In this document: piece by piece, positions 1 through 64,000 of the stretch
Layout of the letters: every line of letters begins with the position of its first letter
Numbering within the stretch: the first letter of the stretch is position 1
Made by a program: the position numbers and the translations under genes
Notes under the pieces: generated by a model
The model's input: the letters and a program-made list of their open reading frames with translations, nothing else
Told to the model about the DNA's origin: nothing
Databases searched by the model: none
Assembly: GCF_013167455.1 (NCBI RefSeq)
Contig: NZ_CP038328.1
Direction: 5' to 3' (one strand)
Length of the DNA stretch: 64,000 nt
From: Escherichia coli O157:H7
GTDB lineage: Bacteria; Pseudomonadota; Gammaproteobacteria; Enterobacterales; Enterobacteriaceae

Positions 1-10557: not shown

Positions 10558-11712
10558 TTATGCCTGCCACGGATGAATGATTACGCCTTGCACCACGCGG
10601 TTAACGGTGCCACTGGCTGATGGGGTATCCGGCGTATTGCCCATGTGCAGCGACTGCATCAGTGCAAACGTCTGGGCGTACATCAGGAAGCAAAATGCCT
10701 GCTCAACGTCGATAAAGTGACGTGACGGTGGCAGGATGATATGTGGACCGGCAGCGACGATGTCGCTGCTTTCCGCGGCGATGGCGATTACACGCATTGC
10801 CTGGTTGTCACGGTGAAGTTCAGCCAGCAGATCAAGATCATACTGACGGGTGTAAGGGTGGCTGGAGACAAATACCACCACCAGTGTTTCGTTATCGACC
10901 AGCGATTTTGGTCCATGACGGAATCCGGTTGGAGAATCATAAAAGGCCGCCAGTTTACCCGCCGTCAGTTCCAGCACTTTCAGCGCCGACTCGCGTGCTG
11001 CGCCCTGTAAGCCACCGCTGCCGAGATAAACGATCCGTTTCCACGGTGCGTAACCAAACACACCTTCGCTGAAATCGCCCAGTGAGGTCAGGATCGCCTG
11101 GCAACGATCCGCCACGTCGCGGAAGGTTTGGCTGTTGATCGTCTCAGGTGCGAAAACCGCGAGGCAGCTGGCCATCATGGTGGTAATGCTGCTGGTCATC
11201 GCAAAGCCGCGATCGTGCGTTTCTGCGGGCATCAGCACGGCAAACGCGTTATCGCTGTTGATCGCGTTTTGGTAAAGAGCGCCCGCTTCGTTGCAGGTGA
11301 TCGGCAGGTGATAGCATTCCGGTACAAATTGATTTGCCAGTTCCACGGCTGCGACGCTTTCCGGGCTGTTGCCGGATCGACCGAAGGAGATCAACAGCAG
11401 CGGATGGGCTGGGTTCAGGTAGTCCATCGGATTAGTGACCAGATCGGTGGTCGGTACGGCGCTGAAGTTTTTACCGGTATGGCTGGCGAGCCACGGCGCG
11501 ATGATGTCACCGATAAATGCCGAGGTTCCGGCTCCGGTCAGGATGATCCGCAGATTCTCTTTGCGCAGTAACGGTTCAAGGAAGTTATTAAGCGCGGAAT
11601 GTAGCGCGTCGATGTTGGTGAGCGAACGGATCCATGCGCGAGGCTGATGGCGGATCTCTTCTTCAGTCCATGTACCGGTTGCGGCGGCAGCAGGGGTGTA
11701 ATTTTCTGGCAT
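10558..11712 (-). CDS. agaS: Sugar isomerase (SIS)-domain galactosamine-6-P deaminase/isomerase
   Basis: 384-aa ORF; tandem SIS-domain-like sequence; aga operon context. Confidence 0.9.
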   Translation of the reverse strand: MPENYTPAAAATGTWTEEEIRHQPRAWIRSLTNIDALHSALNNFLEPLLRKENLRIILTGAGTSAFIGDIIAPWLASHTGKNFSAVPTTDLVTNPMDYLNPAHPLLLISFGRSGNSPESVAAVELANQFVPECYHLPITCNEAGALYQNAINSDNAFAVLMPAETHDRGFAMTSSITTMMASCLAVFAPETINSQTFRDVADRCQAILTSLGDFSEGVFGYAPWKRIVYLGSGGLQGAARESALKVLELTAGKLAAFYDSPTGFRHGPKSLVDNETLVVVFVSSHPYTRQYDLDLLAELHRDNQAMRVIAIAAESSDIVAAGPHIILPPSRHFIDVEQAFCFLMYAQTFALMQSLHMGNTPDTPSASGTVNRVVQGVIIHPWQA

Positions 11713-11749
11713 AACTCAATCCTTAGTCTGATGAACTTGACGTCGGGCG

Positions 11750-11900
11750 TTGTCGCTTTCACTTGCCTTTCGTTTCATTTCACTTGGTGATGTCTTTCGT
11801 TGATTAAAATCTATAGAAAAGAAACCGAAAGTTCAATGGAGAAAAAGGAAATAAAACGAAATCCGTGATCGTTGAAAGAAAAGATAAAGGAAGCAAAAGG
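11750..11900. promoter_or_regulatory. agaS promoter region with repeated DeoR-type (AgaR) operator motifs
   Basis: Repeated CTTTCGTTT / AAACGAAA motifs (for example cctttcgtttcatttcac, gaaaccgaaagtt, aaaacgaaatcc) immediately upstream of agaS. Confidence 0.55.
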
Positions 11901-11902
11901 GA

Positions 11903-11995
11903 TTGCTGGATGCGGCGCAAACGCTTTATCCGGCCTTGCGGTCACCAACTGTAGGTCGGATAAGACGCGTTAGCGTCGCATCCGACACCGCTGCA
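11903..11995. repeat. REP/BIME palindromic units
   Basis: gatgcggcgcaaacgctttatccggcc ... ggtcggataagacgcgttagcgtcgcatccgaca, a typical REP inverted pair. Confidence 0.7.
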
Positions 11996-12062
11996 CAGAT
12001 CAAAACGAAAGAAAAAGAAAGGCCTTACGGGGGAAGTGAAGGCCCAATAATGGAGCAAACCA

Positions 12063-13196
12063 TCAAAACGAAGCTAATTGACCCTGAATCCAGATTTGTT
12101 GCACATGCAGCCCGCTATCCAGCGCAACGACGCTGGCGCGTTTGCCCGGTTTAAGCGATCCCAGAACACCATCAACACCCAGCATTCGCGCCGGATGCAG
12201 CGACGCCATATGAATGGCTTCCGCAGGCGTTACGCCCGTCAACTCGACCATGTTGCGCACTGCCGCATCAACAGACAGCGTACTGCCCGCCAGCCCACCG
12301 GACGCGGTACGGACAACGCCACCGTGCATCTGCACTTCTTCGCCACATAACGTATAGCGACCATCCGGCATCCCGGCTGCCTGCATCGCGTCGGTGATCA
12401 GTACGATTCTCTCTTTCGCACAGCAACAACACAGCGACATTGCCGCCGGATGCACATGATGACCATCGGCTATCAGTTCCAGCCAGGCGCGCTTGTCCGT
12501 TAATCCCGCGCCAACCATTCCCGGTTCGCGGTGATGTAAACCTGTCATCCCGTTATAGCAATGCACCAGGCCGTCGGCACCAGCATCAAACGCGGCGCGA
12601 GTTTGTTGCCAGGTCGCCGCGCTATGCCCCAGCATCACTCGTACATTTTGCTGTTTAAGATGGCGGATGGCCTGCAATGCCCCCTCTTTTTCCGGTGCCA
12701 GCGCTACCACGCGTAAGGTGTGCTGAGAAACGGCAATCAATTGATCCAGCTCGGCAATTTCAAGCTCGCGAAACAACTCCGGCGGATGCGCGCCTTTATT
12801 CTGCGGCGTGAAGTACGGTCCTTCGAGATAACTCCCCAGCACTTGCGCACCAGGTCCGCCGCGTTGGCAACGTTGAGCAATACGTTTCAGCGCCGCATGA
12901 ATGGTACTAAGCGGCGCGGTTACGGTAGTCGGCAACCAACTGCCGACACCTTCGCGTGCCTTGTGCATTGCCAGCTTGTCGAGTACATCCGGCGCGTCAT
13001 CCATTACATCAACGCCCGCACCACCGTGTACATGGGTGTCGATGTAAGCGGGGCAGAGCAGTTCCGCATCGCGTTCAGTCACGCTCACTGGAATCGGTTC
13101 GATTGCTGCGATGACACCGTCAGCAATACGCAACTGATGGTCATCGAGCCATCCCTCTTCAGTCAGCAGCCTTCTGGCGCGCAGAACGTGTGTCAT
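12063..13196 (-). CDS. agaA: N-acetylgalactosamine-6-phosphate deacetylase, full length (377 aa)
   Basis: ORF MTHVLRARRLLTEEGWLDDHQL...; NagA-family metal-binding motifs; intact, unlike the truncated K-12 allele. Confidence 0.9.
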   Translation of the reverse strand: MTHVLRARRLLTEEGWLDDHQLRIADGVIAAIEPIPVSVTERDAELLCPAYIDTHVHGGAGVDVMDDAPDVLDKLAMHKAREGVGSWLPTTVTAPLSTIHAALKRIAQRCQRGGPGAQVLGSYLEGPYFTPQNKGAHPPELFRELEIAELDQLIAVSQHTLRVVALAPEKEGALQAIRHLKQQNVRVMLGHSAATWQQTRAAFDAGADGLVHCYNGMTGLHHREPGMVGAGLTDKRAWLELIADGHHVHPAAMSLCCCCAKERIVLITDAMQAAGMPDGRYTLCGEEVQMHGGVVRTASGGLAGSTLSVDAAVRNMVELTGVTPAEAIHMASLHPARMLGVDGVLGSLKPGKRASVVALDSGLHVQQIWIQGQLASF

Positions 13197-13627
13197 ATCC
13201 CTTCCTCGACCGGACATTCTTCATGGCAGCGGCCTAACTCGTCCACCAGACTGGTCAGCCCACGATGTCCACACTCCAGCGCCTGTACACGGAATTCTTC
13301 ACCGCTTAACCCTTCGCGCTCCAGCACCATCTCCAGTAGCAGTTGCAAATTGGTGCCGGTGATCACTTCACAGCCCGGTTTTTGCATCGCCAGCGTTGAA
13401 GCTACGCGAAACGGCGTGCCGCCCAGCAAATCCGTCAGAAAAACAATGCCGTCTTCACAATCCAGTTGGGCGATGGCCTCTTCAAGCTGCGATGTAAGCA
13501 GCGCGGTGCTTGAGGTTTCCGGAAAATCGATGGCGATAAACTGCGATTGCTCACCGAGAATTTGCTTCATTGCTTTTTCCATGCCGCTGGCAAACCCGCC
13601 ATGCCCTGTCAAAATAATACTTAACAT
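13193..13627 (-). CDS. agaF: PTS GalN/GalNAc IIA component
   Basis: 144-aa ORF MLSIILTGHGGFASGMEKAMKQILGE..., mannose-family IIA. Confidence 0.85.
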   Translation of the reverse strand: MLSIILTGHGGFASGMEKAMKQILGEQSQFIAIDFPETSSTALLTSQLEEAIAQLDCEDGIVFLTDLLGGTPFRVASTLAMQKPGCEVITGTNLQLLLEMVLEREGLSGEEFRVQALECGHRGLTSLVDELGRCHEECPVEEGI

Positions 13628-13644
13628 CTAATACCTCATTGTAT

Positions 13645-14529
13645 TTAAAGGAAATGGCAGAATTTACCAACGATGCCGAGAACCACGGTAACTGCAATCA
13701 GACGCAGCGGACTCCAGCCGCGGCGTACCAACCAAAACATGGTCAGGGTGTAGACCAACGGTAAGAAGGCAGGCATCAGTTTGTCGATAACATCAGCCTG
13801 TAACTTAACCACTGCGTCGCCCGCTGTGATTTCCAGCGTGGTGCTTAAACGAACATAGGTTGCCACCAGCGCACCGATTACCGTCATCCCAACGATAGAC
13901 GCAGCATGGCCGACTTTTTTGGTATTAGCTTTAATGAGTGGAATCGCCGCCACGCCCATGCGGTAAGCATAATGCGCCAGACCAAAACGCAGCCCCAGGT
14001 GGACCACGTTGAACAGCACAATAAAGACGACTGCGCCAAGAATGGAGCCTTGCAATGCCAGACTGGCTCCAATCCCGCCACAAATCGGCAGTAGCGTTAG
14101 CCAGAACATTGCATCGCCAATCCCGCCGAGCGGCGCACCGACGGCAATTTTGGTGCTCTGAATACTGTTAACGTCCTGCTTAGAACGCTCCATCGCAAGG
14201 ATAATGCCGATAACAAATGTCACCAGAAACGGATGGGTATTGAAGAAACCCATATGCCCCTTCATGGCGCGCGCCAGGTCGCGTTTATTAGTGTGGATCT
14301 TTTTCAGAGCAGGCAGCAGACCGTACAACCAGCCGGAAGCCTGCATACGTTCGTAGTTAAAAGACGCTTGTAACAGCATGGAACGCCAGGCGACGCGATT
14401 GATATCTTTTTTCGTCAGCTCCGCGCCAATGCTCTGATCTTCATACACGTTTTCATTGACGCCAGTCAGCAATGTTTCTTCGTTTTCACTGACGTTCGGC
14501 AGGGTGGTTTGATTAGATGCCATCTTCAA
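13645..14529 (-). CDS. agaE: PTS GalNAc-specific IID component
   Basis: 294-aa ORF, paralogous to AgaD (shared motif LLQASFNYERMQA). Confidence 0.85.
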   Translation of the reverse strand: MKMASNQTTLPNVSENEETLLTGVNENVYEDQSIGAELTKKDINRVAWRSMLLQASFNYERMQASGWLYGLLPALKKIHTNKRDLARAMKGHMGFFNTHPFLVTFVIGIILAMERSKQDVNSIQSTKIAVGAPLGGIGDAMFWLTLLPICGGIGASLALQGSILGAVVFIVLFNVVHLGLRFGLAHYAYRMGVAAIPLIKANTKKVGHAASIVGMTVIGALVATYVRLSTTLEITAGDAVVKLQADVIDKLMPAFLPLVYTLTMFWLVRRGWSPLRLIAVTVVLGIVGKFCHFL

Positions 14530-15292
14530 ATTCCTCTTTCTGTGCCGCAGGTTGAGTCGGTTCAGGAGATTTACGCAGCAGATCGATCAGCGCCATCGCC
14601 AGCGCGGCGGCAGCAATAGCCAGCACCGGTAACTTGAGCCAGGCTGCGGCAACAAAGCCCAGGATGAAGTAGGGGATGTAGACGTTTTTCATCATGATTT
14701 TCAGCAGCACGGCAAAACCGATTGCTGGCATGATGCCGCCCGCGACGCCGAGGCCGTCGATTAATCGTTGCGGCAGGACATCAATGATGGTTTTTGCATG
14801 TTCCGCGCCGAAGTAGATAGGCAGGAAAGCGCAGAGAAAATAGAAAGTGCCGAGTGCCAGCAGTGCCAGATAGTTTACGCGTTCAATGCCGCGAGTATCG
14901 GCGTTCTCCGCCATCCGGTCGCAGCGAGACATCACGCCAGACATCACCGAGAACAGGAAGGTAATCCCCATCTGTACTGCGACAGCGAAAGGTACGGCGA
15001 CACCGACTGCGACATCGGGTTTCACGCCAGTAGTAATGGCAAACGCCGTGCCGACGATAGTACCGATAATCACATTAGGCGGCTGTGCGCCCGCCAGCGG
15101 GGCCAGCCCCATCCACACCAGTTCCAGCGTACCGCCGGTTAAAATACCGGTATGCAGATCGCCAAGTACCAGCCCGACTAACGGGCCGAGGACCACTGGG
15201 CGGTGCATATGGGTTAAGCCGTTAAACATATCCAGGCCAGCGATAAAGGCGATAATGCCCAACGCGAATGCCTGCAACAGACTGATTTCCAT
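14513..15292 (-). CDS. agaW: PTS GalNAc-specific IIC component, full length
   Basis: 259-aa ORF, paralogous to AgaC; intact, unlike the truncated K-12 allele. Confidence 0.85.
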   Translation of the reverse strand: MEISLLQAFALGIIAFIAGLDMFNGLTHMHRPVVLGPLVGLVLGDLHTGILTGGTLELVWMGLAPLAGAQPPNVIIGTIVGTAFAITTGVKPDVAVGVAVPFAVAVQMGITFLFSVMSGVMSRCDRMAENADTRGIERVNYLALLALGTFYFLCAFLPIYFGAEHAKTIIDVLPQRLIDGLGVAGGIMPAIGFAVLLKIMMKNVYIPYFILGFVAAAWLKLPVLAIAAAALAMALIDLLRKSPEPTQPAAQKEEFEDGI

Positions 15293-15302
15293 GATGAATC
15301 CC

Positions 15303-15776
15303 TCAAAGTAATTTAAAGAGGTCCACAGCAGGCTCTGTCGGGATGCCCTGAACGAAGCATTCCACCCCAGCGGCTTTCAGGTCGTTAAATGCTGCGATAT
15401 CGCCCGCATCCACAGAAACCGTTTTGGCGATTTGTTGCTTGCCATTGGCGTAGTGCATATTGCCAACGTTAATGCGATTCACCGGAACGCCACCTTTCAC
15501 CAGCGTCAGGAAATCGGCGGGTGTTTTACAAACCAGCAGGATTTTCTGTCGATCGGCGGCGCGATGAATGTTGTCGATAACTTTTTGCAGCGTCCAGAAA
15601 CGTACGGCGATCCCTTCTGCCAGTACCATTTCCATCAGGTTTTGTTGTACCGGATCTTCGGCAACCTCATCGTTGGCGACCAGCACCAGATTTGCCCCCG
15701 CAAATCCGACCCACTGAACGCCGACCTGACCGTGAATCAAGCGTTCATCAATCCGGCTTAAAACAATATTTGGCAT
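15303..15776 (-). CDS. agaV: PTS GalNAc-specific IIB component (157 aa from internal Met)
   Basis: MPNIVLSRIDERLIHGQVGVQW..., paralogous to AgaB. Confidence 0.9.
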   Translation of the reverse strand: MPNIVLSRIDERLIHGQVGVQWVGFAGANLVLVANDEVAEDPVQQNLMEMVLAEGIAVRFWTLQKVIDNIHRAADRQKILLVCKTPADFLTLVKGGVPVNRINVGNMHYANGKQQIAKTVSVDAGDIAAFNDLKAAGVECFVQGIPTEPAVDLFKLL

Positions 15777-15798
15777 AGCGTGTTCCTCTTTGTTTTGC

Positions 15799-17079
15799 TT
15801 ATTGGCCTTCACAGGCTGTGTGGTACTGCGCCAGGATGTCCTGAATATGGTTGATAATGAGTTCCCGTGGCGTTGGCTGCAGCTCGCCGGAGCGAACTTT
15901 CACGTACTGCAGCGGCAGATACTGGCTGATCAGCGGCAGCGGAATTGGTGAATCCGCCAGATTACGTACCAGATGAGCGAAAGCGTCATCAATCTGGCTG
16001 TCCGGCCAGTAATAGCGCACGCGATCCGAGTAGCTATAACCACGCGCCAGACGACGCGCGTTGCCGTCACCGTGGTAGTGGCTTTGCCAGTATTCCGGGC
16101 GGTTGAGCATCACGTTTTCCAGCACCTGACGCAGACCAGAACAGGCTTTTGCTGGCACCAGTTCTTCTTCAATCGCTGCCAGAGAGAACAGAGCTTCACG
16201 CAGGGCGAAGGTCAGCGCCGGGCCAACTTTCAGAATGGCAAAGTGGTCAATCACCAGCTGGCGCAGCGATTGCGGCGTTTGATAATCGGTAGAGTGCGCT
16301 TCGAAAATCAGCGTTTCGTAGCTTTCGACCATCTGGCTTAAGGCGGTCGCTTTGGCGGGCTGATAATCAATAACGTTGGTGTGATCGAATTCGACGCCGG
16401 GTTGAACCACCAGGGCAATGATGCGTGGCCAGATGGCATTCAAACCTTGCTTTTCAAAGGCGTGACGATGGGCTTCCAGCGTGGCGCGGGCGGCATCCGG
16501 CGTGGTGACCGCCAGCTCGCTTAAGGTTTCATGCGCGCCGCCAGGTACCGGCACTTCGGTACCAATGACATACTCCAGATCGGCTTCGCCAAAGTGTTCA
16601 AGACAGGTTTCTTCCGCCACTTTCGCCAGACGGGCGGCGCGTTCAGCCACGATGTCATCAGTTAAGGGAATCGGATCGTCCTGACAGGACATGCTGCAAT
16701 CAAGGTGGATTTTTTTGAATCCTGCCGCAACGTAGCTTTTAATCAAATCATCGGCATTGGCCATTGCCTGAGCGGCCGGCAGGTTTTGCCAGCGGTTTGG
16801 CCCCAGATGGTCACCACCCAGAATCAACGCATCCTGCGGGAAATTCAACGAGTCGGCGAGCTGACAAACAAAGCCGCGAAAATCGGCGGGCGTCATTCCG
16901 GTATAACCGCCGAACTGGTCTACCTGATTGGAGGTTGCTTCAATCAGTAACGGCGTTTGGTTTGCACTGGCGTAGCGGATTGCAGCCTCCAGCACCAGCG
17001 GATGTGCGGAACAAACGGCATAAATTCCATTTGTTTTGCCCGCTTTGTGCTGTCTCACCATTTCTGTCAGATGTTTCAC
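15799..17079 (-). CDS. kbaZ: Tagatose-bisphosphate aldolase non-catalytic subunit
   Basis: 426-aa [40 protein letters not shown]... Confidence 0.9.
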
Positions 17080-17109
17080 TTTCCTCTCCAGTTCAGATTA
17101 CTGCGATAT

Positions 17110-17320
17110 TAATCTTTCGTTTTGTTTCAGTTGATACTGCGTCATGGTGAGATAAAAATAAAACGAAAGATAATAGTTTTCTGATCTGATTCACAAAAGA
17201 AACATAATGAAAGTCACTGAAACGAGAGTAGCTTGCGTCAATGGGCAAGGTGGGCTTGCATTTGCTTAATAGAAAGGCGTTAATAGGCAAAACGAAATGA
17301 AACGAAAGTTTTACGAAAGG
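17110..17320. promoter_or_regulatory. Divergent agaR / kbaZ promoter region with multiple AgaR operator repeats
   Basis: At least four copies of CTTTCGTTT / AAACGAAAG-type motifs (ctttcgttttgtttc, aaaacgaaagataa, tgaaacgagag, aaaacgaaatgaaacgaaagtttt). Confidence 0.6.
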
Positions 17321-17327
17321 ACTTACT

Positions 17328-18137
17328 ATGAGTAATACCGACGCTTCAGGTGAGAAGCGAGTGACAGGCACCAGCGAGCGACGAGAACAGATCATTCAGC
17401 GTCTGCGACAGCAAGGGAGTGTGCAGGTTAACGATCTGTCGGCATTGTATGGCGTATCTACCGTGACGATCCGCAACGATCTGGCGTTTCTGGAAAAGCA
17501 GGGGATCGCTGTGCGTGCCTATGGTGGCGCGTTGATCTGCGATAGCACAACGCCGTCAGTCGAGCCATCAGTGGAAGATAAAAGCGCGCTGAACACCGCA
17601 ATGAAACGCAGCGTTGCGAAAGCTGCCGTTGAGTTGATTCAGCCAGGTCATCGGGTGATCCTCGATTCCGGGACCACCACTTTTGAGATTGCTCGTCTGA
17701 TGCGCAAGCACACTGACGTAATTGCGATGACCAACGGTATGAACGTGGCTAATGCGTTGCTGGAAGCGGAAGGCGTTGAGCTGCTGATGACCGGCGGGCA
17801 TTTGCGCCGTCAGTCGCAATCTTTTTACGGCGATCAGGCTGAGCAATCGCTGCAAAATTACCACTTCGATATGCTGTTTCTTGGTGTAGATGCGATCGAT
17901 CTGGAGCGCGGCGTCAGCACGCATAATGAAGATGAAGCCCGTTTAAACCGCCGGATGTGCGAAGTTGCGGAACGGATCATCGTGGTCACCGATTCCAGTA
18001 AATTCAATCGTTCCAGTTTACATAAGATCATTGATACTCAACGTATCGACATGATCATTGTTGATGAAGGCATTCCTGCGGATAGCCTGGAAGGGCTGCG
18101 AAAGGCTGGGGTTGAAGTGATTCTGGTCGGGGAGTGA
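17328..18137 (+). CDS. agaR: DeoR-family repressor of the aga operon
   Basis: 269-aa ORF with N-terminal HTH ([39 protein letters not shown]) and DeoR C-terminal domain. Confidence 0.9.
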
Positions 18138-18191
18138 GAAAGGGTGCCCGCTGGTCAACACGAATGCGTTCGGCGGGCATTGTGAACACCA

Positions 18192-18656
18192 TCAATGGGT
18201 TTCTTCTGTCTCTCGGGTGAGGGTTTCCCAGTCGGCAGGAGGATGTCCTCTTTTTAACATTTTGCTGAATACGGTATAGGCATCTGTTTTTTTACCGTAG
18301 GTGCGCAGCGTGTTTTCATCGTTCATCCATCCCAGAATGATGACTTTCTCTTTTTCACTGTAACGAAAGAAGAGACGATAGCGACCAGCACCAAATTTTA
18401 CCCGTGACCAGTCTTTATTTTTCCCAGAGCCTAACGACTTGCCATGACGGAATGCCGGTGATGATGGATTGACCGTGATATGCTCCTCAATCACTTTATG
18501 GACCACCGCCAATAACTTTGTGGCAGCTTTTCTCTGATAATTTTCAGGATCTTTTCCCTTTAATGTCTCGACTTCGGCAACTAAAGCGTCGTAGGTTTCC
18601 TGAAAACAGGGATGAGCATATAGCGCCCAACCATTAACCCTTTGTGGAAAATCCAT
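18192..18656 (-). CDS. yhaV: Toxin YhaV (ribonuclease) of the PrlF-YhaV toxin-antitoxin pair
   Basis: 154-aa ORF MDFPQRVNGWALYAHPCFQETYDALVAEVETLKGKDPE...; start overlaps the prlF stop (TAATG). Confidence 0.9.
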   Translation of the reverse strand: MDFPQRVNGWALYAHPCFQETYDALVAEVETLKGKDPENYQRKAATKLLAVVHKVIEEHITVNPSSPAFRHGKSLGSGKNKDWSRVKFGAGRYRLFFRYSEKEKVIILGWMNDENTLRTYGKKTDAYTVFSKMLKRGHPPADWETLTRETEETH

Positions 18657-18991
18657 TATTCGTCGTCGCCAATCTCATCATCAATGTTGACGTCCATGCC
18701 AGCGACAAGTTTCTTTCCTTGTTGAATGTTGAATGGACGAGTTTTTTGCGGGTTGTTCTGGATATCTGTATCCAGAAAACGCAAAAATGCATTCATAGTA
18801 TGATCCTCCTGCTCATCTCCCAGTCGGCACATAAATACTTGCCCACCAGGCAGAATTTCGTAATGAATGCTGTCCTGGCCTGGCTTCAGTTTTAAGGCCT
18901 CACGCACTGGCGCGGGGATAGTTGTTTGTCCGCGTATCGTGACCTTTGATTCAGTGGTCAGTACAGCGTGAGAGCGAGCATTAGCGGGCAT
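18656..18991 (-). CDS. prlF: Antitoxin PrlF (SohA), AbrB/SpoVT-fold
   Basis: 111-aa ORF MPANARSHAVLTTESKVTIRGQTTIPAPVREALKLKPG... with acidic C-terminus. Confidence 0.9.
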   Translation of the reverse strand: MPANARSHAVLTTESKVTIRGQTTIPAPVREALKLKPGQDSIHYEILPGGQVFMCRLGDEQEDHTMNAFLRFLDTDIQNNPQKTRPFNIQQGKKLVAGMDVNIDDEIGDDE

Positions 18992-19097
18992 GATTCACTG
19001 TCCTTTTACAGCCTGTTTTCTGCTCAAATTATAAGCTTGAACTAAGGTAATGCAAATGCATTATTAATGGACGTGGGGGCTTTAAACAATAAAAACA

Positions 19098-19125
19098 TGG
19101 CACTAAGGCCATGTTTTGCGAGGGA
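19098..19125 (-). terminator. Intrinsic terminator downstream of garD
   Basis: On the minus strand, hairpin aaacatggcc / ggccatgttt followed by a T-rich tract, about 15 nt after the garD stop. Confidence 0.5.
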
Positions 19126-19139
19126 CGTTCCAAAAGAAA

Positions 19140-20711
19140 TCAGGTCACCGGTGCTGGGTTAAACACCGCCAGCTGGTTATGCAGTCCCCATTGATCCGAG
19201 AAGGTTTTCTTCTTCCCGCTGGCGACGTCGAGAATAAAGTGGAACAACTTCCAGCCCACCTCTTCAATGGTTTCTTCGCCGGTGGCGATAGTGCCCGCGT
19301 TAATATCCATTAAATCAAACCAGCGGTTCGCCAGCTCGGTGCGGGTCGCCATTTTAATGACGGGTACCGCCATCAGGCCGTACGGCGTACCACGACCGGT
19401 CGTAAACACTTGCACGGTGATACCCGAAGCCACCTGTTGCGTGCCACAGACAAAATCGCTGGCTGGCGTCGCGGCGTAAATTAATCCGCGTTTAGTCGGG
19501 CGTTGACCGGGCGACAGCACTTCAACAATTGCACTTTTACCCGATTTAGCAATGGAGCCGAGCGCTTTCTCCACTACATTTGCCAGACCGCCTTTCTTGT
19601 TGCCCGGCGAAGGGTTGGCGCTGCGGTCGGTTTTTCCCATATTGAGATAGTTATCGTACCACTCCATCTCCTCCAGCAGCCGTTTGCCGACCTCTTCGTT
19701 CACTGCGCGTGGTGTCAGCAGATGGATCGCGTCACGCACTTCCGTGACTTCTGAGAACATCACCGTTGCGCCGCAGCGCACCAGTAGATCAGACGCATAC
19801 CCAACCGCCGGGTTTGCCGTTACGCCAGAAAAGGCATCGCTGCCACCGCACTGCATGCCGACAACCAGTTCTGAAGCCGGACAGGTTTCTCGCTGACGTT
19901 GATTCAGTTTTTGTAGATGGCGTTCGGCGACCTGCAAAATATCCTCGACCATGGACTGAAAACCGACATGCTTTTCATCCTGCAAACTGACAATGCTGGC
20001 GCTTTCTACTGGAATAGCTTGCACATCATCCGTTCCAGTCAGCAGGCGCTCAGGCTGCAACTTTTCACAACCCAGGCCAATCACCATTACTTCGCCGCCA
20101 AAGTTAGGATTCAGCGAAATATTGTGAATGGTACGGATAGGTACAACTGCCGCCGGTGCGTTAATCGCCACGCCACAACCGTACAAATGATTCAGCCCCA
20201 CCACGCCATCGACGTTCGGGTATTTCGGTAGCAGATCGCGTTCAATGATTTTTACTACGTAGTCCACCACGCCTGCCACACAGTGGACGCTGGTGGTGAT
20301 GCCGAGCAGGTTTTTGGTGCCCACGCTGCCATCGGCATTGCGATAGCCCTCAAAGGTGTATCCTTCCAGCGGCGGTAAGGGTTCCGGGACTTTGGTTGCC
20401 AGTGGCAGCGTGTGTAACGGCGGCGCTTTCGGCAGTACAACCATTGATTCGTCGATCCAGCTTCCGCGTGGGATTGCACGCACGGCGTAACCAATCACTT
20501 CGCCATAACGAATAATTTCACCATTAGCCGGAATGTCGAGCAATGCGACTTTATGCCCCTGGGGAATATGTTCAATTAATTCCAGCCCATCCGGAAAACG
20601 CGTTCCTGCTTTCAGGCCATTATCATTAACAATAATTGCCACATTATCTGTGTCGTGAACTTTTATATAAAACGCAGTTGGCGTTTCTTGTCTGATTTCG
20701 ATGTTGGCCAT
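19140..20711 (-). CDS. garD: Galactarate dehydratase
   Basis: 523-aa [42 protein letters not shown]... Confidence 0.9.
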
Positions 20712-21085
20712 TGTGCAATATTCTCCAGCCAGAGGTTATTAAAATGAGGACCTGGTCTCATTTAAAAATAAATGACTTCATTGGGTGAAATAAGAATGTC
20801 AGGAGTTTAAACGCAGAAATGTGATCAATGTCAATCATTTCAGGGATTGCAATGCCGCCCGGCAAGGTAAAGCGCAAATCTGTGCTTTAGCGCGCAACCT
20901 TATGTGCATATGCTCAAAATAATATTTAAATAGTATTAATTAAATTAGCATTTGCACAATGATTATTATTCTCGCGCTGCTTATACTAATTCCCGAGTTC
21001 ATTGTCGTTACGGCATAAATGAAACTCATAAATAACATCTTCCCCATAATAATAAAAATCAGCATAAGTACCCGAGGTAAATAAA

Positions 21086-33180: not shown

Positions 33181-35475
33181 ATGAAGGTAGATATTGATAC
33201 CAGCGATAAGCTGTACGCCGACGCATGGCTTGGCTTTAAAGGTACGGACTGGAAAAACGAAATTAATGTCCGCGATTTTATTCAACATAACTATACACCG
33301 TATGAAGGCGATGAATCTTTCCTCGCTGAAGCGACGCCAGCCACCACGGAATTGTGGGAAAAGGTGATGGAAGGCATTCGTATTGAAAACGCAACCCACG
33401 CGCCGGTTGATTTCGATACCAATATTGCCACCACAATTACCGCTCATGATGCGGGATATATTAACCAGCCGCTGGAAAAAATTGTTGGCCTGCAAACGGA
33501 TGCGCCGTTGAAACGTGCGTTACACCCGTTCGGTGGCATTAATATGATTAAAAGTTCATTCCACGCCTATGGTCGTGAAATGGACAGTGAATTTGAATAT
33601 CTGTTTACCGATCTGCGTAAAACCCATAACCAGGGCGTATTTGATGTTTACTCACCGGATATGCTGCGCTGCCGTAAATCTGGCGTGCTGACCGGTTTAC
33701 CAGATGGCTATGGCCGTGGGCGCATTATCGGTGACTATCGCCGCGTAGCGCTGTATGGCATCAGTTATCTGGTGCGTGAACGCGAACTGCAATTTGCCGA
33801 TCTCCAGTCTCGTCTGGAAAAAGGCGAGGATCTGGAAGCCACCATCCGTCTGCGTGAGGAGCTGGCAGAGCATCGTCATGCGCTGTTGCAGATTCAGGAA
33901 ATGGCGGCGAAATATGGCTTTGATATCTCTCGCCCGGCGCAGAATGCGCAGGAAGCGGTGCAGTGGCTCTACTTCGCTTATCTGGCGGCAGTGAAATCAC
34001 AGAACGGCGGCGCGATGTCGCTGGGCCGCACGGCATCGTTCCTGGATATCTACATTGAGCGCGACTTTAAAGCTGGCGTACTCAATGAGCAGCAGGCACA
34101 GGAACTGATCGATCACTTCATCATGAAGATCCGTATGGTGCGCTTCTTGCGTACGCCGGAATTTGATTCGCTGTTCTCCGGCGACCCAATCTGGGCGACG
34201 GAAGTGATCGGCGGGATGGGGCTGGACGGTCGTACGCTGGTGACCAAAAACTCCTTCCGCTATTTGCACACCCTGCACACTATGGGGCCTGCACCGGAAC
34301 CTAACCTGACCATTCTTTGGTCGGAAGAATTACCGATTGCCTTCAAAAAATATGCCGCGCAGGTGTCGATCGTCACCTCTTCCTTGCAGTATGAAAACGA
34401 CGATCTGATGCGTACTGACTTCAACAGCGACGATTACGCGATTGCCTGCTGCGTCAGCCCAATGGTGATTGGTAAGCAAATGCAGTTCTTTGGTGCACGC
34501 GCTAACCTGGCGAAAACACTGCTGTACGCAATTAACGGCGGGGTGGACGAGAAGCTGAAGATTCAGGTCGGGCCGAAAACGGCACCGTTGATGGACGATG
34601 TGCTGGATTACGACAAAGTGATGGACAGCCTCGATCACTTCATGGACTGGCTGGCGGTGCAGTACATCAGCGCGCTGAATATCATTCACTACATGCACGA
34701 CAAGTACAGCTACGAAGCTTCGCTGATGGCGCTGCACGATCGTGATGTCTATCGCACCATGGCGTGCGGCATCGCGGGCCTGTCGGTGGCAACGGACTCC
34801 CTGTCTGCGATCAAATATGCCCGCGTGAAACCAATCCGTGACAAAAACGGCCTGGCGGTGGACTTTGAAATCGACGGTGAATATCCGCAGTACGGCAACA
34901 ACGACGAGCGCGTAGACAGCATTGCCTGCGACCTGGTTGAACGTTTTATGAAGAAAATTAAAGCGCTGCCAACCTATCGCAACGCCGTCCCTACCCAGTC
35001 GATTCTGACTATCACTTCTAACGTGGTGTACGGCCAGAAAACCGGTAACACGCCGGACGGTCGTCGCGCCGGAACACCGTTCGCGCCGGGCGCTAACCCG
35101 ATGCATGGTCGTGACCGCAAAGGTGCCGTGGCCTCATTGACGTCGGTGGCGAAACTGCCGTTCACCTACGCCAAAGATGGGATCTCGTACACCTTCTCAA
35201 TCGTCCCTGCGGCGCTGGGCAAAGAAGATCCAGTACGTAAAACCAACCTTGTCGGCCTGCTGGATGGGTATTTCCACCACGAAGCGGATGTCGAAGGCGG
35301 TCAACACCTCAACGTCAACGTAATGAATCGGGAAATGCTGCTGGATGCCATCGAGCACCCGGAAAAATATCCTAACCTGACAATCCGTGTCTCTGGCTAC
35401 GCCGTGCGCTTCAACGCACTGACCCGTGAACAGCAGCAGGATGTTATTTCACGTACCTTTACCCAGGCGCTCTGA
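33181..35475 (+). CDS. tdcE: 2-ketobutyrate / pyruvate formate-lyase (glycyl-radical enzyme)
   Basis: 764-aa ORF with C-terminal glycyl-radical motif RVSGYAVRF. Confidence 0.95.
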
Positions 35476-35488
35476 CGCCGGAGGATGT

Positions 35489-35878
35489 ATGAAAAAGATT
35501 ATCGAAACGCAACGTGCCCCAGGCGCAATCGGCCCTTATGTTCAAGGCGTTGATTTAGGCAGCATGGTCTTCACCTCCGGTCAAATTCCGGTTTGCCCAC
35601 AGACCGGTGAGATCCCGGCTGATGTGCAAGATCAGGCGCGTTTAAGCCTCGAAAACGTCAAAGCGATCGTGGTTGCTGCCGGGCTGAGCGTGGGCGATAT
35701 CATCAAGATGACCGTGTTCATCACCGATCTGAATGATTTTGCCACCATCAACGAAGTCTATAAGCAATTCTTCGATGAGCATCAGGCGACCTACCCGACC
35801 CGGAGCTGTGTACAGGTCGCGCGTTTGCCGAAAGATGTGAAGCTGGAAATTGAAGCTATCGCAGTACGTAGTGCGTAA
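35489..35878 (+). CDS. tdcF: RidA/YjgF-family enamine/imine deaminase
   Basis: MKKIIETQRAPGAIGPYVQGVDLG... (129 aa). Confidence 0.9.
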   Translation: MKKIIETQRAPGAIGPYVQGVDLGSMVFTSGQIPVCPQTGEIPADVQDQARLSLENVKAIVVAAGLSVGDIIKMTVFITDLNDFATINEVYKQFFDEHQATYPTRSCVQVARLPKDVKLEIEAIAVRSA

Positions 35879-35949
35879 AGCCTCGTGAGCGGGACGGTCG
35901 TAAGGTCGTTCCGCTCCACTTCACTGAACGGCAATCCGAGGGTGTGGAT

Positions 35950-37314
35950 ATGATTAGTGCATTCGATATTTTCAAAATTGGGATTGGTCCCTCCAGTTCG
36001 CATACCGTGGGGCCAATGAATGCCGGAAAAAGTTTTATTGATCGGCTGGAAAGTAGCGGCTTATTAACCGCGACGAGCCATATTGTGGTCGATCTGTACG
36101 GGTCGTTGTCACTGACGGGCAAAGGCCATGCCACGGATGTCGCCATCATCATGGGACTGGCAGGAAACAGTCCGCAGGATGTTGTCATTGATGAGATCCC
36201 TGCATTTATAGAGTTAGTAACGCGCAGCGGGCGGCTGCCAGTGGCATCTGGTGCGCATATTGTTGATTTTCCTGTAGCAAAGAACATTATCTTCCATCCC
36301 GAAATGTTGCCTCGCCATGAGAACGGAATGCGGATCACTGCCTGGAAGGCACAGGAAGAGCTATTAAGTAAAACCTATTACTCTGTCGGCGGCGGGTTTA
36401 TTGTCGAAGAAGAACACTTCGGCCTGTCGCACGATGTCGAAACACCCGTACCTTACGATTTCCACTCAGCAGGTGAACTGCTGAAAATGTGTGATTACAA
36501 CGGCCTGTCTATTTCTGGCCTGATGATGCACAACGAGCTAGCGCTGCGCAGTAAAGCGGAAATTGACGCCGGTTTTGCCCGTATCTGGCAAGTGATGCAT
36601 GACGGTATTGAACGCGGGATGAACACTGAAGGCGTGCTGCCTGGTCCGCTCAATGTGCCGCGCCGTGCCGTAGCGCTGCGTCGTCAGCTGGTTTCCAGCG
36701 ATAACATCTCTAACGATCCGATGAATGTCATCGACTGGATCAACATGTACGCGCTGGCGGTTAGTGAAGAAAACGCAGCTGGCGGGCGCGTGGTAACGGC
36801 ACCGACTAACGGTGCGTGCGGCATTATTCCGGCAGTGCTGGCTTATTACGATAAGTTCCGTCGTCCGGTAAACGAGCGGTCAATTGCCCGCTATTTTCTT
36901 GCAGCCGGGGCTATTGGCGCGCTGTATAAAATGAACGCCTCCATCTCTGGCGCGGAGGTCGGCTGTCAGGGGGAGATTGGCGTGGCCTGTTCAATGGCGG
37001 CGGCAGGGTTAACTGAACTACTGGGCGGCAGTCCGGCGCAGGTATGCAATGCGGCGGAAATCGCGATGGAGCATAACCTTGGACTGACCTGCGAGCCGGT
37101 TGCCGGACAGGTACAAATCCCGTGCATTGAACGTAATGCCATTAATGCCGTGAAAGCAGTAAACGCCGCGCGGATGGCGATGCGCCGCACCTCGGCACCG
37201 CGTGTTTCACTCGATAAAGTGATCGAGACGATGTATGAAACCGGCAAAGATATGAACGATAAATACCGCGAAACATCACGCGGCGGACTGGCCATTAAAG
37301 TGGTCTGCGGCTGA
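35950..37314 (+). CDS. tdcG: L-serine dehydratase (iron-sulfur-dependent)
   Basis: [23 protein letters not shown]... (454 aa), SdaA-family. Confidence 0.9.
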
Positions 37315-37337
37315 CATTGCTGTCAGCTTTCATCCTT

Positions 37338-37364
37338 GGGTGCACAAATGTGCACCTTTTTTTT
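37338..37364 (+). terminator. Intrinsic terminator of the tdc operon
   Basis: gggtgcacaaatgtgcacc hairpin followed by a T8 run. Confidence 0.8.
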
Positions 37365-37588
37365 GTGATCTGCCGCAAATAGAGAGTGAATATTCTCTTG
37401 CGATTAATTTAGTAGAAAATTCTTATCCATCTCCGTTATTTCAAAGTCTTGATTGTGAAGATTTTCTCTGACCTCGCGCGTATCATTTCTTTATTCTAAT
37501 AACTCGCCTGCAAAAACGTAGACCGCATATCGCCTTGATGCGGCTCGGAAAAAAATAATAAGCCCTACAAAATATTGAGCGAGAAATT

Positions 37589-38920
37589 ATGGAAATTGCA
37601 TCGAATAAAGGCGTCATTGCAGACGCTTCGACCCCGGCGGGTCGTGCTGGAATGAGTGAGAGCGAGTGGCGAGAAGCGATCAAATTCGACAGTACTGACA
37701 CCGGCTGGGTGATTATGAGTATCGGGATGGCGATTGGCGCGGGGATTGTTTTTCTCCCGGTGCAGGTCGGTTTGATGGGATTGTGGGTATTTTTGCTCTC
37801 ATCGGTGATTGGTTACCCGGCAATGTATCTGTTTCAGCGGTTGTTTATTAATACGCTGGCAGAATCACCAGAATGTAAAGATTACCCGAGCGTCATTAGC
37901 GGTTATTTAGGTAAAAACTGGGGCATCCTGTTAGGTGCACTCTATTTCGTAATGCTGGTGATTTGGATGTTCGTCTATTCCACCGCCATCACCAACGATA
38001 GTGCTTCCTACCTGCATACCTTCGGCGTGACGGAAGGGTTGCTGTCAGACAGTCCCTTTTATGGTCTGGTACTGATTTGCATTCTGGTGGCGATCTCTTC
38101 ACGCGGCGAGAAATTGTTATTCAAAATTTCGACTGGCATGGTGCTGACCAAGCTGCTGGTGGTCGCGGCGCTGGGCGTGTCGATGGTGGGAATGTGGCAT
38201 CTGTATAACGTCGGTTCGCTACCGCCGCTGGGGCTGCTGGTGAAAAACGCTATTATTACGCTGCCGTTTACCCTGACGTCGATTCTGTTTATCCAGACGT
38301 TAAGCCCGATGGTGATCTCTTATCGCTCGCGGGAAAAATCGATTGAAGTAGCGCGGCATAAAGCATTGCGGGCAATGAATATCGCGTTTGGCATTTTGTT
38401 TATCATCGTCTTTTTCTACGCCGTGTCGTTCACGCTGGCGATGGGACATGACGAAGCGGTAAAAGCCTACGAGCAGAATATTTCCGCGCTGGCGATTGCC
38501 GCACAGTTTATTAGCGGTGACGGCGCAGCGTGGGTGAAAGTGGTCAGCGTCATTCTCAATATCTTTGCTGTCATGACTGCATTCTTTGGCGTCTATTTAG
38601 GTTTTCGCGAAGCAACGCAAGGGATCGTAATGAACATCCTGCGTCGCAAGATGCCTGCCGAGAAGATTAACGAAAATCTTGTTCAGCGCGGCATCATGAT
38701 TTTCGCCATTTTGCTGGCCTGGAGCGCCATCGTACTGAACGCACCGGTGTTGAGCTTCACCTCTATCTGTAGCCCGATTTTCGGCTTGGTAGGGTGCCTG
38801 ATCCCGGCGTGGCTGGTTTACAAAGTACCGGCATTGCACAAATACAAAGGGATGTCTCTGTACCTGATTATCGTCACTGGTTTGTTGCTTTGTGTTTCTC
38901 CGTTCCTGGCATTTTCTTGA
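37589..38920 (+). CDS. cyuP: Putative cysteine/serine transporter (HAAAP family)
   Basis: 443-aa polytopic membrane ORF (formerly yhaO), paralog-like to TdcC. Confidence 0.85.
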   Translation: MEIASNKGVIADASTPAGRAGMSESEWREAIKFDSTDTGWVIMSIGMAIGAGIVFLPVQVGLMGLWVFLLSSVIGYPAMYLFQRLFINTLAESPECKDYPSVISGYLGKNWGILLGALYFVMLVIWMFVYSTAITNDSASYLHTFGVTEGLLSDSPFYGLVLICILVAISSRGEKLLFKISTGMVLTKLLVVAALGVSMVGMWHLYNVGSLPPLGLLVKNAIITLPFTLTSILFIQTLSPMVISYRSREKSIEVARHKALRAMNIAFGILFIIVFFYAVSFTLAMGHDEAVKAYEQNISALAIAAQFISGDGAAWVKVVSVILNIFAVMTAFFGVYLGFREATQGIVMNILRRKMPAEKINENLVQRGIMIFAILLAWSAIVLNAPVLSFTSICSPIFGLVGCLIPAWLVYKVPALHKYKGMSLYLIIVTGLLLCVSPFLAFS

Positions 38921-38947
38921 TTTACCTGAAATTTTAAGGTTTTTAAT

Positions 38948-40258
38948 ATGTTTGATTCGACTTTAAATCCGTTATGGCAGCGTTACATCCTCGCCGTTCA
39001 GGAGGAAGTAAAACCGGCGCTGGGATGTACTGAACCGATTTCACTGGCGCTGGCGGCGGCGGTTGCTGCGGCAGAACTGGAAGGTCCGGTTGAACGTGTA
39101 GAAGCCTGGGTTTCGCCAAATCTGATGAAGAACGGTCTGGGCGTCACCGTTCCCGGCACGGGAATGGTGGGGCTGCCGATTGCGGCGGCGCTGGGGGCGT
39201 TAGGTGGAAATGCCAACGCCGGGCTGGAAGTGCTGAAAGACGCAACTGCGCAGGCAATTGCCGATGCCAAAGCACTGCTGGCGGCGGGGAAAGTCTCCGT
39301 TAAGATCCAGGAACCTTGCAATGAAATCCTCTTCTCACGCGCCAAAGTCTGGAACGGTGAGAAGTGGGCGTGTGTCACTATCGTCGGCGGGCATACCAAC
39401 ATTGTGCATATTGAGACGCACGATGGTGTGGTGTTTACCCAGCAGGCGTGTGTGGCAGAGGGCGAGCAAGAGTCTCCGCTATCGGTGCTTTCCAGAACGA
39501 CGCTGGCTGAGATCCTGAAGTTCGTCAATGAAGTCCCGTTTGCGGCGATCCGCTTTATTCTCGATTCCGCGAAGCTAAATTGTGCGTTATCGCAGGAAGG
39601 TTTGAGCGGTAAGTGGGGGCTGCATATTGGCGCGACGCTGGAAAAACAGTGCGAGCGCGGTTTGCTGGCGAAAGATCTCTCTTCATCCATTGTGATTCGT
39701 ACCAGCGCGGCATCCGATGCGCGTATGGGCGGCGCCACGCTTCCGGCAATGAGTAACTCCGGCTCGGGTAACCAGGGGATCACCGCAACAATGCCCGTGG
39801 TGGTGGTAGCAGAACACTTCGGAGCGGATGATGAACGGCTGGCGCGTGCGCTGATGCTTTCTCATTTGAGCGCAATTTACATCCATAACCAGTTACCGCG
39901 TTTGTCTGCGCTGTGTGCCGCAACGACCGCAGCAATGGGGGCCGCCGCCGGGATGGCATGGCTGGTGGATGGGCGTTATGAAACCATCTCGATGGCGATC
40001 AGCAGTATGATCGGCGATGTCAGCGGCATGATTTGCGATGGTGCGTCGAACAGCTGCGCGATGAAGGTTTCGACCAGTGCTTCGGCTGCGTGGAAAGCGG
40101 TGTTAATGGCGCTGGATGATACCGCCGTGACCGGCAATGAAGGGATCGTGGCGCATGATGTTGAGCAGTCGATTGCCAACCTGTGTGCGTTAGCAAGCCA
40201 TTCGATGCAGCAAACGGATCGGCAGATTATCGAGATTATGGCGAGCAAGGCCAGATAA
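38948..40258 (+). CDS. cyuA: L-cysteine desulfidase (formerly YhaM)
   Basis: 436-aa [41 protein letters not shown]..., UPF0597 family. Confidence 0.85.
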
Positions 40259-40264
40259 ACGCCA

Positions 40265-40385
40265 GGTTTTGGGTATCGTGCCGGATGCGATGCTGGCGCA
40301 TCTTATCCGGCCTACGGGTTGTTTAATTCGTTAATGTTGTTGGATTTTGTAGGCCGGATAAGGCGTTTTCGCCGCATCCGGCAAC
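40265..40385. repeat. REP/BIME palindromic units
   Basis: gccggatgcgatgctggcgcatcttatccggcctac ... gtaggccggataaggcgttttcgccgcatccggca. Confidence 0.75.
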
Positions 40386-40391
40386 CTGTCT

Positions 40392-40554
40392 TTACGCGGT
40401 AGCTTCATCCTCGGCTAAACGCGTTTCAGCATCCGCGACGATGGCTTCCAGCTCGCTCAACATCTCTTCATAGCCAAAATTTTTGGCGGTGCGAGCAGGT
40501 TCTTTCGCCACCACGGGCTTCACTGGCTGGCGCTTTTTGGCCGATTTTTTACTC
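40392..40554 (-). CDS. yhaL: Small uncharacterised protein (54 aa); not in the ORF track because it is under 60 aa
   Basis: ATG at 40554: MSKKSAKKRQPVKPVVAKEPARTAKNFGYEEMLSELEAIVADAETRLAEDEATA; synteny. Confidence 0.6.
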
Positions 40555-40578
40555 ATCATCATCTCCCTGTAAAAACAA

Positions 40579-41280
40579 CTAGACAGGCAAATCTATCAGC
40601 AAAGCGCGCAGTGGGGAATCGGCAACCAGCGTAATGTTAGCCTCGTCACGAATAAACGCCCCATCACCGCAGGTCAGCGCCGCTTTCTCTTCATGATGCG
40701 TAAGCGCATGAAATTTCCCGTGAATCGATTGCAAATACGTGCGTGGCCCATGCAACTGGAAATTCGCACTTTCGCCTTTGTCGAGCACGATATGGTGCAG
40801 CCACACTTGCTGGCGTAATTGCAGGCTTCCCATCGCACCCTCTGGCGAGGCGATTAAATGCTGCTTGCCCATATTAAGCGCCAGTTTTTGAATCAGCGGA
40901 TTCTCTCGCTGCGGGCAGGCGTCCAGCCAAAGCTGCATTCGTGTTAACGGTTTGTCTTTGCTGAGATTGTGTTCGCTGTAGCTGACACCCGGCTGGGTAG
41001 AGAGCAGCAACGCCTCACCGGCGCTGGCCTGAACATGATTGCCTTCGCTGTCGCGATACTCTGCTTCTCCATCCAGAATCACATTTAAAATATCGACTTT
41101 GGGATAGGTTCGCGGCTGAAAGGCGGCACCTGGGGCCAGCACTTCCTGGTTAAGCACACGCAGGGAGGCATAGCCTAACAATTTCGGGTCGAAGTAGTGT
41201 CCAAAGGAAAAAGTATACCGGGCCTGCAACCATCCGTAGTCTGCTTGTCCACACTGCCTGGCAGTTCGGGTAGTAATCAT
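40579..41280 (-). CDS. yhaK: Pirin-like cupin-fold protein
   Basis: 233-aa ORF MITTRTARQCGQADYGWLQARYTFSFGHYFDPK... Confidence 0.85.
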   Translation of the reverse strand: MITTRTARQCGQADYGWLQARYTFSFGHYFDPKLLGYASLRVLNQEVLAPGAAFQPRTYPKVDILNVILDGEAEYRDSEGNHVQASAGEALLLSTQPGVSYSEHNLSKDKPLTRMQLWLDACPQRENPLIQKLALNMGKQHLIASPEGAMGSLQLRQQVWLHHIVLDKGESANFQLHGPRTYLQSIHGKFHALTHHEEKAALTCGDGAFIRDEANITLVADSPLRALLIDLPV

Positions 41281-41384
41281 AATTCTTGACCTCTCTTTAC
41301 TTCCTTTTATGGTAAGGGGCTGGACGCTACATTGTTAGCCAGATATTCTGCCCGGTATGTTCAAATTTCCTGAATGAGAACGAA

Positions 41385-42281
41385 ATGGCCAAAGAAAGGG
41401 CATTAACGCTGGAAGCACTACGGGTTATGGATGCGATCGATCGCCGGGGCAGTTTTGCGGCGGCAGCGGATGAGCTGGGACGCGTGCCTTCCGCACTTAG
41501 CTACACCATGCAAAAACTGGAAGAAGAGCTGGATGTGGTGCTGTTTGACCGCTCGGGCCATCGCACCAAATTCACCAATGTCGGGAGGATGTTGTTGGAG
41601 CGAGGGCGCGTTTTGCTGGAAGCCGCAGATAAACTGACTACTGATGCGGAAGCTCTCGCGCGCGGTTGGGAAACGCATCTCACCATTGTGACCGAAGCGC
41701 TGGTACCGACACCTGCCTTTTTCCCGTTAATCGACAAACTGGCGGCAAAAGCCAATACCCAACTGGCAATCATCACAGAAGTGCTGGCGGGGGCGTGGGA
41801 ACGGCTGGAGCAGGGGCGGGCGGATATTGTTATCGCGCCGGATATGCATTTTCGTTCCTCGTCGGAGATCAACTCGCGCAAGCTCTATACGTTAATGAAC
41901 GTCTACGTTGCCGCGCCTGATCACCCGATTCATCAGGAGCCGGAACCGTTATCTGAAGTGACGCGTGTGAAATATCGTGGAATTGCGGTGGCGGATACCG
42001 CTCGTGAGCGCCCGGTGTTGACTGTACAGCTGCTGGACAAACAGCCGCGCTTAACGGTGAGCACGATTGAAGATAAACGTCAGGCATTACTGGCGGGGCT
42101 TGGCGTGGCGACGATGCCGTATCCGATGGTCGAAAAAGATATTGCGGAAGGGCGGTTGCGTGTCGTCAGCCCGGAATCGACCAGCGAGATCGATATTATT
42201 ATGGCCTGGCGTCGTGACAGTATGGGGGAAGCGAAATCCTGGTGTCTGCGGGAAATTCCCAAACTTTTTAACGGAAAATAA
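41385..42281 (+). CDS. yhaJ: LysR-family transcriptional regulator
   Basis: 298-aa ORF with N-terminal HTH (LTLEALRVMDAIDRRGSFAAAADELGRVPSALSYTMQKLEEEL); divergent from yhaK. Confidence 0.9.
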   Translation: MAKERALTLEALRVMDAIDRRGSFAAAADELGRVPSALSYTMQKLEEELDVVLFDRSGHRTKFTNVGRMLLERGRVLLEAADKLTTDAEALARGWETHLTIVTEALVPTPAFFPLIDKLAAKANTQLAIITEVLAGAWERLEQGRADIVIAPDMHFRSSSEINSRKLYTLMNVYVAAPDHPIHQEPEPLSEVTRVKYRGIAVADTARERPVLTVQLLDKQPRLTVSTIEDKRQALLAGLGVATMPYPMVEKDIAEGRLRVVSPESTSEIDIIMAWRRDSMGEAKSWCLREIPKLFNGK

Positions 42282-42296
42282 TATTTATTATTGTTA

Positions 42297-42325
42297 ATAA
42301 AAAGGGGCGAAATATCGCCCCAATT
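42297..42325 (-). terminator. Bidirectional hairpin terminator between convergent yhaJ and yhaI
   Basis: ggggcgaaatatcgcccc hairpin flanked by A-run on one side and T-run on the other. Confidence 0.6.
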
Positions 42326-42331
42326 CTAAGA

Positions 42332-42688
42332 TTAATTTGAACCAAACTTCGGATCGTTTCCGTAACGATTGCTGCCAGAAGTACCTTCTGTGCAGAAAAA
42401 AACCAGAAGCACGAGCCAGCCAATAAACGGAACAAAAAAGAGCAAGGCCCAGGCACCTGAACGGTCGGTATCGTGTAAGCGACGGATAGCAAGCGCAAGG
42501 ACGGGAAGGAAGGTTGCCAGCAAATAAAGCATAGACAGATATGGAAGCTCCAGACCTAAAATCAATTGAATGACATTGATAATAGCGCCGACGATGGCGT
42601 TAATCAGAGTAAACATCCAGTACTCTTTACGACGTGCGCGACCAGAGAAACCAACATAATTTTTTAATACGGATAAATACCACTGCAT
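42332..42688 (-). CDS. yhaI: DUF805-family inner-membrane protein
   Basis: 118-aa ORF MQWYLSVLKNYVGFSGRARRKEYWMF...RRLHDTDRSGAWALLFFVPFIGWLVLLVF. Confidence 0.85.
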   Translation of the reverse strand: MQWYLSVLKNYVGFSGRARRKEYWMFTLINAIVGAIINVIQLILGLELPYLSMLYLLATFLPVLALAIRRLHDTDRSGAWALLFFVPFIGWLVLLVFFCTEGTSGSNRYGNDPKFGSN

Positions 42689-42892
42689 AAAAACATCCCT
42701 TTAATTAAAAGTGACGAAAGTCTATTCCGGGTATTGTGTAAATGCTATTCGTATCTTTCTTTTTCGGATGTTATAAAGGTTTTGATATTTAAGATAAATA
42801 CATGGTTATTTTTATAGGTAATTTATATAACGACATTGAAATATTTTAAATAAACATTAGTAAATTATTCATTCATCAACATGATGATAAAA

Positions 42893-42920
42893 GCCGGATG
42901 AGTCAGACATCCGGCGAGCA
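42893..42920 (-). terminator. Intrinsic terminator downstream of yhaH
   Basis: Minus strand: gccggatgtctgactcatccggc hairpin followed by ttttatc. Confidence 0.5.
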
Positions 42921-42928
42921 GATTTGTT

Positions 42929-43294
42929 TTAAGGTTCCAGTTTTGGATCAGGTCCAAAGCGGTTTTCGCCTGGCGTACCCGCCTGGCAGTTAAAGACGAT
43001 GATAATAAGCCAGCCGATAAACGGGATTAAGAATAGCAGTGCCCACCACGCCGAGCGGTCGGTGTCGTGCAGGCGGCGGAACTGAACTGCCCACCACGGT
43101 AAAAACACCAGAATACCGTAGATTGTCGTCAGGATGCCTTCGCCACCAGCGCGTTGCCAGCCTAACATTTTATCCAGCAGCCCCAGCACGAACGTAAAGA
43201 TGATGTTGACCAGAATAAACATCCAGTACTCTTTGCGCCGCGCACGACCCCGGAAACCGACATAATTTTTTAGTACTTTCAGATACCAGTCCAT
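42929..43294 (-). CDS. yhaH: DUF805-family inner-membrane protein, paralog of YhaI
   Basis: MDWYLKVLKNYVGFRGRARRKEYWMF...RRLHDTDRSAWWALLFLIPFIGWLIIIVF (121 aa). Confidence 0.85.
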   Translation of the reverse strand: MDWYLKVLKNYVGFRGRARRKEYWMFILVNIIFTFVLGLLDKMLGWQRAGGEGILTTIYGILVFLPWWAVQFRRLHDTDRSAWWALLFLIPFIGWLIIIVFNCQAGTPGENRFGPDPKLEP

Positions 43295-43379
43295 TTTTGC
43301 CTCAATTTTGCTCAATCACTTGTTTTTAAAGCAGCAAATTAAGAATAGACGTGAATGAAATGGCAGTAAATATTCGTTC

Positions 43380-43545
43380 AAGGAATTAATAAAGTGCTGT
43401 GAAGGCGCGCTAAGACTGATGACAAGCGCAAAATTGCCAGATGCGCTACGCTTATCTGGCCCGCGCGGTCATTGCAACATATTGAATATAAAAGTTTTGT
43501 AGGTTTGATAAGGCGTTCATGCCGCATCCGACATGAACAACATGC
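43380..43545. repeat. REP/BIME palindromic units
   Basis: tgccagatgcgctacgcttatctggcc ... gtaggtttgataaggcgttcatgccgcatccgacatg. Confidence 0.7.
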
Positions 43546-43585
43546 ACTTAGCTAATTATCAGAGGCACCTCGTAAGGTGCTTTTT

Positions 43586-44572
43586 TTAACCTAAGCGAAC
43601 ATCTCGTCCATGCGGTTCATCGAGATCCTGCCACGGACCAATTGAAATAATCCGCGTAGGGTTGATGGTCTTATGACTGCGGAAGTAATGATTACGGATA
43701 TGATCGAAATTGACTGTTTCGGCAATTCCCGGCATCTGGTAGATATCACGCAGGAAGCCATACAGATTAAGGTAATCGCTGATGCGGTGCTTATCACACT
43801 TGAAGTGGGTCACATACACTGGATCAAAACGGACCAGCGTGGTCCACAGGCGAATATCGGCTTCGGTTAGCTGGTTGCCGGTCAGGTAACGATGCTGACC
43901 TAAAATCTGTTCCAGTCGCGCCAGCGATTCAAACACTTTCTCCACCGCTTCGTCGTAGGCTTGCTGGCTGGTGGCAAAACCAGCTTTATACACGCCGTTG
44001 TTAACGGTGTCATAAATCCAGCCGTTAAGTTCGTCAATTTTCGTTTGCAGGGCTGGTGGGTAGTAATCACCCGCTTTCGCGCCCAGCGCATCAAACGCGG
44101 TATTAAACATGCGGATGATTTCTGCTGATTCGTTGCTGACGATGGTGTGGTTCTTTTTGTCCCACAGCACGGGAACAGTAACTCGTCCGCTGTAGTGTGG
44201 ATCGGCGTGGAGATAAAGCTGATACAAAAATTCATGTTGATAGAGCGTGTCTCCGGTTGCTCCCGGAAAACTGTCATCAAAGGTCCAGCCGTTTTCCAGC
44301 ATCAGCGGGTTCACTACGGAAACGGAAATAAACGGTTCCAGTCCTTTGAGTTTGCGCATGATCAGCGTGCGGTGCGCCCACGGGCAGGCGAGTGAAACAT
44401 AGAGATGATAACGATCTTTCTCTGCGATAAAACCGCCTGTGCCAGTGGGGCCAGGAGCGCCATCGGCAGTGAGCCAGTTACGAAATGCGGAAGCTGAACG
44501 TTGAAATTTACCGCCGGTAGATTTGGTATCGTACCAGGTGTCATGCCAGACGCCGTCAATCAGTTGACCCAT
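43586..44572 (-). CDS. yqjG: Glutathionyl-hydroquinone reductase (Xi-class GST)
   Basis: MGQLIDGVWHDTWYDTKSTGGKFQRSASAFRNW... with CPWAHR active-site motif (328 aa). Confidence 0.9.
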   Translation of the reverse strand: MGQLIDGVWHDTWYDTKSTGGKFQRSASAFRNWLTADGAPGPTGTGGFIAEKDRYHLYVSLACPWAHRTLIMRKLKGLEPFISVSVVNPLMLENGWTFDDSFPGATGDTLYQHEFLYQLYLHADPHYSGRVTVPVLWDKKNHTIVSNESAEIIRMFNTAFDALGAKAGDYYPPALQTKIDELNGWIYDTVNNGVYKAGFATSQQAYDEAVEKVFESLARLEQILGQHRYLTGNQLTEADIRLWTTLVRFDPVYVTHFKCDKHRISDYLNLYGFLRDIYQMPGIAETVNFDHIRNHYFRSHKTINPTRIISIGPWQDLDEPHGRDVRLG

Positions 44573-44641
44573 TGTTCTCTCCTCCAATAGCAAAAACGAG
44601 GAGCTTCCTCCTCGTTTTTTATCGTTAAGTATAGCGCGTGC

Positions 44642-45034
44642 TTACCACTTTTTATTCAGCAGGCGGTCGATGCTATACGCGCCCGGACCGGTAATTGCCA
44701 GCAGCAGGAATCCGCCAGAAATTGTCAGGTTTTTCATGAACATCAGCGAGTTGACGCCTTCAGCAAAGTTGCTGTGAAATAAAAATGCCGTCAGCAGCGT
44801 AAAGCCCGCAGTAAACAGGGCTGTGGTGCGAGTCAGGAAACCGAACAGGATTGCCAGACCACCACCAAACTCAAGCAGAATCACCAGCGGCAGCATAAAA
44901 CCCGGGACGCCCATCGCTTCCATATATTGTTGGGTACCCGCGTAACCAGTAATTTTTCCCCAGCCTGCGGTAATAAACAGAATCGGCATTAAAATGCGCG
45001 CTACCAGTACACCAACATCTTCTAATTTTTTCAT
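44642..45034 (-). CDS. yqjF: DoxX-family inner-membrane protein
   Basis: MKKLEDVGVLVARILMPILFITAGWGKITGYAGTQQYM... (130 aa from internal Met). Confidence 0.8.
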   Translation of the reverse strand: MKKLEDVGVLVARILMPILFITAGWGKITGYAGTQQYMEAMGVPGFMLPLVILLEFGGGLAILFGFLTRTTALFTAGFTLLTAFLFHSNFAEGVNSLMFMKNLTISGGFLLLAITGPGAYSIDRLLNKKW

Positions 45035-45219
45035 CATACTCTCCACTGCGCCACTCAGGCTGCTGATTGTTTTTTTGTGCAAGGGCGCGGTATTAGCGTC
45101 GTTGCTGTCGATGGAGAGAATCATAAACGTGGTGAATGATGATTGTTAGCAAGGAAAACTGTCAAAAATCTTCAAAAAATTTGATGGGTAAGGCCGGAAT
45201 GGCTCCGGCCAGAGGGAAG

Positions 45220-45519
45220 TTAACCGCGAAGCTGTTGCTGCTTGAGGGTCGTTTTAACCAGACGCCAGGCGCTCCATACGCCAAAACCGCGTCTGGCCCA
45301 GCGGACCAGCATATTAGGATGGCGAATCGTCCAGATCGCCATCACGCTACTGCCAACCAGCGCCCAGGAGCGCAGACTTAGCAGCATATTCCAGCGACGA
45401 TCGTAAGCGCCTGTTGCCTCCAGCCATTCACGACGACTGGCAGAAAGATCCAGCCGTTGTTGCTGGATCTGGCTAAGCAGTTGCGCCTTACGTCGTTCAC
45501 GTTCGACTTTACTGCTCAC
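45220..45519 (-). CDS. yqjK: Small uncharacterised protein YqjK (99 aa, GTG start)
   Basis: In-frame GTG at 45519 gives (M)SSKVERERRKAQLLSQIQQQRLDL...; overlaps the yqjE 3' end by 11 nt. Confidence 0.65.
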   Translation of the reverse strand: MSSKVERERRKAQLLSQIQQQRLDLSASRREWLEATGAYDRRWNMLLSLRSWALVGSSVMAIWTIRHPNMLVRWARRGFGVWSAWRLVKTTLKQQQLRG

Positions 45520-45913
45520 GGGACTCCTCCTCGAGCAGCTGCCGATCGTTTGCCAGCTCATGGCGTGTATGGCGCAGCAAGGTGGATTTACGCGATTTAC
45601 GTAACGTCCAGATACCGCCAATCAGTGCCAGTAGCAGCAACACCACGGTGGTGGCAATCATCGCATTCAGGCGATATTGCGGATCAACCGCCCAAATAAT
45701 TAGCACCATCAGGCTCATAAGACCAAATGCAGCGAAAAGCATCGTCAGGCCCAGCATCAGTAAAAGTTGAAAGAGATTAGCTTTTTCCTCTTCCAGCTCA
45801 ACCACCGCCAGCCGCAGACGTGTTTCCACCATTTCAACCATGATGGAAACAATTCGCTGCCCGATGCCCAGAACGCTTTTACCGGGCCCTTGCGCGTGAT
45901 GAGTGTCCGCCAT
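45509..45913 (-). CDS. yqjE: Inner-membrane protein YqjE (DUF1469)
   Basis: MADTHHAQGPGKSVLGIGQRIVSIMVEMVETRLRLAVVELEEEK... (134 aa). Confidence 0.8.
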   Translation of the reverse strand: MADTHHAQGPGKSVLGIGQRIVSIMVEMVETRLRLAVVELEEEKANLFQLLLMLGLTMLFAAFGLMSLMVLIIWAVDPQYRLNAMIATTVVLLLLALIGGIWTLRKSRKSTLLRHTRHELANDRQLLEEESREQ

Positions 45914-45915
45914 AA

Positions 45916-46221
45916 TTAACGACGCGACAGCAGAACGCCGAGCACTACACCGATTGCAGCGCCAATGCCCACGCCCGTCCATGGATTTTCACGCACATAC
46001 TCATCGGCACGCGCCGCCGCGACACGGGTTTGTTTGGCGATGGCATCACCGGTTTCACCCAGGCGATAACGGCTCTGTTTCAGTGCCTGCTCCGCTTTGC
46101 TACGAATCTTACTCAACTCTTCTTTCGACTTCTCGCCAGATGAGCTAAGCACCTCTTCCAGCGTATCGGAAAGGGATTTCAACTCAGCACGCAGATGTTC
46201 CGTAGTGTGTTCTTTCGACAT
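45916..46221 (-). CDS. yqjD: Ribosome-associated C-tail-anchored membrane protein (ElaB/YgaM paralog)
   Basis: 101-aa ORF MSKEHTTEHLRAELKSLSDTLEEVLSSSGEKSKEE... with C-terminal TM segment WTGVGIGAAIGVVLGVLL. Confidence 0.9.
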   Translation of the reverse strand: MSKEHTTEHLRAELKSLSDTLEEVLSSSGEKSKEELSKIRSKAEQALKQSRYRLGETGDAIAKQTRVAAARADEYVRENPWTGVGIGAAIGVVLGVLLSRR

Positions 46222-46258
46222 AGTTTTCTCCAGGTGAGTAAGTAGTGACTATTGTGAG

Positions 46259-46627
46259 TTAGTAGTCGCGCGCTTCCAGCTTTTTCAGCTCTTCCTGCGC
46301 TTCTGCCAGTTTCCGTTCGCGTTTGGCAATCTTATCGGCATCGCCTTTTTGCTTCGCCTCGGCTAAATCTTGCTGGCGTTCCGCCACCTCATCTTTCTGC
46401 TTTGCGATTTTCTTCTGATGATCGGCACGCAGCTGGCTATCTGAACAGTTGGCCCGGACTTCACTCAGGGCTTTATTCAGACCGTCAATACGATTCTGGT
46501 TTTGGTGTTTTTCGGCATAGCTGATCTCCTTAAGGATATTTTGCTCCTTTTCCTGACACAGGGTAGTGGCATAACTACCGGCACTAAGAGCAAAAAGAGA
46601 AACAGCTAAAGCGATGCGGTATTTCAT
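46259..46627 (-). CDS. yqjC: Periplasmic coiled-coil protein (DUF1090)
   Basis: MKYRIALAVSLFALSAGSYA signal peptide followed by a Lys/Glu-rich helical region (122 aa). Confidence 0.85.
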   Translation of the reverse strand: MKYRIALAVSLFALSAGSYATTLCQEKEQNILKEISYAEKHQNQNRIDGLNKALSEVRANCSDSQLRADHQKKIAKQKDEVAERQQDLAEAKQKGDADKIAKRERKLAEAQEELKKLEARDY

Positions 46628-46773
46628 TCTTGAACCTTCCATTGTGATTCGGACCTATTACAAAGGAACGATTGTCCAGACAACGAAGCGGTAGTGTTAA
46701 CCACCGCCTCATTAATCATAGACAGTTACGGTGAAATCACCAAAGTGAGTGATCTGTTTCGGACAACAGGAAG

Positions 46774-47157
46774 TTATCCGAAGCGATGAGAGTTATCCCG
46801 TAGCCGGGTCAGCCACTGCATAGCCTGACTGTTATTGTCCTGCTGCGCAATGATGTAGCCTTGGGGCAATGTTCTGTCGAGGACCGCTTTTGCAGCGGCG
46901 CTCTGGTCGCTGGAGTCAAAGGTAATTAACAGAGTGTCGTTTTTGGGGGTGATACTTTTGAAAGGAATGCCATGAGCGTCAAGGTGATGCCAGATTGAAA
47001 AACCGTCTGGCATCGTTGTGCCTTGATGAACGGCACGAATCGCCAGCGTAGACTCTTGCTGGCGAACCGCGGACCAGGCCAGCAACAGCGTGCCGACCAG
47101 AAGTAAAACAGCGCCGGACCAGGCTAGCTGGCGAAGCGACATGCGAGGTATTTGCAT
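46774..47157 (-). CDS. mzrA: Modulator of EnvZ/OmpR (MzrA)
   Basis: 127-aa [39 protein letters not shown]... Confidence 0.85.
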
Positions 47158-47160
47158 CCC

Positions 47161-47823
47161 TTACCCCCGATTTCCATATTTCTTTTTCCATAATACGACC
47201 AGAGAACCTGCCAGGCCAAACACCAGCAGCACCACCGGGAGCAGCATCAGGCATGACATCAGCTGGTCCTCGTACTTTAAAAATACCGGCGTTTTGCCGA
47301 GCATGTAACCCAGAGTTGTCAGGATCAATACCCACAGCAGACCGCTCATCCAGTTGAAAAACTGAAAGCGCGCGTTATTCAGCCCTGATAACCCGGCAAT
47401 CGTCGGCAGCAGTGTTCTGACAAACGCAATAAAGCGACCAATTAACAGCGCCGATAAACCGTGTTTATGAAAAAGATGGTGTGCGCGTTGATGATAATGC
47501 GCGGGTAAATGAGATAGCCAGTTTTGTACGGTGCGGGTATTGCCCAGCCATCGCCCCTGAATATAGCTGACCCAGCAGCCGAGGCTGGCGGCAACGGTCA
47601 GCAGCAGAATCGTTTGCGGATAGCCCATCGCGCCTTTCGCAATCAACACGCCGACCAATACCAGTAAACTGTCGCCCGGTAAAAAGGCCGCCGGAAGCAA
47701 GCCGTTTTCAAGGAACAAAATTACAAACAAGACAAAATACAACATGCCAATCATCGATGGATTGGCCAGGGTTTCAAAATCCTGCGCCCACAGGGCTTGC
47801 AGCAATTGGGTCAAAAGTTCCAT
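47161..47823 (-). CDS. yqjA: DedA-family inner-membrane protein
   Basis: 220-aa [47 protein letters not shown]... Confidence 0.9.
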
Positions 47824-48167
47824 TCATTATTCCTGGTGAATCGGTTAACGCCACGCTGGTTTTAAAAGATGCACTACCGCAATGTTATTGCTGTTTTGGT
47901 ATGTTCTGCGGGTTTGATACATCAACACAGCCTGAACTATTCCCTGTTAAATCGTGAGATAAGAAAGCATTCAAAAACATAAATTCAAATTGAATCTAAT
48001 TGTAACAAAGGTCAACGTTGTTCGTTATCAAAATTACATGTCCGTGGAGTCTGATTTTGCTGAATGCAGGGGAGGGTGGCGAGAGGATTTACACAGGCTG
48101 ACACTTTATACTTTTCGCTTACCGACGAGACAAACAGGCGCGTCGCAGCGCCTGTCGGACAGGTATT

Positions 48168-48944
48168 TCATTTACTGCCACTGGTGGCCGTATCGAGATG
48201 CACTACCGGGTTTTCGGCGAACAGATAGCGGTCGGCATTGAACTCGAAGTCGTCGCTGGTTTCGTTGAATAACATGATCTTGGTGTTTTCCAGGTGCTGC
48301 CACATTGCCAGCTTAGCAGCATGAGGATCTTTGCGAATCAGCGCCTTGAGGATTTGATCGTGGTCATCACACCAGTTATCGACGGTACGGGAATCAATGT
48401 GTTCGTGCAGTTTTTTCCAGTACGGGTTATGGCTACGCTGGGTCCACATTTTTTCAACGATAGCCGCCAGGGCGGAGTTCTGCGTCGCCAGGGCTACCTG
48501 AATATGGAACTGCAAATCCCACTCGGAATCACGGAAGCATTGTTCGCCGCGCGCCTGCTCCTGGATGGCCATCAATTTCATGATGTCCTGTTTCGTTACC
48601 TGAGTTGCTGCGAACTCGGCAATATTACTTTCGATGAGTTGGCGAGCCTGGAGTAACTCAAACGGACCGTAATTGGCGAATTCCATATTATTGTCCGCAG
48701 CCTGCTGATGGCGCGGCTGGTTGGAAACCACGTGAATACCTGAACCTTTACGCACTTCGACATAGCCTTCAACTTCCAGCATGATGATGGCTTCACGAAC
48801 TACCGTACGGCTGACGTTCTTTTCATCGGCAATAAAGCGCTCAGCAGGCAGTTTATCACCCACCAGATAGACGCCCTGTTCGATGCGCTCTTTCAGGTCA
48901 GCGGCAAGTTGTTGATACAAACGGCGTGGTTCAGTGATTTCCAT
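48168..48944 (-). CDS. exuR: GntR-family repressor of hexuronate utilisation
   Basis: [52 protein letters not shown]... (258 aa). Confidence 0.9.
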
Positions 48945-49023
48945 ATGCGCTCCAGGCATGATACGGCAGACTATATTTGTTATACCACTTTTGCGAGTTT
49001 AGCTCTACTCGCAGTGATGAAAA

Positions 49024-49052
49024 AGCCGCCTGAGAAGGCGGCTTTGAAGCGA
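49024..49052 (-). terminator. Intrinsic terminator downstream of exuT
   Basis: Minus strand: aagccgcc-ttctc-aggcggctt followed by tttc. Confidence 0.6.
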
Positions 49053-49073
49053 AACTAAAACTTACACGAAGCG

Positions 49074-50372
49074 TTAATGTTGCGGTGCGGGATCGTTATG
49101 TGTTTCCTGCGCCACCTCAATCGCCGGTTTGTTCTGCAATACGGTCCAGATAACCAGCGCACCCAGCAGGTCAAATACTGCCAGAACTGCGAACAGCGGG
49201 CTGAAGCCGATGGTGTCAGCCAGTGCACCGACAACCAGCGCAAACAGCGTACTTGCCAGCCATGCGGACATCCCGGTTAAACCGTTCGCCGTTGCCACTT
49301 CGTTACGACCAAACACGTCGGAAGAGAGCGTAATCAGCGCGCCAGACAGTGCCTGGTGGGCAAAACCACCGATACACAGCAGCATAATTGCGACATACGG
49401 GTTGGTGAACAGGCCGATCATACCCGGGCCAATCATCAGCACTGCACCCAGCGTTACGACCATCTTACGGGAAACGATCAGGTTCACACCAAACCAACGC
49501 TGGAACAGCGGCGGCAGGTAACCACCGAGGATACAACCGAGGTCAGCAAACAGCATCGGCATCCAGGCGAACATCGCGATCTCTTTCAGGTTAAAGCCGT
49601 AAACTTTAAACATGAACAGCGGGATCCACGCGTTAAAAGTACCCCAGGCCGGTTCTGCCAGGAAACGCGGCAGCGCGATACCCCAGAACTGACGGTTACG
49701 CAGGATCTGACCAACGGACATTTTCTTCGCCGTACTCACCTGGTGCTGGGCTTCCTGACCATTAATAATATAGTCGCGTTCTTCATCGGTCAGATGCTTC
49801 TGGTCGCGCGGATGTTTATAGAAAATCAGCCATGCCATCGCCCAGATAAAGCTCAATGCACCGGAGATGATAAATGCCATCTGCCAGCTGTGCATCACGA
49901 TTGCCCATACCACCAGCGGCGGCGCAATCATCGCACCAATCGAAGAACCTACGTTAAAATAGCCTACTGCGATGGAACGCTCTTTCGCCGGGAACCATTC
50001 GGAGCTGGCTTTCAGACCCGCCGGGATCATCGCTGCTTCCGCGGCACCGACCGCACCACGAGCAACAGCCAGGCCACCCCAGCTACCTGCCAGCGCGGTT
50101 GCACCACAGAACACGGCCCACAGCACAGCAAACATTGCATAACCGATTTTCGTACCCAGCACATCCAGTACATAACCTGCTACCGGTTGCATGACCGTAT
50201 AAGCAGCAGAATAGGCTGCGATGATATAGGAATACTGTTGGGTGGAGATGTTTAACTCTTCCATCAGAGTTGGCGCAGCTGCCGCCACAGTGTTACGCGT
50301 CAGGTAACCAAGCACGGTGCCGAGCGTCACCAGTGCGATCATATACCAACGTAACCCTTTAATTTTACGCAT
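49074..50372 (-). CDS. exuT: Hexuronate (glucuronate/galacturonate) MFS transporter
   Basis: MRKIKGLRWYMIALVTLGTVLGYLTRNTVAAAAP... (432 aa from internal Met of the 472-codon ORF). Confidence 0.9.
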   Translation of the reverse strand: MRKIKGLRWYMIALVTLGTVLGYLTRNTVAAAAPTLMEELNISTQQYSYIIAAYSAAYTVMQPVAGYVLDVLGTKIGYAMFAVLWAVFCGATALAGSWGGLAVARGAVGAAEAAMIPAGLKASSEWFPAKERSIAVGYFNVGSSIGAMIAPPLVVWAIVMHSWQMAFIISGALSFIWAMAWLIFYKHPRDQKHLTDEERDYIINGQEAQHQVSTAKKMSVGQILRNRQFWGIALPRFLAEPAWGTFNAWIPLFMFKVYGFNLKEIAMFAWMPMLFADLGCILGGYLPPLFQRWFGVNLIVSRKMVVTLGAVLMIGPGMIGLFTNPYVAIMLLCIGGFAHQALSGALITLSSDVFGRNEVATANGLTGMSAWLASTLFALVVGALADTIGFSPLFAVLAVFDLLGALVIWTVLQNKPAIEVAQETHNDPAPQH

Positions 50373-50752
50373 GTAAAACCTCATCGTTTTGTTATATCCG
50401 CAGGAAGCGCGGCCATCATCCCGCCAGAGGCTGAAGATGTTAGTTACGACCGGGTAACCGAAAAAAAACCGGCACGCCCCGAACGTTGCCATGAAAGTTT
50501 CGTGCTAATTCGGCTTCCGTACCGGTTAACCCGATTCATCTAACAAATGAATGAATCGGCAATTTGCATTCCGTCGACTTATGATTTGCGACGGCAGAAA
50601 GATAACTTGTCATACAACTTTAAAAGGTGAGAGCCATCACAAATGTGCGAATATTTGTAGGGACATTACCTGACGACAGCGAGGCCAGTACTGGCGCGGC
50701 CTGCAGAGAGATTTACCACTTTGAGAGTAATTTTTTTAACTACGTTTATTGA

Positions 50753-52267
<1,515 letters not shown>

Positions 52268-52281
52268 GGTCTGGGGTTGAT

Positions 52282-53769
52282 ATGCAATACATCAAGATCC
52301 ATGCGCTGGATAACGTCGCGGTCGCTTTAGCGGATTTGGCTGAAGGCACAGAAGTCAGTGTCGATAACCAAACTGTTAGGCTGCGCCAGGATGTTGCTCG
52401 TGGACATAAATTTGCGTTAACGAATATCGCAAAAGGGGCCAACGTCATCAAATATGGCCTGCCGATTGGTTATGCATTGGCGGATATTGCGGCGGGGGAA
52501 CACGTTCACGCCCACAATACGCGCACGAATCTGAGCGATCTGGATCAGTATCGCTATCAACCTGATTTTCAGGATCTGCCTGCGCAAGCGGCAGATCGTG
52601 AAGTGCAGATCTATCGTCGCGCTAACGGCGATGTCGGGGTGCGTAACGAGCTGTGGATCCTGCCAACCGTGGGCTGTGTCAACGGCATCGCGCGGCAGAT
52701 CCAGAACCGTTTTCTGAAAGAGACCAACAACGCTGAAGGTACCGACGGCGTGTTCCTCTTCAGCCACACCTACGGCTGCTCACAGCTGGGCGACGATCAC
52801 ATTAATACCCGCACCATGCTGCAAAACATGGTGCGCCACCCGAACGCAGGCGCAGTGCTGGTGATTGGTCTGGGCTGTGAAAACAACCAGGTTGCCGCAT
52901 TCCGTGAAACGCTGGGCGATATCGATCCTGAACGCGTTCATTTCATGATCTGCCAACAGCAGGATGATGAGATCGAAGCCGGAATCGAGCATTTGCATCA
53001 GCTGTATAACGTGATGCGCAACGATAAACGCGAGCCAGGCAAACTCAGCGAACTGAAGTTTGGTCTGGAGTGCGGTGGTTCTGACGGTCTTTCTGGTATT
53101 ACTGCTAACCCGATGCTGGGGCGTTTCTCTGACTACGTGATTGCTAACGGCGGTACTACCGTACTGACCGAAGTGCCGGAGATGTTTGGCGCAGAGCAGT
53201 TGCTGATGGACCATTGCCGCGACGAAGCAACGTTTGAAAAACTGGTCACCATGGTCAACGACTTCAAACAGTACTTTATTGCCCATGACCAGCCGATCTA
53301 TGAAAACCCATCGCCGGGGAACAAAGCGGGCGGTATCACCACGCTGGAAGATAAATCCCTTGGCTGTACCCAGAAAGCGGGTTCCAGCGTCGTGGTTGAC
53401 GTGCTGCGTTACGGCGAGCGTCTGAAAACGCCGGGGCTGAACTTGTTAAGTGCGCCGGGTAACGATGCCGTAGCGACCAGCGCCCTGGCGGGTGCGGGCT
53501 GCCATATGGTGCTGTTCAGTACTGGTCGTGGCACGCCATACGGCGGCTTTGTACCGACGGTGAAAATCGCTACCAACAGTGAACTGGCGGCGAAGAAAAA
53601 ACACTGGATCGACTTTGACGCGGGTCAGCTGATCCACGGTAAAGCGATGCCGCAGTTGCTGGAAGAATTTATCGATACCATCGTTGAGTTTGCCAACGGT
53701 AAACAAACCTGCAACGAGCGTAACGACTTCCGCGAACTGGCGATCTTCAAAAGCGGCGTAACGCTATAA
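52282..53769 (+). CDS. uxaA: Altronate dehydratase
   Basis: 495-aa ORF MQYIKIHALDNVAVALADLAEGTEVSVDNQ...; paralog of GarD seen in this same window. Confidence 0.95.
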   Translation: MQYIKIHALDNVAVALADLAEGTEVSVDNQTVRLRQDVARGHKFALTNIAKGANVIKYGLPIGYALADIAAGEHVHAHNTRTNLSDLDQYRYQPDFQDLPAQAADREVQIYRRANGDVGVRNELWILPTVGCVNGIARQIQNRFLKETNNAEGTDGVFLFSHTYGCSQLGDDHINTRTMLQNMVRHPNAGAVLVIGLGCENNQVAAFRETLGDIDPERVHFMICQQQDDEIEAGIEHLHQLYNVMRNDKREPGKLSELKFGLECGGSDGLSGITANPMLGRFSDYVIANGGTTVLTEVPEMFGAEQLLMDHCRDEATFEKLVTMVNDFKQYFIAHDQPIYENPSPGNKAGGITTLEDKSLGCTQKAGSSVVVDVLRYGERLKTPGLNLLSAPGNDAVATSALAGAGCHMVLFSTGRGTPYGGFVPTVKIATNSELAAKKKHWIDFDAGQLIHGKAMPQLLEEFIDTIVEFANGKQTCNERNDFRELAIFKSGVTL

Positions 53770-53791
53770 AGTCGAAATGAGTTGTTAATAA

Positions 53792-53828
53792 AAAACGGCG
53801 TTTCATAATGTGAAGCGCCGTTTGCTTT
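53792..53828 (+). terminator. Intrinsic terminator after uxaA
   Basis: aaaaaacggcgtttcataatgtgaagcgccgttt gctttt. Confidence 0.7.
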
Positions 53829-53851
53829 TCCATACCTGATAAGGATTTATC

Positions 53852-54403
53852 ATGACCGCGTATTGGCTGGCCCAGGGCGTGGGTGTCATCGCCTTTCTGA
53901 TTGGTATCACAACATTTTTCAATCGTGACGAACGTCGCTTCAAAAAGCAGCTTTCGGTCTATAGCGCCGTTATTGGCGTACATTTTTTTCTTCTGGGCAC
54001 CTATCCCGCTGGTGCCAGTGCCATCCTTAATGCCATTCGTACATTGATTACCTTACGCACGCGCAGCTTATGGGTAATGGCGATTTTTATTGTGCTGACT
54101 GGCGGAATTGGCCTCGCGAAGTTCCATCATCCTATCGAACTATTGCCGGTTATCGGTACGATTGTCAGTACCTGGGCGCTGTTCCGCTGTAAAGGGCTCA
54201 CCATGCGCTGCGTGATGTGGTTTTCAACGTGTTGCTGGGTGATTCACAACTTCTGGGCGGGGTCGATAGGCGGCACGATGATTGAGGGTAGTTTTCTGCT
54301 TATGAATGGCCTGAATATCATTCGTTTCTGGCGGATGCAGAAAAGGGGAATTGATCCGTTTAAAGTAGAGAAAACCCCTCCCGCCATAGACGAAAGGGGT
54401 TAA
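53852..54403 (+). CDS. ygjV: Inner-membrane protein YgjV
   Basis: 183-aa hydrophobic ORF MTAYWLAQGVGVIAFLIGITTFFNRDERRFKK... Confidence 0.8.
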   Translation: MTAYWLAQGVGVIAFLIGITTFFNRDERRFKKQLSVYSAVIGVHFFLLGTYPAGASAILNAIRTLITLRTRSLWVMAIFIVLTGGIGLAKFHHPIELLPVIGTIVSTWALFRCKGLTMRCVMWFSTCCWVIHNFWAGSIGGTMIEGSFLLMNGLNIIRFWRMQKRGIDPFKVEKTPPAIDERG

Positions 54404-54407
54404 ACAA

Positions 54408-55652
54408 TTAATTACGCAGGGCGCTATTTGCCAGACGATCGTCTTCCGCCTGGCAAGCTGCCGCAGTGAACAGCACGTCAGTTGAAGAGTTCAGAGCGGT
54501 TTCGCAAGAGTCCTGCAATACGCCGATAATAAAGCCGACGGCAACCACCTGCATGGCGATATCGTTCGAAATACCGAACATATTACAGGCCAGTGGGATC
54601 AGCAGCAAAGAACCCCCCGCCACGCCGGATGCGCCACAGGCACACAGAGAAGCCACTACGCTCAACAGCAGCGCTGTGGGCAGATCGACCGGAATACCCA
54701 GCGTATTAACCGCAGCCAGCGTCAACACGGTAATGGTGATTGCTGCGCCCGCCATATTGATGGTGGCTCCCAGCGGAATAGAAACGGAATAGGTATCGCG
54801 ATCCAGATTCAGCTTTTCACACAGTGCCATATTCACCGGAATGTTCGCCGCAGAGCTGCGGGTGAAGAAGGCATACACGCCGCTTTCGCGCAGGCACAGC
54901 AGCACCAGCGGGAACGGGTTACGACGAATTTTCCACCACACCAGCAATGGGTTAACCACCAGCGCCACCAGTAACATACAGCCAACCAGCACGACCAGCA
55001 GTTGCGCGTAGCCCCACAGTGTGGAGAAACCGGTGGTTGCCAGGGTAGAAGAAACCAGACCAAAAATACCAATCGGTGCGAAGCGAATGACCAGTTTCAC
55101 CATAAAGGTGACGGCATTCGACATATCGTTGACCAGGTTTTTGGTGGTCTCGTTACCGTGACGCAGTGCGAAACCGAGGCCAATTGCCCACACCAGGATC
55201 CCGATGTAGTTACCTTTCAGCAGCGCGTCGATGGGGTTGGAAACCATGCTCATTACCAGCCCGCGCATCACTTCTACAATGCCTGACGGTGGCGAAATAT
55301 CACCCGCGCTACTGGATAAGTGCAGGGTAGAAGGGAAGGCGAAGCTGAAAACGACTGCGGCCAGAGCAGCAGAGAAGGTACCCAGCAGATAGAGGAACAA
55401 AATAGGGCGGATATTGGTTTTCTGCCCGTGCTGGTGGTTAGCAATAGATGCCATCACCAGCATCAACACCAGGATGGGGGCAACGGCTTTCAGTGCGCCG
55501 ACGAACAAAGTACCTAACAGACCAACAGCTTCCGCCGCGGGTTTTGAGATCCATGCCAGAAGAATCCCCAGAACAAGGCCGACCAGGATTTGTTTTACCA
55601 GGCTGCCATGAGCCAGACGCCGGAATAGCCCCGGTGAACGTTGCGTAGTCAT
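54408..55652 (-). CDS. sstT: Na+-coupled serine/threonine transporter
   Basis: 414-aa polytopic ORF, DAACS family; convergent with ygjV with a 4-bp gap. Confidence 0.9.
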
Positions 55653-55878
55653 TTTTCGATCCTTTCATTGTGTTGTCGCACATCCCTGGTGCGTTCTGTC
55701 GACGCATCTTTCAGGATGTAACAAAGTGTTTGCAAGGTCGAGTATAAGGAAAGTTACAGCTTCGGGAAGCGAAAAATGCTGGATTTTAAAGAGAGGTCAT
55801 ATTTTGCAACTTAATGGTTACATTTATTTGACATAAAAATAAAGCCAACGTGCGGCTTCCAGACTGAGGACTACGTCA

Positions 55879-55900
55879 AAAAAGGACTCGGTCAGTCCCC
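55879..55900 (-). terminator. Candidate intrinsic terminator at the end of the alx 3' UTR
   Basis: Minus strand: gggactg-accga-gtcc followed by tttttt. Confidence 0.5.
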
Positions 55901-56000
55901 TCGCCCCGTTTGGGGAGAGGGTTAGGGTGAGGGGAACAGGCCAGCATCGGTGCGAAAAATTACCCTCACCCCGACCCTCTCCCTGGAAGGGAGAGGGAGA
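55895..56000. repeat. GC-rich compound palindromic element (GGGAGAGGG / CCCTCTCCC and GGGTGAGGG / CCCTCACCC arms) in the alx 3' region
   Basis: gggagagggttagggtgagggg ... ccctcaccccgaccctctccc form about 19-bp inverted arms separated by about 30 nt; a further gggagagggag copy follows. Confidence 0.6.
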
Positions 56001-56050
56001 AAACGGTGCTCATGTTGATGACAGGGTACACGGCTTAGGCAGATTAAAAA

Positions 56051-57016
56051 TCATCCAACCCGCTGCTTATCATGCCGATAATTCACCCAGGCGTTGATAA
56101 TAAACGTCATCACCAGGATGCCAAACACCACGCCCAGCGAGACGGCGATTGGAATATGGTAGAAGTCGACAATCAGCATCTTGATACCGATAAACACCAG
56201 AATCACCGCCAGGCCATATTTGAGCATCGAGAAACGCTCTGCTACGCCCGCCAGCAGGAAATACATCGCACGCAGGCCGAGGATCGCAAACAGGTTTGAG
56301 GTCAGCACAATGAACGGGTCAGTGGTCACGGCGAAGATAGCCGGAATGCTATCCACGGCAAAAATCACGTCGCTCAATTCCACCAGAATCAGTACCAGCA
56401 TCAGCGGTGTGGCGTACAGCAATCCATTCTTACGCACAAAGAAATGCTCGTTGTCGATGGTGTCGGTCATGCGCAAATGACCGCGTAGCCAGCGCACCAG
56501 CGGCTTGTCGCCAATGCCTGATTCATCTTCATGGGCGAGCGCCATCTTCACGCCGGTAAACAGCAGGAAGGCACCGAAGATATACAGGATCCAGTCGAAC
56601 TGCGAAATCAGCCAGCTGCCAGTGAAGATCATGATGGTACGCAGAACAATCGCCCCGAGCACGCCATACACCAGCACGCGGCGTTGTAATGCCGCCGGAA
56701 CGGAGAAATAGCTGAACAACATCAGCCAGACAAAGACGTTATCGACCGCCAGCGACTTCTCAATCAGATAACCCGTGAGGAAGGCCAGCGCCTGTGGATC
56801 GGCAACGGCGCGACCTTCGGTTTGTACCAGATACCACCAGAAAGCAGCGTTAAACAGTAACGACAGCGTCACCCAGACCAGCGACCAGGCCGCAGCCTGT
56901 TTCATGGTCATGGCATGTGCCCCACGACGTCCCTGCAACAACAGGTCGATAGCCAGCATAATGGCGACAACAACAGCGAATCCGCCCCATAGCAACGGCG
57001 TGCCGACAGTATTCAT
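56051..57016 (-). CDS. alx: TerC-family inner-membrane protein Alx (putative Mn2+ exporter, alkaline-induced)
   Basis: 321-aa [39 protein letters not shown]... Confidence 0.9.
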
Positions 57017-57029
57017 AGAAGTTCCTTAC

Positions 57030-57265
57030 ACATAAAAAAAACGGCCAACGTCGGAAGACGTCAGCCGCTGCTTTTTATGCATAGACCTCGCCTTCCGGCA
57101 AGGTCTCACTTACAACAAAAAAGGAATACGTCTGCGTATTCCTTTCGGGTTGCCCGGTGACCGGATGTGGTTTTTCACACATCGTAATGACGATCGACCG
57201 GCAATGAAGTTACTCCCCTTTGCAGGTAACAAAGTATGACAGACCATTCAGTCAGTCAATGGTCT
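57030..57265 (-). ncRNA. sraF: alx 5' leader: yybP-ykoY-type (Mn2+ / pH-responsive) riboswitch element (SraF) with attenuator hairpins
   Basis: Minus strand contains aaaggggagtaacttcattgccggtcgatcgtcattacg, then hairpin aggaatacgcagacgtattcc + U6, then a second hairpin gacgtcttccgacgt + U8 about 20 nt before the alx ATG. Confidence 0.6.
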
Positions 57266-57299
57266 GTTACATACCTTTTACACTGTTTTACTTTGGCAA

Positions 57300-58286
57300 T
57301 TATAGTTTTACGCTATCTGCCGGAAAAATCACCCCAGTCTGGCGGCGGATCTCGGTCAGCAGTTTGGCTGTGATGCGACTGACCGCCAGCCCTGGATGAT
57401 CCACCAGATGCTCATCCACCAGGGTAGCGAACAGCTCTGCTTCGTAGAGCATGGTATTAATATGCTGCGGCTGGGTGAGATCCTGCATCTGGCTGCCACG
57501 CGGCACGAAGCACACTTTCTGGCATTCAGACAGTTTTTCAATCACCAGCGATCCCGCTTCGCCCTGAATCTCGCTTGCCAGGACAGAATCGCTGACCTTT
57601 GAGTGCTGCAAGGTGACGCTGAAATCACCGTAATCCATCACCACCACGCCGTGGGCATCTACACCACTTGCCAGTAAACTGGCGGTTGCCTGCACGCTTT
57701 TCGGCTCACCAAATAACGCTACCGCCGACGCCAGGCAGTAAAAGCCGATATCCATAATTGAACCGTTAGAGAATGCCGGATTAAAGGTGTTGGGATTCTC
57801 ACCGTCCAGGTAACGTTGATACCGCGAGGAATACTGGCAATAGTTGAAAAAAACTTTCCGCAGTTTGCCGACTTTCGGCAGCGCCTGGCGTAACAGATGA
57901 AAGTTAGGCAGGCTGGCCGTTTTAAATGCCTCAAACAGCACCACCTGATTTTCACGCGCGCAGGCAATGGCTGCATCCACTTCCGCCAGATTCGACGCCA
58001 GTGGTTTCTCACAAATCACATGAATTTTGTGGCTCAGGAAAAGTTGCGTCTGGGAAAAATGCAGGGCGTTCGGGCTGGCAATATACACCGCGTCGATAGC
58101 GTCACTTTCCGCCATTGCTTCCAGCGAAGTAAACAGATGCTCGACAGAAAACTCATTGGCGAAGTGCTGGGCCTGTTCAAGGCTGCGGGAATAAACGGCG
58201 GTTAACTTATATTTACCGCTTTCATGTGCGGCCTCCACGAACTGGTGAGTTATCCAGTTCGTACCAATCACGGCGAAACGTATCAT
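57300..58286 (-). CDS. ygjR: Gfo/Idh/MocA-family NAD(P)-dependent oxidoreductase
   Basis: MIRFAVIGTNWITHQFVEAAHESGKYKLTAVYSRSLEQAQHFANEF... (328 aa). Confidence 0.85.
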   Translation of the reverse strand: MIRFAVIGTNWITHQFVEAAHESGKYKLTAVYSRSLEQAQHFANEFSVEHLFTSLEAMAESDAIDAVYIASPNALHFSQTQLFLSHKIHVICEKPLASNLAEVDAAIACARENQVVLFEAFKTASLPNFHLLRQALPKVGKLRKVFFNYCQYSSRYQRYLDGENPNTFNPAFSNGSIMDIGFYCLASAVALFGEPKSVQATASLLASGVDAHGVVVMDYGDFSVTLQHSKVSDSVLASEIQGEAGSLVIEKLSECQKVCFVPRGSQMQDLTQPQHINTMLYEAELFATLVDEHLVDHPGLAVSRITAKLLTEIRRQTGVIFPADSVKL

Positions 58287-58364
58287 AACGCGTGGATACT
58301 CCATAAAGGGATTCTGTCGTCAATGTAGCACGCCTTTTTCATCTTCGACGTGCGCGGATACGCA

Positions 58365-59057
58365 TTATTTCTGCGCCGGACAACCATGCTCACTAAACGG
58401 ACCAATAATGACCGACGGCCCGAGATATTTTGGCTGACGATTGAAGATTTTCGCGTCAATCACCGCGCTGACTCTGGCGAGTTTCTCTCGCAGACGGACA
58501 ATCTTTCCGCGTCCTTTTTCCAGGTCTGGTGCGTTAAACCCGATAGCATCGATGCCGTATTGTTTTGCCAGCCAGATGGCGCGTTGGTTATGAAATTCCT
58601 GCGAGATAATGGTGATATGGTTCTCCCCAAACACTTTATTGGCACGCACCACTGAATCAAGCGTTGAGAATCCGGCATAGTCACAGAAGATCACTTTTGC
58701 CGGTACGCCCTTTGCGATCAAAGCCTGCTGCATGCCTGACGCTTCATCGTAATTTTTACGTCCGTTATCGCCACTGACCAGCAGCCATTTCACTTTTCCG
58801 GCGTGGTACAACTCTGCTGCGGTATCAATACGTCGGGTAAAGTAGCGATTACCCGGCCTGGCCCCCAGCAATAAGCCCACGTTACGCGCCGGAACGACGT
58901 TGACGTCGCTCCAGGTCAGCTGTTTGCTGGCGTTGACCATTACGCGATCGGCGATAAAAATGGTCGCTCCTGCCACAAGTAACAGTAAGCAGGCAATCTT
59001 TAGAGTCCGGCGAGAAAAACAAATACGGAGAAGAAGGCGGGCAAATGCGCGCAGCAT
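58365..59057 (-). CDS. ygjQ: DUF218 (SanA/YdcF-like) domain protein with N-terminal membrane anchor
   Basis: 230-aa [42 protein letters not shown]... Confidence 0.8.
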
Positions 59058-59133
59058 GGTCGTTATCCTTAACGAAAGGGGGGAGGTCGATTTTAGGCGC
59101 TAAAGAAAGAAAAGATAACGCCTGACATCATTT

Positions 59134-59637
59134 TCAGATTTTGTCCTGCCCAAGCGACAACTGGGTTAGCCACAGTCGGGTGTCGAACTCAAGCTGGTGG
59201 TACTGGGGTTCCATATGACAGCACAACTGGTAAAACGCTTTGTTATGCTCTTTCTCCTTCAGGTGCGCCAGCTCGTGCACCACGATCATGCGCAAAAACG
59301 GTTCCGGCGCGTTGCGAAACACGGTAGCGACGCGGATCTCTGCTTTTGCTTTCAGCTTGCCGCCCTGCACACGAGAAACAGCGGTATGTAACCCGAGCGC
59401 GTTTTTTAGCACATGGATCTTATTGTCATACATCACTTTATTGATCGGCGGGGCATTACGCAGAAACTGATTTTTCAGATCCTGAGTATATTGCCAGAGG
59501 GCTTTATCGGTGGCGTAGTCGTGTGTTCCCGGATAGCGTTTTGCCAGCACATCGCCCAGACGCTGTTCGTTAATCAGTGTTCGCACCTGGGAAAGTAGCT
59601 GCTCGGGATAACCCTGAAGATAAGTAAGATTGCTCAT
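59134..59637 (-). CDS. ygjP: Predicted zinc-dependent hydrolase (DUF45, HExxH motif)
   Basis: [17 protein letters not shown]... (167 aa) containing [13 protein letters not shown]. Confidence 0.8.
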
Positions 59638-59721
59638 AACCGCCCACGAAAAAGAGAAAAAGGGTATACTCACGCACCCTTTTCAGGGGCAATGTCGAAA
59701 TTTTATCATTCAGGAGGGCCG

Positions 59722-60858
59722 ATGAGCCACTTAGACAACGGTTTCCGTTCACTGACACTACAACGTTTTCCGGCGACGGATGACGTTAACCCGCTACAGG
59801 CGTGGGAAGCGGCGGATGAATATTTGCTGCAACAGTTGGACGACACAGAAATCCGCGGCCCGGTGTTGATCCTGAATGATGCCTTTGGTGCGTTAAGCTG
59901 CGCGCTGGCGGAACATAAGCCGTACAGCATTGGCGACTCATACATCAGTGAACTGGCGACGCGCGAGAATTTACGCCTCAACGGGATTGATGAGTCGAGC
60001 GTGAAGTTTCTCGACAGCACCGCCGACTACCCGCAACAGCCGGGTGTGGTGCTGATCAAAGTGCCGAAAACACTGGCATTGCTGGAACAGCAACTGCGTG
60101 CGCTGCGCAAAGTGGTCACGCCACAAACACGTATTATTGCCGGTGCCAAAGCCCGTGACATCCACACTTCCACGCTGGAACTATTCGAAAAAGTGCTCGG
60201 CCCGACCACCACCACGCTGGCATGGAAGAAAGCGCGCCTGATTAACTGCACTTTCAATGAACCACCGCTGGCCGATGCGCCGCAGACCGTTAGCTGGAAG
60301 CTGGAAGGTACTGACTGGACTATCCACAACCATGCGAATGTCTTCTCCCGCACCGGGCTGGATATCGGCGCGCGCTTCTTTATGCAACATCTGCCAGAGA
60401 ATCTCGAAGGGGAGATTGTCGATCTCGGTTGCGGTAATGGCGTTATTGGTCTGACGCTGCTTGATAAAAACCCGCAGGCGAAAGTGGTGTTTGTCGATGA
60501 ATCGCCGATGGCGGTTGCTTCCAGCCGTTTGAACGTTGAAACCAACATGCCAGAGGCGTTGGATCGCTGCGAATTTATGATCAACAACGCGCTCTCCGGC
60601 GTGGAGCCTTTCCGCTTTAATGCTGTGCTCTGCAACCCGCCGTTTCATCAGCAACATGCGCTGACCGATAACGTCGCCTGGGAGATGTTCCACCACGCCC
60701 GCCGCTGCCTGAAAATCAACGGCGAGCTGTATATCGTTGCCAACCGTCACCTGGATTACTTCCATAAACTGAAGAAAATTTTCGGCAACTGCACCACCAT
60801 CGCCACGAATAATAAATTTGTGGTGCTGAAAGCAGTGAAGCTGGGGCGTCGTCGGTAA
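59722..60858 (+). CDS. rlmG: 23S rRNA m2G1835 methyltransferase
   Basis: [38 protein letters not shown]... (378 aa) with SAM-binding motif [11 protein letters not shown] and NPPFH catalytic motif. Confidence 0.9.
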
Positions 60859-60869
60859 GATTGACAGCT

Positions 60870-60965
60870 ACCTGCCAGATAAGGCGTAAACGCCTTATCT
60901 GGCATACGTTTAGCACATTACCCCCAGGTCGGATAAGATGCGGCAAGCGTCGCATCCGGCAATGT
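60870..60965. repeat. REP/BIME palindromic units
   Basis: ctgccagataaggcgtaaacgccttatctggcat ... ggtcggataagatgcggcaagcgtcgcatccggca. Confidence 0.75.
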
Positions 60966-61076
60966 CTGCCCAGTTCTGGAATCGCGCTCCATAAAACAAA
61001 AAATCCCTGTCACCATCCTCTACATTCTCTTGTTTAGCGTTGTTTAACGTTTATTCTTCCGTCACACAGATAAATT

Positions 61077-61133
61077 CATCCGTTGCCAATCTGTCAACGG
61101 ATGTTATCATATTGCCAATTTGTCAACGGACGT
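61077..61133. promoter_or_regulatory. higBA promoter with palindromic operator (9-9-9) and a degenerate second copy
   Basis: CATCCGTTG-ccaatctgt-CAACGGATG (61077-61103) is a perfect inverted repeat; attgccaatttgtcaacggacg (61111-61132) repeats the right half immediately before the higB ATG. Confidence 0.5.
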
Positions 61134-61141
61134 GATGAAGA

Positions 61142-61456
61142 ATGCACCTGATAACTCAAAAAGCATTGAAAGATGCTGCGGAAAAATACCCGCAACATAA
61201 AACGGAGTTGGTGGCTCTAGGGAACACGATTGCTAAGGGATATTTCAAAAAACCTGAGTCATTAAAAGCAGTATTCCCATCTCTGGATAACTTCAAATAT
61301 CTGGATAAGCATTATGTTTTCAATGTTGGGGGCAATGAATTACGTGTTGTAGCAATGGTCTTTTTTGAATCGCAAAAGTGCTACATACGTGAAGTTATGA
61401 CGCATAAAGAATACGATTTTTTTACCGCTGTTCATCGTACTAAGGGGAAAAAATGA
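61142..61456 (+). CDS. higB: mRNA interferase toxin HigB (RelE/ParE superfamily)
   Basis: 104-aa ORF MHLITQKALKDAAEKYPQHKTELVALGNTIAKGYFKKPESLKAVF...; 4-bp overlap (ATGA) with higA. Confidence 0.85.
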   Translation: MHLITQKALKDAAEKYPQHKTELVALGNTIAKGYFKKPESLKAVFPSLDNFKYLDKHYVFNVGGNELRVVAMVFFESQKCYIREVMTHKEYDFFTAVHRTKGKK

Positions 61457-61869
61457 TTGCGATTGCCGACATCTTGCATGCAGGAGAAAAGCTAACTGCT
61501 GTGGCACCTTTTCTGGCGGGTATTCAGAACGAGGAACAATACATCCAGGCGCTGGAACTGGTAGATCATCTGCTGCTCAACGATCCTGAAAACCCCTTAC
61601 TGGATCTGGTGTGTGCCAAAATAACCGCGTGGGAAGAATCAGCGCCCGAATTTGCGGAATTTAATGCCATGGCTCAAGCCATGCCTGGCGGTATAGCCGT
61701 GATTCGTACCCTTATGGATCAATATGGTTTAACCCTTTCCGATCTGCCGGAAATTGGCAGTAAATCTATGGTGTCACGCGTTTTGAGCGGGAAGAGGAAA
61801 TTAACGCTGGAACACGCTAAAAAATTGGCAACGCGATTCGGCATTTCTCCCGCCTTGTTTATTGATTAA
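61453..61869 (+). CDS. higA: Antitoxin HigA (HTH-XRE)
   Basis: 138-aa ORF with C-terminal HTH (SMVSRVLSGKRKLTLEHAKKLATRFGISPALFID). Confidence 0.85.
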   Translation: MIAIADILHAGEKLTAVAPFLAGIQNEEQYIQALELVDHLLLNDPENPLLDLVCAKITAWEESAPEFAEFNAMAQAMPGGIAVIRTLMDQYGLTLSDLPEIGSKSMVSRVLSGKRKLTLEHAKKLATRFGISPALFID

Positions 61870-61913
61870 CGCGACGTGCCGGATGCGTTGCATCCGGCAC
61901 TTCAATGCACGAT

Positions 61914-63959
<2,046 letters not shown>

Positions 63960-64000
63960 TTATGTGGTCGGATGAGTTCTAATTTAGCCGTCGCCGGAGA

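Follow-up and report, generated by a model that had tools for sequence, protein, structure and literature searches.

The repeat arrays in the agaR-kbaZ and agaA-agaS intergenic regions of Escherichia coli O157:H7 are very probably operators of AgaR, the DeoR-family repressor encoded alongside them. The 64,000-nt stretch of DNA that was analysed (hereafter the window) contains the O157:H7 aga/gam (N-acetylgalactosamine/galactosamine) cluster in reverse orientation, and the gene order agaR, kbaZ, agaV, agaW, agaE, agaF, agaA, agaS, kbaY, agaBCD, agaI is as expected in the O157:H7 RefSeq annotation; by megablast the sequence is 100% identical to O157:H7 chromosomes. The AgaR operator system in this cluster is already known biology, a textbook repressor-operator system that has been found again here. 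The genes that border the two regions are as follows.

10558-11712, minus strand: agaS (Pfam/NCBIfam family match)
12063-13217, minus strand: agaA, deacetylase (family match; called nagA in the RefSeq annotation)
15799-17079, minus strand: kbaZ (Pfam/NCBIfam family match)
17328-18137, plus strand: agaR (protein confirmed by Pfam and NCBIfam)

The AgaR protein reaches 465 bits with the NCBIfam AgaR equivalog model (cut-off 260), carries the Pfam domains HTH_DeoR and DeoRC, and scores as a relative of SrlR, GlpR, and DeoR in a profile search. The 248-bp agaR-kbaZ intergenic region is identical to that of K-12 at 247 of 248 bases and the 350-bp agaA-agaS region at 344 of 350, and because of this near-identity in both regions the results obtained with K-12 AgaR apply to this window. 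The K-12 aga locus differs in that its agaW-agaE-agaF-agaA segment is deleted, whereas the O157:H7 window keeps the full segment. The window carries an uninterrupted agaA (an ORF of 384 aa); O157:H7 PV15-279, identical in other respects, lacks 4 bp at window 12635-12638 and its gene is annotated as frameshifted, and agaI is a pseudogene with an internal stop in the PV15-279 annotation.

The AgaR operators of the K-12 aga/gam regulon were reportedly characterised by Ray and Larson in 2004, in Mol Microbiol 51:813, and Leyn et al. are said to have reconstructed the aga/gam regulon in 2012, in JBC 287:28047. AgaR binding has been reported at the three aga promoter regions of K-12, where Pz and Ps are induced 5-fold and 20-fold by GalNAc, and deletion of agaR makes agaA and agaS constitutive in E. 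coli C (PMC3668189). The 20-bp PkbaZ AgaR site CTTTCGTTTCATTTTCGTTT, when placed on a synthetic promoter, gives AgaR-dependent repression (PMC8667592, Table S3), and it equals window 17289-17308 on the minus strand except for one displaced T. The K-12 AgaR operators lie at the same locus and in the same three AgaR-bound promoter regions as those of the window, and show no substantive difference from them. A full-text literature search with the operator strings returned no match. The initial annotation had expected the repeats to be bound by a DeoR-type AgaR, and the adjoining AgaR equivalog, the near-identity to K-12 and the reported repression of the PkbaZ site through AgaR all support that expectation.

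Repeat motifs of the aga intergenic regions

The 9-mer CTTTCGTTT occurs exactly five times in 64 kb, against 0.78 copies expected by chance, and all five copies lie inside the two aga intergenic regions; none of 100 shuffles reached five copies.

11767-11775, plus strand: exact copy of the 9-mer
12003-12011, minus strand: exact copy of the 9-mer
17114-17122, plus strand: exact copy of the 9-mer
17161-17169, minus strand: exact copy of the 9-mer
17300-17308, minus strand: exact copy of the 9-mer

By simple arithmetic, five random positions would all fall within 598 of 64,000 bases with a p of about 1e-10. The dense repeat array that had been described in the agaR-kbaZ region is real, its exact copies being confined to the aga intergenic regions, and the tandem string quoted for it, aaaacgaaatgaaacgaaagtttt, is found at 17289-17312. 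Copies with one mismatch are present in the aga regions at 17220, 17290, 11794, 11823, 11854, and 12013. Over the whole window such copies number 29 where 20 are expected, a count that 5 of 100 shuffles attain. This enrichment is weak, so the signal lies in the exact copies and their clustering.

The core TTTCRTTTYRTTTY with at most one mismatch has eight matches in the 64-kb window (0.88 expected), seven of which are in the aga regions. A 24-nt AgaR operator consensus, attributed to Ray and Larson 2004, was scanned with at most three mismatches and gave six matches, all in the aga regions and two of them with no mismatch. A position weight matrix (PWM) search for AgaR sites had been suggested, and one was carried out with a matrix trained on non-Escherichia sites only; the top eight of 128k positions in the window are all in the aga regions, a result whose core scores are partly circular because the training sites were picked with a 14-mer pattern. 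The best match outside the aga regions (TCCTGTTCATTTCATTTTGATACA at 28473-28496, plus strand, score 10.1) lies 38 bp upstream of an ORF at 28534-29472; it is probably fortuitous and was treated as chance.

A different view of these repeats is that they are chance features of AT-rich promoters (UP-element-like T-tracts or simple-sequence slippage) rather than protein-binding sites. The regions are T-rich, and the modest window-wide excess of the one-mismatch 9-mer would sit comfortably with such an origin. The exact and long-pattern matches stand against it, since they occur only or almost only in the aga regions.

Operators and promoters at agaR, kbaZ, and agaS

Each AgaR operator consists of three or four direct 5-bp repeats (TTTCR/TTTYR; e.g., TTTCG, TTTCA, TTTTA) around the core TTTCRTTTYRTTTY. 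The candidate operators lie 36-230 bp upstream of the agaR, kbaZ, and agaS start codons. Those of the agaR-kbaZ region, together with the sequence features that accompany them, are listed here.

17111-17134, plus strand: AgaR operator nearest kbaZ; exact core TTTCGTTTTGTTTC at 17115-17128; PWM score 28.7, rank 4 of 128k
17149-17172, minus strand: AgaR operator at -89 from kbaZ; core TTTCGTTTTATTTT at 17155-17168; PWM score 30.3; conserved alignment block
17180-17195: CRP-like site, a sequence reading, TGTGAATCAGATCAGA on the kbaZ strand; block conserved in 62 sequences
17193-17216, minus strand: AgaR operator at -133 from kbaZ; core TTTCATTATGTTTC at 17199-17212, one mismatch; PWM score 19.1
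17256-17285, plus strand: predicted agaR promoter; TTGCAT at 17256-17261, 18-bp spacer, TTAATA at 17280-17285
17283-17311, minus strand: tandem AgaR operator, four pentamers in succession, CTTTCGTTTCATTTCGTTTTG; cores at 17289-17302 and 17294-17307

To compare these features across Enterobacterales, species-representative genomes were scanned with AgaS, which gave 71 loci with 10-kb flanks. The order agaR, divergent kbaZ, and through agaA to agaS is kept in most of the 71 loci, and the agaR-kbaZ region measures 240-251 bp in all loci compared. Its four operators stand at -228/-230, -132/-133, -88/-89, and -48/-50 from the kbaZ start in constant orientation. The operator nearest kbaZ is oriented against kbaZ transcription, begins 49 bp before the start codon, and has a counterpart at -48/-50 in almost all of some 60 orthologous loci. 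The next operator, whose counterpart is fixed at -88/-89 across genera, overlaps the likely kbaZ core promoter. The third abuts the CRP-like site, which thus lies between the second and third operators, and in most loci it keeps the same single mismatch at -132/-133. The tandem operator is situated just downstream of the predicted agaR -10 and 17 bp before the agaR ATG; it has the top PWM score in the window (32.4), no mismatch to the 24-nt consensus, and a counterpart at -228/-230 from the kbaZ start in all loci.

A column-conservation profile of 62 sequences shows conserved blocks at the operators, the CRP-like site, TTGCAT, TTAATA, and the kbaZ ribosome-binding site, and both hexamers of the predicted agaR promoter fall in blocks that are at least 95% conserved. 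A consensus promoter scan did not call this agaR promoter and found no promoter in the kbaZ or agaS direction; two weak agaR-direction matches far upstream were not adopted. Within the spacer of the predicted agaR promoter, positions 17271-17279 (agaaaggcg) are conserved as GCCTTTCT, with GCCTTTCTTTT as the consensus in other genera, and GCCTTTCT is also the string that opens the terminator tail described below, GGCCTTTCTTTT (12017-12025). The kbaZ gene is a known CRP target recovered by genomic SELEX (PMC3105977), and this control would be exerted at 17180-17195.

The agaA-agaS region carries a second set of operators around a predicted agaS promoter.

11764-11787, plus strand: agaS operator O_S3; core TTTCGTTTCATTTC at 11768-11781; PWM score 29.7; no mismatch to the 24-nt consensus
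11808-11836, minus strand: predicted agaS promoter; -35 TTGAAC at 11831-11836, -10 TAGATT/TATAGA at 11808-11815
11811-11834, minus strand: agaS operator O_S2, within the spacer of the promoter; the E. coli sequence is degenerate (TTTCGGTTTCTTTT), and other genera have a better one (TTTCGTTTTCTTTT)
11842-11865, minus strand: agaS operator O_S1, just upstream of the predicted -35; core TTTCGTTTTATTTC at 11848-11861; PWM score 23.0

Measured from the start codon, the three conserved agaS operators stand near -149, -118/-122, and -69. O_S3 is oriented against agaS and lies downstream of the predicted transcription start, about 69 bp before the ATG; its counterpart is found at -59 to -77 in 68 of 70 loci. 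The O_S1 counterpart stays between -141 and -152 in nearly every locus and invariably keeps a distance of about 80 bp from O_S3. O_S2 scores only 6.1 with the PWM in the window, against 14-20 in Yersinia, Buttiauxella, and Kluyvera at -118/-126, and TTGAAC and TATAGAT are conserved around its position in the cross-genus comparison. The promoter strings CATTGAAC and TATAGATTT are conserved in 70 sequences, and the predicted agaS promoter falls under the threshold of the consensus scan.

Two further elements were observed near these operators. The string GATCAC(A) at window 11865-11870, immediately upstream of O_S1, is conserved across genera and could represent half of a CRP site or extend the operator. 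Outside Escherichia, the near-palindrome GATGTGGAATTCACA is conserved about 20-45 bp upstream of the agaS start (L007, L009, L011, L012, L018, L059, and other loci), between the downstream agaS operator and the ribosome-binding site, where E. coli has the unrelated CGACGTCAAGTTCATCAG; the near-palindrome may be bound by a different regulator.

In about 60 loci, which range from Escherichia to Yersinia, Buttiauxella, and Cedecea, the operators keep their distances from the start codons while the flanks diverge. This bears directly on the view that the repeats arose by chance: position, orientation, and site-specific mismatches are kept across genera while neighbouring bases vary, and AgaR binding has been reported, as has AgaR-dependent repression through one such sequence (PMC8667592). 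The one-mismatch copies at 17220-17228 and 11794-11802 do fit a chance origin, for they lack conservation outside Escherichia, and both were rejected as operators. For the arrays as a whole, a chance origin is extremely improbable and is effectively refuted already.

The AgaR operator reading suggests how the three promoters would be controlled. In the agaR-kbaZ region the tandem site would lie over the agaR transcript start and lead to autorepression, and the other three operators would bracket the kbaZ promoter and the CRP site. At agaS, operators would lie upstream of the -35, in the spacer, and downstream of +1. The operator downstream of each predicted start is antisense to transcription, and at kbaZ and agaS this downstream operator faces a sense-oriented operator 40 or 80 bp upstream. 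Without inducer, AgaR oligomers would most likely occupy these paired, oppositely oriented sites cooperatively; the bound protein would then cover -10/+1 at the three promoters, exclude RNA polymerase, and crowd out CRP at kbaZ. Growth on GalNAc or GalN would lead to the release of AgaR. We infer the promoter hexamers, which are weak, the occlusion, and the cooperativity or looping from the arrangement of the sites.

This arrangement can be set beside other known systems. DeoR (deo operon) and GlpR (glp operons) are, like AgaR, sugar-phosphate-responsive DeoR-type repressors with several operators and expected cooperative binding or looping. The operators of DeoR and GlpR are palindromic, whereas the AgaR operators in the window are built of direct 5-bp repeats in runs, the two members of a pair being oppositely oriented and 40-80 bp apart. 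TagR of E. coli Nissle 1917 is also a DeoR-family regulator with a divergent intergenic region, a CRP site, and operators containing CTTTC...GAAAG, and its authors remark on the resemblance of the tag operators to the aga cluster (PMC12226905). It differs in being another regulator, for D-tagatose, with two 19-bp sites (tagO1 and tagO2) known from prediction. The Streptococcus AgaR (S. pneumoniae, S. suis) shares the name and the regulated pathway, but it is a GntR-family protein with unrelated operators and is not a homologue.

The agaA terminator and its operator-like tail

Between agaA and the agaS operators lies one further copy of the motif, which coincides with the end of the kbaZ-agaVWEFA operon.

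12002-12045, minus strand: predicted intrinsic terminator of agaA (kbaZ-agaVWEFA operon); hairpin 12021-12045, tail CTTTCTTTTTCTTTCGTTTT at 12002-12021

The GC-rich hairpin begins 17 nt after the agaA stop and is directly followed by CUUUCUUUUUCUUUCGUUUU, and a 71-nt stretch with the terminator hairpin and a small upstream hairpin folds at -15.3 kcal/mol. A simple terminator scan missed this terminator, probably because about 12 nt are enclosed by its outer GGCCTT/AAGGCC stem and only loops of 3-8 nt were considered. A similar hairpin (-8 to -19 kcal/mol) precedes the tail in every orthologue although the stem sequences differ, and in an alignment of 27 sequences all five outer stem pairs show compensatory double changes (e.g., CG in 15 sequences and UA in 10). 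Read from its sequence, 12002-12045 is an intrinsic terminator, and the motif that the initial annotation had placed at 12001-12022 is the tail of this terminator.

The tail is conserved far beyond the needs of termination, and termination alone does not fully explain its invariance. Beside a stem that varies, the tail sequence CTTTCTTTTYCTTTC is unchanged in 41 of 52 loci, and 47 of the 52 have at most one mismatch. The 5-bp TTTC register is preserved in the tail, which may, by its sequence, be a weak distal AgaR site. If the tail binds AgaR, the REP pair described below has moved it from about 103 to about 160 bp from the promoter operators.

We therefore weighed whether 12002-12021 is a real distal AgaR operator that doubles as the terminator tail and either loops to the agaS operators or roadblocks read-through from agaA, with its geometry altered by the REP. 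The near-invariance of the tail beside a variable stem is what such an operator would show, as is its PWM rank: the tail is the eighth-best of 128k positions, above every match outside the aga regions. Its score is 12.5, compared with 19-32 for the seven accepted core sites, and although it has just three mismatches to the 24-nt consensus, both core purines (R positions) are pyrimidines. In 33 loci the tail lies 101-105 bp from O_S1 although the spacer has diverged, which would favour a spatial relationship with the promoter operators, but the distance is 48 bp in Enterobacter and 153-160 bp in Escherichia, and the classes of 48, about 103, and about 160 bp share no common helical phase. A second box, CTTTCATTRYG, is found just after the agaA stop at a fixed 45-46 bp upstream of the tail, exact in 22 non-Escherichia loci, and also favours a distal operator. 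Termination requires a U-rich tail in any case, and Ps is regulated about 20-fold in E. coli with the REP present (PMC3668189). A distal operator with REP-altered geometry is thus possible, but we regard it as doubtful.

The CTTTCATTRYG box shares an identical 11-nt stretch with the kbaZ -133 operator and has been lost in Escherichia; its carriers include most non-Escherichia genera (e.g., L007, L011, L012, L015, L025, L044, and L046). In two Kosakonia loci (L058 and L071), about 200-250 bp upstream of agaS, the tail is expanded to a tandem array of CTTTCG/CTTTCA hexamers. This array could be low-complexity slippage or an amplified operator-like tract, and its resemblance to slippage in low-complexity DNA counts against a distal operator. 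Taken with the tail, the box prompts a more specific and rather unlikely proposal from sequence comparison, namely that the two form a distal AgaR operator module on the terminator that could act as an insulator or form a loop with the agaS promoter at a distance of about 103 bp, and that this module is decaying in Escherichia, where the first box is lost and the REP pushes the tail to about 160 bp.

The conserved sequences at the agaA terminator might instead act as RNA, as a 3'UTR-derived small RNA or an RNA chaperone site, and not as DNA operators. A pyrimidine-rich box, a co-varying hairpin, and a conserved U/C tail are indeed the layout of a terminator-containing 3' end. In Rfam, the agaS upstream region yields only sub-threshold matches to naRNA4, a REP-derived family, which support the REP assignment, and a weak match to MIR6445 (E 0.62), all below gathering score. 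The boxes also have the sequence of AgaR operators, an indication that they are recognised as DNA, and a role as RNA is accordingly quite improbable.

The REP pair between agaA and agaS

An inverted REP pair occupies the spacer that separates the agaA terminator from the agaS promoter.

11904-11986: inverted REP pair (BIME); REP at 11951-11986, minus strand, and variant REP at 11904-11937, plus strand

Matched to the REP consensus, 11951-11982 has no mismatch. The inverted-repeat arms are 86-91% complementary, the pair folds as one long hairpin when folded as RNA, and a second REP copy is present in the window at 40284-40315. A 301-bp query matched 7,937 places in 5,343 genomes, the extra REP matches elsewhere being those of a dispersed, multi-copy, extragenic element. 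The window copy is like other E. coli REP/BIME elements in its consensus match, its imperfect palindromes in an inverted pair, and its extragenic position between a terminator and the next promoter.

It differs from the usual REP/BIME in that its segment exists as two E. coli haplotypes related by an exact replacement, in which alignment shows a 47-bp block swapped for 47 bp while the intergenic length stays 350 bp. The two-REP haplotype is carried by O157, ST131, and K-12, the last with the same REP arrangement as the window; the other, with one REP, a 13-nt REP stub, and unrelated sequence, is carried by IAI1, E. whittamii, and the cryptic clades. When window 11890-11950 is compared with L074 (IAI1), L076, L005, and L003, the haplotypes do not follow the phylogroups simply, with B2, A, and E having one and B1 and the cryptic clades the other.

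Among the loci compared, REP sequence is present only in four from Escherichia (L003-L006), and in other genera each locus departs from the REP pattern at 11 or more positions. The E. albertii type strain (L067) has a different insertion at the REP position: about 2.85 kb lies between agaA and agaS (7148-10000 of that locus), with ORFs for an SBP_bac_11 solute-binding protein and a DUF302 protein. Neither terminator nor REP is left in this locus, the agaS operators have decayed (TTTCACTTCATTTC), and the downstream site lacks one pentamer.

It had been asked whether a REP element splits the motif cluster upstream of agaS and so alters operator spacing. The motif at 12003-12022 is physically apart from the other agaS-side motifs, as had been noted, but it is a terminator tail and is not among the three conserved operators. 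A disturbance of the agaS operators by the REP is not supported: all three are on the agaS-proximal side of the REP, their spacing is equal in genera with and without it, and K-12, in which the published work was done, has this REP as well. The comparison with REP-less strains that had been proposed has no counterpart within E. coli, for none was found among 5,307 complete genomes that carry the locus (the 301-bp query was covered fully at 86-100% identity, with a segment of equal length at the REP position in each); REP-less genera keep the core spacing. The REP pair is an Escherichia-specific insertion outside the operator triad.

For the aga cluster, the REP element thus appears as a harmless passenger in the agaA-agaS spacer. 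Should the agaA tail prove to bind AgaR, one sequence would serve as both transcription terminator and repressor site. To an otherwise known repressor-operator system, the cross-genus map, in which each of the three promoters keeps a fixed number of operators in fixed spacing and orientation, may be a small but useful addition.

Follow-up and report, generated by a model that had tools for sequence, protein, structure and literature searches.

Genes of the locus

The window (the whole stretch of E. coli O157:H7 DNA that was analysed, 64 kb in length) contains two adjoining genes on the minus strand, prlF (18656..18991) and yhaV (18192..18656), which encode an antitoxin and probable autorepressor of 111 aa and a ribonuclease toxin of the RelE superfamily of 154 aa, respectively. 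The antitoxin gene lies directly 5' of the toxin gene, the arrangement that marks a type II module of the PrlF/YhaV kind, and overlaps it by one base. The prlF reading frame matched the profiles PF15937 (1.1e-41, 141 bits; cutoff 32) and the NCBIfam equivalog PRK09974 (1.9e-50, 169.6 bits; cutoff 125), and the yhaV reading frame matched PF11663 of the RelE/ParE superfamily (7.8e-54, 182 bits; cutoff 35). Residues R85, R92, R94, and R98 of YhaV, which were invariant in an alignment of 15 sequences, are all kept in the O157 protein. In addition, positions 18100–19200 of the window were 100% identical to E. coli O157:H7 genomes in which RefSeq names the two genes prlF and yhaV. By these profiles and this annotation of identical DNA, the gene names that had been given in a sequence-only reading of the window were right.

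PrlF carries an AbrB/MazE-like DNA-binding domain at the N-terminus and is acidic at its C-terminal tail. The AbrB-type domain model TIGR01439 scored 27.1 bits over residues 15–38, slightly below its cutoff of 28.3, and the match to PF04014 was weak, with the MazE Pfam model reaching 19.5 bits against a cutoff of 24.7. A structure search with both proteins found no solved structure of PrlF or YhaV.

The pair had been placed between the aga and gar loci, and its neighbours bear this out. The agaR gene (17328..18137, plus strand) is convergent with yhaV, while garD (19140..20711, minus strand) ends 148 bp upstream of prlF. The intergenic distances at the locus, 148 bp and 54 bp, are the same as those published for K-12 (PMC5120126). 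No family was matched in an Rfam scan of the region 17800–19500, which implied that the intergenic regions conceal no known RNA element. Among the best 80 of 226 loci from species representatives, yhaV was immediately preceded by prlF in every case except one, a contig cut upstream. In K-12, as related by papers that cite Schmidt 2007, including PMC7781912, the toxin arrests growth and is neutralised through a complex with the antitoxin. We identify the locus as the O157:H7 allele of the E. coli prlF-yhaV operon, a chromosomal type II toxin-antitoxin system. Published work already covers this system, its palindromic operator and the unequal occurrence in lineages of E. coli, so that the biology is known; as a classic toxin-antitoxin locus of E. 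coli K-12, it would by itself restate textbook-level knowledge.

Relation to known toxin-antitoxin systems

The closest relative is the PrlF-YhaV (SohA-YhaV) system of E. coli K-12 (Schmidt et al. 2007, J Mol Biol 372:894), which has the same genes, position and spacing. The DNA of the 1006-bp cassette described below is 99.1% identical between O157 and K-12 MG1655, with nine nucleotide differences in O157, and the promoter-operator core is identical. A few residues of O157 YhaV differ from the commonest allele, and these differences do not imply a difference in function. The system resembles MazE-MazF in the AbrB/MazE-type swapped-hairpin N-terminal domain of PrlF and in its reported autoregulation from a palindrome in its own promoter, but the partner toxin of PrlF is RelE-like rather than MazF-like. 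With the RelB-RelE and ParE modules it shares the order of antitoxin before toxin and a toxin classed as RelE/ParE, a ribosome-dependent enzyme that cleaves mRNA, whereas the fold of the antitoxin is different and the complex is described, in the part of PMC7781912 that deals with it, as PrlF2-YhaV4. A passage of another review groups prlF-yhaV with systems of the VapBC/FitAB type, in which the toxin makes the antitoxin bind more tightly to the operator (PMC8138530), although the PIN-domain fold of those toxins is unrelated to that of YhaV. Conditional cooperativity was not found for PrlF-YhaV in the literature surveyed.

Predicted promoter, probable operator and terminators

The best promoter-like site of the region, as judged by consensus match, was a predicted sigma-70 promoter of prlF-yhaV at 19028..19056 on the minus strand, with a -35 element TTTGCA (19056–19051), a 17-nt spacer and a -10 element TATAAT (19033–19028), which together agree with the consensus at 10 of 12 positions. 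The -35 element sits within a perfect 7-2-7 palindrome, TAATGCAAATGCATTA (TAATGCA-AA-TGCATTA), at 19048..19063. A protein bound there would therefore exclude RNA polymerase. The palindrome was the sole match to its sequence in the window, even when one mismatch was allowed, and it was matched in none of 100 shuffles. The sequence-only reading had recognised this palindrome upstream of prlF, but at 19049–19064 and 58–73 bp from the gene. Its coordinates were one base off, and, counted from the A of the prlF start codon, the near and far ends lie 57 nt and 72 nt upstream, respectively. Adding one base on each side gives the 18-mer GTAATGCAAATGCATTAT at 19047..19064, in which one outer position is imperfect; on conservation and literature, this 18-bp sequence, of the family form GTAA-N10-TTAC, is the candidate operator.

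Three further elements flank these sites. The Shine-Dalgarno sequence of prlF, AAGGA (19001..19005, minus strand), would form a duplex of -5.3 kcal/mol with the 3' end of 16S rRNA. A box for CpxR, GTAAAaggacaGTGAA, predicted in the literature, lies at 18994..19009 on the minus strand and overlaps the ribosome-binding region of prlF; it is given for prlF at position -3 with a score of 9.04 (PMC9600279, supplementary file 4), and the same paper states that prlF is repressed by CpxR. Upstream of the promoter, the terminator hairpin of garD (19092..19117, minus strand), which was detected by a terminator scan, has a 10-bp stem followed by a T run and a fold z-score of -2.2; it is kept in E. albertii, E69 (a divergent lineage of E. 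coli-like type) and the Pseudocitrobacter-like loci, and belongs to the dimorphic cassette. At the other end of the operon, a G+C-rich hairpin at 18145..18179 between the convergent genes yhaV and agaR folds at -20 and -24.5 kcal/mol on the two strands (z-scores -2.1 and -1.6) and is likely a bidirectional terminator.

Conservation of the promoter-operator region was tighter than that of its surroundings. The 45-bp core at 19026–19070 was identical in 4975 E. coli genomes, while the locus overall varies by up to about 3%. The block TAATAATGCATTTGCATTACC together with TATAAT was unchanged in E. albertii, E69 and the Pseudocitrobacter-like loci, although the remaining intergenic region of the Pseudocitrobacter-like locus had just 69% identity. 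P1-like plasmids of Salmonella Wandsworth and Citrobacter braakii, with PrlF proteins 57–60% identical to that of E. coli, carry the perfect palindrome GTAATGCATTTGCATTAC 78 nt upstream of prlF. The version in Cedecea is GTAATGCAATTGCATTAC, that in Cedecea davisae is ATGGTAATGCAATTGCATTACCAT, and most of the alphaproteobacterial loci have GTAAGGAAnnTTCCTTAC 30–50 nt upstream of prlF. When the family motif was scored as GTAA-N10-TTAC with inner symmetry, at most 120 bp upstream of prlF, a site was found in 49 of 82 family loci, against a background of 6 matches in the remaining 870 kb (0.0008 per 120 bp). The other 33 of the 82 loci fail this strict filter, and many of them have looser versions. 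Elsewhere in the window, the motif gave a single weak, random-looking match at 26936. An operator-like sequence within prlF (about 18781–18797) was judged to be a chance match because it is not conserved in the Pseudocitrobacter-like loci.

The core of the motif is TGCA in Enterobacterales and GGAA or GGAT in Alphaproteobacteria. Residues 14–35 of PrlF (window 18887–18952), in the DNA-binding N-terminal domain, differ consistently between two operator classes, being SKVT.R.QTTIPAPVREAL where the operator core is TGCA and STITAKGQTTVPK.VRQAL where it is GGAA. From this comparison, the residues, with PAPVRE against PKxVRQ as the main contrast, are candidate determinants of specificity, and the two kinds of core offer a natural pair for mapping the DNA specificity of swapped-hairpin antitoxins. 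An uncultured Enterobacteriaceae genome (locus L008, 5565–5600) has two overlapping tandem palindromes, TGCAATGCAAACGCATTGCAATGCATTTGCATTGCA, upstream of prlF, which would suit the reported binding by a dimer of hexamers.

The abstract of the 2007 study by Schmidt and co-workers reportedly describes binding to "a conserved sequence in the promoter region". A full-text literature search for the operator sequence itself returned unrelated matches only. The Reg-Seq preprint lists prlF and yhaV among its targets, and its text has no result for either. A section of PMC7781912 citing Schmidt 2007 describes binding of the PrlF2-YhaV4 complex to a palindrome in the promoter of prlF, and the toxin is called a co-repressor in a passage of PMC8138530. 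The suggestion of the sequence-only reading that the palindrome is a candidate autoregulatory operator fits both this published binding and the conservation across genera and across the family. Geometry and conservation strongly support the candidate operator, reviews report promoter-palindrome binding, and the bases bound by PrlF-YhaV are very likely those of this palindrome.

A different reading would make the palindrome a chance sequence, an element that helps to terminate garD or a site at which some other regulator binds, with the true operator elsewhere in the 148 bp. The same intergenic region does hold a second palindrome, the hairpin at 19092–19117, and the predicted CpxR box is closer to the prlF start codon. 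The garD terminator, however, forms a complete hairpin apart from the palindrome, with its own T run, while the 7-2-7 palindrome is AT-rich, has a spacer of only 2 nt and overlaps the -35 element. Moreover, the palindrome is kept where the bases around it diverge, an 18-bp motif built in the same way is found ahead of prlF in distant bacteria and on plasmids, and binding of the complex to a palindromic sequence of the promoter is stated in the review section cited above (PMC7781912). On this evidence, an operator at another place is very improbable.

Translation of yhaV and a model for the operon

The stop codon of prlF and the start codon of yhaV share one base in the sequence TAATG (18654..18658, minus strand). 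The end of prlF reads GAC GAA TAA, with the stop at 18658–18656 and the yhaV ATG at 18656–18654, and the minus strand there reads GAATAATGG. This overlap, which the sequence-only reading had claimed along with translational coupling, was read directly. Pairing of the 16S rRNA 3' end with the 22 nt that precede the yhaV ATG gave -2.7 kcal/mol, close to the random mean of -2.45 and compared with -5.3 for prlF. Thus, yhaV is without a Shine-Dalgarno sequence, in keeping with translational coupling. In 69 of 85 family loci, the yhaV start lay between -4 and +5 nt from the prlF stop, and this tight spacing, together with the missing Shine-Dalgarno sequence, makes the claimed coupling plausible. The exact -1 junction (TAATG or TGATG) occurred in 23 of the 85, with gaps of up to 23 nt in others, so coupling by overlap is not universal across the PrlF/YhaV family. 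In published RNA-seq, the two genes shared one transcript, the antitoxin/toxin mRNA ratio being 1.11, and calculations and ribosome profiling gave a higher synthesis of the antitoxin, according to the portion of PMC5535158 that treats this operon. Reinitiation at the overlap is most likely the way in which yhaV is translated, being the most economical reading.

These features can be joined in one model. A single sigma-70 promoter would drive a bicistronic prlF-yhaV mRNA. PrlF, as an AbrB/MazE-like swapped-hairpin dimer and together with YhaV in the reported PrlF2-YhaV4 hexamer, would bind the 18-bp palindrome at 19047–19064. Because the palindrome contains the -35 element, the bound complex would cover that element and block RNA polymerase, and the operon would repress itself. 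Ribosomes that end at the prlF stop would restart at the overlapping yhaV ATG, and such reinitiation would tie the synthesis of the toxin to that of the antitoxin and hold the toxin lower. The 1006-bp cassette would be an old resident between garD and agaR without mobility genes of its own, exchanged whole by homologous recombination in the flanking genes. In this complete form, from the prlF-yhaV operon with self-repression via the palindrome and coupled yhaV translation to the old cassette exchanged as a unit, we hold the explanation with high confidence.

Two alleles between agaR and garD

The sequence-only reading had proposed a comparison of the agaR-garD interval across Escherichia and Shigella for presence or absence of the pair. 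Our comparison showed that the interval is dimorphic, not invariant. The full locus was present in 5134 of 5426 complete E. coli genomes, while 188 of the 5426 (about 3.5%), mostly with B2-type flanks, had an identical 70-bp sequence between agaR and garD instead. The dimorphic cassette spans 18134..19139 (1006 bp) and includes the final codon and the stop of agaR, the G+C-rich hairpin, both genes of the pair with their promoter and operator, and the terminator of garD. Its junctions were exact, at 18133|18134 on the left, within the end of agaR, and at 19139|19140 on the right, where garD has its stop codon. The cassette was exactly 1006 bp long in O157, K-12, M1/5 and E69, and the alternative was 70 bp long in eight empty-allele strains. 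Since the left junction is inside the end of agaR, two C-termini of AgaR are linked to the two alleles; the protein ends in ILVGE (269 aa) with the cassette and in ILVGDHASSL (274 aa) without it (window 18123–18137 compared with 1520–1553 of the empty locus L001).

The 70-bp allele has its own strong hairpin (z-score -4.5). Its alignment to the cassette, a weak match to the yhaV-agaR spacer, was equalled in score by 47 of 1000 shuffles; the hairpins of both sequences start with ATGCCCG and end with CGGGCA. The flanks were of B2 type in seven of the eight empty-allele strains examined, with 2–20 differences per 1400 bp from the cassette-bearing B2 strain M1/5. IHE3034, which has the 70-bp allele, first departs from M1/5 at distances of 56 bp and 103 bp from the junctions. 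The flanks of the eighth strain, Z1323CEC0015, are not of B2 type, and non-B2 bases come within 35 bp and 46 bp of its junctions. The presence of the same 70 bp on B2-type and non-B2 flanks indicated that this allele has moved between backgrounds on very short recombination tracts. The zero diversity of the 70-bp allele was dropped as a sign of youth, since it is not significant for so short a stretch. In the part of PMC10790755 concerned with YhaV, the toxin is described as common in every sequence type studied apart from ST95 and ST12 (phylogroup B2), and this published absence agrees with the occurrence of the 70-bp allele mostly on B2-type flanks.

A decayed copy of the region was observed on an island of E. 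coli Nissle 1917 (NZ_CP058217.1; L003, about 8060–10613), where kbaZ, agaR and garD are all pseudogenes and are about 91% identical to the native genes. This copy is free of the toxin-antitoxin pair, its AgaR tail reads GELASSL, and it has the same hairpin as the 70-bp allele with 11 extra bp. It is a fossil of a diverged lineage without the pair. The island also carries an enterotoxin gene and YfjI-family and inovirus-Gp2-like genes, and an island-type copy apparently occurs in about 450 genomes (636 minus 188).

Age, exchange and mobility of the cassette

The order garD-prlF-yhaV-agaR-kbaZ was also found in a Pseudocitrobacter-like metagenomic contig, in which the cassette was 74% identical and the flanks were 69–83% identical. 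This synteny, with a cassette identity in the range of the flanks, indicated that the module is an old resident of the site. Within E. coli, the cassette diverged by 2.6% and the flanks by 2.8% between M1/5 and K-12, and by 0.9% and 1.7%, respectively, between O157 and K-12.

The comparison with E. albertii gave another pattern. In the one genome compared, that of the type strain NBRC 107761, the cassette had 22 differences in 1006 positions from O157 and 13 in 1006 from M1/5, while garD and agaR together had 272 differences in 2378 from O157 (Fisher p = 3.5e-22 for the contrast with the cassette). The cassette with about 100 bp of garD was 97.8% identical to O157 and 98.7% identical to the B2 strain M1/5, in contrast to 88.5% for the flanks. 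Thus, the cassettes of the two species have diverged by 1.3–2.6% and the flanks by 11.4–11.6%, the cassette being about five times less diverged. The mismatches fell from 10–14 to about 2 per 100 bp between about 19246 and 18134 of the window. The low divergence of this tract relative to its flanks implied that it was exchanged between E. coli and E. albertii long after their split, and the mismatch profile points to a recent exchange limited to the cassette and about 100 bp of garD.

How the two alleles arose and how the cassette came to its site can each be read in more than one way. That strains without the module simply deleted it might be suggested by the concentration of the absence in B2-type flanks and by its published occurrence in ST95 and ST12 (PMC10790755). 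Against this, the 70 bp could not be convincingly aligned to the cassette, which points to replacement rather than deletion, and they bring five extra agaR codons and a different terminator hairpin. In addition, the identical 70 bp lie on flanks of both types, and the pseudogene block of the Nissle 1917 island, which is 9% diverged, has the same architecture free of the pair. We consider deletion highly improbable; by these alignments, the 70-bp state is an allele replacement. A recent mobile insertion of the module, as a genomic islet, at the garD-agaR junction would account for the G+C content of the cassette, which is lower (44–47%) than that of the flanks (53–56%), for the patchy occurrence of the family (5 Enterobacterales loci among the best 80 of the 226 found in 100,044 species representatives), for the relatives on 328 plasmids, 175 of them conjugative and P1-like phage-plasmids among them, and for the empty sites in E. 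coli. Nevertheless, E. albertii and the divergent E69 lineage have the same site and junctions, the Pseudocitrobacter-like contigs have garD-prlF-yhaV-agaR with the cassette within the range of flank identity, and the cassette diverges like its flanks between B2 and K-12. No transposase or integrase reading frame was found in or beside the cassette, no insertion sequence was seen, and at 18134 and 19139 there were only short chance matches and no significant direct or inverted repeats. With neither these enzymes nor terminal repeats nor a target-site duplication, the cassette does not have the marks of an autonomous mobile element, and a recent insertion is unlikely.

It is possible, and we put this forward tentatively, that the cassette, which lacks mobility genes, is a selfish allele at a fixed site. 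Homologous recombination in the conserved garD and agaR ends would carry it from one Escherichia lineage or species to another, and it would compete with a 70-bp allele, free of the toxin-antitoxin pair, that itself travels in very small recombination patches. If so, addiction would bias which allele is retained.

Two repeats were observed near the cassette. An 11-nt direct repeat (18197–18207 and 19203–19213, 10 of 11 positions matching) is spaced by exactly 1006 bp; as it lies 63 bp from both junctions, it was rejected as a trace of transposition and is probably a coincidence. In the Pseudocitrobacter-like loci (L005, 5542–5559 and 6482–6499; L088, 5542–5559 and 6481–6498), the 18-bp hairpin repeat of the garD terminator, CATGGCCTTAGGGCCATG, brackets the module, and E. 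coli keeps only the copy on the garD side. The repeat in these loci could be a trace of the first entry of the cassette into the site.

Distribution of the family and significance of the locus

Relatives of YhaV were present at 226 loci among 100,044 species representatives. The best 80 of the 226 comprised 75 alphaproteobacterial or other non-enteric loci and 5 of Enterobacterales, and the representatives of E. fergusonii, E. marmotae, E. ruysiae, Salmonella and Citrobacter had none among these 80. YhaV homologues were found in only one phage record.

The additions of this analysis to what is known are modest. They consist of the exact boundaries of the cassette, the linked difference in the C-terminus of AgaR and a family-wide operator design with lineage-specific cores. 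The locus also provides a clean example of exchange between E. coli and E. albertii that is limited to a cassette, and its classification is unchanged. It may be of use for the question of whether chromosomal toxin-antitoxin modules persist through their usefulness or through the difficulty of losing them.

In P1-like phage-plasmids, which carry simA, icd, Rha, KilAC/ANT and ParB genes, the prlF-yhaV pair was observed right after the antirepressor gene, at 3576–4450 in the Salmonella Wandsworth plasmid p21-SA00706-0 (L084) and at 5588–6462 in a 90-kb contig of C. braakii (L086). These homologues have the same two-gene layout as the chromosomal pair, the same abutment of stop and start codons and the perfect operator, but YhaV is 65–66% and PrlF 57–60% identical, and the pair adjoins the ant/KilAC genes of a mobile replicon rather than sugar-acid operons.

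Follow-up and report, generated by a model that had tools for sequence, protein, structure and literature searches.

A conserved yhaH and an accessory yhaI: two DUF805 genes at a probable gain-and-loss site between yqjG and yhaJ of Escherichia coli

Gene content of the yhaH-yhaI locus

A stretch of 64,000 nucleotides of Escherichia coli O157:H7 (GCF_013167455.1, NZ_CP038328.1), in the following called the window, was analyzed, and all positions are counted from its first letter. The interval 42332-43294 extends exactly from the stop codon of yhaI to the start codon of yhaH. Both genes lie on the minus strand and were identified as open reading frames and by RefSeq annotation. yhaH (42929-43294) encodes a DUF805 inner-membrane protein of 121 aa, which we regard as the conserved core copy, and yhaI (42332-42688) encodes a DUF805 protein of 118 aa, which we regard as an accessory, faster-evolving copy and which is present here as allele A. 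The coordinates agree with the RefSeq annotation of identical O157 genomes, the interval with its context (1.5 kb) is 100% identical to many O157 chromosomes, and YhaH and YhaI do not differ in sequence from WP_000384145.1 and WP_001198807.1 of K-12. The feature is known: the pair consists of the already annotated E. coli genes yhaH and yhaI.

Along the minus strand the order is yqjF, yqjG (43586-44572, the upstream neighbour of yhaH), yhaH, a 240-bp spacer (42689-42928) and yhaI. Convergent with yhaI lies yhaJ (41385-42281, plus strand), which encodes a LysR regulator and forms one boundary of the variable segment described below, with yhaK beyond it. An earlier note on this DNA had described tandem paralogues separated by a 240-bp AT-rich spacer; its coordinates proved to be exact, and the GC content of the spacer is 28.3%.

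The list of open reading frames prolongs yhaH to a TTG at 43315 (128 aa, with 43295-43315 as the extra stretch). The annotated YhaH of 121 aa is supported, since conservation across genera starts at the ATG at 43294 and a GAGGC ribosome binding site precedes it. Farther upstream, a BIME made up of two oppositely oriented REP elements occupies 43436-43535, in the interval that separates the yqjG end from the yhaH promoter, and Rfam gave a weak, sub-threshold match to the REP-derived naRNA4 at 43502-43538.

Similarity of YhaH and YhaI

In a pairwise BLASTP comparison YhaI and YhaH showed 56% identity and 69% positives (E=7e-48), far from the values below 25% at which the earlier note would have abandoned its reading of the two as paralogues. 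With the Pfam profile DUF805 (PF05656) YhaI scored 111.3 bits (E=4.5e-32) and YhaH 120.9 bits (E=4.5e-35). Both scores are above the gathering cut-off of 25.7 bits and profile positions 1-110/111 are covered, so that both proteins belong to the family with a full domain. Compared with the DUF805 family of K-12, both matched end to end, and as the proteins are identical there was no difference. The N-terminal motif noticed earlier is present as M(Q/D)WYL(S/K)VLKNYVGF(S/R)GRARRKEYWMF, the RRLHDTDRS...PFIGWL core occurs in both proteins, and the middle part diverges as described, with an indel of 4 residues. The family hallmarks GRxxRxEYW and RRLHD are invariant across the alignments, and the three hydrophobic helices typical of the family are predicted.

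The first 96 nt of yhaH and yhaI form a direct repeat that is 78% identical and spaced by 606 bp. Being adjacent on the minus strand, with 606 bp from start to start and 56% amino acid identity, the genes have the features of a tandem duplicate. Mutual closest relatives or joint inheritance, as would mark a pair duplicated in place, were not found for YhaH and YhaI. Between yhaH and yhaI, synonymous substitution has reached saturation (pS 0.78-0.84), and dN amounts to 0.40. The omega of yhaH ranges from 0.02 to 0.09, and GC3 is 0.62 in yhaH versus 0.45 (range 0.41-0.46) in yhaI.

Promoter, 5'UTR and terminators

A promoter of yhaH is predicted at 43342-43370 on the minus strand, with the -35 hexamer TTTACT (43365-43370), a 17-bp spacer and the -10 hexamer TATTCT (43342-43347). 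Both hexamers and the 5'UTR downstream of them are conserved from E. coli to Klebsiella and Kluyvera. The 5'UTR implied by the predicted promoter is ~42 nt long, which agrees with the -43 start of a Salmonella yhaH::gfp fusion (PMC5137417). This conserved 5'UTR (43295-43337, minus strand; TTTGnTGCTTTAAAAACAAGTGATTGA...GAGGC) is the probable pairing region of SdsR. In Salmonella, yhaH mRNA was described as an SdsR target, a yhaH::gfp fusion comprising -43 to +45 was repressed by SdsR, and yhaH levels climbed towards stationary phase (PMC5137417).

By a terminator scan and RNA folding, an intrinsic terminator of yhaH was located at 42893-42915 (minus strand), in which GCCGGATG-loop-CATCCGGC is followed by UUUUAU. 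The hairpin has 8 pairs and a folding energy of -15 kcal/mol (z=-4.47 versus shuffled sequence). The terminator of yhaI (42304-42321, minus strand), which is shared with the convergent yhaJ, consists of GGGGCGA-loop-TCGCCCC followed by UUUUUAUU and has 7 pairs and -16.3 kcal/mol (z=-3.9 versus shuffled). A GGGGC...GCCCC hairpin also trails yhaI in Citrobacter. Both hairpins have the properties of intrinsic terminators, as a U-run follows directly and they are more stable than shuffled sequence. Thus, the claim of a terminator hairpin for each gene was confirmed (z=-4.5 for yhaH and z=-3.9 for yhaI), and the same holds for the claim of an AT-rich region upstream of each: the 100 bp immediately upstream of yhaH contain 30% GC, and the region before yhaI contains 28.3%. 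The terminators and the conservation of the yhaH promoter and 5'UTR across genera argue for separate transcription units, although the U-run of the yhaH terminator is short and some read-through into yhaI may occur.

The spacer and regulation of yhaI

The spacer (42689-42928, minus strand), with 28.3% GC and a core of 15-20%, is presumed to be the regulatory region of yhaI. It is the lowest-GC stretch within the surrounding 10 kb (window GC 50%), and 4,338 E. coli genomes carry it with an identity of 95% or more. The corresponding spacers of Citrobacter amalonaticus, C. sedlakii and C. rodentium have a length of 217-225 bp and 28-30% GC. A scan of the 240-bp spacer detected no sigma-70 consensus promoter, and weak candidates were seen only by eye and in the alignment with Citrobacter. 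Likewise, no Rfam family matched the spacer at E<=1. A small RNA or small protein encoded in the spacer was considered and rejected, given the missing Rfam match and open reading frames of only 21-31 aa without support. A CpxR-box-like site on the plus strand (42850-42864, ATAAACATTAGTAAA) has one mismatch to GTAAA-N5-GTAAA; with 68 CpxR-box matches in the whole window versus 53 ± 8 expected, this site is a lead only. The H-NS-motif match was near chance level.

In EDL933, expression of yhaI was 36-fold lower in a ler mutant than in the wild type, and yhaI was among just four genes beyond the LEE that depended on Ler (PMC3891560). Upon CpxR overproduction in MG1655, yhaI was upregulated 3.2-fold in arrays and 40.3-fold in qRT-PCR, and yhaH 1.9-fold in arrays (PMC2731931). 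In the same work yhaJ was 2.0-fold induced by CpxR (PMC2731931), and we observed two overlapping CpxR-box-like matches with one mismatch each, together three GTAAA-like repeats with 10-bp spacing, in the divergent yhaK-yhaJ intergenic region (41286-41310). The independent regulation of the two genes that had been suggested earlier is borne out by their own terminators, by the conserved promoter and 5'UTR of yhaH and by the differing published control through Ler, CpxR and SdsR.

Silencing by H-NS that is relieved by Ler is the simplest account of an AT-rich and Ler-dependent yhaI, and we infer that the spacer may be silenced by H-NS, with Ler as anti-silencer. The base composition is that of a silenced gene (spacer 28% GC, yhaI GC3 0.45, window GC 50%). 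Like the LEE operons, stcE and lpf, yhaI has an AT-rich upstream region, a lower GC content than its neighbours, a patchy distribution and a strong (36-fold) dependence on Ler. Unlike them, it is not located on a recognisable mobile element, binding of H-NS and Ler at yhaI is only putative, and the gene can also be induced by CpxR in K-12, where Ler is absent. Moreover, the effects of Ler and CpxR on yhaI could be indirect.

The regulator gene yhaJ and the putative downstream target yhaI are convergent neighbours (41385-42688). Control of yhaH or yhaI by YhaJ was rejected as an explanation, as neither gene is named in two publications on the YhaJ regulon; as a neighbouring regulator, YhaJ is a candidate that may stand two steps upstream of yhaI in EHEC.

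Distribution of yhaI in E. coli

The distribution of yhaI was surveyed in 5,426 complete E. coli genomes. A gene with at least 95% DNA identity to that of the window, which corresponds to the allele of O157 and K-12, was found in ~2,015 genomes (~37%). A second allele, 80-90% identical, was present in 2,288 genomes (~42%), another 68 carried a gene of 90-95% identity, and in ~1,050 (~19%) yhaI was absent. Full-length yhaI was found in ~4,350 of the complete genomes (~80%).

In genomes lacking yhaI, the interval from the last yhaH codons to the stop codon of yhaJ is replaced by 33 bp. These contain a different hairpin (AAGCACC...GGTGCTT), and the C-terminus of YhaH reads KLEQE instead of KLEP. 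The points at which haplotypes with and without yhaI part are precisely the yhaH 3' end and the yhaJ stop codon, and the exact yhaI-less junction was detected in 992 genomes, including Nissle 1917 and ATCC 25922. Both strains we take to belong to phylogroup B2, as presumably does EPEC E2348/69, which may be without yhaI too. The absence from ~1,050 of the 5,426 genomes and the one precise junction in 992 of them identify yhaI as an accessory gene. The same junction is found in E. albertii and Escherichia sp. E1V33, where a REP/BIME is inserted in the hairpin.

Some further rearrangements of the locus were observed. The BIME in the yhaH/yhaJ terminator hairpin is ~175 bp long, occurs in E. albertii, Escherichia sp. 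E1V33 and one yhaI-less E. coli (locus coordinates 4370-4570), and is followed on its far side by a complete or partial repeat of the hairpin. Rare structural variants were seen in E. coli 3045, HUE1 and KOr024; among such variants, the locus is split by IS1 in two genomes, and in KOr024 an IS26 is located where yhaH and the sequence onward are lost, adjoining a truncated ptsP.

Two alleles of yhaI

The two alleles, A and B, are separated by a hyper-divergent patch of 173 bp (42381-42553, minus strand), which corresponds to nt 136-308 and codons 46-103 of yhaI. Nucleotide identity between A and B is 0.68-0.76 in the patch versus 0.94-1.00 in the flanks; 94-100% identity holds for codons 1-45 and the 15 terminal codons of the gene as well as for spacer and terminator. 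Within the patch dS is 1.03, dN 0.18 and omega 0.17, dS of the flanks is 0.07, and the contrast between patch and flank is highly significant (Fisher p=6e-15). The differences between the alleles fall across TM2, the loop and TM3. Gene conversion from yhaH was ruled out as source of the patch, as both versions are only ~0.5 identical to yhaH. The patch may have been imported from a relative not yet sampled, or it may be a polymorphism of great age.

That the T7 run of yhaI (42396-42402) might undergo frameshifting or phase variation was also considered and rejected, as 2 of the 5,426 complete genomes carried T6 and 0 carried T8. Frameshifted 'proteins' with lengths of 131 and 139 aa abound in metagenome and Logan assemblies; judged by the complete genomes, variants of the T7 run would be rare or mostly assembly artefacts.

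A rival explanation is that yhaI is a decaying, functionless duplicate that is heading for loss. The gene is dispensable in a fifth of the strains, evolves faster than yhaH and has a low GC3, and frameshifted variants exist in large assembly collections. However, omega values of 0.17-0.2, the ~4,350 complete genomes with a full-length gene, the T7 run changed in only 2 of 5,426 genomes and the strong induction (36- to 40-fold) in two independent studies argue against decay, as does the fact that Intestinirhabdus keeps only the I-type copy. We consider decay very improbable.

The yqjG-yhaJ site in other genera

The yhaH locus was taken from 80 species representatives of the Enterobacteriaceae. 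The order yqjF-yqjG-yhaH-yhaJ-yhaK is kept almost everywhere, and all 80 loci contain a YhaH orthologue of 70-100% identity between yqjG and yhaJ. In ~74 of the 80 species, including E. albertii, Escherichia sp. E1V33, Salmonella, Klebsiella and Enterobacter, yhaH is the only DUF805 gene at this site, which identifies it as the core copy.

Among the remaining loci, C. amalonaticus and C. sedlakii carry a YhaI-type copy after a spacer of 217-225 bp, and another kind of second copy is present in Huaxiibacter and in one Lelliottia species. Individual YhaI-type proteins revealed further arrangements. C. rodentium has the pair of an H- and an I-type gene. In a Superficieibacter sp., four tandem DUF805 genes adjoin yhaJ (locus 1269-3331), namely one YhaH orthologue, one YhaI-type gene and two genes that are only ~30% identical to the rest, and Intestinirhabdus alba has solely a YhaI-type gene at the position of yhaH (locus 2501-2860). 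C. amalonaticus ku-bf3 carries a single gene (locus 4001-4420) in which a yhaH body is combined with a yhaI-type tail (PKQNEMR) and a yhaI-type terminator. This gene is the scar left by the collapse of a tandem pair through unequal recombination in the conserved NRFGxDPK stretch.

In neighbour-joining analysis a YhaI-type clade was separated from all YhaH orthologues in 300/300 bootstraps. It comprises both E. coli alleles and the copies of C. amalonaticus, C. sedlakii, C. rodentium, Superficieibacter and Intestinirhabdus, and not YhaH of E. coli. The saturated pS and the 300/300 bootstraps thus indicate an old split and a single clade. For the same pair of Citrobacter species dN was 0.109 for YhaI versus 0.024 for YhaH, which shows that YhaI evolves ~4x faster, with omega still at 0.08-0.2. 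The closest relatives of YhaI outside E. coli are 60-68% identical.

The old tandem duplication suggested by the earlier note stands as regards the age of the split (saturated pS, dN 0.40, 300/300 bootstraps). It does not stand as regards the stable pair that it would imply, as yhaI is widely absent. A stable tandem duplication that arose in place long ago, with both genes belonging to the core and having become subfunctionalised, would agree with the tandem arrangement in the same orientation, the 56% identity, the own terminators and the old split. Against it stand the absence of yhaI in ~19% of E. coli, in E. albertii and E1V33, in Salmonella, Klebsiella and Enterobacter and altogether in ~74/80 species, the copy number of 1 to 4 at the site, and the yhaI-less junction that 992 complete genomes share, so that we give this explanation hardly any credence. 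From these comparisons the yqjG-yhaJ site appears to be a small gain-and-loss array and not a fixed duplicate.

In E. coli itself, yhaI may either have been gained, or an ancestral pair may have been followed by loss. A gain is favoured by the scar-free junction that is shared with E. albertii, and old retention is favoured by the distance between YhaI of E. coli and Citrobacter, which fits vertical descent at the fourfold rate. In its recent form, gain would mean that the Escherichia ancestor had only yhaH, that E. coli, once separated from E. albertii, took up spacer, yhaI and terminator as one cassette, which through recombination in the conserved flanks took the place of the 33 bp between yhaH and yhaJ, and that a second import produced allele B. 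In line with this, yhaI-less strains such as Nissle 1917 and ATCC 25922 share KLEQE and AAGCACC...GGTGCTT with E. albertii and E1V33 and contain no scar of yhaI, GC3 is 0.41-0.46 versus 0.62 and the spacer has 28% GC, the boundaries of the haplotypes lie exactly at the yhaH 3' end and the yhaJ stop codon, and the A/B patch has a depth as between species (dS ~1). However, a close donor was not found, the best relatives outside E. coli being those of 60-68% identity, and the distance to Citrobacter is the one predicted for vertical descent at the fourfold rate. Furthermore, second copies have a lowered GC3 in every species, so that a gene can be GC-poor without having come recently from a foreign source. 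We therefore regard recent horizontal gain as possible but rather doubtful.

Membrane topology and phage links

The AlphaFold model of YhaI contains helices at residues 2-12, 20-44, 50-72 and 77-100 with a moderate pLDDT of 72. A Foldseek search of the PDB with this model returned nothing below E=3.8, and a sequence search of the PDB nothing below E=0.1. The positive-inside rule suggests an N-in/C-out topology. GFP is fluorescent only in the cytoplasm. As YhaH with GFP fused to its C-terminus showed a membrane-peripheral signal (PMC3225971), a cytoplasmic C-terminus is hinted at for YhaH.

The earlier statement that the function of the pair is unknown holds for its biochemistry and no longer for phenotypes and regulators, which have already been published. 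Mutation of yhaH renders E. coli TK001 resistant to the Stephanstirmvirinae phages PhiWec188 and PhiWec190, and sensitivity to both returns on complementation with yhaH (bioRxiv 10.1101/2024.11.29.626071, PMC12695924). Similar to ManYZ for lambda, PtsG for HK97 and NfrB for N4, YhaH is an inner-membrane protein, the loss of which blocks PhiWec188/190, phages that bind LPS first. In comparison with these systems, the step that is blocked may be adsorption, DNA entry or a later one, and the observation comes from the single host strain TK001.

DUF805 also occurs in a family of phage morons, PHROG 12855, which was matched with E=8e-28 by YhaI and E=5e-22 by YhaH. The domain is shared with YhaH and YhaI at an identity of only ~36%, and as the profile has 333 positions, some phage members probably carry extra regions. 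An intact, unannotated DUF805 open reading frame of 129 aa was noticed in the Shigella Stx phage 75/02 (3971-4360), on the opposite strand between ant and neighbours of the nin region; it resembles a moron, and the same region was matched in POCJ13. Among the anti-phage defence families of PADLOC no match was found.

Discussion

Taking the evidence as a whole, we consider it somewhat probable that the locus consists of one core gene, yhaH, and one accessory paralogue, yhaI, which are separately transcribed and lie at a site of gain and loss. YhaH would be a three-helix inner-membrane DUF805 protein that is expressed from a conserved promoter and 5'UTR, and its transcript, repressed by SdsR in Salmonella, would end at its own terminator. 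yhaI would have diverged from yhaH before the separation of Escherichia and Citrobacter and would since have evolved ~4x faster, with purifying selection persisting. Depending on the lineage, the yqjG-yhaJ site would then hold an H-type gene, either singly or paired with an I-type gene, only an I-type gene, or four DUF805 genes. Copies would be lost through unequal recombination, and patches and possibly whole copies would be swapped by homologous recombination. Transcription of yhaI would start within the AT-rich spacer, be silenced by H-NS and be switched on by Ler in EHEC and upon overproduction of CpxR. In this account we only infer the silencing by H-NS, the promoter position, in what order copies were gained and lost, and any biochemical role.

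With regard to the proteins, we commit to the view of YhaH as a conserved protein of the inner membrane that cells produce throughout growth and that some phages exploit. YhaI, a dispensable paralogue with conditional expression, probably acts in the same membrane context, and a direct role of YhaI in phage interaction seems unlikely to us. As a working guess, YhaH and YhaI might form a small oligomeric membrane protein in envelope homeostasis, in which YhaI serves as a conditional alternative subunit. A more far-reaching proposal would join all these threads: the DUF805 array would be a phage-interaction module with YhaH as entry factor, YhaI and the phage morons would be alternative or dominant-negative subunits that alter or block entry, phage pressure would keep the three E. 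coli haplotypes and 1-4 copies by balancing selection, and H-NS, Ler and Cpx would time the accessory copy. The chances that this combined proposal is right are slim in our opinion.

DUF805 is widespread, its function has yet to be assigned, and yhaH and yhaI count among the y-genes of E. coli that have been little characterised. As a pair they are ordinary and annotated; the present analysis adds how yhaI is structured in the population and that copy number varies at the site. It also corrects the view of yhaI as a core gene, which matters for the comparison of regulons. Three natural haplotypes of yhaI, namely A, B and clean absence, exist in an otherwise near-identical background, and together with the inducers Ler and CpxR and the phage phenotype of the sister gene they offer a direct route to the function of DUF805 proteins.

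Follow-up and report, generated by a model that had tools for sequence, protein, structure and literature searches.

The closest described system is the yqjCDEK operon of Escherichia coli K-12 (b3097-b3100; Pourciau et al. 2023, PMC10746276; RegulonDB), which is σS-dependent and CsrA-repressed. A second σS promoter inside yqjC drives yqjDEK, hence these three genes are also made without yqjC; YqjD reaches levels up to 20-fold over those of YqjC, and under some stresses yqjC and yqjDEK respond oppositely (PMC10746276). Transcription start sites (TSSs) are also predicted before yqjE and before yqjK, which, if real, would mean uncoupled expression (PMC10746276). In growing cells, translation is repressed by CsrA, bound to GGA sites that cover the ribosome-binding sites of yqjC and yqjD (PMC10746276). 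Osmotic induction of yqjC-yqjE has been described in the literature. As for function, Njenga et al. (10.1101/2024.08.16.608256) describe YqjD as a tail-anchored protein of the inner membrane that attaches to the 50S subunit at the exit of the tunnel and renders ribosomes inactive. The same preprint presents YqjD as the archetype of the YqjD/ElaB/YgaM family, with yqjE-like and yqjK-like genes beside DUF883 genes across the family, and describes ElaB and YgaM as later duplications in Enterobacterales.

A more distant counterpart is PA3040-PA3042 of Pseudomonas aeruginosa (PMC11302039), which likewise comprises a DUF883 gene, a YqjE-like gene and a small third gene, the ORFs being <15 bp apart. 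Both stationary phase and envelope stress induce this operon. PA3042 reportedly has no recognised domain and occurs only in P. aeruginosa and P. paraeruginosa. PA3040 and PA3041 show no toxicity on overproduction and the deletion phenotypes of the operon (growth, biofilm, tobramycin) map to PA3042, so that functions may differ between lineages. Concerning gene arrangement, yqjDEK resembles termination-reinitiation pairs (Huber et al. 2019, 2023; PMC6728339, PMC10666635) in having same-strand genes that overlap or lie close together; reinitiation requires overlapping or very closely spaced genes, and pairs of this kind are enriched among complex subunits (PMC10666635).

The window analyzed here, a stretch of 64,000 nucleotides, is 100% identical to annotated O157:H7 RefSeq records and derives from a chromosome of the E. 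coli O157:H7 type. It carries the same genes as K-12, in the same order and with the same junctions; nothing of substance differs, and the window holds the O157:H7 allele of that locus. The four genes are encoded on the minus strand in the order yqjC-yqjD-yqjE-yqjK, between mzrA and yqjF, with mzrA and yqjA upstream and yqjF and yqjG downstream, and the region is found in 5422/5426 complete E. coli genomes. The listed ORFs and the sequence as read match the RefSeq annotation (identical O157:H7 record) and confirm the four short same-strand genes with tight junctions of the original prediction, while the annotation and Pfam matches (E-values 1.7e-34 to 4e-13) bear out the gene names it gave and mark all four ORFs as real genes. 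That prediction is only partly upheld: the identities, the description of YqjD and the GTG start of yqjK stand, but stoichiometric co-production of the four proteins is not supported, given the internal σS promoter, the unequal YqjD and YqjC levels, the opposite stress responses and the predicted TSSs mentioned above (PMC10746276). Elsewhere in the surrounding 50 kb, ebgA/ebgC and higB/higA show 4-nt overlaps and yqjA/mzrA a 3-nt gap. The transcription unit possibly ends at 45174..45210 (minus strand), where a hairpin (GGCCGGA-GCCAU-UCCGGCC, 45192-45210; fold z = -2.4) is followed by a U-run (45174-45179) that sits 12 nt beyond it; a terminator scan made no call there, hence the candidate is weak. 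An Rfam scan of 43000-49000 returned no known RNA family.

The first gene, yqjC (46259..46627, minus strand; RefSeq CDS), encodes a 122-residue DUF1090 protein (PF06476, E = 1.7e-34; 118.6 bits against a cut-off of 24.4), putatively periplasmic, whose N-terminus, MKYRIALAVSLFALSAGSYA, is signal-peptide-like. Its published σS-type promoter, also that of yqjDEK, is read at 46709..46720 (minus strand), with the -10 element TATGAT at 46715-46720 preceding the TSS, an A at 46709 or -82 from the yqjC ATG; what is recorded here is the presence of these letters. Since a simple σ70 promoter scan did not pick up the published σS promoters, they were placed by the offsets given in PMC10746276. The SD of yqjC, AUGGAAGG (46635..46642, minus strand), coincides with CsrA binding site BS1 as defined in PMC10746276, with its GGA at -13 relative to the yqjC ATG. 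Position 46642, previously taken as the yqjC start and the end of the cluster, is not a start but marks the AUG contained in the conserved CAAUGGAAGG SD/CsrA motif. This ATG is in frame and 5 codons upstream of the annotated start in the window, but it is in frame in only 34/81 species; the motif CAATGGAAGG is kept in 81 species and its frame with respect to the yqjC ATG varies. The INRI-seq supplements list, for this locus, only alternative sites for yqjC and yqjF. Moreover, yqjC had been counted as part of the tight packing, but 37 nt separate it from yqjD, which has its own SD, hence only yqjD, yqjE and yqjK are tightly packed.

The internal σS promoter of yqjDEK has its TSS region, GCCAAACG, within the yqjC CDS at 46322..46326 (minus strand), i.e. 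at -101 to -105 from the yqjD ATG when the published site is mapped onto the window (PMC10746276). In the yqjD leader (46229..46295, minus strand), the GGAs of CsrA sites BS2 (46295), BS3 (46277) and BS4 (46231) fall at -74, -56 and -10 from the yqjD ATG, in agreement with the published footprints (PMC10746276), and BS4 overlaps the yqjD SD, CTGGAG. All published promoter and TSS positions and GGA sites of the K-12 operon are therefore at their expected offsets, and as far as sequence can tell they are present base for base.

The protein encoded by yqjD (45916..46221, minus strand; 101 residues) contains PF05957 (E = 4e-13) and, at its extreme C-terminus, the DUF883_C glycine-zipper domain PF19029 (E = 1.4e-15), and its sole hydrophobic segment covers residues 80-100, which supports the C-tail anchoring proposed from the sequence. 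Translation from the annotated ATG is backed by an N-terminal peptide as well as by Ribo-RET and INRI data. Both DUF883 domains and the C-terminal transmembrane (TM) segment are shared with the YqjD/ElaB/YgaM family (10.1101/2024.08.16.608256). Placement in the ElaB family holds in the sense that YqjD is a paralogue of ElaB and YgaM, since it matches the NCBIfam models of both below their cut-offs. The genes of ElaB and YgaM are not known to have yqjE or yqjK neighbours. The statement that the joint function of the cluster is poorly defined remains apt for YqjC, YqjE and YqjK, but not for YqjD, whose ribosome inactivation is published.

To describe the junctions across species we used 80 species-level loci plus the window, all from Enterobacteriaceae and obtained from a single-protein YqjE scan. 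In the window, the yqjD/yqjE junction reads CGT CGT TAA tt ATG GCG, i.e. a 2-nt spacer (45914..45915, minus strand) between the yqjD TAA and the yqjE ATG, with no SD upstream; the tight spacing in the original prediction is thus correct, but the 2 nt are a spacer and not an overlap. Every one of the 81 species has a yqjD-yqjE gap of -1, 1 or 2 nt, and a search by anti-SD duplex energy found an SD before yqjE in 0/81: the energy is never under -1.7 kcal/mol, and no species reaches -4.4, a value attained at 14% of background positions. SDs are present before yqjC in 94%, before yqjD in 100% and before yqjK in 99% of the species set. With its gap of 1-2 nt this junction departs from the canonical 4-nt or 1-nt overlap of reinitiation pairs. 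YqjE is made from the annotated ATG, as its N-terminal peptide MADTHHAQ... has been detected; Ribo-RET/INRI initiation evidence is listed for yqjD and none is listed for yqjE. Lacking an SD and abutting the yqjD stop, yqjE is probably reliant on reinitiation. It should be noted that E. coli genes without an SD can still initiate independently. We found no literature analysis of the yqjDEK junctions or of the absent yqjE SD, the available portion of 10.1101/2024.08.16.608256 included.

The second tight junction is different in kind, since yqjK has a strong SD. This gene (45220..45519, minus strand; RefSeq CDS) encodes 99 residues of the YqjK family (PF13997, E = 4.5e-25; 88.3 bits against a cut-off of 28.1) directly 3' of a YqjE-like gene, and starts with GTG. 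Its SD, GAGGAGGAG (45524..45532, minus strand), is located 4 nt upstream of the GTG within the codons of the acidic YqjE C-terminus (LLEEES), and has a duplex energy of -11.8 kcal/mol in the window, the median for 80 species being -9.3. The 11-nt overlap of the end of yqjE with the beginning of yqjK, GTGAGCAGTAA (45509..45519, minus strand), with the GTG inside yqjE, had been predicted and is borne out by sequence, RefSeq and comparative evidence. Among the 80 loci in which this junction and the yqjK start could be scored, the overlap is 4 nt in 44, 11 nt in 12, 8 nt in 11 and 1 nt in 10, so that 77 overlap by 1-11 nt, while three show a 2-nt gap; the junction never opens up. The commonest state among the relatives is therefore the canonical 4-nt overlap (A/GTGA) of reinitiation pairs, and the 11-nt form is an Escherichia/Citrobacter variant that apparently stems from a 1-nt indel immediately ahead of the GTG.

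Beyond this set, YqjE relatives with 22-38% identity, sampled one by one, keep the order DUF883, YqjE, and YqjK or a small ORF, with junctions from an 8-nt gap to a 31-nt overlap in 6/7 loci; YqjK also directly follows a YqjE-like gene in distant loci, those of Halomonas type included. YqjD-YqjE and YqjE-YqjK fusion proteins from a metagenome protein database were considered as evidence of interaction and rejected, because they are frameshift read-throughs into open upstream frames; the YqjD-YqjE "fusions" are devoid of the YqjD TM segment.

YqjE itself (yqjE, 45509..45913, minus strand) is a 134-residue inner-membrane protein with predicted TM segments at 45-78 and 80-105 and a charged C-terminus. 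Its AlphaFold2 model (pLDDT 88.6) consists of helices 11-75, 78-109 and 113-133, and gave no meaningful match when compared with PDB folds (best E-value 2); for relatives of any of the four proteins, no solved structures were found. An AlphaFold2 run on a fused YqjD-linker-YqjE-linker-YqjK chain reached pLDDT 58 and pTM 0.23, with a paired alignment of 21 sequences.

Taken as a whole, the region is best explained as the known yqjCDEK operon with yqjDEK translationally linked and YqjE and YqjK as partners of YqjD, a reading to which we assign a probability of roughly 85%. Conservation strongly suggests the translational linkage, and the junction architecture would fix ratios that are not necessarily 1:1. 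The operon is induced in stationary phase and by osmotic stress, and yqjE would most likely be translated by ribosomes that end on yqjD and then reinitiate, hence YqjE output would be tied to, and probably lower than, that of YqjD. With its strong SD in the codons of the acidic YqjE tail, yqjK could use both reinitiating and newly recruited ribosomes. The supplements of Mori et al. 2021 contain no entries for yqjE or yqjK. At the protein level, YqjE, seen as a pair of TM helices with cytoplasmic helices on either side, and YqjK, seen as a cytoplasmic helix plus a weakly hydrophobic segment, would be ancient syntenic partners of YqjD and most likely act with it in the membrane, with YqjC as a separate periplasmic DUF1090 protein more loosely joined to the yqjDEK module.

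Tight gene spacing is ordinary for operons and is not unusual in this region, so one may ask whether the junctions reflect mere genome compaction, with the genes expressed and acting independently through internal promoters and independent initiation. Short overlaps and gaps are common, three more tight same-strand pairs occur in the surrounding 50 kb, and the TSSs predicted before yqjE and yqjK, as well as the differing stress responses of yqjC and yqjDEK (PMC10746276), point the same way. Yet we judge this quite unlikely, as the yqjE gap of at most 2 nt and the missing SD recur in 81/81 species when SD-like matches occur at 14% of background positions, the yqjE/yqjK junction varies in length from a 2-nt gap to an 11-nt overlap and never opens, and the order DUF883, YqjE, YqjK is kept in distant lineages. 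A variant in which yqjK starts farther upstream, at ATG 45561 (113 aa) or TTG 45621 (133 aa), and overlaps yqjE by 53 or 113 nt, draws on the yqjK frame being open for 34-46 codons upstream of the GTG in the window as well as in the majority of loci from Escherichia and the Citrobacter amalonaticus group. It is nevertheless hardly credible: both alternative codons are without an SD, and the frame is open for only 11 codons in one Escherichia species. In most genera an in-frame stop 0-2 codons before the aligned start fixes its position, where the codon itself varies (GTG in 46 species, ATG in 33, TTG in 1); the Pfam domain begins at residue 14 of the 99-residue form, and RefSeq annotates the GTG.

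The other alternative concerns the nature of YqjE, which would be a holin-like membrane toxin antagonized by YqjK and/or YqjD, the trio being a chromosomal module of the holin/antiholin or toxin-antitoxin kind, which in stationary phase would stop growth or make the membrane permeable, and not a ribosome-hibernation complex. YqjE indeed shares with Holin superfamily III ("Holin-X", PF07332) a profile match (Phage_holin_3_6, E = 3.5e-21; 75.8 bits, cut-off 28.4), a pair of TM helices and a charged C-terminus; its RefSeq name is "phage holin family protein", and its overproduction stops growth and raises antibiotic tolerance >100-fold (PMC4738310); the tight order and small overlapping downstream gene are also reminiscent of toxin/antidote pairs. 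However, growth arrest on overproduction, the only holin-like effect reported for YqjE, is an unspecific effect of an overproduced membrane protein, and overproduction of the P. aeruginosa counterpart PA3041 is not toxic (PMC11302039). Unlike members of the holin superfamily in phages, YqjE has no phage context: no match at E <= 0.01 was obtained for YqjE, YqjD or YqjK against 38,880 PHROG phage families, and around yqjE there is no lysis cassette, endolysin or prophage, its neighbours (mzrA, yqjA, yqjF, yqjG) being chromosomal core genes. The gene is itself core, present in 5422/5426 E. coli genomes, and always lies 3' of a DUF883 gene, even at 22-38% identity. The "phage holin" label is a family name without phage support, and the toxin interpretation appears unlikely.

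Returning to the translationally linked operon, a stronger form of it can be tentatively put forward, although we hold it to be doubtful: YqjE and YqjK would be obligate membrane partners of YqjD, only ribosomes coming straight from the yqjD stop would make YqjE, as suggested by the lack of its own ribosome-binding site in 81 species, and the trio would be a hibernation unit. If so, the YqjE:YqjD ratio would be fixed and probably sub-stoichiometric, and a growth-arresting membrane protein would never be made alone. Ribosome hibernation tethered to the membrane would then have the trio as its functional unit, and YqjE and YqjK would serve, for example, as receptor, oligomerisation scaffold or release switch for YqjD.

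The locus is the already described stationary-phase yqjC-yqjD-yqjE-yqjK operon and contains nothing new in itself; the σS promoters, the CsrA sites, ribosome inactivation by YqjD and the yqjE/yqjK synteny are already published. The present analysis adds the finding that yqjE directly adjoins the yqjD stop and is without a Shine-Dalgarno sequence of its own in all 81 species, which yields a testable prediction of obligatory translational coupling and argues for studying YqjE together with YqjD and not as a "phage holin". The role of YqjE and YqjK is the question that matters, since the DUF883-YqjE-YqjK trio, connected with ribosome hibernation, antibiotic tolerance and envelope stress, is conserved well beyond the Enterobacteriaceae.

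The four genes of the cluster lie on the minus strand, yqjC at 46259-46627 (122 aa; Pfam DUF1090, E = 1.7e-34), yqjD at 45916-46221 (101 aa; DUF883 and DUF883_C, E = 4e-13 and 1.4e-15), yqjE at 45509-45913 (134 aa; Phage_holin_3_6, E = 3.5e-21) and yqjK at 45220-45519 (99 aa; YqjK, E = 4.5e-25). An ORF listing, a direct reading of the sequence and the RefSeq annotation of a record identical to it all give these coordinates, and the Pfam matches of all four proteins far exceed the curated thresholds; the gene names originally assigned are right. The locus is already in the literature. Over the surrounding 1651 bases the window shows 100% identity to several O157:H7 records, and of 5426 complete E. 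coli genomes 5422 carry the region; mzrA and yqjA lie upstream and yqjF and yqjG downstream. Directly upstream of the cluster, mzrA and yqjA are separated by only 3 nt (47158-47160), and in locus L001 the annotation places yqiM, the gene of a 27-aa protein (5746-5829), 21 nt ahead of yqjA; both pairs are further cases of tight packing in an envelope-related neighbourhood.

Regulation of the yqjCDEK operon was described by Pourciau et al. 2023 (PMC10746276), who reported a σS-dependent transcription start site (TSS) at -82 from yqjC, a second σS promoter within yqjC (TSS -101 to -105 from yqjD), predicted TSSs ahead of yqjE and yqjK, and direct translational repression by CsrA through BS1, over the yqjC Shine-Dalgarno sequence (SD), and BS2-BS4, in the yqjD leader. 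The published sequence elements are all found at the expected offsets in the window, which places the putative yqjC promoter TATGAT at 46715-46720, its presumed TSS (A) at 46709, and the candidate GGAs of the CsrA sites at 46640, 46295, 46277 and 46231, all on the minus strand. The same work found opposite responses of yqjC and yqjDEK under some stresses.

To compare relatives, one genome per species was retained, yielding 80 Enterobacteriaceae loci with YqjE identities of 79-99%, and the four genes were located by script in each of them and in the window (81 species in all). Position 46642, originally taken as the yqjC end of the cluster, proved to be an in-frame ATG five codons upstream of the annotated yqjC start, within the motif CAAUGGAAGG, which comprises the yqjC SD and BS1. 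Relatives keep CAAUGGAAGG as an RNA element and not its frame with respect to the yqjC ATG; the in-frame ATG at -5 codons occurs in 34 of 81 species, and 39 of 81 lack any in-frame upstream start. Inside yqjC, an INRI-seq table records an initiation signal at an ATG out of frame with the gene, at +109 (K-12 coordinate 3249077, window ~46519); the signal may stem from a short internal ORF or from noise. Between the yqjC stop and the yqjD ATG lie 37 nt, and an SD of its own (CTGGAG) precedes yqjD.

In the window, yqjD and yqjE meet as TAA-tt-ATG, so the predicted tight spacing holds, but the 2 nt are a gap and not an overlap. This spacing is conserved, 54 loci having 2 nt between the yqjD stop and the yqjE ATG, 25 having 1 nt and 2 a 1-nt overlap, hence a distance within 2 nt in 81/81, with ATG as the yqjE start codon throughout (81/81). 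No purine-rich SD is present in the 25 nt before the window's yqjE ATG (GCGTTCTGCTGTCGCGTCGTTAATT). When SDs were scored as the best 16S anti-SD pairing with positions -20 to -3, using -4.4 kcal/mol as comparison level, the best value before yqjE was -1.7 kcal/mol and the median +0.7, so that none of the 81 starts reached the level, compared with 94% of yqjC, 100% of yqjD and 99% of yqjK starts, and 14% of random positions in those loci. N-terminal proteomics detected peptides of YqjD and of YqjE that match the annotated ATG starts, and Ribo-RET and INRI initiation evidence is given there for yqjD and none for yqjE (PMC13245402 Table S1).

The second predicted junction was borne out by the sequence, the RefSeq record and the comparison of relatives: yqjK starts with GTG at 45519-45517, 11 nt ahead of the yqjE end, with GAGGAGGAG 4 nt upstream, a strong SD that lies within the codons for the acidic tail of YqjE. 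Of the 80 loci that could be scored, 44 have an overlap of 4 nt (A/GTGA), 12 one of 11 nt (Escherichia, the Citrobacter amalonaticus/sedlakii group and Intestinirhabdus), 11 one of 8 nt and 10 one of 1 nt, and in 3 the genes are 2 nt apart. At or adjoining the aligned position, 46 loci start yqjK with GTG, 33 with ATG and 1 with TTG. Relative to the common 4-nt form, the yqjE stop of the 11-nt form is shifted 7 nt downstream, which looks like the result of a 1-nt indel directly ahead of the yqjK GTG. Most genera carry an in-frame stop 0-2 codons upstream of the yqjK start, leaving no room there for a longer YqjK. The alternatives ATG 45561 and TTG 45621 of the window lack an SD and are ruled out in most relatives, among them one Escherichia species in which no more than 11 codons of the frame ahead of the start are open.

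Ten nt past the yqjK stop lies a GC-rich minus-strand hairpin (GGCCGGA/UCCGGCC, 45192-45210), with a U-run (45174-45179) only 12 nt beyond it. This is no canonical intrinsic terminator; the terminator scan made no call at this hairpin, and an Rfam scan of 43000-49000 matched no known RNA family. Downstream of the hairpin, ahead of yqjF, are σ70-like promoter matches at 45165-45136 and 45149-45120. The longest yqjF ORF (minus strand) starts at ATG 45124 (160 aa), the RefSeq one at ATG 45034 (130 aa), and the INRI-seq supplement has initiation at an in-frame GTG that precedes the annotated start of K-12 yqjF by 12 nt, corresponding in the window to GTG GAG AGT ATG ATG at 45046.

Seven distant YqjE homologues (22-38% identity), obtained by exhaustive search of cluster representatives, were inspected on their contigs, one being of Halomonas type. 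A DUF883 gene lies directly upstream of yqjE in 4/7 (1-nt or 4-nt overlap, or 8-nt gap); in locus L087 a DUF883-like 82-aa protein is encoded 191 nt upstream and yqjE has its own SD, and in 2/7 the contig ends within the upstream gene. In 6/7, yqjE overlaps by 4-31 nt with a downstream gene that belongs to the YqjK family or is a small unannotated ORF built in a similar way; in locus L088 (about 2390-2800) no such gene is called, yet the sequence contains a readable YqjK-like ORF. Those yqjE genes that directly adjoin a DUF883 gene have weak SD scores (+0.9 to -5.5 kcal/mol), against -5.6 to -11.9 kcal/mol for the DUF883 genes. Since these loci keep the three genes and their close spacing, the module, with its tight junctions, is of old origin. 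Locus L084 shows after yqjE a 63-aa ORF without Pfam match (631-822), followed by a second DUF883_C gene (909-1235); the L084 and L088 ORFs share the YqjK build, an R/E/Q-rich N-terminal helix and then a W/R-rich hydrophobic tail, and the YqjK family is probably under-annotated.

The known σS-dependent, CsrA-repressed operon is the best explanation of the region. That YqjE is instead a holin or toxin, as its score above the PF07332 threshold would allow, has a low probability, since yqjE is a core chromosomal gene, the neighbouring genes provide no prophage or endolysin context, and the protein matches 0 PHROG phage families. Its confident model (pLDDT 88.6) predicts three helices, at 11-75 (cytoplasm into TM1), 78-109 and 113-133; no informative structural neighbour of it was found, and PDB sequence searches with the operon's proteins gave no relatives. 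A fused-chain AlphaFold2 run of YqjD, YqjE and YqjK reached pLDDT 58 and pTM 0.23. Proteins of 198-234 aa that seem to fuse YqjD with YqjE or YqjE with YqjK (protein entries P0034, P0003, P0060, P0014) are not true fusions: they are metagenome and genome gene calls matching 45220-46221, one standing for 74 member sequences, that result from single-base frameshifts leading into the frame left open upstream of yqjE or yqjK or, in one case, from an internal deletion.

Returning to the operon, Njenga et al. (10.1101/2024.08.16.608256) describe YqjD as tail-anchored and ribosome-inactivating and show that, throughout the family, DUF883 genes have yqjE-like and yqjK-like genes in synteny with them. 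Overproduced YqjE leads to growth arrest and higher antibiotic tolerance (PMC4738310), and osmotic shock activates the yqjE promoter region (10.1101/2025.05.13.653802). In P. aeruginosa the homologues PA3040-3042 are organised as an operon with <15 bp between genes that responds to envelope stress and stationary phase (PMC11302039). Termination-reinitiation requires an overlap or a very short distance, and such pairs are enriched among complex subunits (Huber et al. 2023, PMC10666635). EσS transcribes the operon from two promoters and CsrA holds it down during growth, as published. In the proposed model, yqjE would be translated mainly by ribosomes terminating on yqjD, so that YqjE output would follow that of YqjD, probably at a lower level, yqjK would be served by reinitiating and newly recruited ribosomes, and YqjE and YqjK would most likely work together with YqjD in the inner membrane. 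Stoichiometric co-production of the four proteins, as first suggested, is not supported, given the internal σS promoter and YqjD levels up to 20-fold above YqjC (PMC10746276); for YqjD, YqjE and YqjK alone it is unproven. The close packing of the genes is genuine and conserved, yet an ordinary operon feature, as three other tight same-strand gene pairs occur within 50 kb. The conserved SD-less yqjE start is a small addition to published knowledge, and it makes translational coupling of yqjE to yqjD directly testable.

Follow-up and report, generated by a model that had tools for sequence, protein, structure and literature searches.

The 398-bp spacer between alx and sstT in Escherichia coli O157:H7 carries a long GC-rich palindrome, which raises the question of whether this element acts in the alx mRNA, binds a protein, or simply belongs to a dispersed repeat family. 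All of these had been proposed in a sequence-only reading of the window analyzed here (a 64,000-nt stretch of contig NZ_CP038328.1, which runs in reverse to K-12). Within the window, alx is encoded by the ORF at 56051..57016 on the (−) strand, with its TGA stop codon at 56053-56051, and sstT by 54408..55652 on the same strand; the spacer between them has the same length in K-12. Across the whole element, the window does not differ from K-12, and the 211 bases around the palindrome showed 100% identity with E. coli strain PV15-279. A 56-aa ORF at 55927..56097 on the (+) strand was dismissed, since it overlaps the repeat and is antisense to the 3′ end of alx.

We found that the alx-sstT palindrome is, with near certainty, a BoxC pair (also PIT, TMECO or HPGQ), i.e., one type B and one type A unit in inverted orientation. 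The element, its family, the pairing rule and the link to local deletions have all been published previously, and as a discovery this real, ordinary and known repeat carries little weight. What we add here is the description of the paired form as a ~127-bp cassette with conserved flanks and spacer, together with the frequencies of the alx-sstT alleles among 5426 complete E. coli genomes.

The sequences around the spacer have features of their own. Directly before the sstT start (55653-55700, (−) strand), the sstT 5′ UTR contains the CA-rich stretch GCGACAACACAATGAAAGG, which is conserved in Citrobacter and which we take to be the target region of the GcvB sRNA. The alx leader (57017-57299, (−) strand) gave no match to the yybP-ykoY (Mn) riboswitch at E ≤ 10 in an Rfam scan of 56950-57350; this leader (PRE/SraF) is usually assigned to that family. 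Published Term-seq data place a strong 3′ end in the alx leader, 98 nt upstream of alx (K-12 3,238,482), and another in the sstT 5′ UTR, 21 nt upstream of sstT (K-12 3,239,923) (Adams et al. 2021).

Structure and family of the palindrome

The sequence between the alx stop codon and sstT proved to be the GC-rich compound palindrome that had been described. Three copies of the block CCCTCTCCC are present in the 64-kb window, every one of them inside 55913-55997 (85 bp; 0.18 expected), and the 22-mer GGGAGAGGGTTAGGGTGAGGGG has two matches there at ≤3 mismatches (0.00 expected). The inverted repeat, originally given as about 19 bp, is real; its 24-nt arms (55913-55936 and 55960-55983) show 88% complementarity, and the repeat search also returned a perfect 10-nt hairpin (55975-55984/55988-55997). 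The inverted-repeat structure at 55898-55997 far exceeds chance. Folding of the alx-sense RNA (55870-56050) gave −73.1 kcal/mol (z = −3.97 versus shuffles), which confirms that the 3′ region is more stable as RNA than its shuffled versions; the fold of the DNA strand of the same region had a z-score of −5.56 versus shuffles.

Specifically, positions 55898-55997 consist of two inverted units of 36-37 nt, each ordered as C-block, loop, G-block, loop and G-block, which converge on a 27-nt spacer. Unit B (55962..55997, (−) strand) reads CCCTCTCCC-TTCCA-GGGAGAGGG-TCG-GGGTGAGGG-T, and unit A (55898..55934, (+) strand) reads CCCTCGCCCC-GTTT-GGGGAGAGGG-TTA-GGGTGAGGGG. BoxC units are defined as stretches of 34-37 nt with this block order (CCCTC[T/G]CCC..GGGAGAGGG..GGGTGAGGG), and a regex scan with block parsing recovered both units as such. 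The pair also follows the pairing rule of the family, with the loop TTA in unit A, the loop TCG in unit B and the two units on opposite strands; one type A (TTA) and one type B (CCG/TCG) unit on opposite strands were likewise present in all K-12 pairs (5/5).

Both units are found letter for letter in Table 1 of Holder et al. 2015 as TMECO no. 12 (K-12 3,239,599-3,239,634, type B) and no. 13 (3,239,698-3,239,662, type A, one mismatch) (PMC4666352), and Kaplan et al. 2016 list the two alx-sstT sites as HPGQ 34 and 35 (PMC5100583). As recounted by Holder et al., the motif was known as "BoxC" in the 1990s and as the "PIT elements" of Hoyne and Maher (PMC4666352). The K-12 genome as originally deposited in GenBank had 33 BoxC annotations (51-59 bp each), and the current RefSeq K-12 record has no feature at the alx-sstT repeat site. 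The proposal of an under-annotated dispersed family was, therefore, correct as to dispersal and incorrect as to novelty, since the family has been described as BoxC and later as PIT, TMECO and HPGQ; "under-annotated" is true only of the current RefSeq K-12 record, and the orthologous copies appear in both published sets (PMC4666352 and PMC5100583). Because RefSeq no longer marks BoxC, scans based on sequence alone will keep rediscovering it.

The view that the element is not a canonical REP was borne out. REP identity is rejected, as the core GCC(G/T)GATGCG(A/G)CG was absent from 55653-56050 at ≤2 mismatches and occurred 21 times elsewhere in the window. Clusters of the canonical REP/BIME core lie at 11905-12202, 40280-40382, 60948-60960 and 61878-61898, and the window thus holds both families, in different spacers.

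Blocks 1 and 2 form 9/9 Watson-Crick pairs in unit B and 8/9 in unit A, where the exception is a G.A mismatch. This mismatch recurred in 12 of the 15 type A units that we examined, and Holder et al. report it in 13/23 K-12 type A units (PMC4666352). Such recurrence suggests common descent of the sequence and not selection for perfect pairing. A sequence that is kept more strictly than its pairing, as seen for the G.A mismatch and for the loops (TTA versus CCG/TCG), might also be expected of a protein-binding site, by analogy with the REP/BIME sites for gyrase, IHF and Pol I, with conservation acting on sequence and not on structure. However, the literature on TMECO/PIT elements reports no BoxC-binding protein, and we consider such a site decidedly improbable.

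The block pattern would also allow other DNA structures. In both units, block 3 placed antiparallel on block 2 is predicted to give 9/9 allowed purine-motif triads (G*G-C, A*A-T, T*A-T), and the G-rich strands would fit a four-G-tract G-quadruplex pattern. A triplex or G-quadruplex on the G-rich strand could, in principle, act as a non-B DNA switch that regulates transcription or replication locally, and the isolated consensus oligonucleotide has been reported to form a stable triplex in vitro by CD and NMR (as summarized in PMC4666352), as well as a hairpin or a G-quadruplex depending on the cation (Kaplan et al., PMC5100583). However, the double-stranded form gave only duplex, and in vivo DMS footprinting detected no protection of the triplex guanines (both as summarized in PMC4666352). 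Moreover, Holder et al. found no association of BoxC with gene class, distance or operon position (PMC4666352), and the element is missing at alx-sstT in about half of the strains. We consider a non-B switch very improbable.

Extent and spread of the paired cassette

The alx-sstT pair was aligned with the paired loci hrpB-mrcB, fepB-entC and ygfF-gcvP of K-12 and the strain-specific yijF-gldA locus of Ec-U14-1. Homology among these loci reached past both units to include the spacer and both outer flanks. Pairwise BLAST against the ygfF-gcvP copy returned a common block at 55880..56009, and homology to that copy delimits a cassette of ~127 bp at 55881..56007, equivalent to about 3,239,589-3,239,715 in K-12, with ~130 bp in the five-locus alignment. 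On the alx-sense (−) strand, the cassette consists of ACCGTTTTCT, unit B, the spacer, unit A (as its reverse complement) and GACTGACCGAGTCCTTT. The inter-unit spacer AACAGGCCAGCATCGGTGCGAAAAATT (55935..55961), delimited from the alignment of the paired loci and the right flanks of type A units, is homologous among the paired loci and has a GCAYCGGTGC mini-palindrome at its center. The T-rich 5′ flank of unit B, ACCGTTTTCT (55998..56007, (−) strand), has GTTTTCT-like counterparts in 6/6 type B units examined, a feature noted for HPG2 by Kaplan et al. (PMC5100583). In comparison, a flank of the form G[TAC]GC[GAT]C..C[AG]GTC preceded all 15 of the 15 type A units examined, often with an A-run ahead of it. 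Cassette copies at different loci are only 83-87% identical.

This type A flank bears on the transcription terminator that had been reported as a hairpin with a U-run at 55879-55900. The hairpin exists: at 55878..55899 on the (−) strand, a 6-bp stem (GGGACU-GACCG-AGUCCU; −8.1 kcal/mol) is followed by U5-6 and is a candidate weak intrinsic terminator of alx, which a simple terminator scan did not flag. It is not, however, an independent landmark, since the flank before type A units is conserved and the stem and first Ts are that flank read on the other strand; the mini-hairpin is thus mostly part of the surroundings of unit A. The flank of the alx copy reads GGACTC, and several other copies read GTGCTC, GCGCTC or similar; the GGACTC variant places a GGACT/AGTCC stem directly before the T-run. 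Judged by these sequences, the change could reflect chance or local selection for termination. A second terminator-like hairpin, GAAGCCGCACGTTGGCTTT followed by ATTTTTATGT, lies outside the cassette at 55831..55859 on the (−) strand (terminator scan flag at 55859..55841), with a fold of −7.5 kcal/mol and z = −0.76.

A genome-wide search showed that the motif is not unique to alx-sstT, with 11 places in the matching O157:H7 genome. A 145-bp query had matches in 5425 of the 5426 complete E. coli genomes, at 1-30 places in each (median, 17). Lineages differ sharply in this number: EC958 and APEC O2:K1:H7 E18055 have only 2-4 places, versus the median of 17 and the maximum of 30. All K-12 copies examined were intergenic. 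Only 34 of the 83,271 places in the E. coli genomes were on plasmids, and matches were present in 464 of the 72,556 plasmid records of PLSDB, where they ranged over Klebsiella, Rhizobium, Sinorhizobium, Azospirillum, Aeromonas and others; several of the matching E. coli "plasmid" records are chromosome-sized. Among 50,697 phage records, three had a match, in each case partial. A 50-nt stretch that is 94% identical to a BoxC unit occurs in the Campylobacter phages MG065686.1 (141091-141139) and MG065691.1 (32984-33032), which is unexpected given their AT-rich host.

Allelic variation at alx-sstT and related slots

Three alleles together accounted for 5401 of the 5426 complete E. coli genomes. 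Specifically, the intact BoxC pair with the alx flank was found in 2580 genomes, a short allele defined by a 76-bp deletion junction in 1162, and an unrelated TRIP1d-type segment in 1659. The intact pair was, therefore, absent from alx-sstT in 52% of E. coli genomes.

Alignment with strain Z135-5 placed the 76 bp missing from the short allele at 55922..55997 (coordinates of the intact pair, (−) strand). The deletion is bounded by direct copies of CCCTCTCCC at 55997..55989 and 55921..55913, which leaves its limits ambiguous by 9 bp, and the distance between these copies is exactly 76, the length of the deletion. The short allele keeps the type-B flank CCGTTTTCT, joined to the hairpin half of unit A, and this retention argues that a deletion within the pair gave rise to it. 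A hairpin can still form in the short allele, which also carries a C-to-A change that weakens the mini-hairpin. From the deleted allele and its exact repeat-to-repeat length, we infer that a near-palindrome with internal 9-bp direct repeats would be prone to slipped-strand or hairpin-mediated deletion, which would yield the 76-bp-deleted allele. Holder et al. have already described such a deletion outcome (the "palindrome effect") and found sequence variability to be higher around BoxC motifs than at control intergenic sites (PMC4666352).

The TRIP1d-type allele replaces the sequence from the last two alx codons to about 55838 and includes the TRIP1d repeat described by Li et al. 2024. The two spacer haplotypes are deeply diverged, with their boundary inside alx (56051-56058); Alx ends in ..KQRVG where the strain is of K-12/O157 type, and in ..KQRGE in TRIP1d-type strains and E. 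albertii. Alignments with strains 2012C-4502 and TR01 delimit a hypervariable haplotype segment at 55838..56058, which spans the final two codons of alx and the spacer as far as the conserved region upstream of sstT. With its three alleles, the alx-sstT hotspot constitutes a natural allelic series for the effects of repeats on 3′-end formation and gene insulation.

To place these alleles in a wider context, we examined 80 alx loci from other species. The alx-sstT synteny is widespread among them, with spacers that are usually 190-290 bp, and K-12/O157-type flanks were not found beside alx in 80 other Enterobacterales loci. BoxC was missing from the spacer in E. albertii, Escherichia sp. MOD1-EC7003 and the GTDB E. 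coli representative, all of which had the TRIP1d-type haplotype; in Citrobacter, the spacer held a plain GC hairpin with a T-run. The BoxC pair is therefore not ancestral at alx-sstT. Single BoxC units are located ~30 nt past the alx stop codon in Enterobacter hormaechei, E. cloacae, Leclercia and another Enterobacteriaceae genome, in the last of which sstT is absent downstream, while other single units lie just after sstT in Cedecea, Enterobacter sichuanensis and others. Post-gene slots at alx and sstT have thus been occupied repeatedly, and the independent post-alx units of Enterobacter, Leclercia and the other Enterobacteriaceae genome could mean that insertion favors this slot or that selection has kept a role for them after alx.

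A similar exchange was evident at yijF-gldA, where the BoxC cassette is present in 631 genomes and a REP/BIME occupies the same slot in K-12 and most others. The BoxC and REP/BIME alleles of this slot share identical outer flanks and have no target-site duplication. At alx-sstT itself, the O157:H7 strain TR01 (NZ_CP033605.1) carries the 127-bp cassette (55881..56007) with 100% identity between TRIP1d-type flanks. No other genome of the 5426 had this mosaic allele, which was delimited by comparison with 55640-56090 and could be a true recombinant or the product of misassembly.

Taken together, such observations call for consideration of the 127-bp cassette as a MITE-like, non-autonomous element that inserts after genes, with the two units as its terminal inverted repeats. 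The discrete limits common to several loci, the variable presence by strain and locus (1 to 30 places per genome), the substitution for a BIME at yijF-gldA, the identical cassette between foreign flanks in TR01 and the independent occupancy past alx in other genera would all be in keeping with insertion. However, while the inverted units are present, no target-site duplication was found at the boundaries examined (yijF-gldA and TR01), and yijF-gldA provided no clean empty site, only the replacement of BoxC by BIME or the reverse. The divergence of copies between loci implies that none of them is recent, BoxC is hardly ever seen in phages and is uncommon on true plasmids, and the TR01 allele is a single case with the doubt noted above. 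In addition, homologous recombination of the flanks explains the polymorphisms equally well, and no connection to mobile elements emerged from the study of Holder et al. (PMC4666352). We therefore consider a MITE-like element unlikely. We give slightly less credence still to the more specific proposal that the paired cassette is transferred or copied whole into slots after genes, in competition with BIME and TRIP1 repeats; TR01 is the only positive hint of such mobility and, if the proposal is true, its allele would be a transfer caught in the act.

Function and relation to other repeat families

Since the pair lies between the alx stop codon and the first T-run, on the transcribed strand, we considered whether it serves as a functional element of the alx 3′ UTR, i.e., as a terminator and barrier to 3′ exonucleases or as the source of a 3′UTR-derived small RNA. 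The very stable fold, the −8.1 kcal/mol hairpin followed by a U-run, the alx-specific GGACT flank variant that creates the stem of this hairpin and the recurrence of BoxC units just past alx in other genera would all accord with such a role. However, the roles of stabilizing 3′ structure and sRNA source, both raised by the sequence-only reading, found no backing in the available data. The Rfam scan of 53000-58500 returned nothing relevant; its sole match, to mir-3151 (27.3 bits against a gathering score of 83 bits, E = 0.18), is due to chance. No 3′ end at K-12 3,2395xx-3,2398xx is among those listed from Term-seq by Adams et al. 2021, although little weight attaches to this absence, given the poor expression of alx in the standard media used there and the possible incompleteness of the tables covered. 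BoxC/PIT elements had neither promoter nor terminator activity in published assays and no effect on RNA polymerase or conjugation (as summarized in PMC4666352). Furthermore, about half of E. coli genomes do without the intact pair, and in the short allele the mini-hairpin is weakened by the C-to-A change.

The genomic placement of the family was also assessed for signs of a role at 3′ ends. According to our tally of the table of Kaplan et al., BoxC loci comprise 10 tandem, 7 convergent and 2 divergent gene contexts, such that 17 of 19 loci adjoin at least one gene 3′ end and the two divergent loci do not; we do not find this placement convincing as a bias. Among the informative tandem pairs, type A units were oriented with the upstream gene in six cases and against it in three, and this bias is not convincing either. 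Overall, a dedicated RNA element in the alx 3′ UTR is, in our judgment, about as improbable as a MITE-like origin.

The account that we favor, and hold to be very probable, is that of a known, passively inherited and recombination-prone BoxC cassette with incidental RNA hairpin effects. The slots that it occupies after genes would be of a type also open to REP/BIME and TRIP1 repeats. When alx is transcribed, the pair would fold as an RNA helix of ~21 bp just before the weak hairpin and U-run and, by analogy with REP elements, this helix may incidentally help 3′-end formation or slow 3′ exonucleases. We also lean, less firmly and by an argument from absence, towards the view that the pair has no locus-specific function for alx or sstT.

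REP/BIME and BoxC are alike as GC-rich palindromic intergenic repeats that lie mostly by gene 3′ ends, are transcribed as hairpins and are polymorphic among strains, and they are able to hold the same slot, as at yijF-gldA. REPs have a known mobilizing RAYT transposase and known binding proteins; in contrast, BoxC is not known to have a mobilizing transposase or a binding protein. ERIC/IRU elements resemble the BoxC cassette as imperfect palindromes of ~127 bp that are intergenic, transcribed and variably present among strains, but the cassette sequence is presumably unrelated to the ERIC consensus. The original K-12 record likewise treats IRU as a family separate from BoxC.

TRIP1d and the BoxC pair are alternative occupants of the alx-sstT slot; our count of 1659 TRIP1d-type alleles among 5426 genomes compares with 1565 of 6725 genomes with TRIP1d at this slot in Li et al. 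2024. TRIP1 repeats measure 146-273 bp, occur in up to five copies per genome and are reported mediators of large chromosomal rearrangements (Li et al. 2024), and their sequences are unrelated to BoxC. By comparison, the alx-sstT pair matches the BoxC/PIT/TMECO/HPGQ family in its three-block sequence, its inverted pairing of A and B units, its intergenic location and its dispersal through the genome, with no essential difference between the two.

Follow-up and report, generated by a model that had tools for sequence, protein, structure and literature searches.

Anatomy, folding and covariation of the alx leader of Escherichia coli O157:H7, a yybP-ykoY-type Mn2+ riboswitch with a three-way junction

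The SraF or PRE element has been studied since 2001-2009, and reporters, chemical probing, smFRET, and crystallography have all been applied to it. In the literature cited throughout this report, termination at both of its sites, reporter responses to Mn2+ and pH, the phenotype of an A37U mutant, probing data, and a crystal structure are on record for the alx leader, and probing with Mn2+ and at different pH as well as transcriptional versus translational lacZ fusions of alx have been published. The aptamer is described there as a three-way junction with an L2 capping loop (PMC12153347, PMC12934788). That three-way junction, a terminator in helix P4, a P5/P6 pairing, and pairing of the ribosome-binding site (RBS) with L1 are all found in PMC12153347, while PMC12934788 reports Mn2+-stabilised docking by smFRET along with MD and crystal structure 9JGM. 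The riboswitch treated here is thus already known, and our finding is real but not new, since the alx leader is a well-studied Mn- and pH-responsive riboswitch with two terminators. Our own contribution is its sequence anatomy, its folds, and covariation for P3, the P4 base, P6, and P5/P6.

Within the window, a 64,000-nt stretch of E. coli O157:H7 DNA, the ygjR-alx intergenic region lies at 57017-57299 on the minus strand, beginning after the ygjR stop codon (57302..57300). By megablast it is 100% identical to E. coli O157:H7 strains, and the flanking genes were named from these matches, which bears out the original assignment of the locus as the alx leader. The region is found in 5419 of 5426 complete E. 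coli genomes. The E. coli K-12 alx riboswitch (PRE/SraF) is the same element at the same locus; the K-12 leader of the published work and the one here agree at 283 of 286 intergenic positions. The region here differs from K-12 by an A/G change in the promoter spacer, by C55 instead of A55 in the capping loop of P3.1, and by a U8 instead of a U7 tract at the second terminator, T2. The two agree in numbering, helices P1.1-P6, both termination sites, and the RBS:L1 pairing (PMC12153347, PMC9472077, PMC10197570, PMC12934788). The product of alx matches Pfam TerC (E = 1.3e-53) and is annotated in MG1655 as "Mn(2+) exporter Alx". Comparisons were made over a set of 80 Enterobacterales Alx loci, in 78 of which ygjR lies upstream of alx; 73 leaders were aligned, 74 were used to count T-runs at the first terminator (T1), and 70 entered the promoter comparison. 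We put a probability of about 0.93 on the reading that this segment is the leader of alx, PRE/SraF, which belongs to the yybP-ykoY Mn2+ riboswitches as a three-way-junction variant and controls Alx mainly at translation. Its features are as follows.

57226..57281, minus strand: hairpin between the ygjR stop codon and the alx +1, from its fold and pairing in orthologs
57231..57259, minus strand: alx sigma-70 promoter, -35 TTGACT (57259..57254), 17-nt spacer, -10 TACTTT (57236..57231), geometry read from the sequence
57202..57223, minus strand: 5' strand of the right leg, with the 5' sides of P1.1 (GCAAAGG), L1 (GGAGUA), and P1.2 (ACUU), and the L2 cap
57154..57201, minus strand: left leg P3, with P3.2 (10 bp, C29 bulged), the L3 loop, and the P3.1 hairpin, from the fold and covariation
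57112..57153, minus strand: P4 helix of the aptamer, which is also T1 (hairpin B), core stem 57146..57119, U6 57122..57117
57098..57111, minus strand: 3' strand of the right leg, with P1.2 AAGU (57111..57108), L1 GAGA (57107..57104), and the P1.1 "switch" CCUUGC (57103..57098)
57083..57106, minus strand: P5 of the OFF state, AGACCUUGCC/GGCGAGGUCU, from the fold, orthologs, and PMC12153347
57052..57097, minus strand: putative alternative P5/P6 helix of the ON state, nt 128-136 with 165-173 and nt 138-141 with 159-162, A137 bulged
57034..57069, minus strand: P6, which is also T2 (hairpin D), stem 57069..57040, UUCC loop, U8 57041..57034
57014..57027, minus strand: ribosome-binding region, Shine-Dalgarno (SD) AAGGA 57027..57023, spacer ACUUCU, ATG 57016..57014
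56051..57016, minus strand: alx coding sequence, the regulated gene, from the list of open reading frames; a TerC-family Mn2+ exporter

The start of transcription was placed at 57224 from the published residue numbers A11, U35, C36, A37, C58, C73/A74, and A137 (PMC12153347, PMC9472077), and with this +1 all seven fit the sequence exactly. The leader RNA is therefore 57224..57017 only. The whole intergenic region had been predicted to be structured, which is true, but the prediction joined this RNA to 57299..57225, which is untranscribed promoter DNA as far as alx is concerned. In orthologs the -35 TTGAC is kept in 55-65 of 70 promoters and the -10 TA(t/c)TTT in 42-69 of 70; the promoter may alternatively be read as an extended -10, TGtCATACT. 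Transcription ran from this same alx promoter in PMC9472077. A plus-strand promoter-like site at 57277..57306 was set aside as chance, being one match where 0.6 were expected.

The hairpin at 57226..57281 is likewise outside the alx leader RNA and overlaps the -35, spacer, and -10 of alx. It is built from an inner inverted repeat, ACAGACCAUU (57267..57258) with AAUGGUCUGU (57248..57239), and an outer pairing of an A-tract with a U-tract, GUAAAAGGUAUG with CAUACUUUGUUAC, and folds at -23 kcal/mol (z -3.7). Across the 70 orthologous promoters 66.9% of the cells of the inner repeat are paired, compared to 33-42% in slid controls, with several pair types at each position. It is probably the ygjR terminator. 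It is conserved and covarying, and it could link ygjR read-through to alx promoter activity; the excerpts of the main alx papers make no mention of such a coupling.

The entire leader folds at -97 kcal/mol (z = -9.7), a value equalled by none of 200 shuffles, and its minimum free energy (MFE) structure is the published OFF state. The aptamer spans about 127 nt, 57224-57098. Its 39-nt core, aaaggggagtaacttcattgccggtcgatcgtcattacg, is present at 57221..57183 as predicted. The idea that terminators follow an aptamer-like core did not hold in that form, as the aptamer comprises nt 1-127 and the first hairpin is its helix P4 (PMC12153347). In the right leg, the 5' side of L1 is GGAGUA at 57216..57211, in which A11 is 57214. 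GGGGAGTA occurs within 300 nt upstream of alx in 72 of the 80 loci and farther upstream in five more, and the L1 motif is present in 78 of 80. Alignment positions G4-T20 are invariant in the 73 leaders, as is the 3' strand of the leg, and P1.1 and P1.2 are 100% paired and never vary. Because P1.1, P1.2, and the RBS:L1 pairing are invariant or lack compensatory change, covariation is silent for or against the P1.1 switch helix. The L2 capping loop, following the description in PMC12934788, consists of C19-G23 closing A20, U21, and U22 and stands in for helix P2; these 5 nt are all that lies between P1.2 and P3, which leaves no room for a P2 helix.

The left leg does covary. P3.2 is 99% paired in orthologs, with 6 of its 10 pairs changed on both sides, and P3.1 is 92% paired, with 5 of 6 changed on both sides. 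Between them L3 forms a 7-nt asymmetric loop, UCAUUAC at 57190..57184, on the 5' side only. It carries the Mn-coordinating A37 (57188), a role shown by the A37U mutant (PMC12153347), and C36, A37, and A40 are invariant in the aligned leaders. The segment GAGACC...GGUCUAU was rejected as a candidate for P3/L3 and is P5. Two candidate leader peptides were also rejected: an open reading frame at 57075..57182 (35 aa) starts inside P3.1 with a start that varies (GATG, GGTG, GAAG) and lacks an SD, and one at 57110..57247 (45 aa) starts upstream of the transcription start site.

A terminator scan of the minus strand returned exactly two sites, T1 and T2, where shuffled sequences gave 0.7 +/- 0.7. Each is a stem-loop containing G+C followed by a U-run on the transcribed strand, the form of an intrinsic terminator. 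Both hairpins had been predicted as terminators, with U6 and U8 respectively, and both are genuine (PMC9472077, PMC10197570, PMC12153347). In single-round transcription the products of about 108 and 190 nt are chase-resistant RNAs (PMC9472077). T1 contains aggaatacgcagacgtattcc at 57143..57123 followed by T6 at 57122..57117, and the isolated P4/T1 segment folds at -19.4 kcal/mol (z -6.9). In vitro it terminates 46% of transcription at about nt 108 at pH 7.2 and 43% at pH 8.5, which makes it essentially signal-independent, and NusA raises termination at this site B (PMC9472077). The 3' strand of L1/P1.1 (GUAAGUGAGACCUUGC) comes 3' of this hairpin (PMC12153347). About 45% of polymerases halt at T1 in vitro, at about nt 108, whatever the pH and with the aptamer still incomplete; since termination there precedes completion of the aptamer and ignores pH, T1 may serve physiologically as a constitutive damper.

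The base of P4 is 99.5% paired in orthologs, with 3 of 5 pairs covarying. Orthologs keep the T1 hairpin in variable form; outside Escherichia the length of P4 lies anywhere between a 4-bp stub and more than 17 bp, and REP/ERIC-like insertions are tolerated. A T-run of at least 5 is found at T1 in only 10 of 74 leaders and is missing in the other 64, which keep the riboswitch; U6 occurs in three Escherichia sequences (the window, L004, and L005) and in L036 and L051. From this distribution we tentatively raise the possibility that the P4 U6 terminator is a recent addition, essentially only in Escherichia, on a helix of freely varying length. If true, about half of the transcripts in E. coli would be lost, ahead of aptamer completion, at an additional gate that is ligand-independent and NusA-sensitive and that would be missing from most alx riboswitches of Enterobacterales. 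A lineage restriction of the U6 tract is not mentioned in the excerpts of the main alx papers.

T2 belongs to the switch as part of the expression platform. The predicted hairpin, gacgtcttccgacgt at 57062..57048, makes up just the inside of a longer stem, CGGCUGACGUC/GACGUUGGCCG. T8 comes next, at 57041..57034, and the A-tract at 57082..57071 can lengthen the stem onto the U-run. Isolated P6/T2 folds at -20.4 kcal/mol (z -6.0). Over its 14 pairs P6 is 93.5% paired in orthologs (3 with double and 6 with single changes), and its U-run is in all 73 aligned leaders and near-universal in the sampled Enterobacterales. In vitro T2 terminates 13% at pH 7.2 and 10% at pH 8.5, at about nt 190 (PMC9472077). 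P5 takes up the 3' strand of L1/P1.1 when the aptamer is undocked (PMC12153347): nt 119-128 have two alternative partners, nt 2-8 (P1.1/L1) and nt 133-142 (P5). P5 folds in isolation at -17.7 kcal/mol (z -5.3) and is 91% paired in orthologs with no double changes; covariation is uninformative for this alternative because the strand is invariant.

The P5/P6 helix can coexist neither with P5 nor with the P6 terminator. Its pairing was derived by inspection of the sequence and then assessed by folding of the isolated segment and covariation. The segment folds exactly in the proposed pairing (-22 kcal/mol, z -5.0), and the pairing is 96.9% maintained in 73 leaders, compared to 34-59% in slid controls, with 3 pairs changing on both sides, including G130-C171 to A-U in 11 sequences. 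The bulged A137 described for the active conformer (PMC12153347) is consistent with this pairing, and the register given above would be its likely exact form. Next to P6 stands the SD AAGGA, adjoining the second hairpin as predicted, 6 nt before the ATG; the end of the U8 run is 17 nt before it. In the OFF-state MFE structure nt 198-200 pair with C16-U18 and nt 203-208 with G8-U13 of L1, in keeping with the "RBS base-pairing with a disrupted P1.1/L1" of PMC12153347. This pairing is 72-79% maintained in orthologs and shows no covariation because L1 is invariant. When the aptamer was forced closed in a thermodynamic fold, P6 was kept and GAGGUCU paired with the SD region, giving neither an open RBS nor P5/P6. 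Equilibrium folding alone thus fails to predict the open RBS, consistent with the published co-transcriptional, ensemble-shifting switch, and since switching is reported to happen during transcription, the forced-aptamer fold was rejected as a representation of the ON state. Probing in vitro found that the expression platform changes no more than modestly with Mn (PMC12153347).

These elements can be assembled into a proposed mechanism. Transcription starts at 57224 from the TTGACT-17-TACTTT promoter and gives a right leg, P1.1-L1-P1.2, capped by the 3-nt L2, and a left leg, P3.2-L3-P3.1, that stacks on P4. At low Mn2+ (OFF), L1/P1.1 would be open with its 3' strand held in P5, and the P6 terminator hairpin would form; the freed 5' strand of L1 (GGGAGU..CUU) would pair with the SD and spacer and so block the RBS. 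In the ON state, which cytoplasmic alkalinisation would favour since it raises Mn2+ and sensitises the aptamer, Mn2+ would be bound between L1 and L3 with the involvement of A37. P1.1 would then be closed, which bars P5, and nt 128-141 would pair with nt 159-173 (P5/P6), removing the P6 terminator and leaving the RBS single-stranded. T2, with P6 and U8, halts about 10-13% at about nt 190 and yields the roughly 190-nt SraF RNA. The main regulated step of alx is translation: translational reporters respond 68-fold and transcriptional reporters 1.5-fold, and Mn2+ induces the translational ones (PMC10197570). A37U abolishes the 68-fold response (PMC12153347).

Membership in the yybP-ykoY family does not show up as an Rfam match. 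RF00080 (Rfam 15) gave no match at its gathering score in a 14 kb scan, none at E <= 10 in leader stretches of 501 and 226 nt, and none in 20 orthologous alx loci. Permissive Rfam scans of the leader returned only chance-level miRNA/sRNA families (10-20 bits, E 0.1-10), and the 20 orthologous loci only REP/ERIC-type families (naRNA4, CssrA, ES036) from repeats inserted in or near the leader. The original prediction had proposed the lack of a significant Rfam hit as grounds for refutation. No such hit exists, yet the crystallised mntP aptamer itself scores only 41.6 bits with RF00080, under the gathering score of 45, and the model requires P2, its consensus line stopping after P4 with the P1 pairs unmarked. 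Since the model encodes a four-way junction and leaves mntP below threshold, the absence of a match does not refute membership and is unfit as a refutation for divergent architectures. With default filters, a covariance model built from 35 alx-type aptamers had no match in the mntP locus; once the filters were switched off, its best match was the mntP aptamer (L003 964-1074), non-significant at 6.5 bits (E 0.17) and covering the right leg only, which does not amount to proof of homology. The family features themselves are largely in place: L1 (GGAGUA / GAGA), flanked by P1.1 and P1.2 and equal to mntP and the RF00080 consensus GGGGAGUAG; P3 with an asymmetric L3 bearing a Mn-coordinating adenosine; alternative pairing of the P1.1 3' strand with the expression platform; and a location upstream of a Mn2+ homeostasis/export gene, alx. 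The four-way junction with P2 is absent. The alx L3 differs from the common ACAUACU and has a sequence found in 3% of Rfam members (PMC12934788). We conclude that alx is a divergent three-way-junction member of the family, and the prediction of a yybP-ykoY-type Mn2+ riboswitch for which pH is relevant is confirmed by the L1/L3 features and the published Mn2+/pH response.

The want of any RF00080 match, of a P2 helix, and of a reciprocal covariance score better than E 0.17 might suggest an unrelated structured leader that contains GGGGAGUA by chance. We consider this extremely unlikely, given that the control mntP aptamer also falls under the gathering score, that L1 equals mntP on both strands, that a 7-nt asymmetric L3 with the same xCAUxxx core sits in a covarying P3, and that the downstream gene is a Mn exporter; the published Mn2+ response, L3 chimera, and crystal structures of the alx aptamer (PMC12153347, PMC12934788) already refute it. 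The original prediction spoke of layered, sequential attenuators, and T1 and T2 do both terminate, but they are not equivalent, T1 being signal-independent and T2 part of the switch, and translation dominates. The stronger claim that control rests mainly on two transcription attenuators in series, regulated by ligand or pH, with translation secondary, is unlikely. It draws on the reality of both terminators (terminator scan; PMC9472077), on the mutual exclusion of T2 and the ON-state helix, and on transcriptional reporters, whose output rises on deletion of PRE and is lifted 1.5-fold by alkaline pH, an effect ascribed to hairpin D (PMC10197570). That 1.5-fold is small beside the 68-fold of the translational reporter (PMC10197570), and between pH 7.2 and 8.5 termination hardly moves, from 46% to 43% at T1 and from 13% to 10% at T2 (PMC9472077). 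The position of T1 upstream of the aptamer 3' strand (PMC12153347) means that termination there precedes formation of the binding pocket, and 64 of 74 leaders with the riboswitch lack its U-tract; for T1, serial regulated attenuation is already largely refuted.

The original PRE model, a ligand-free pH sensor in which alkaline pH lengthens RNA polymerase (RNAP) pauses and steers folding with Mn2+ incidental, is very improbable. Although alx came to notice through its induction by alkali, and PRE was described as a riboswitch that responds to pH (summarised in PMC9472077), alkaline pH gives shorter, not longer, pauses (PMC9472077). Regulation in vivo needs the native E. coli RNAP, but the pH response is abolished by A37U, a Mn-coordination mutant (PMC12153347). 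Cytoplasmic Mn2+ rises on alkalinisation (PMC10197570), and although pH sensitivity comes from the L2 loop and the alx-type L3, pH modulates Mn2+ sensitivity and does not act alone (PMC12934788). We give equally little credence to a trans-acting sRNA role for the terminated leader, in which the conserved P6 terminator would exist to make the approximately 190-nt SraF or the 108-nt RNA. The earliest detection of SraF was as a discrete small RNA (cited in PMC9472077), every aligned leader keeps P6 with its U-run, and in L077 a P6-like hairpin with a U-run seems to be retained, although the search for aptamer motifs there gave none. Against this, the excerpts of the alx literature report no target or phenotype, and the cis switch, with its P5/P6 covariation, fully explains the conservation of P6. 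A RyhB-type pairing with sraF-alx tested negative (bioRxiv 10.1101/2024.09.30.615890), which addresses a different question.

The cis-acting, mainly translational Mn2+ riboswitch is thus the reading we retain. The locus has little discovery value, as the element has already been dissected in detail, and serves instead as a calibration case in which a first-pass reader correctly identified a real riboswitch from raw sequence. A small refinement is that P6 and P5/P6 are kept and covary in nearly all sampled Enterobacterales, while the terminator inside the aptamer appears lineage-specific.

Among described relatives, mntP (yebN) has an L1 identical to that of alx on both strands (GGAGUA / GAGA), flanked by P1.1 and P1.2, and the GGAGUA...GAGACC signature of alx aligns to its aptamer. 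Its P3.2 likewise has 10 bp, its asymmetric L3 has 7 nt with CAU at the core, and P3.1 and P4 are hairpins; like alx it is a translational ON switch that controls a Mn2+ exporter (PMC12153347). Unlike alx, mntP has a P2 helix, and with it a four-way junction, and an L3 of ACAUACU; its P4 is short and without a U-tract, its leader has no terminators, and it is not pH-responsive (PMC12153347, PMC12934788). In alx these places are taken by a three-way junction with an L2 cap, an L3 of UCAUUAC, a terminator in P4, and a second in the platform. Lactococcus lactis yoaB, Xanthomonas oryzae, and Bacillus subtilis yybP/ykoY share with alx the docking of L1 with L3 and a P1.1 switch that competes with a downstream hairpin. 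The alternation of the alx P6 terminator with P5/P6 resembles the terminator/antiterminator platforms of transcriptional yybP-ykoY riboswitches, but those have a four-way junction and work chiefly through antitermination, whereas alx acts mainly on translation.

The minus-strand region 57299..57017 fills the gap between the ORF ending at 57300 and the ORF whose ATG lies at 57016. YgjR is a Gfo/Idh/MocA oxidoreductase and Alx a TerC-family protein (Pfam E = 1.3e-53). A 501-nt query matched E. coli O157:H7 chromosomes with 100% identity; of 5426 complete E. coli genomes, 5419 contain this stretch, as a single copy located between ygjR and alx. The original prediction of an alx leader of the yybP-ykoY type was correct, and the element is already known: it is the published alx riboswitch, alias pH-responsive element (PRE) or SraF RNA, of the yybP-ykoY Mn2+ riboswitch family (PMC12153347, PMC9472077, PMC10197570, PMC12934788). 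The +1 was fixed by matching published residues A11, U35, C36, A37, C58, C73/A74, and A137 to the sequence. All published residue numbers fit only a start at window position 57224, and since the sequence 5' of this start is the promoter, the leader RNA comprises 57224..57017 only. Leader and promoter differ from those of K-12 MG1655 at 3 positions.

Features of the alx leader region (nt, numbering from +1; five-digit numbers, window positions)
57259..57231 (-), alx promoter TTGACT-17-TACTTT, upstream of +1, conserved across genera
nt 1-23, P1.1 5' strand, L1 5' side GGAGUA, P1.2 5' strand, and small L2 cap
nt 24-71, P3, consisting of P3.2, the 7-nt asymmetric L3 loop UCAUUAC with A37, and P3.1
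nt 72-113, P4
nt 114-127, 3' strands of P1.2, L1 (GAGA), and P1.1
nt 119-142, P5, expression platform
nt 156-185 plus U-run, P6, the second terminator (T2), expression platform
A-tract able to extend P6 onto the U-run, expression platform
57027..57023 (-), SD AAGGA, with the start codon part of the expression platform
57221..57183 (-), aptamer core as originally predicted
57143..57123 (-), hairpin 1 as originally predicted, then U6 at 57122..57117
57062..57048 (-), inner part of hairpin 2 as originally predicted
57034-57041, strain difference, T2 tract U8 (K-12, U7)
57170, strain difference, nt 55 C (K-12, A), P3.1 capping loop
57252, strain difference, A (K-12, G), promoter spacer, promoter hairpin loop

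Every motif quoted in the prediction was found in the minus-strand sequence, and the true stem of hairpin 2 is longer, 57069..57040, running into U8 (57041..57034). A consensus scan of the minus strand returned exactly these two terminator-like sites, versus 0.7 +/- 0.7 in shuffles. The folding energy of the leader is -97 kcal/mol (z = -9.7), and in element-wise folding each element is much more stable than its shuffles. The unconstrained MFE structure matches the published OFF (low Mn2+) state, with P5 and P6 formed and L1 nt 8-13 and 16-18 paired with nt 203-208 and 198-200 of the SD and spacer. The aptamer and both hairpins are thus present, but hairpin 1 is not downstream of the aptamer as had been proposed: P4 occupies nt 72-113, inside the aptamer, so the supposed first terminator is P4 rather than an element 3' of it. 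The first terminator has been located in P4, within the alx aptamer (PMC12153347).

An Alx protein-anchored search yielded 80 loci from many Enterobacterales genera, with ygjR upstream of alx in 78 and the L1 motif upstream of alx in 78 (within 300 nt in 72). Inserted repeats place L1 farther upstream in 5 loci, and L026 (Atlantibacter sp. RC6) retains it despite an internal deletion. In alignment A1 of 73 leader sequences, P3.2 was paired in 99% of cells (6/10 pairs changed on both sides), P3.1 in 92% (5/6), the P4 base in 99.5% (3/5), and P6 in 93.5% (3/14, and one-sided changes in another 6). Pairing was complete (100% of cells) in P1.1 and P1.2, but both are invariant, making covariation uninformative for them. 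No pairs changed on both sides in P5 (91% paired) or L1:RBS (72-79%).

In L026:1090-1203, a deletion between the direct repeats CTTGCCGG (in E. coli numbering, nt 17-27 and nt 123-130) has removed P3, P4, and the 3' strand of the aptamer; it leaves L1 joined directly to the P5 loop, so the aptamer can no longer form. No L1, L3, or switch strand was detectable upstream of alx in Rouxiella aceris (L077:1000-1203), where a P6-like hairpin plus U-run (GCGGCTAATGTCTTTTGACGTTAGCCGTTTTTTT) is still present right before the start codon.

The length of P4 varies among orthologous leaders, from a 4-bp stub to over 17 bp. Only 10/74 leaders have a T-run of at least 5 after P4, and U6 follows it in the three Escherichia sequences (the window, L004, and L005) and two others. 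Judged by leader comparison, the intra-aptamer terminator formed by P4 and U6 (T1) appears to be lineage-specific. E. albertii (L006:820-1100) carries a REP-type insertion in P4, flanked by a duplicated P4 hairpin, with Rfam naRNA4/ES036 matches; the repeat inserted in P4 of L015 matches Rfam CssrA and V_AS5 below threshold, and L038 has a similar insertion in its P4. A repeat of ~130 nt lies between the P6 terminator and SD in L028 and L048, and ~26 nt are inserted between the T2 U-run and SD in Shimwellia (L067:1150-1200). Phytobacter (L017) and UBA3516 (L056) have 40-60 nt insertions in the P3.1 capping loop. Large insertions are evidently tolerated in P4 and in the spacer that follows the terminator.

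An alternative ON (Mn2+-bound) helix was derived from the sequence, pairing nt 128-136 with 165-173 and nt 138-141 with 159-162 and leaving A137 bulged. The isolated P5/P6 segment folds exactly as this helix (-22 kcal/mol, z -5.0). Pairing of the helix over 73 leaders is 96.9%, versus 34-59% for slid controls; both partners have changed in 3 pairs, among them G130-C171, which is A-U in 11 sequences. The helix agrees with published work, in which A137 is bulged when the conformer is active and paired when it is inactive. This pairing and covariation, a by-product of the analysis that supports the switch helix, indicate that P6 belongs to a terminator/anti-terminator pair doubling as sequestor/anti-sequestor.

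The published model is the best-supported mechanism. In it, Mn2+ bound between L1 and L3 (A37) closes P1.1, which blocks P5, lets P5/P6 form, removes P6, and frees the RBS; without Mn2+, P5 and P6 form and the L1 5' strand masks the RBS. The response is lost in the A37U mutant (PMC12153347). At alkaline pH, cytoplasmic Mn2+ rises and the aptamer becomes more sensitive, an effect that acts via L2 and L3 (PMC10197570, PMC12934788). Translation changes 68-fold at alkaline pH and transcription 1.5-fold (PMC10197570), in support of translation being the step mainly regulated. In vitro, 46% and 43% of complexes terminate at ~nt 108 at pH 7.2 and 8.5, versus 13% and 10% at ~nt 190, and NusA raises termination at ~nt 108 (PMC9472077). 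These figures suggest that T1 is a largely constitutive damper, located before the pocket can form. T2 is coupled to the switch. The expectation of layered transcriptional and translational control survives in spirit for T2, fails for T1, and overstated transcription.

The stretch from the ygjR stop codon to the alx +1 contains a hairpin at 57226-57281 (-) that overlaps the -35, spacer, and -10 of the alx promoter. Its inner 10-bp inverted repeat is ACAGACCATT/AATGGTCTGT, its outer pairing joins GTAAAAGGTATG with CATACTTTGTTAC, and it folds at -23 kcal/mol (z -3.7). Across 70 orthologous promoters, 66.9% of the cells of this inner repeat are paired (slid controls, 33-42%), with several pair types at each position. 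The hairpin is probably the terminator of ygjR, with part of its sequence also serving the alx promoter; the available excerpts of the alx riboswitch literature (PMC12153347, PMC9472077, PMC10197570, PMC12934788) make no mention of it. On the plus strand, 57277-57306 holds a promoter-like TTTACA-18-TATAGT (10/12 matches) antisense into the ygjR 3' end, 1 match versus 0.6 expected by chance.

The Rfam scan proposed as a check came back empty. RF00080, the yybP-ykoY model, gave no match, whether at the gathering threshold or with E <= 10, in the alx leader or in 20 orthologous loci, and neither a PGAP-annotated O157:H7 genome nor MG1655 carries a riboswitch annotation in the ygjR-alx interval. 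This is a false negative: the crystallised E. coli mntP aptamer (L003:962-1058), the positive control, scored 41.6 bits where the gathering score is 45, so the test is insensitive, and gathering-threshold annotation would miss both E. coli Mn2+ riboswitches. The RF00080 consensus contains a P2 hairpin, which alx lacks, and the consensus line of the Rfam 15 model (177 positions in the model) marks no P1 base pairs and stops after P4. Among Rfam sequences the alx-type L3 is limited to Bacillales (PMC12934788), implying that enterobacterial alx leaders are absent from that set, consistent with the RF00080 result.

A reciprocal covariance model built from 35 alx-type aptamers placed its top match exactly on the mntP aptamer, at only 6.5 bits (E 0.17) with the right leg alone aligned. 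Alx L1 is identical to that of mntP on both strands. The alx leader has the L3 architecture with its invariant A, the switch strand, and a downstream Mn-exporter gene, and lacks the four-way junction and a family-level covariance-model score. Together these features indicate that alx is a divergent three-way-junction member of the yybP-ykoY family, as the literature also describes it.

Follow-up and report, generated by a model that had tools for sequence, protein, structure and literature searches.

YgjP of Escherichia coli O157:H7, namesake of the DUF45 family, as a predicted minimal zincin with a candidate uridine-nucleotide substrate

YgjP, a protein with an HExxH core, is the namesake of the YgjP-like family (PF01863, formerly DUF45; COG1451; KEGG K07043), and K07043 genes have been found alongside type I restriction-modification (R-M) genes in one pangenome study (PMC10561277). 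The HExxHx5H three-histidine signature belongs to the WLM and SprT-like families, which include the DNA-protein-crosslink (DPC) proteases Wss1 and Spartan; in the crystal structure of Wss1, zinc is bound by His115, His119 and His125, and Glu116 polarises the catalytic water (PMC5557861). The minigluzincins proabylysin (4jiu), projannalysin (4jix) and selecase (4qhf) are archaeal proteins of only ~105-110 aa, and proabylysin is self-inhibited by its own C-terminal tail (PMC5557861). HtpX, Ste24 and BepA are M48 peptidases. Among nucleotide-directed enzymes, Maf is a dTTP/UTP pyrophosphatase that acts on modified nucleotides (PMC12682051).

We compared these systems with ygjP as it occurs in a stretch of 64,000 nucleotides from E. 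coli O157:H7, which we refer to in its entirety as the window. Relative to the wider DUF45 family, YgjP falls in a small clade of ~165-aa proteins with an N-terminal helical extension of their own, and ygjP lacks the R-M gene context known for K07043 elsewhere. Unlike Wss1 and Spartan, YgjP carries no DNA-binding, SIM, ubiquitin-binding or Cdc48-binding modules. The minigluzincins lack its N-terminal extension and share only 16-21% sequence identity with it; whereas the tail of proabylysin is self-inhibitory, that of the YgjP model is short and disordered. In contrast to the M48 peptidases, YgjP has no membrane or periplasmic targeting. The reaction reported for YgjP (NTP to NMP and PPi, with a preference for uridine) is that of Maf; the fold and catalytic machinery of Maf/YhdE, MazG and Nudix proteins are unrelated to those of YgjP. 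The gene is a known E. coli core gene, and the gene, its motif and its family have already been catalogued; the idea of a metal-dependent hydrolase and an in vitro activity are likewise present in public resources.

The ygjP gene and its putative metal site

The gene and the parts of its product that are discussed below are as follows.

59134..59637, minus strand: ygjP coding sequence, 167 aa plus stop, ATG start and TGA stop, predicted YgjP-like/DUF45 zinc hydrolase (translation, RefSeq, PF01863)
59509..59637, minus strand: N-terminal helical extension, residues 1-43, clade-specific, with conserved Y10, Y35 and H39; outside the PF01863 match
59155..59508, minus strand: predicted minimal zincin catalytic core, residues ~44-161
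59245..59277, minus strand: codons H121-H131, putative HExxHx5H metal site (family conservation and alignment to Wss1 and proabylysin)

The original prediction of an HExxH motif in a 167-aa protein was confirmed by translation and by RefSeq, where an identical O157:H7 genome has ygjP annotated with the same start and end; O157:H7 chromosomes are identical to the window over 57000-61000. A 179-aa open reading frame that begins at a GTG codon at 59673 was considered as an alternative form of the gene and rejected, since the N-termini of orthologues align to the ATG and the -10 element of the mapped promoter lies downstream of the GTG. The protein has a mass of 19.5 kDa and a basic pI of 9.3. A hydropathy scan of the protein revealed no signal peptide, transmembrane region or other hydrophobic segment, and a Pfam search recovered no further domain; YgjP is a single-domain protein. 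Ten longer homologues analysed with Pfam contained the YgjP-like domain only, with no informative fusions; one longer homologue with a CBS fragment is a probable gene-call chimera.

Among complete E. coli genomes, 5419 of 5426 encode ygjP, and the gene is full length in 5409 (that is, a full-length copy is missing in only ~10 of the 5419). Strong purifying selection is evident from a dN/dS of ~0.05 against Citrobacter and Enterobacter and of 0.05-0.2 across orthologues. The clade to which YgjP belongs comprises 634 clusters at E<=1e-3 among 1.84 billion representatives and spans Gamma- and Betaproteobacteria and relatives of Geobacter. In the O157:H7 strains 86-24, NADC 5570, CDC#03-98, ECP19-798 and TW14588, the gene is split by IS1203/IS629 after codon 132, just past HExxHx5H, into two pseudogene fragments; one such locus is given here.

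L082:2335-4151 (E. coli CDC#03-98): IS-split ygjP, the insertion being equivalent to window position ~59244

This insertion amounts to a natural ygjP knockout in a virulent O157:H7 lineage, and the function of the gene is therefore dispensable at least in the 86-24 lineage.

The motif occupies residues 119-131 and is encoded at 59283..59245 on the minus strand. In an alignment of 25 full-length homologues with identities down to 38%, H121, E122 and H125 are invariant, with at least 90% conservation at H131; conservation similar to that of H131 was found for Y10, Y35, H39, K55, C139, Y146, E150 and R154. Taken alone, HExxH is a weak signal, because 1.8% of shuffles of the His-rich YgjP sequence carry it; HExxHx5H appeared in 0.07% of shuffles. 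The motif is more than a product of chance, and its conservation weighs more in this respect than the shuffle rate. The 11-residue site aligns column for column with HELTHNLFGPH of Wss1 and HELAHLKAETSYH of proabylysin, such that H121, E122, H125 and H131 reproduce the three-histidine signature of the WLM and SprT-like families. The same correspondence extends over the 16-residue signature in the family profile, which aligns column for column with three solved proteins: Saccharomyces cerevisiae Wss1 (HELTHNLFGPHDKKFY), Schizosaccharomyces pombe Wss1 (HELTHNVHGEHDSSFW) and proabylysin (HELAHLKAETSYHSSSFW). By analogy with these proteins, H121, H125 and H131 are the probable zinc ligands of YgjP and E122 its probable general base. 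The third ligand would thus be a histidine at position +6, whereas in gluzincins the third ligand is a distal glutamate.

Predicted fold and family placement

An AlphaFold2 model of YgjP built on the family alignment was confident (pLDDT 89.7, pTM 0.85). Its core consists of a backing helix (residues 44-58), a three-stranded sheet (65-104), the active-site helix (112-124) and two further helices (133-142 and 146-163). This corresponds to the zincin/minigluzincin layout, in which a mixed sheet and a backing helix accompany an HExxH active-site helix and the third ligand follows directly after. Two helices of the N-terminal extension (12-23 and 27-34) were predicted with pLDDT >90; residues 1-43 lie outside both the Pfam match and the ~100-residue minigluzincin core, and they may cap the active site or close the cleft.

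Structural comparison of the model returned proabylysin as the top match, with a score of 10.5 (97 residues, 1.9 Å), followed by Spartan (10.2), selecase (10.1) and projannalysin (10.0); Wss1 (8.9 and 8.3), YbeY-type metallo-RNases (8.5 and 7.5) and BepA (8.1) ranked below these. Foldseek matches were weaker, and the top matches were unchanged. The model thereby identifies YgjP as a minimal zincin, and the original view of a zincin-like HExxH protein is borne out by sequence, family conservation and predicted fold alike; structure prediction and fold search, which might have yielded a fold unrelated to metallohydrolases, instead matched minimal zincins.

Assignment to a profile family is less clear-cut. 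YgjP matches PF01863 with 43.5 bits against a gathering threshold of 26 (E 4.7e-11), and this domain was present in all 120 close homologues among the matches listed. The match is partial, covering only residues 93-149 and profile positions 144-200 of 207, and other short-clade members show the same partial match; as only the C-terminal quarter of the profile is matched, YgjP is best described as a divergent short member of the family. Matches to WLM (PF08325; 23.0 against 26 bits, E 9.7e-5) and to SprT-like (PF10263; 17.8 against 25.6 bits, E 0.003, residues 54-139) were sub-threshold. Databases variously name the family metal-dependent hydrolase, M48 family metallopeptidase and UTP pyrophosphatase. 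PGAP labels YgjP itself 'M48 family metallopeptidase'; no Peptidase_M48 match was found in YgjP with Pfam at E<=0.01, and the 'M48' label is a superfamily-level name rather than true membership. Nor did Pfam match YgjP to the NTP-pyrophosphatase families Maf, MazG, Nudix or dUTPase/ITPase. Judging from its sequence, YgjP would work like a three-histidine zincin of the Wss1/minigluzincin type, yet it does not qualify as a WLM, SprT-like or M48 protein.

Promoter region and neighbouring genes

The genes and promoter elements around ygjP in the window are listed below.

56051..57016, minus strand: alx, TerC (Pfam)
57300..58286, minus strand: ygjR, Gfo/Idh/MocA oxidoreductase, 328 aa (Pfam, RefSeq start)
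58365..59057, minus strand: ygjQ, DUF218 protein and SanA paralogue with an N-terminal transmembrane anchor (Pfam, NCBIfam, hydropathy)
59663..59692, minus strand: ygjP sigma-70 promoter TTGCCC-18-TATACC, back to back with the rlmG promoter (sequence and published hexamers)
59680-59709, plus strand: rlmG promoter-like site
59722..60858, plus strand: rlmG, divergent from ygjP

According to genomic SELEX, the rlmG-ygjP spacer holds constitutive RpoD (sigma-70) promoters of both genes, that of ygjP having the hexamers given above, and ygjP is listed as its own transcription unit (PMC3946193); in Reg-Seq, ygjP has a single RNAP site and no regulator (PMC7567609). From the positions of the hexamers, the ygjP leader is ~20 nt long. 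The 84-bp spacer also contains an inverted repeat with a 10-bp stem at 59657-59684 (AAAAGGGT ... ACCCTTTTT), which spans the spacer and -10 element of the ygjP promoter and abuts the -35 element of rlmG. A terminator scan flagged the corresponding hairpin (59684..59657), which also resembled a leader attenuator; we rejected these roles because the hairpin overlaps the promoter spacer and -10, a position better suited to an operator or a structural element of the back-to-back promoters. No Rfam family was detected in 55500-61500 at gathering thresholds. Farther along, the alx leader (57017-57299) contains two terminator-like hairpins with T-runs at 57146..57119 and 57069..57040 on the minus strand, and a permissive Rfam scan of this leader (E<=1) gave only a chance-level match. 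The alx leader has been described as an element that responds to pH and Mn and is related to yybP-ykoY, which makes the missing Rfam match noteworthy.

The neighbours are as the original prediction described them, with a membrane-anchored DUF218 protein (ygjQ), a Gfo/Idh/MocA oxidoreductase (ygjR) and alx all recognised by Pfam, NCBIfam or hydropathy. For ygjR, a mechanical reading frame begins at an ATG at 58304 (334 aa), while the RefSeq start at 58286 (328 aa, MIRFAVIG...) lies right at the N-terminus of the Rossmann fold. The proposal that ygjP, ygjQ and ygjR constitute a unit did not survive comparison across genomes. We sampled 80 homologue loci with one genome per species, 50 from Enterobacterales and 30 from outside the order (Vibrionaceae, Aeromonas, Pseudomonas, Burkholderiales, Neisseriaceae and Geobacter), and used tblastn to find the E. 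coli neighbours in them. Within Enterobacterales, rlmG was adjacent and divergent to ygjP in 42 of the 50 loci, and ygjR lay within 6 kb in 39 and was immediately adjacent in 29; several genera carry 2-4 kb inserted between ygjP and ygjR. ygjQ stood beside ygjP in only four loci (Escherichia, two Pseudocitrobacter and one Enterobacter). Outside the order, all 30 loci lacked every one of the E. coli neighbours of ygjP (0/30 each for rlmG, for ygjQ and for ygjR at either distance).

Outside Enterobacterales, no conserved partner of ygjP emerged, either from clustering of open reading frames in 56 loci or from Pfam analysis of 30 immediate neighbours. These 30 neighbours were heterogeneous, including Dak1, a permease, PEMT, DUF3010, an RF-1 domain protein, RlmF, PEP carboxylase and an RluA-like protein, with ABC-3, GST, a RIO kinase, exonuclease I and Hcp also found immediately beside ygjP homologues. 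As the synteny is confined to Enterobacterales and there is no conserved partner, the pattern is what common descent within one order predicts. Accordingly, ygjQ is a lineage-specific insertion. It shows no composition anomaly, with an unremarkable GC content; in the E. coli locus L002, ygjQ is more divergent (91% amino acid identity) than its flanks (98-100%). Between rlmG and fadH the region is variable, in that a higB-higA toxin-antitoxin pair at 61142-61869 occurs in the window and in two further species (L004 and L015), whereas in E. coli L002 and most Enterobacterales it is absent and rlmG abuts fadH.

Several RNA- or ribosome-related genes stand beside ygjP homologues. These are rlmG in Enterobacterales, a gene for an RlmF-type RNA methyltransferase in Vibrio penaeicida, an RluA-type pseudouridine synthase gene in Pelotalea, a gene for an RF-1-domain ArfB-like protein in Caldimonas and a RIO kinase gene in Geobacter.

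L058:6583-7587, L059:6667-7398, L052:6566-6979 and L074:5162-5989: RNA/ribosome-related genes beside ygjP homologues outside Enterobacterales

The part of this pattern that concerns RNA modification is thin, being seen in three lineages out of ~thirty contexts, and may be due to chance.

Candidate functions and substrate

The reading we favour is that YgjP is a mononuclear zinc hydrolase, soluble and cytoplasmic, whose gene has a constitutive promoter of its own and which acts on a small anionic substrate of the uridine-nucleotide type; taken as a whole, we regard this description as about equally likely to be right or wrong. Its components differ in strength: YgjP is very probably a stand-alone metallohydrolase, while the view that the physiological substrate is a nucleotide of this type rather than a peptide is tentative, and we hold it with slightly less than even confidence. 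It draws on the PF01863 match and conserved motif, the alignment to the Wss1 zinc site, the absence of export signals and of informative fusions, the database name of close homologues, the purifying selection and the constitutive promoter. The starting claim of an unknown substrate is partly outdated, in that close homologues are named 'UTP pyrophosphatase' at JGI. A slow conversion of UTP to UMP and PPi, with no activity on ATP, GTP, CTP, dTTP or ITP, is reported in UniProt P42597 and in Sevin et al. 2017 (Nat Methods), where this UTP-specific activity reportedly came to light through in vitro metabolomics screening.

In the mechanism we envisage, Zn2+ would be held by H121 and H125 of the active-site helix together with H131 six residues on, as homology with Wss1 and the minigluzincins suggests, and a zinc-bound water polarised by E122 would attack the scissile bond. 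The substrate site may be shaped by the N-terminal extension (Y10, Y35, H39) with the conserved K55, Y146, E150 and R154. The substrate could be UTP itself, hydrolysed to UMP and PPi, or more likely a damaged or modified UTP, in which case YgjP would be a slow 'house-cleaning' pyrophosphatase and not a protease. Both the substrate class and the role of the N-terminal extension are what we infer from these comparisons.

Two explanations place YgjP in a larger assembly. One, part of the original prediction, holds that ygjP, ygjQ and ygjR together form an envelope-maintenance module next to alx; the three genes do lie on the same strand, the gaps of 76 and 78 bp that separate them contain no convincing terminator, YgjQ is a SanA paralogue anchored in the membrane, and most Enterobacterales keep the order ygjP-ygjR-alx-sstT. 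However, this conservation is expected from descent alone, ygjQ rarely adjoins ygjP even within the order, several genera carry insertions between ygjP and ygjR and others have no ygjR within 6 kb, and the arrangement disappears altogether outside Enterobacterales. ygjP is catalogued as a single-gene unit with a promoter of its own, neither YgjP nor YgjR has an export signal, and YgjP would reside in the cytoplasm whereas YgjQ is anchored in the membrane. An envelope role for YgjQ alone, as a SanA paralogue, is plausible; synteny and annotation gave no evidence of a functional link between ygjQ and ygjP, and we consider the joint module very unlikely. The other explanation, that YgjP is an accessory of an R-M or other anti-phage system, a role that longer DUF45 proteins often have, draws on the pangenome association of K07043 and on PHROG 35874, which matches YgjP over its full length. 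We rejected the PHROG as a link to phages, since it is an artefact of its source collection: the only 'phage' records with ygjP (OR851303.1, OR845547.1 and AGRM01000002.1) are two unannotated records of ~2 kb and one 691-kb Salmonella scaffold, and because they are such fragments and a Salmonella scaffold they are apparently bacterial DNA filed as phage. PADLOC returned no match for YgjP, YgjQ or YgjR, and this is therefore not a defence locus; neither the window nor the 80 related loci have R-M or defence genes close to ygjP, the neighbours in the 30 diverse loci being unrelated housekeeping genes, and ygjP belongs to the core chromosome, where its position is fixed. For the short YgjP clade, a defence or R-M role, the least credible of the explanations weighed here, is effectively refuted.

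A more serious contender is that YgjP cleaves proteins in earnest, in the manner of Wss1, Spartan or selecase; as a peptidase it would act on a specific cytosolic protein or peptide that is possibly bound to nucleic acid, with UTP hydrolysis as a side activity. The close structural relatives that have been characterised (proabylysin, selecase, Spartan, Wss1 and BepA) are peptidases without exception, and because all of these cleave peptides the fold argues for a peptidase and against the nucleotide reading. The best structural matches are all metallopeptidases, the 16-residue signature matches Wss1 HELTHnlfgpHDkkFY, the sub-threshold WLM and SprT-like matches cover the catalytic core, the basic pI would suit nucleic-acid binding, and the PGAP label points in the same direction. 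Moreover, the UTPase activity is slow, reportedly comes from one high-throughput screen and could be promiscuous or due to a co-purified contaminant. The missing match to any known NTP-pyrophosphatase family and the natural disruption of ygjP by IS1203 in the 86-24 lineage also weigh against the favoured reading. Nevertheless, the zincin scaffold can act on phosphoesters, since YbeY, itself a structural match of YgjP, does so. YgjP consists of a single domain and has none of the accessory parts (DNA-binding, SUMO/ubiquitin-binding or Zn-ribbon) that Wss1 and Spartan carry, the thresholds of the WLM and SprT-like HMMs are not reached, and the sole activity recorded in databases acts on a nucleotide. 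Literature searches on ygjP, on DUF45/COG1451/PF01863/K07043 and on bacterial SprT/DPC yielded no functional study of YgjP; the gene is mentioned in a promoter catalogue, in Reg-Seq, as a translation reporter and as a polymorphism in an evolution experiment, the name ygjP is also applied to unrelated candidate transporters, and no proteolytic activity of YgjP is described in the literature that mentions ygjP. YgjP is not known to have a DNA-dependent activity either, and we know of no DUF45 protein for which proteolysis has been reported. On balance we judge the peptidase explanation rather unlikely and place it behind the favoured nucleotide reading.

A more specific proposal, which we regard as quite improbable, is that the YgjP clade either sanitises uridine nucleotides arising from the turnover of modified RNA (pseudo-UTP and methylated UTPs) or represents a bacterial counterpart of Wss1/Spartan; the sanitiser version would explain why homologues lie beside unrelated RNA-modification genes (rlmG, RlmF-type and RluA-type). 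If true, either role would be a new physiological role for the zincin/minigluzincin scaffold in bacteria. More broadly, ygjP is among the E. coli core genes that are still poorly understood, and it gives its name to the large DUF45/COG1451 family. An answer to whether YgjP acts on nucleotides or on peptides would correct the clashing labels 'M48 metallopeptidase', 'UTP pyrophosphatase' and 'DUF45', and would show whether a three-histidine site of the Wss1 type can serve phosphoanhydride chemistry.

Follow-up and report, generated by a model that had tools for sequence, protein, structure and literature searches.

The higBA operon in this stretch of Escherichia coli O157:H7 DNA appears to be controlled through two operators for the antitoxin HigA, which bracket its single sigma-70 promoter and act as autorepression sites, a reading to which a probability of about 0.9 is assigned. 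The two sites, here termed O1 and O2, were identified in a window of 64,000 nucleotides (the whole stretch of DNA analysed; contig NZ_CP038328.1) as two copies of a 17-bp box, GTTGmCA-N3-TGkCAAC. For E. coli K-12 the promoter, its inverted repeats and autorepression by HigA were already published in 2010, and binding was measured later. The present comparison defines the operator precisely, as a 17-bp box that occurs twice and keeps a fixed geometry to the -35 and -10 elements across Gammaproteobacteria, and adds examples of specificity switching in plasmid homologues.

The genes downstream of the two sites are assigned as E. coli higB and higA (ygjN and ygjM), forming an E. coli-type HigBA type II toxin-antitoxin operon, on the basis of domain, structure and genome matches. 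Positions 60860-61900 show 100% DNA identity to E. coli O157:H7 chromosomes in which the two ORFs are annotated as higB and higA (RefSeq). The toxin gene comes first, both genes are co-oriented on the + strand and they overlap by 4 nt. HigB, a ribosome-dependent mRNA interferase and RelE-fold toxin, matches PDB entries 5IFG_A (E 5.9e-68) and 6KML_A, while HigA matches 5IFG_B/6IRP/6JQ4 (E 3.9e-85) as well as 6KML/6KMQ and the Shigella entry 5YCL, with a layout consisting of an N-terminal toxin-binding/dimerisation domain followed by a C-terminal HTH_3 domain. Assignment of HigA to TIGR02607 (NCBIfam antidote_HigA, the Rts1/P. vulgaris type) was rejected, as its score of 19 bits is below the cut-off of 47.7. 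The shared name "HigA" therefore reflects gene order and not family membership, a basis for the name which is also stated in PMC2814082.

The first-pass annotation of this DNA had described an exact inverted repeat in which both arms and the spacer are 9 nt long, and this is borne out to the base: CATCCGTTG (61077-61085) and CAACGGATG (61095-61103) pair at 9/9 positions across the spacer ccaatctgt (61086-61094), in a region which as a whole reads ttCATCCGTTGccaatctgtCAACGGATGttatcataTTGCCAATTTGTCAACGGAcgtgatgaagaATG. The dyad also reaches inward, giving 12-nt arms, paired at 11/12 positions, around a 3-nt centre. It had further been claimed that the right half of the palindrome recurs 8 bp downstream, immediately before the higB ATG. 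A repeat is indeed present after an 8-bp gap (ttatcata, 61104-61111), but the copied part is not the right half; it is the inner 19 bp of the palindrome (the end of the left arm, the spacer and most of the right arm), containing a complete core dyad, such that ttgccaatttgtcaacgga at 61112-61130 is a copy of 61083-61101 with one mismatch (18/19), placed 29 bp downstream. The position relative to the gene was roughly right, the repeat ending at 61130, 11 nt ahead of the ATG at 61142. Perfect inverted repeats with 9-nt arms and a spacer of at most 20 number 25 distinct cases in the window, against 3.9 +/- 2.0 in shuffles (n=200), and most of them are terminators or REP elements. The palindrome by itself is therefore weak evidence, and was rejected as an argument for significance when taken alone. 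The repeat at 61112-61130 is the window's only 18/19 direct repeat with an offset of at most 48, and 0 were obtained in 200 shuffles.

A sigma-70-like promoter, TTGCCA-16-TATCAT with TG just upstream of the -10, was the sole + strand match between 60800 and 62000. The palindrome contains its -35, and the gap before the repeat its -10, in agreement with the overlap of palindrome and higBA promoter that had been proposed. Counting from the -10, the transcription start is predicted at about 61116-61118, within O2. O1 and O2 overlap the -35 and the -10/predicted +1 of the higB promoter, as operators would. The core dyads are GTTGCCA-ATC-TGTCAAC in O1 and aTTGCCA-ATT-TGTCAAC in O2, with half-sites about one helical turn apart, and the O2 core (aTTGCCAATTTGTCAAC) agrees with the dyad consensus at 11/12 positions. 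Matches to the box of at least 11/12 occur in the 64-kb window at 61082 and 61111 only, where 0.12 would be expected from shuffles; because the consensus was built from these same sequences, this count is partly circular for Escherichia loci, though not for distant loci. O2 is without the outer arm only, the -10 hexamer taking that arm's place, and the outer CATCC/GGATG arms of O1 are found in Escherichia only. The comparison indicates that the functional unit is the 17-bp box and not the 9-nt outer arms in which recognition had first been placed, and that O2 is a full core operator. The notion of two operators is thus upheld by the conservation of both boxes, whereas the description of the second as a half-site is not.

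Table 1. Features of the higBA region and its surroundings, in window coordinates.
Feature	Coordinates	Strand	Basis and remarks
rlmG	59692-60858	+	gene upstream of higB
Hairpin after rlmG stop, TGCCAGATAAGGCGTAAACGCCTTATCTGGCA	60873-60904		sub-threshold naRNA4 (REP-derived) Rfam match
REP-like element	60918-60955		sub-threshold naRNA4 (REP-derived) Rfam match
Equivalent of the K-12 HigA-repressed fragment	61018-61147	+	primers ygjN-124-cw / ygjN-ccw2; primer mapping; PMC2814082 Table S1
O1 extended palindrome (9-9-9 of the first-pass annotation)	61077-61103		12-3-12, one mismatch in the O157 window
O1 core operator, GTTGCCAATCTGTCAAC	61082-61098		conserved 17-bp HigA box; 12/12 to GTTGNCANNNTGNCAAC
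-35 hexamer, TTGCCA (5/6)	61083-61088	+	promoter scan; within left half of O1
Direct repeat, 25 nt	61083-61107 (copy 1), 61112-61136 (copy 2)	+	88% identity, period 29
-10 hexamer, TATCAT (5/6)	61105-61110	+	16-nt spacer, extended-10 TG; in the 8-bp gap between repeats
O2 core operator, ATTGCCAATTTGTCAAC	61111-61127		11/12; begins right after the -10, spans predicted +1 and early leader
higB (ygjN), 104 aa	61142-61456	+	HigB_toxin, PF09907, E 3.6e-22, 78.9 bits vs cut-off 27
higA (ygjM), 138 aa	61453-61869	+	PF01381 HTH_3/XRE, residues 84-135, 31.9 bits vs cut-off 23
Second REP-like hairpin, after higA	61876-61900		
fadH	61914-63932	-	gene after higA

A palindrome between two genes could also be thought of as an element of nucleic-acid structure, namely the terminator hairpin of rlmG, a REP-type repeat or a cruciform. 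A 27-bp dyad would fold as a hairpin, comparable inverted repeats in the window are mostly of these kinds, and in three enteric lineages O1 has longer arms whose sequences differ from one lineage to the next, a pattern formally like that of compensatory change. However, there is no T-run after the palindrome and the terminator scan made no call there, rlmG already has its own hairpin and REP-like elements at 60873-60955, and transcription is predicted to start downstream of the palindrome. The core is also conserved as sequence (GTTGNCA) across Gammaproteobacteria and not as pairing only, with the arms past the core unpaired in about 50 of 55 boxes. An Rfam scan of 60800-61950 gave no match on 61077-61133, the only hits being sub-threshold naRNA4/REP-like ones at 60867-61010. 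Terminator, REP and RNA readings of the palindrome were rejected on the terminator and Rfam scans, and a structural element in any of these forms is very improbable.

Conservation of the two HigA operators was assessed by a HigA scan of species-representative genomes, which yielded 37 loci whose HigA proteins are 42-99% identical. A recognisable higB lies directly upstream in 30 of the 37 (the window counted), and for these the 110 nt 5' of higB were compared. Two boxes precede higB in 24 of the 30 loci, over a range of HigA identity of 42-99%, with a centre-to-centre distance of 26-30 bp that is mostly 28-29. In every lineage with this layout the left half of box 1 contains the -35 (TTGACN or TTGCCA), and a TATnnT -10 abuts the left edge of box 2 or overlaps it by 0-3 nt. 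From the end of box 2 to the start codon there are 10-14 nt, with GGAG following the box in most distant loci. Information content calculated over 22 non-redundant loci approaches 2 bits where the box specifies a base and falls to about 0 in the flanks of O1, while in the flanks of O2 the signal is limited to the -10 and the GGAG Shine-Dalgarno. Across 167 kb from the 37 loci, all matches of at least 11/12 are found immediately 5' of higB or of a solo higA. This distribution is evidence for a two-operator layout that would be ancestral and widespread across Gammaproteobacteria.

Whether both boxes are operators bears on a point on which published descriptions differ. Jadhav 2020 is said to have used one 33-bp palindromic DNA, which would suit a system where O1 is the sole functional operator, HigA binds at a single site and O2 is a decaying duplicate or leader sequence. 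The E. coli O2 has no palindromy beyond its core and has A in place of G as the first base of the box, and O2 scored lower in six lineages where it is degenerate or lost (L008-L010, L012, L016 and L018; degenerate in the first five), so that it is dispensable in some. The review PMC10135005 likewise calls E. coli higBA a single-operator system. Over the 22 non-redundant loci, however, O2 is conserved as strongly as O1, with near-maximal information in the box and a sharp drop outside it. It forms a full dyad in most lineages (12/12 in L020, L021, L025, L028 and L031), its half-sites in plasmid homologues change in step with those of O1, and PMC12266136 names O1-O2 sites for E. coli hig. The comparative data support the two-operator model against the single operator of that one review, and a lone functional O1 is unlikely; the two boxes are also clean targets for mutagenesis.

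The protein side of the interaction is consistent with this conservation of two HigA boxes. Among 38 homologues, HigA residues 97-115 (DLPEIGSKSMVSRVLSGKR, in the HTH) hardly vary, the N-terminal domain being the part that diverges, and a near-invariant HTH fits the invariant GTTG/CAAC core. The recognition-helix residues of the chromosomal protein are SKSMVSRVLSGKR. Homologues of HigA with 45-49% identity occur in about 2,500 plasmid records, most of them from Klebsiella. In the plasmid loci two dyads again flank a TATAAT-like -10, but the half-sites are altered on both arms of both operators. These half-sites are GTTyACA in Klebsiella pKP12 (L042; O1 GTTCACATATTGTAAAC, O2 GTTCACATAATGTAAAC), GTTTCCA in an E. 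coli IncF plasmid (L043; O1 GTTTCCAACTTGTCAAC, O2 GTTTCCAAGATGGAAAC) and of the GTTCCA/GTTTCCA type in both dyads of a Pantoea plasmid (L046). The recognition helices of the pKP12, IncF and Pantoea plasmid homologues differ too (SKSLVSQILSGQR, KKSLVSRILNGTR and QRSYVSRILRGDR, respectively). Such a joint change of half-sites and protein, although correlative, is the pattern expected of a symmetric dimeric repressor that has two operators.

Two further plasmid loci (L044 and L045, from Klebsiella and E. coli IncF plasmids) were left out of the operator analysis, as they have no HigA box and their YgjM-like gene comes after a RelE/ParE toxin and a second HTH gene. Three genes make up the arrangement at positions 109-1111 of these loci, for a toxin of the RelE/ParE family, a small regulator with an HTH and a YgjM/HigA-like protein (42-46% identical), and a different repeat, AGCTAACTTAGCT...AGCTAAGTTAGCT, precedes them.

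Experimental work on the K-12 operon places the same promoter under HigA control. Christensen-Dalsgaard, Jorgensen & Gerdes (2010) renamed ygjNM as higBA. By their account (PMC2814082), primer extension gave one start site upstream of higB, -35 and -10 boxes were recognised, and the inverted repeats are marked in their drawing as putative sites of binding. In the same report a promoter-lacZ fusion is active only in the absence of higBA and is repressed by HigA supplied in trans, and induction is Lon-dependent. The fusion primers map to 61018-61147 in the window, which places the HigA-responsive promoter in a 130-bp fragment where the sole promoter-like match and the sole HigA boxes are those described above. 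The printed forward primer contains one base that is absent from the window, and its 15-nt core was used for the mapping; the primer used for primer extension maps to 61163-61181. The proposal of HigA autorepression at the palindrome and repeat is thus supported by the repression reported for the equivalent K-12 fragment. According to reviews (PMC8138530, PMC11869752, citing Jadhav 2020), the affinity for "the operator" is nanomolar and similar for HigA and HigBA. A full-text literature search for operator sequences returned nothing, and the same was true of a literature search for the PDB code 6KML.

For direct binding those reviews are the source, and a regulator other than HigA might instead bind the boxes, with HigA acting indirectly. 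Such an arrangement is barely credible, given that the box strictly co-occurs with higA homologues, including a solo higA without higB, and that it co-varies with changes of the HigA recognition helix in the plasmid homologues. In addition, the repression in trans was seen in a higBA-deleted strain (PMC2814082) and the binding which the reviews report is direct.

With HigA as the direct repressor at both boxes, one HigA dimer would occupy each 17-bp dyad, the half-site centres being about 11 bp apart and the two HTH motifs entering successive major grooves. Occupancy of O1 would occlude the -35 and occupancy of O2 would block the -10-proximal/+1 region, and HigA or HigB2-HigA2 at either site could exclude RNA polymerase or block open-complex formation. 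Degradation of HigA by Lon under stress, as published, would then derepress the promoter. We infer that O2 is occupied in vivo. The spacing of 28-29 bp corresponds to about 2.7 helical turns, which would not put the dimers on the same face of the DNA, and it therefore gives no basis for a claim of cooperativity.

The extent of pairing around O1 varies among enteric bacteria. Beyond the 17-bp box the paired arms of O1 continue for +5 in Escherichia (61077-61103), +8 in Citrobacter sp. 18056 (L009 ~2120-2152) and +4 in Enterobacteriaceae bacterium 89 (L010 ~2123-2147). The sequences of these extensions are unrelated, being CATCC/GGATG in Escherichia, ACCACAA.../...TTGTGGT in Citrobacter sp. 18056 (33 bp in all) and TTAA/TTAA in Enterobacteriaceae bacterium 89. 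All other boxes (about 50) extend by 0-2 bp, and about 0.2 cases of long extension would be expected by chance. The enteric O1 may have an additional, sequence-independent property, such as a supercoiling-sensing cruciform or hairpin or a history of hairpin-templated palindromisation during replication or repair; this is a speculative and rather doubtful suggestion which, if true, would take enteric O1 beyond simple recognition by HigA. In E. coli J53 (L038 361-491, K-12 type) the position equivalent to 61093 is G, which gives a perfect 27-bp palindrome, CATCCGTTGCCA-ATC-TGGCAACGGATG. Over 61060-61145 (86 bp), 2,367 genomes are 98.8% identical to the window and 474 at least 99%, with J53 alone aligned for the G substitution.

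Natural deletions were observed at the locus. One repeat unit, exactly 29 bp, is deleted in E. coli L1PEag1 (L039 ~2490-2540, corresponding to window 61083-61111), leaving one hybrid operator and intact higB and higA, with the -10 hexamer gone; this is as expected from recombination or slippage between the O1/O2 direct repeats. E. coli SCU-111 (L040 946-1216; also L041) has a deletion of about 326 bp, equivalent to window ~61058-61383, through which both operators, the promoter and codons 1-81 of higB are lost, while higA remains whole as an orphan antitoxin. Among complete E. coli genomes, higA is present in 4,376 of 5,426 and the promoter/operator stretch in 2,841, counts which suggest that about 1,535 of the 5,426 (~28%) carry higA without the operator region. 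Natural deletions of the promoter and higB could inform the study of orphan antitoxins as free-standing regulators. In an Acidiferrobacteraceae MAG (L015 2368-2878), a solo higA without higB has a single box, GTTGACTAATTGGCAAC, about 40 nt upstream, right after a radical-SAM-like gene.

At the same rlmG-fadH locus, higB can also be replaced. A gene for a DUF1266 protein (PF06889, 286 aa) stands in the place of higB, 22 nt upstream of a 93-96% identical higA, in Escherichia sp. MOD1-EC7003 (L003 1619-2917), in E. albertii (L004) and in two E. coli genomes (H36/H37). These DUF1266-higA loci contain no HigA box, and the DUF1266 protein may be either a new HigA partner or a replacement without relation to it.

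Among known systems the closest is E. coli K-12 higBA itself, which lies at the same locus and whose proteins are identical or nearly so to those of PDB 5IFG/6KML. K-12-type strains differ from the window by 1 base in the 86-bp promoter region, where O157 has T in place of the K-12-type G at 61093; as a result O1 in O157 is paired at 11/12 and is not a perfect 12-3-12 palindrome, and the O1/O2 repeat is 18/19 instead of 17/19. The promoter of mqsRA (ygiUT) contains two palindromic operators for MqsA, a zinc-binding antitoxin that has a different fold arrangement and a different palindrome and is homologous to HigA in its HTH only. This operon, in the same genome, is also a toxin-first toxin-antitoxin operon, for which autorepression by the antitoxin is described (PMC2814082). 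The sehAB genes of Salmonella Typhimurium encode a homologous HigB/HigA-type pair at another chromosomal locus, SehB and E. coli HigA sharing 46% identity. The putative -35 and -10 of sehAB are reported to be covered by two palindromes, and SehB to bind as a dimer (PMC7160566), although part of the evidence on sehAB comes from the original report, PMC3868539, which was retracted. The hig operon of Proteus vulgaris Rts1 is more remote, since its HigA and that of E. coli do not belong to the same family, E. coli HigB is a PF09907 protein and the E. coli HTH is C-terminal. The operator sequences differ as well, and in PMC12266136 P. vulgaris HigBA is described as not binding an E. coli-derived control DNA. 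One Rts1 operator is bound by a HigB2-HigA2 tetramer. Like E. coli higBA, however, Rts1 hig is toxin-first, and its HTH antitoxin binds as a dimer to two inverted-repeat operators overlapping the -35 and -10 (Schureck 2019; PMC12266136).
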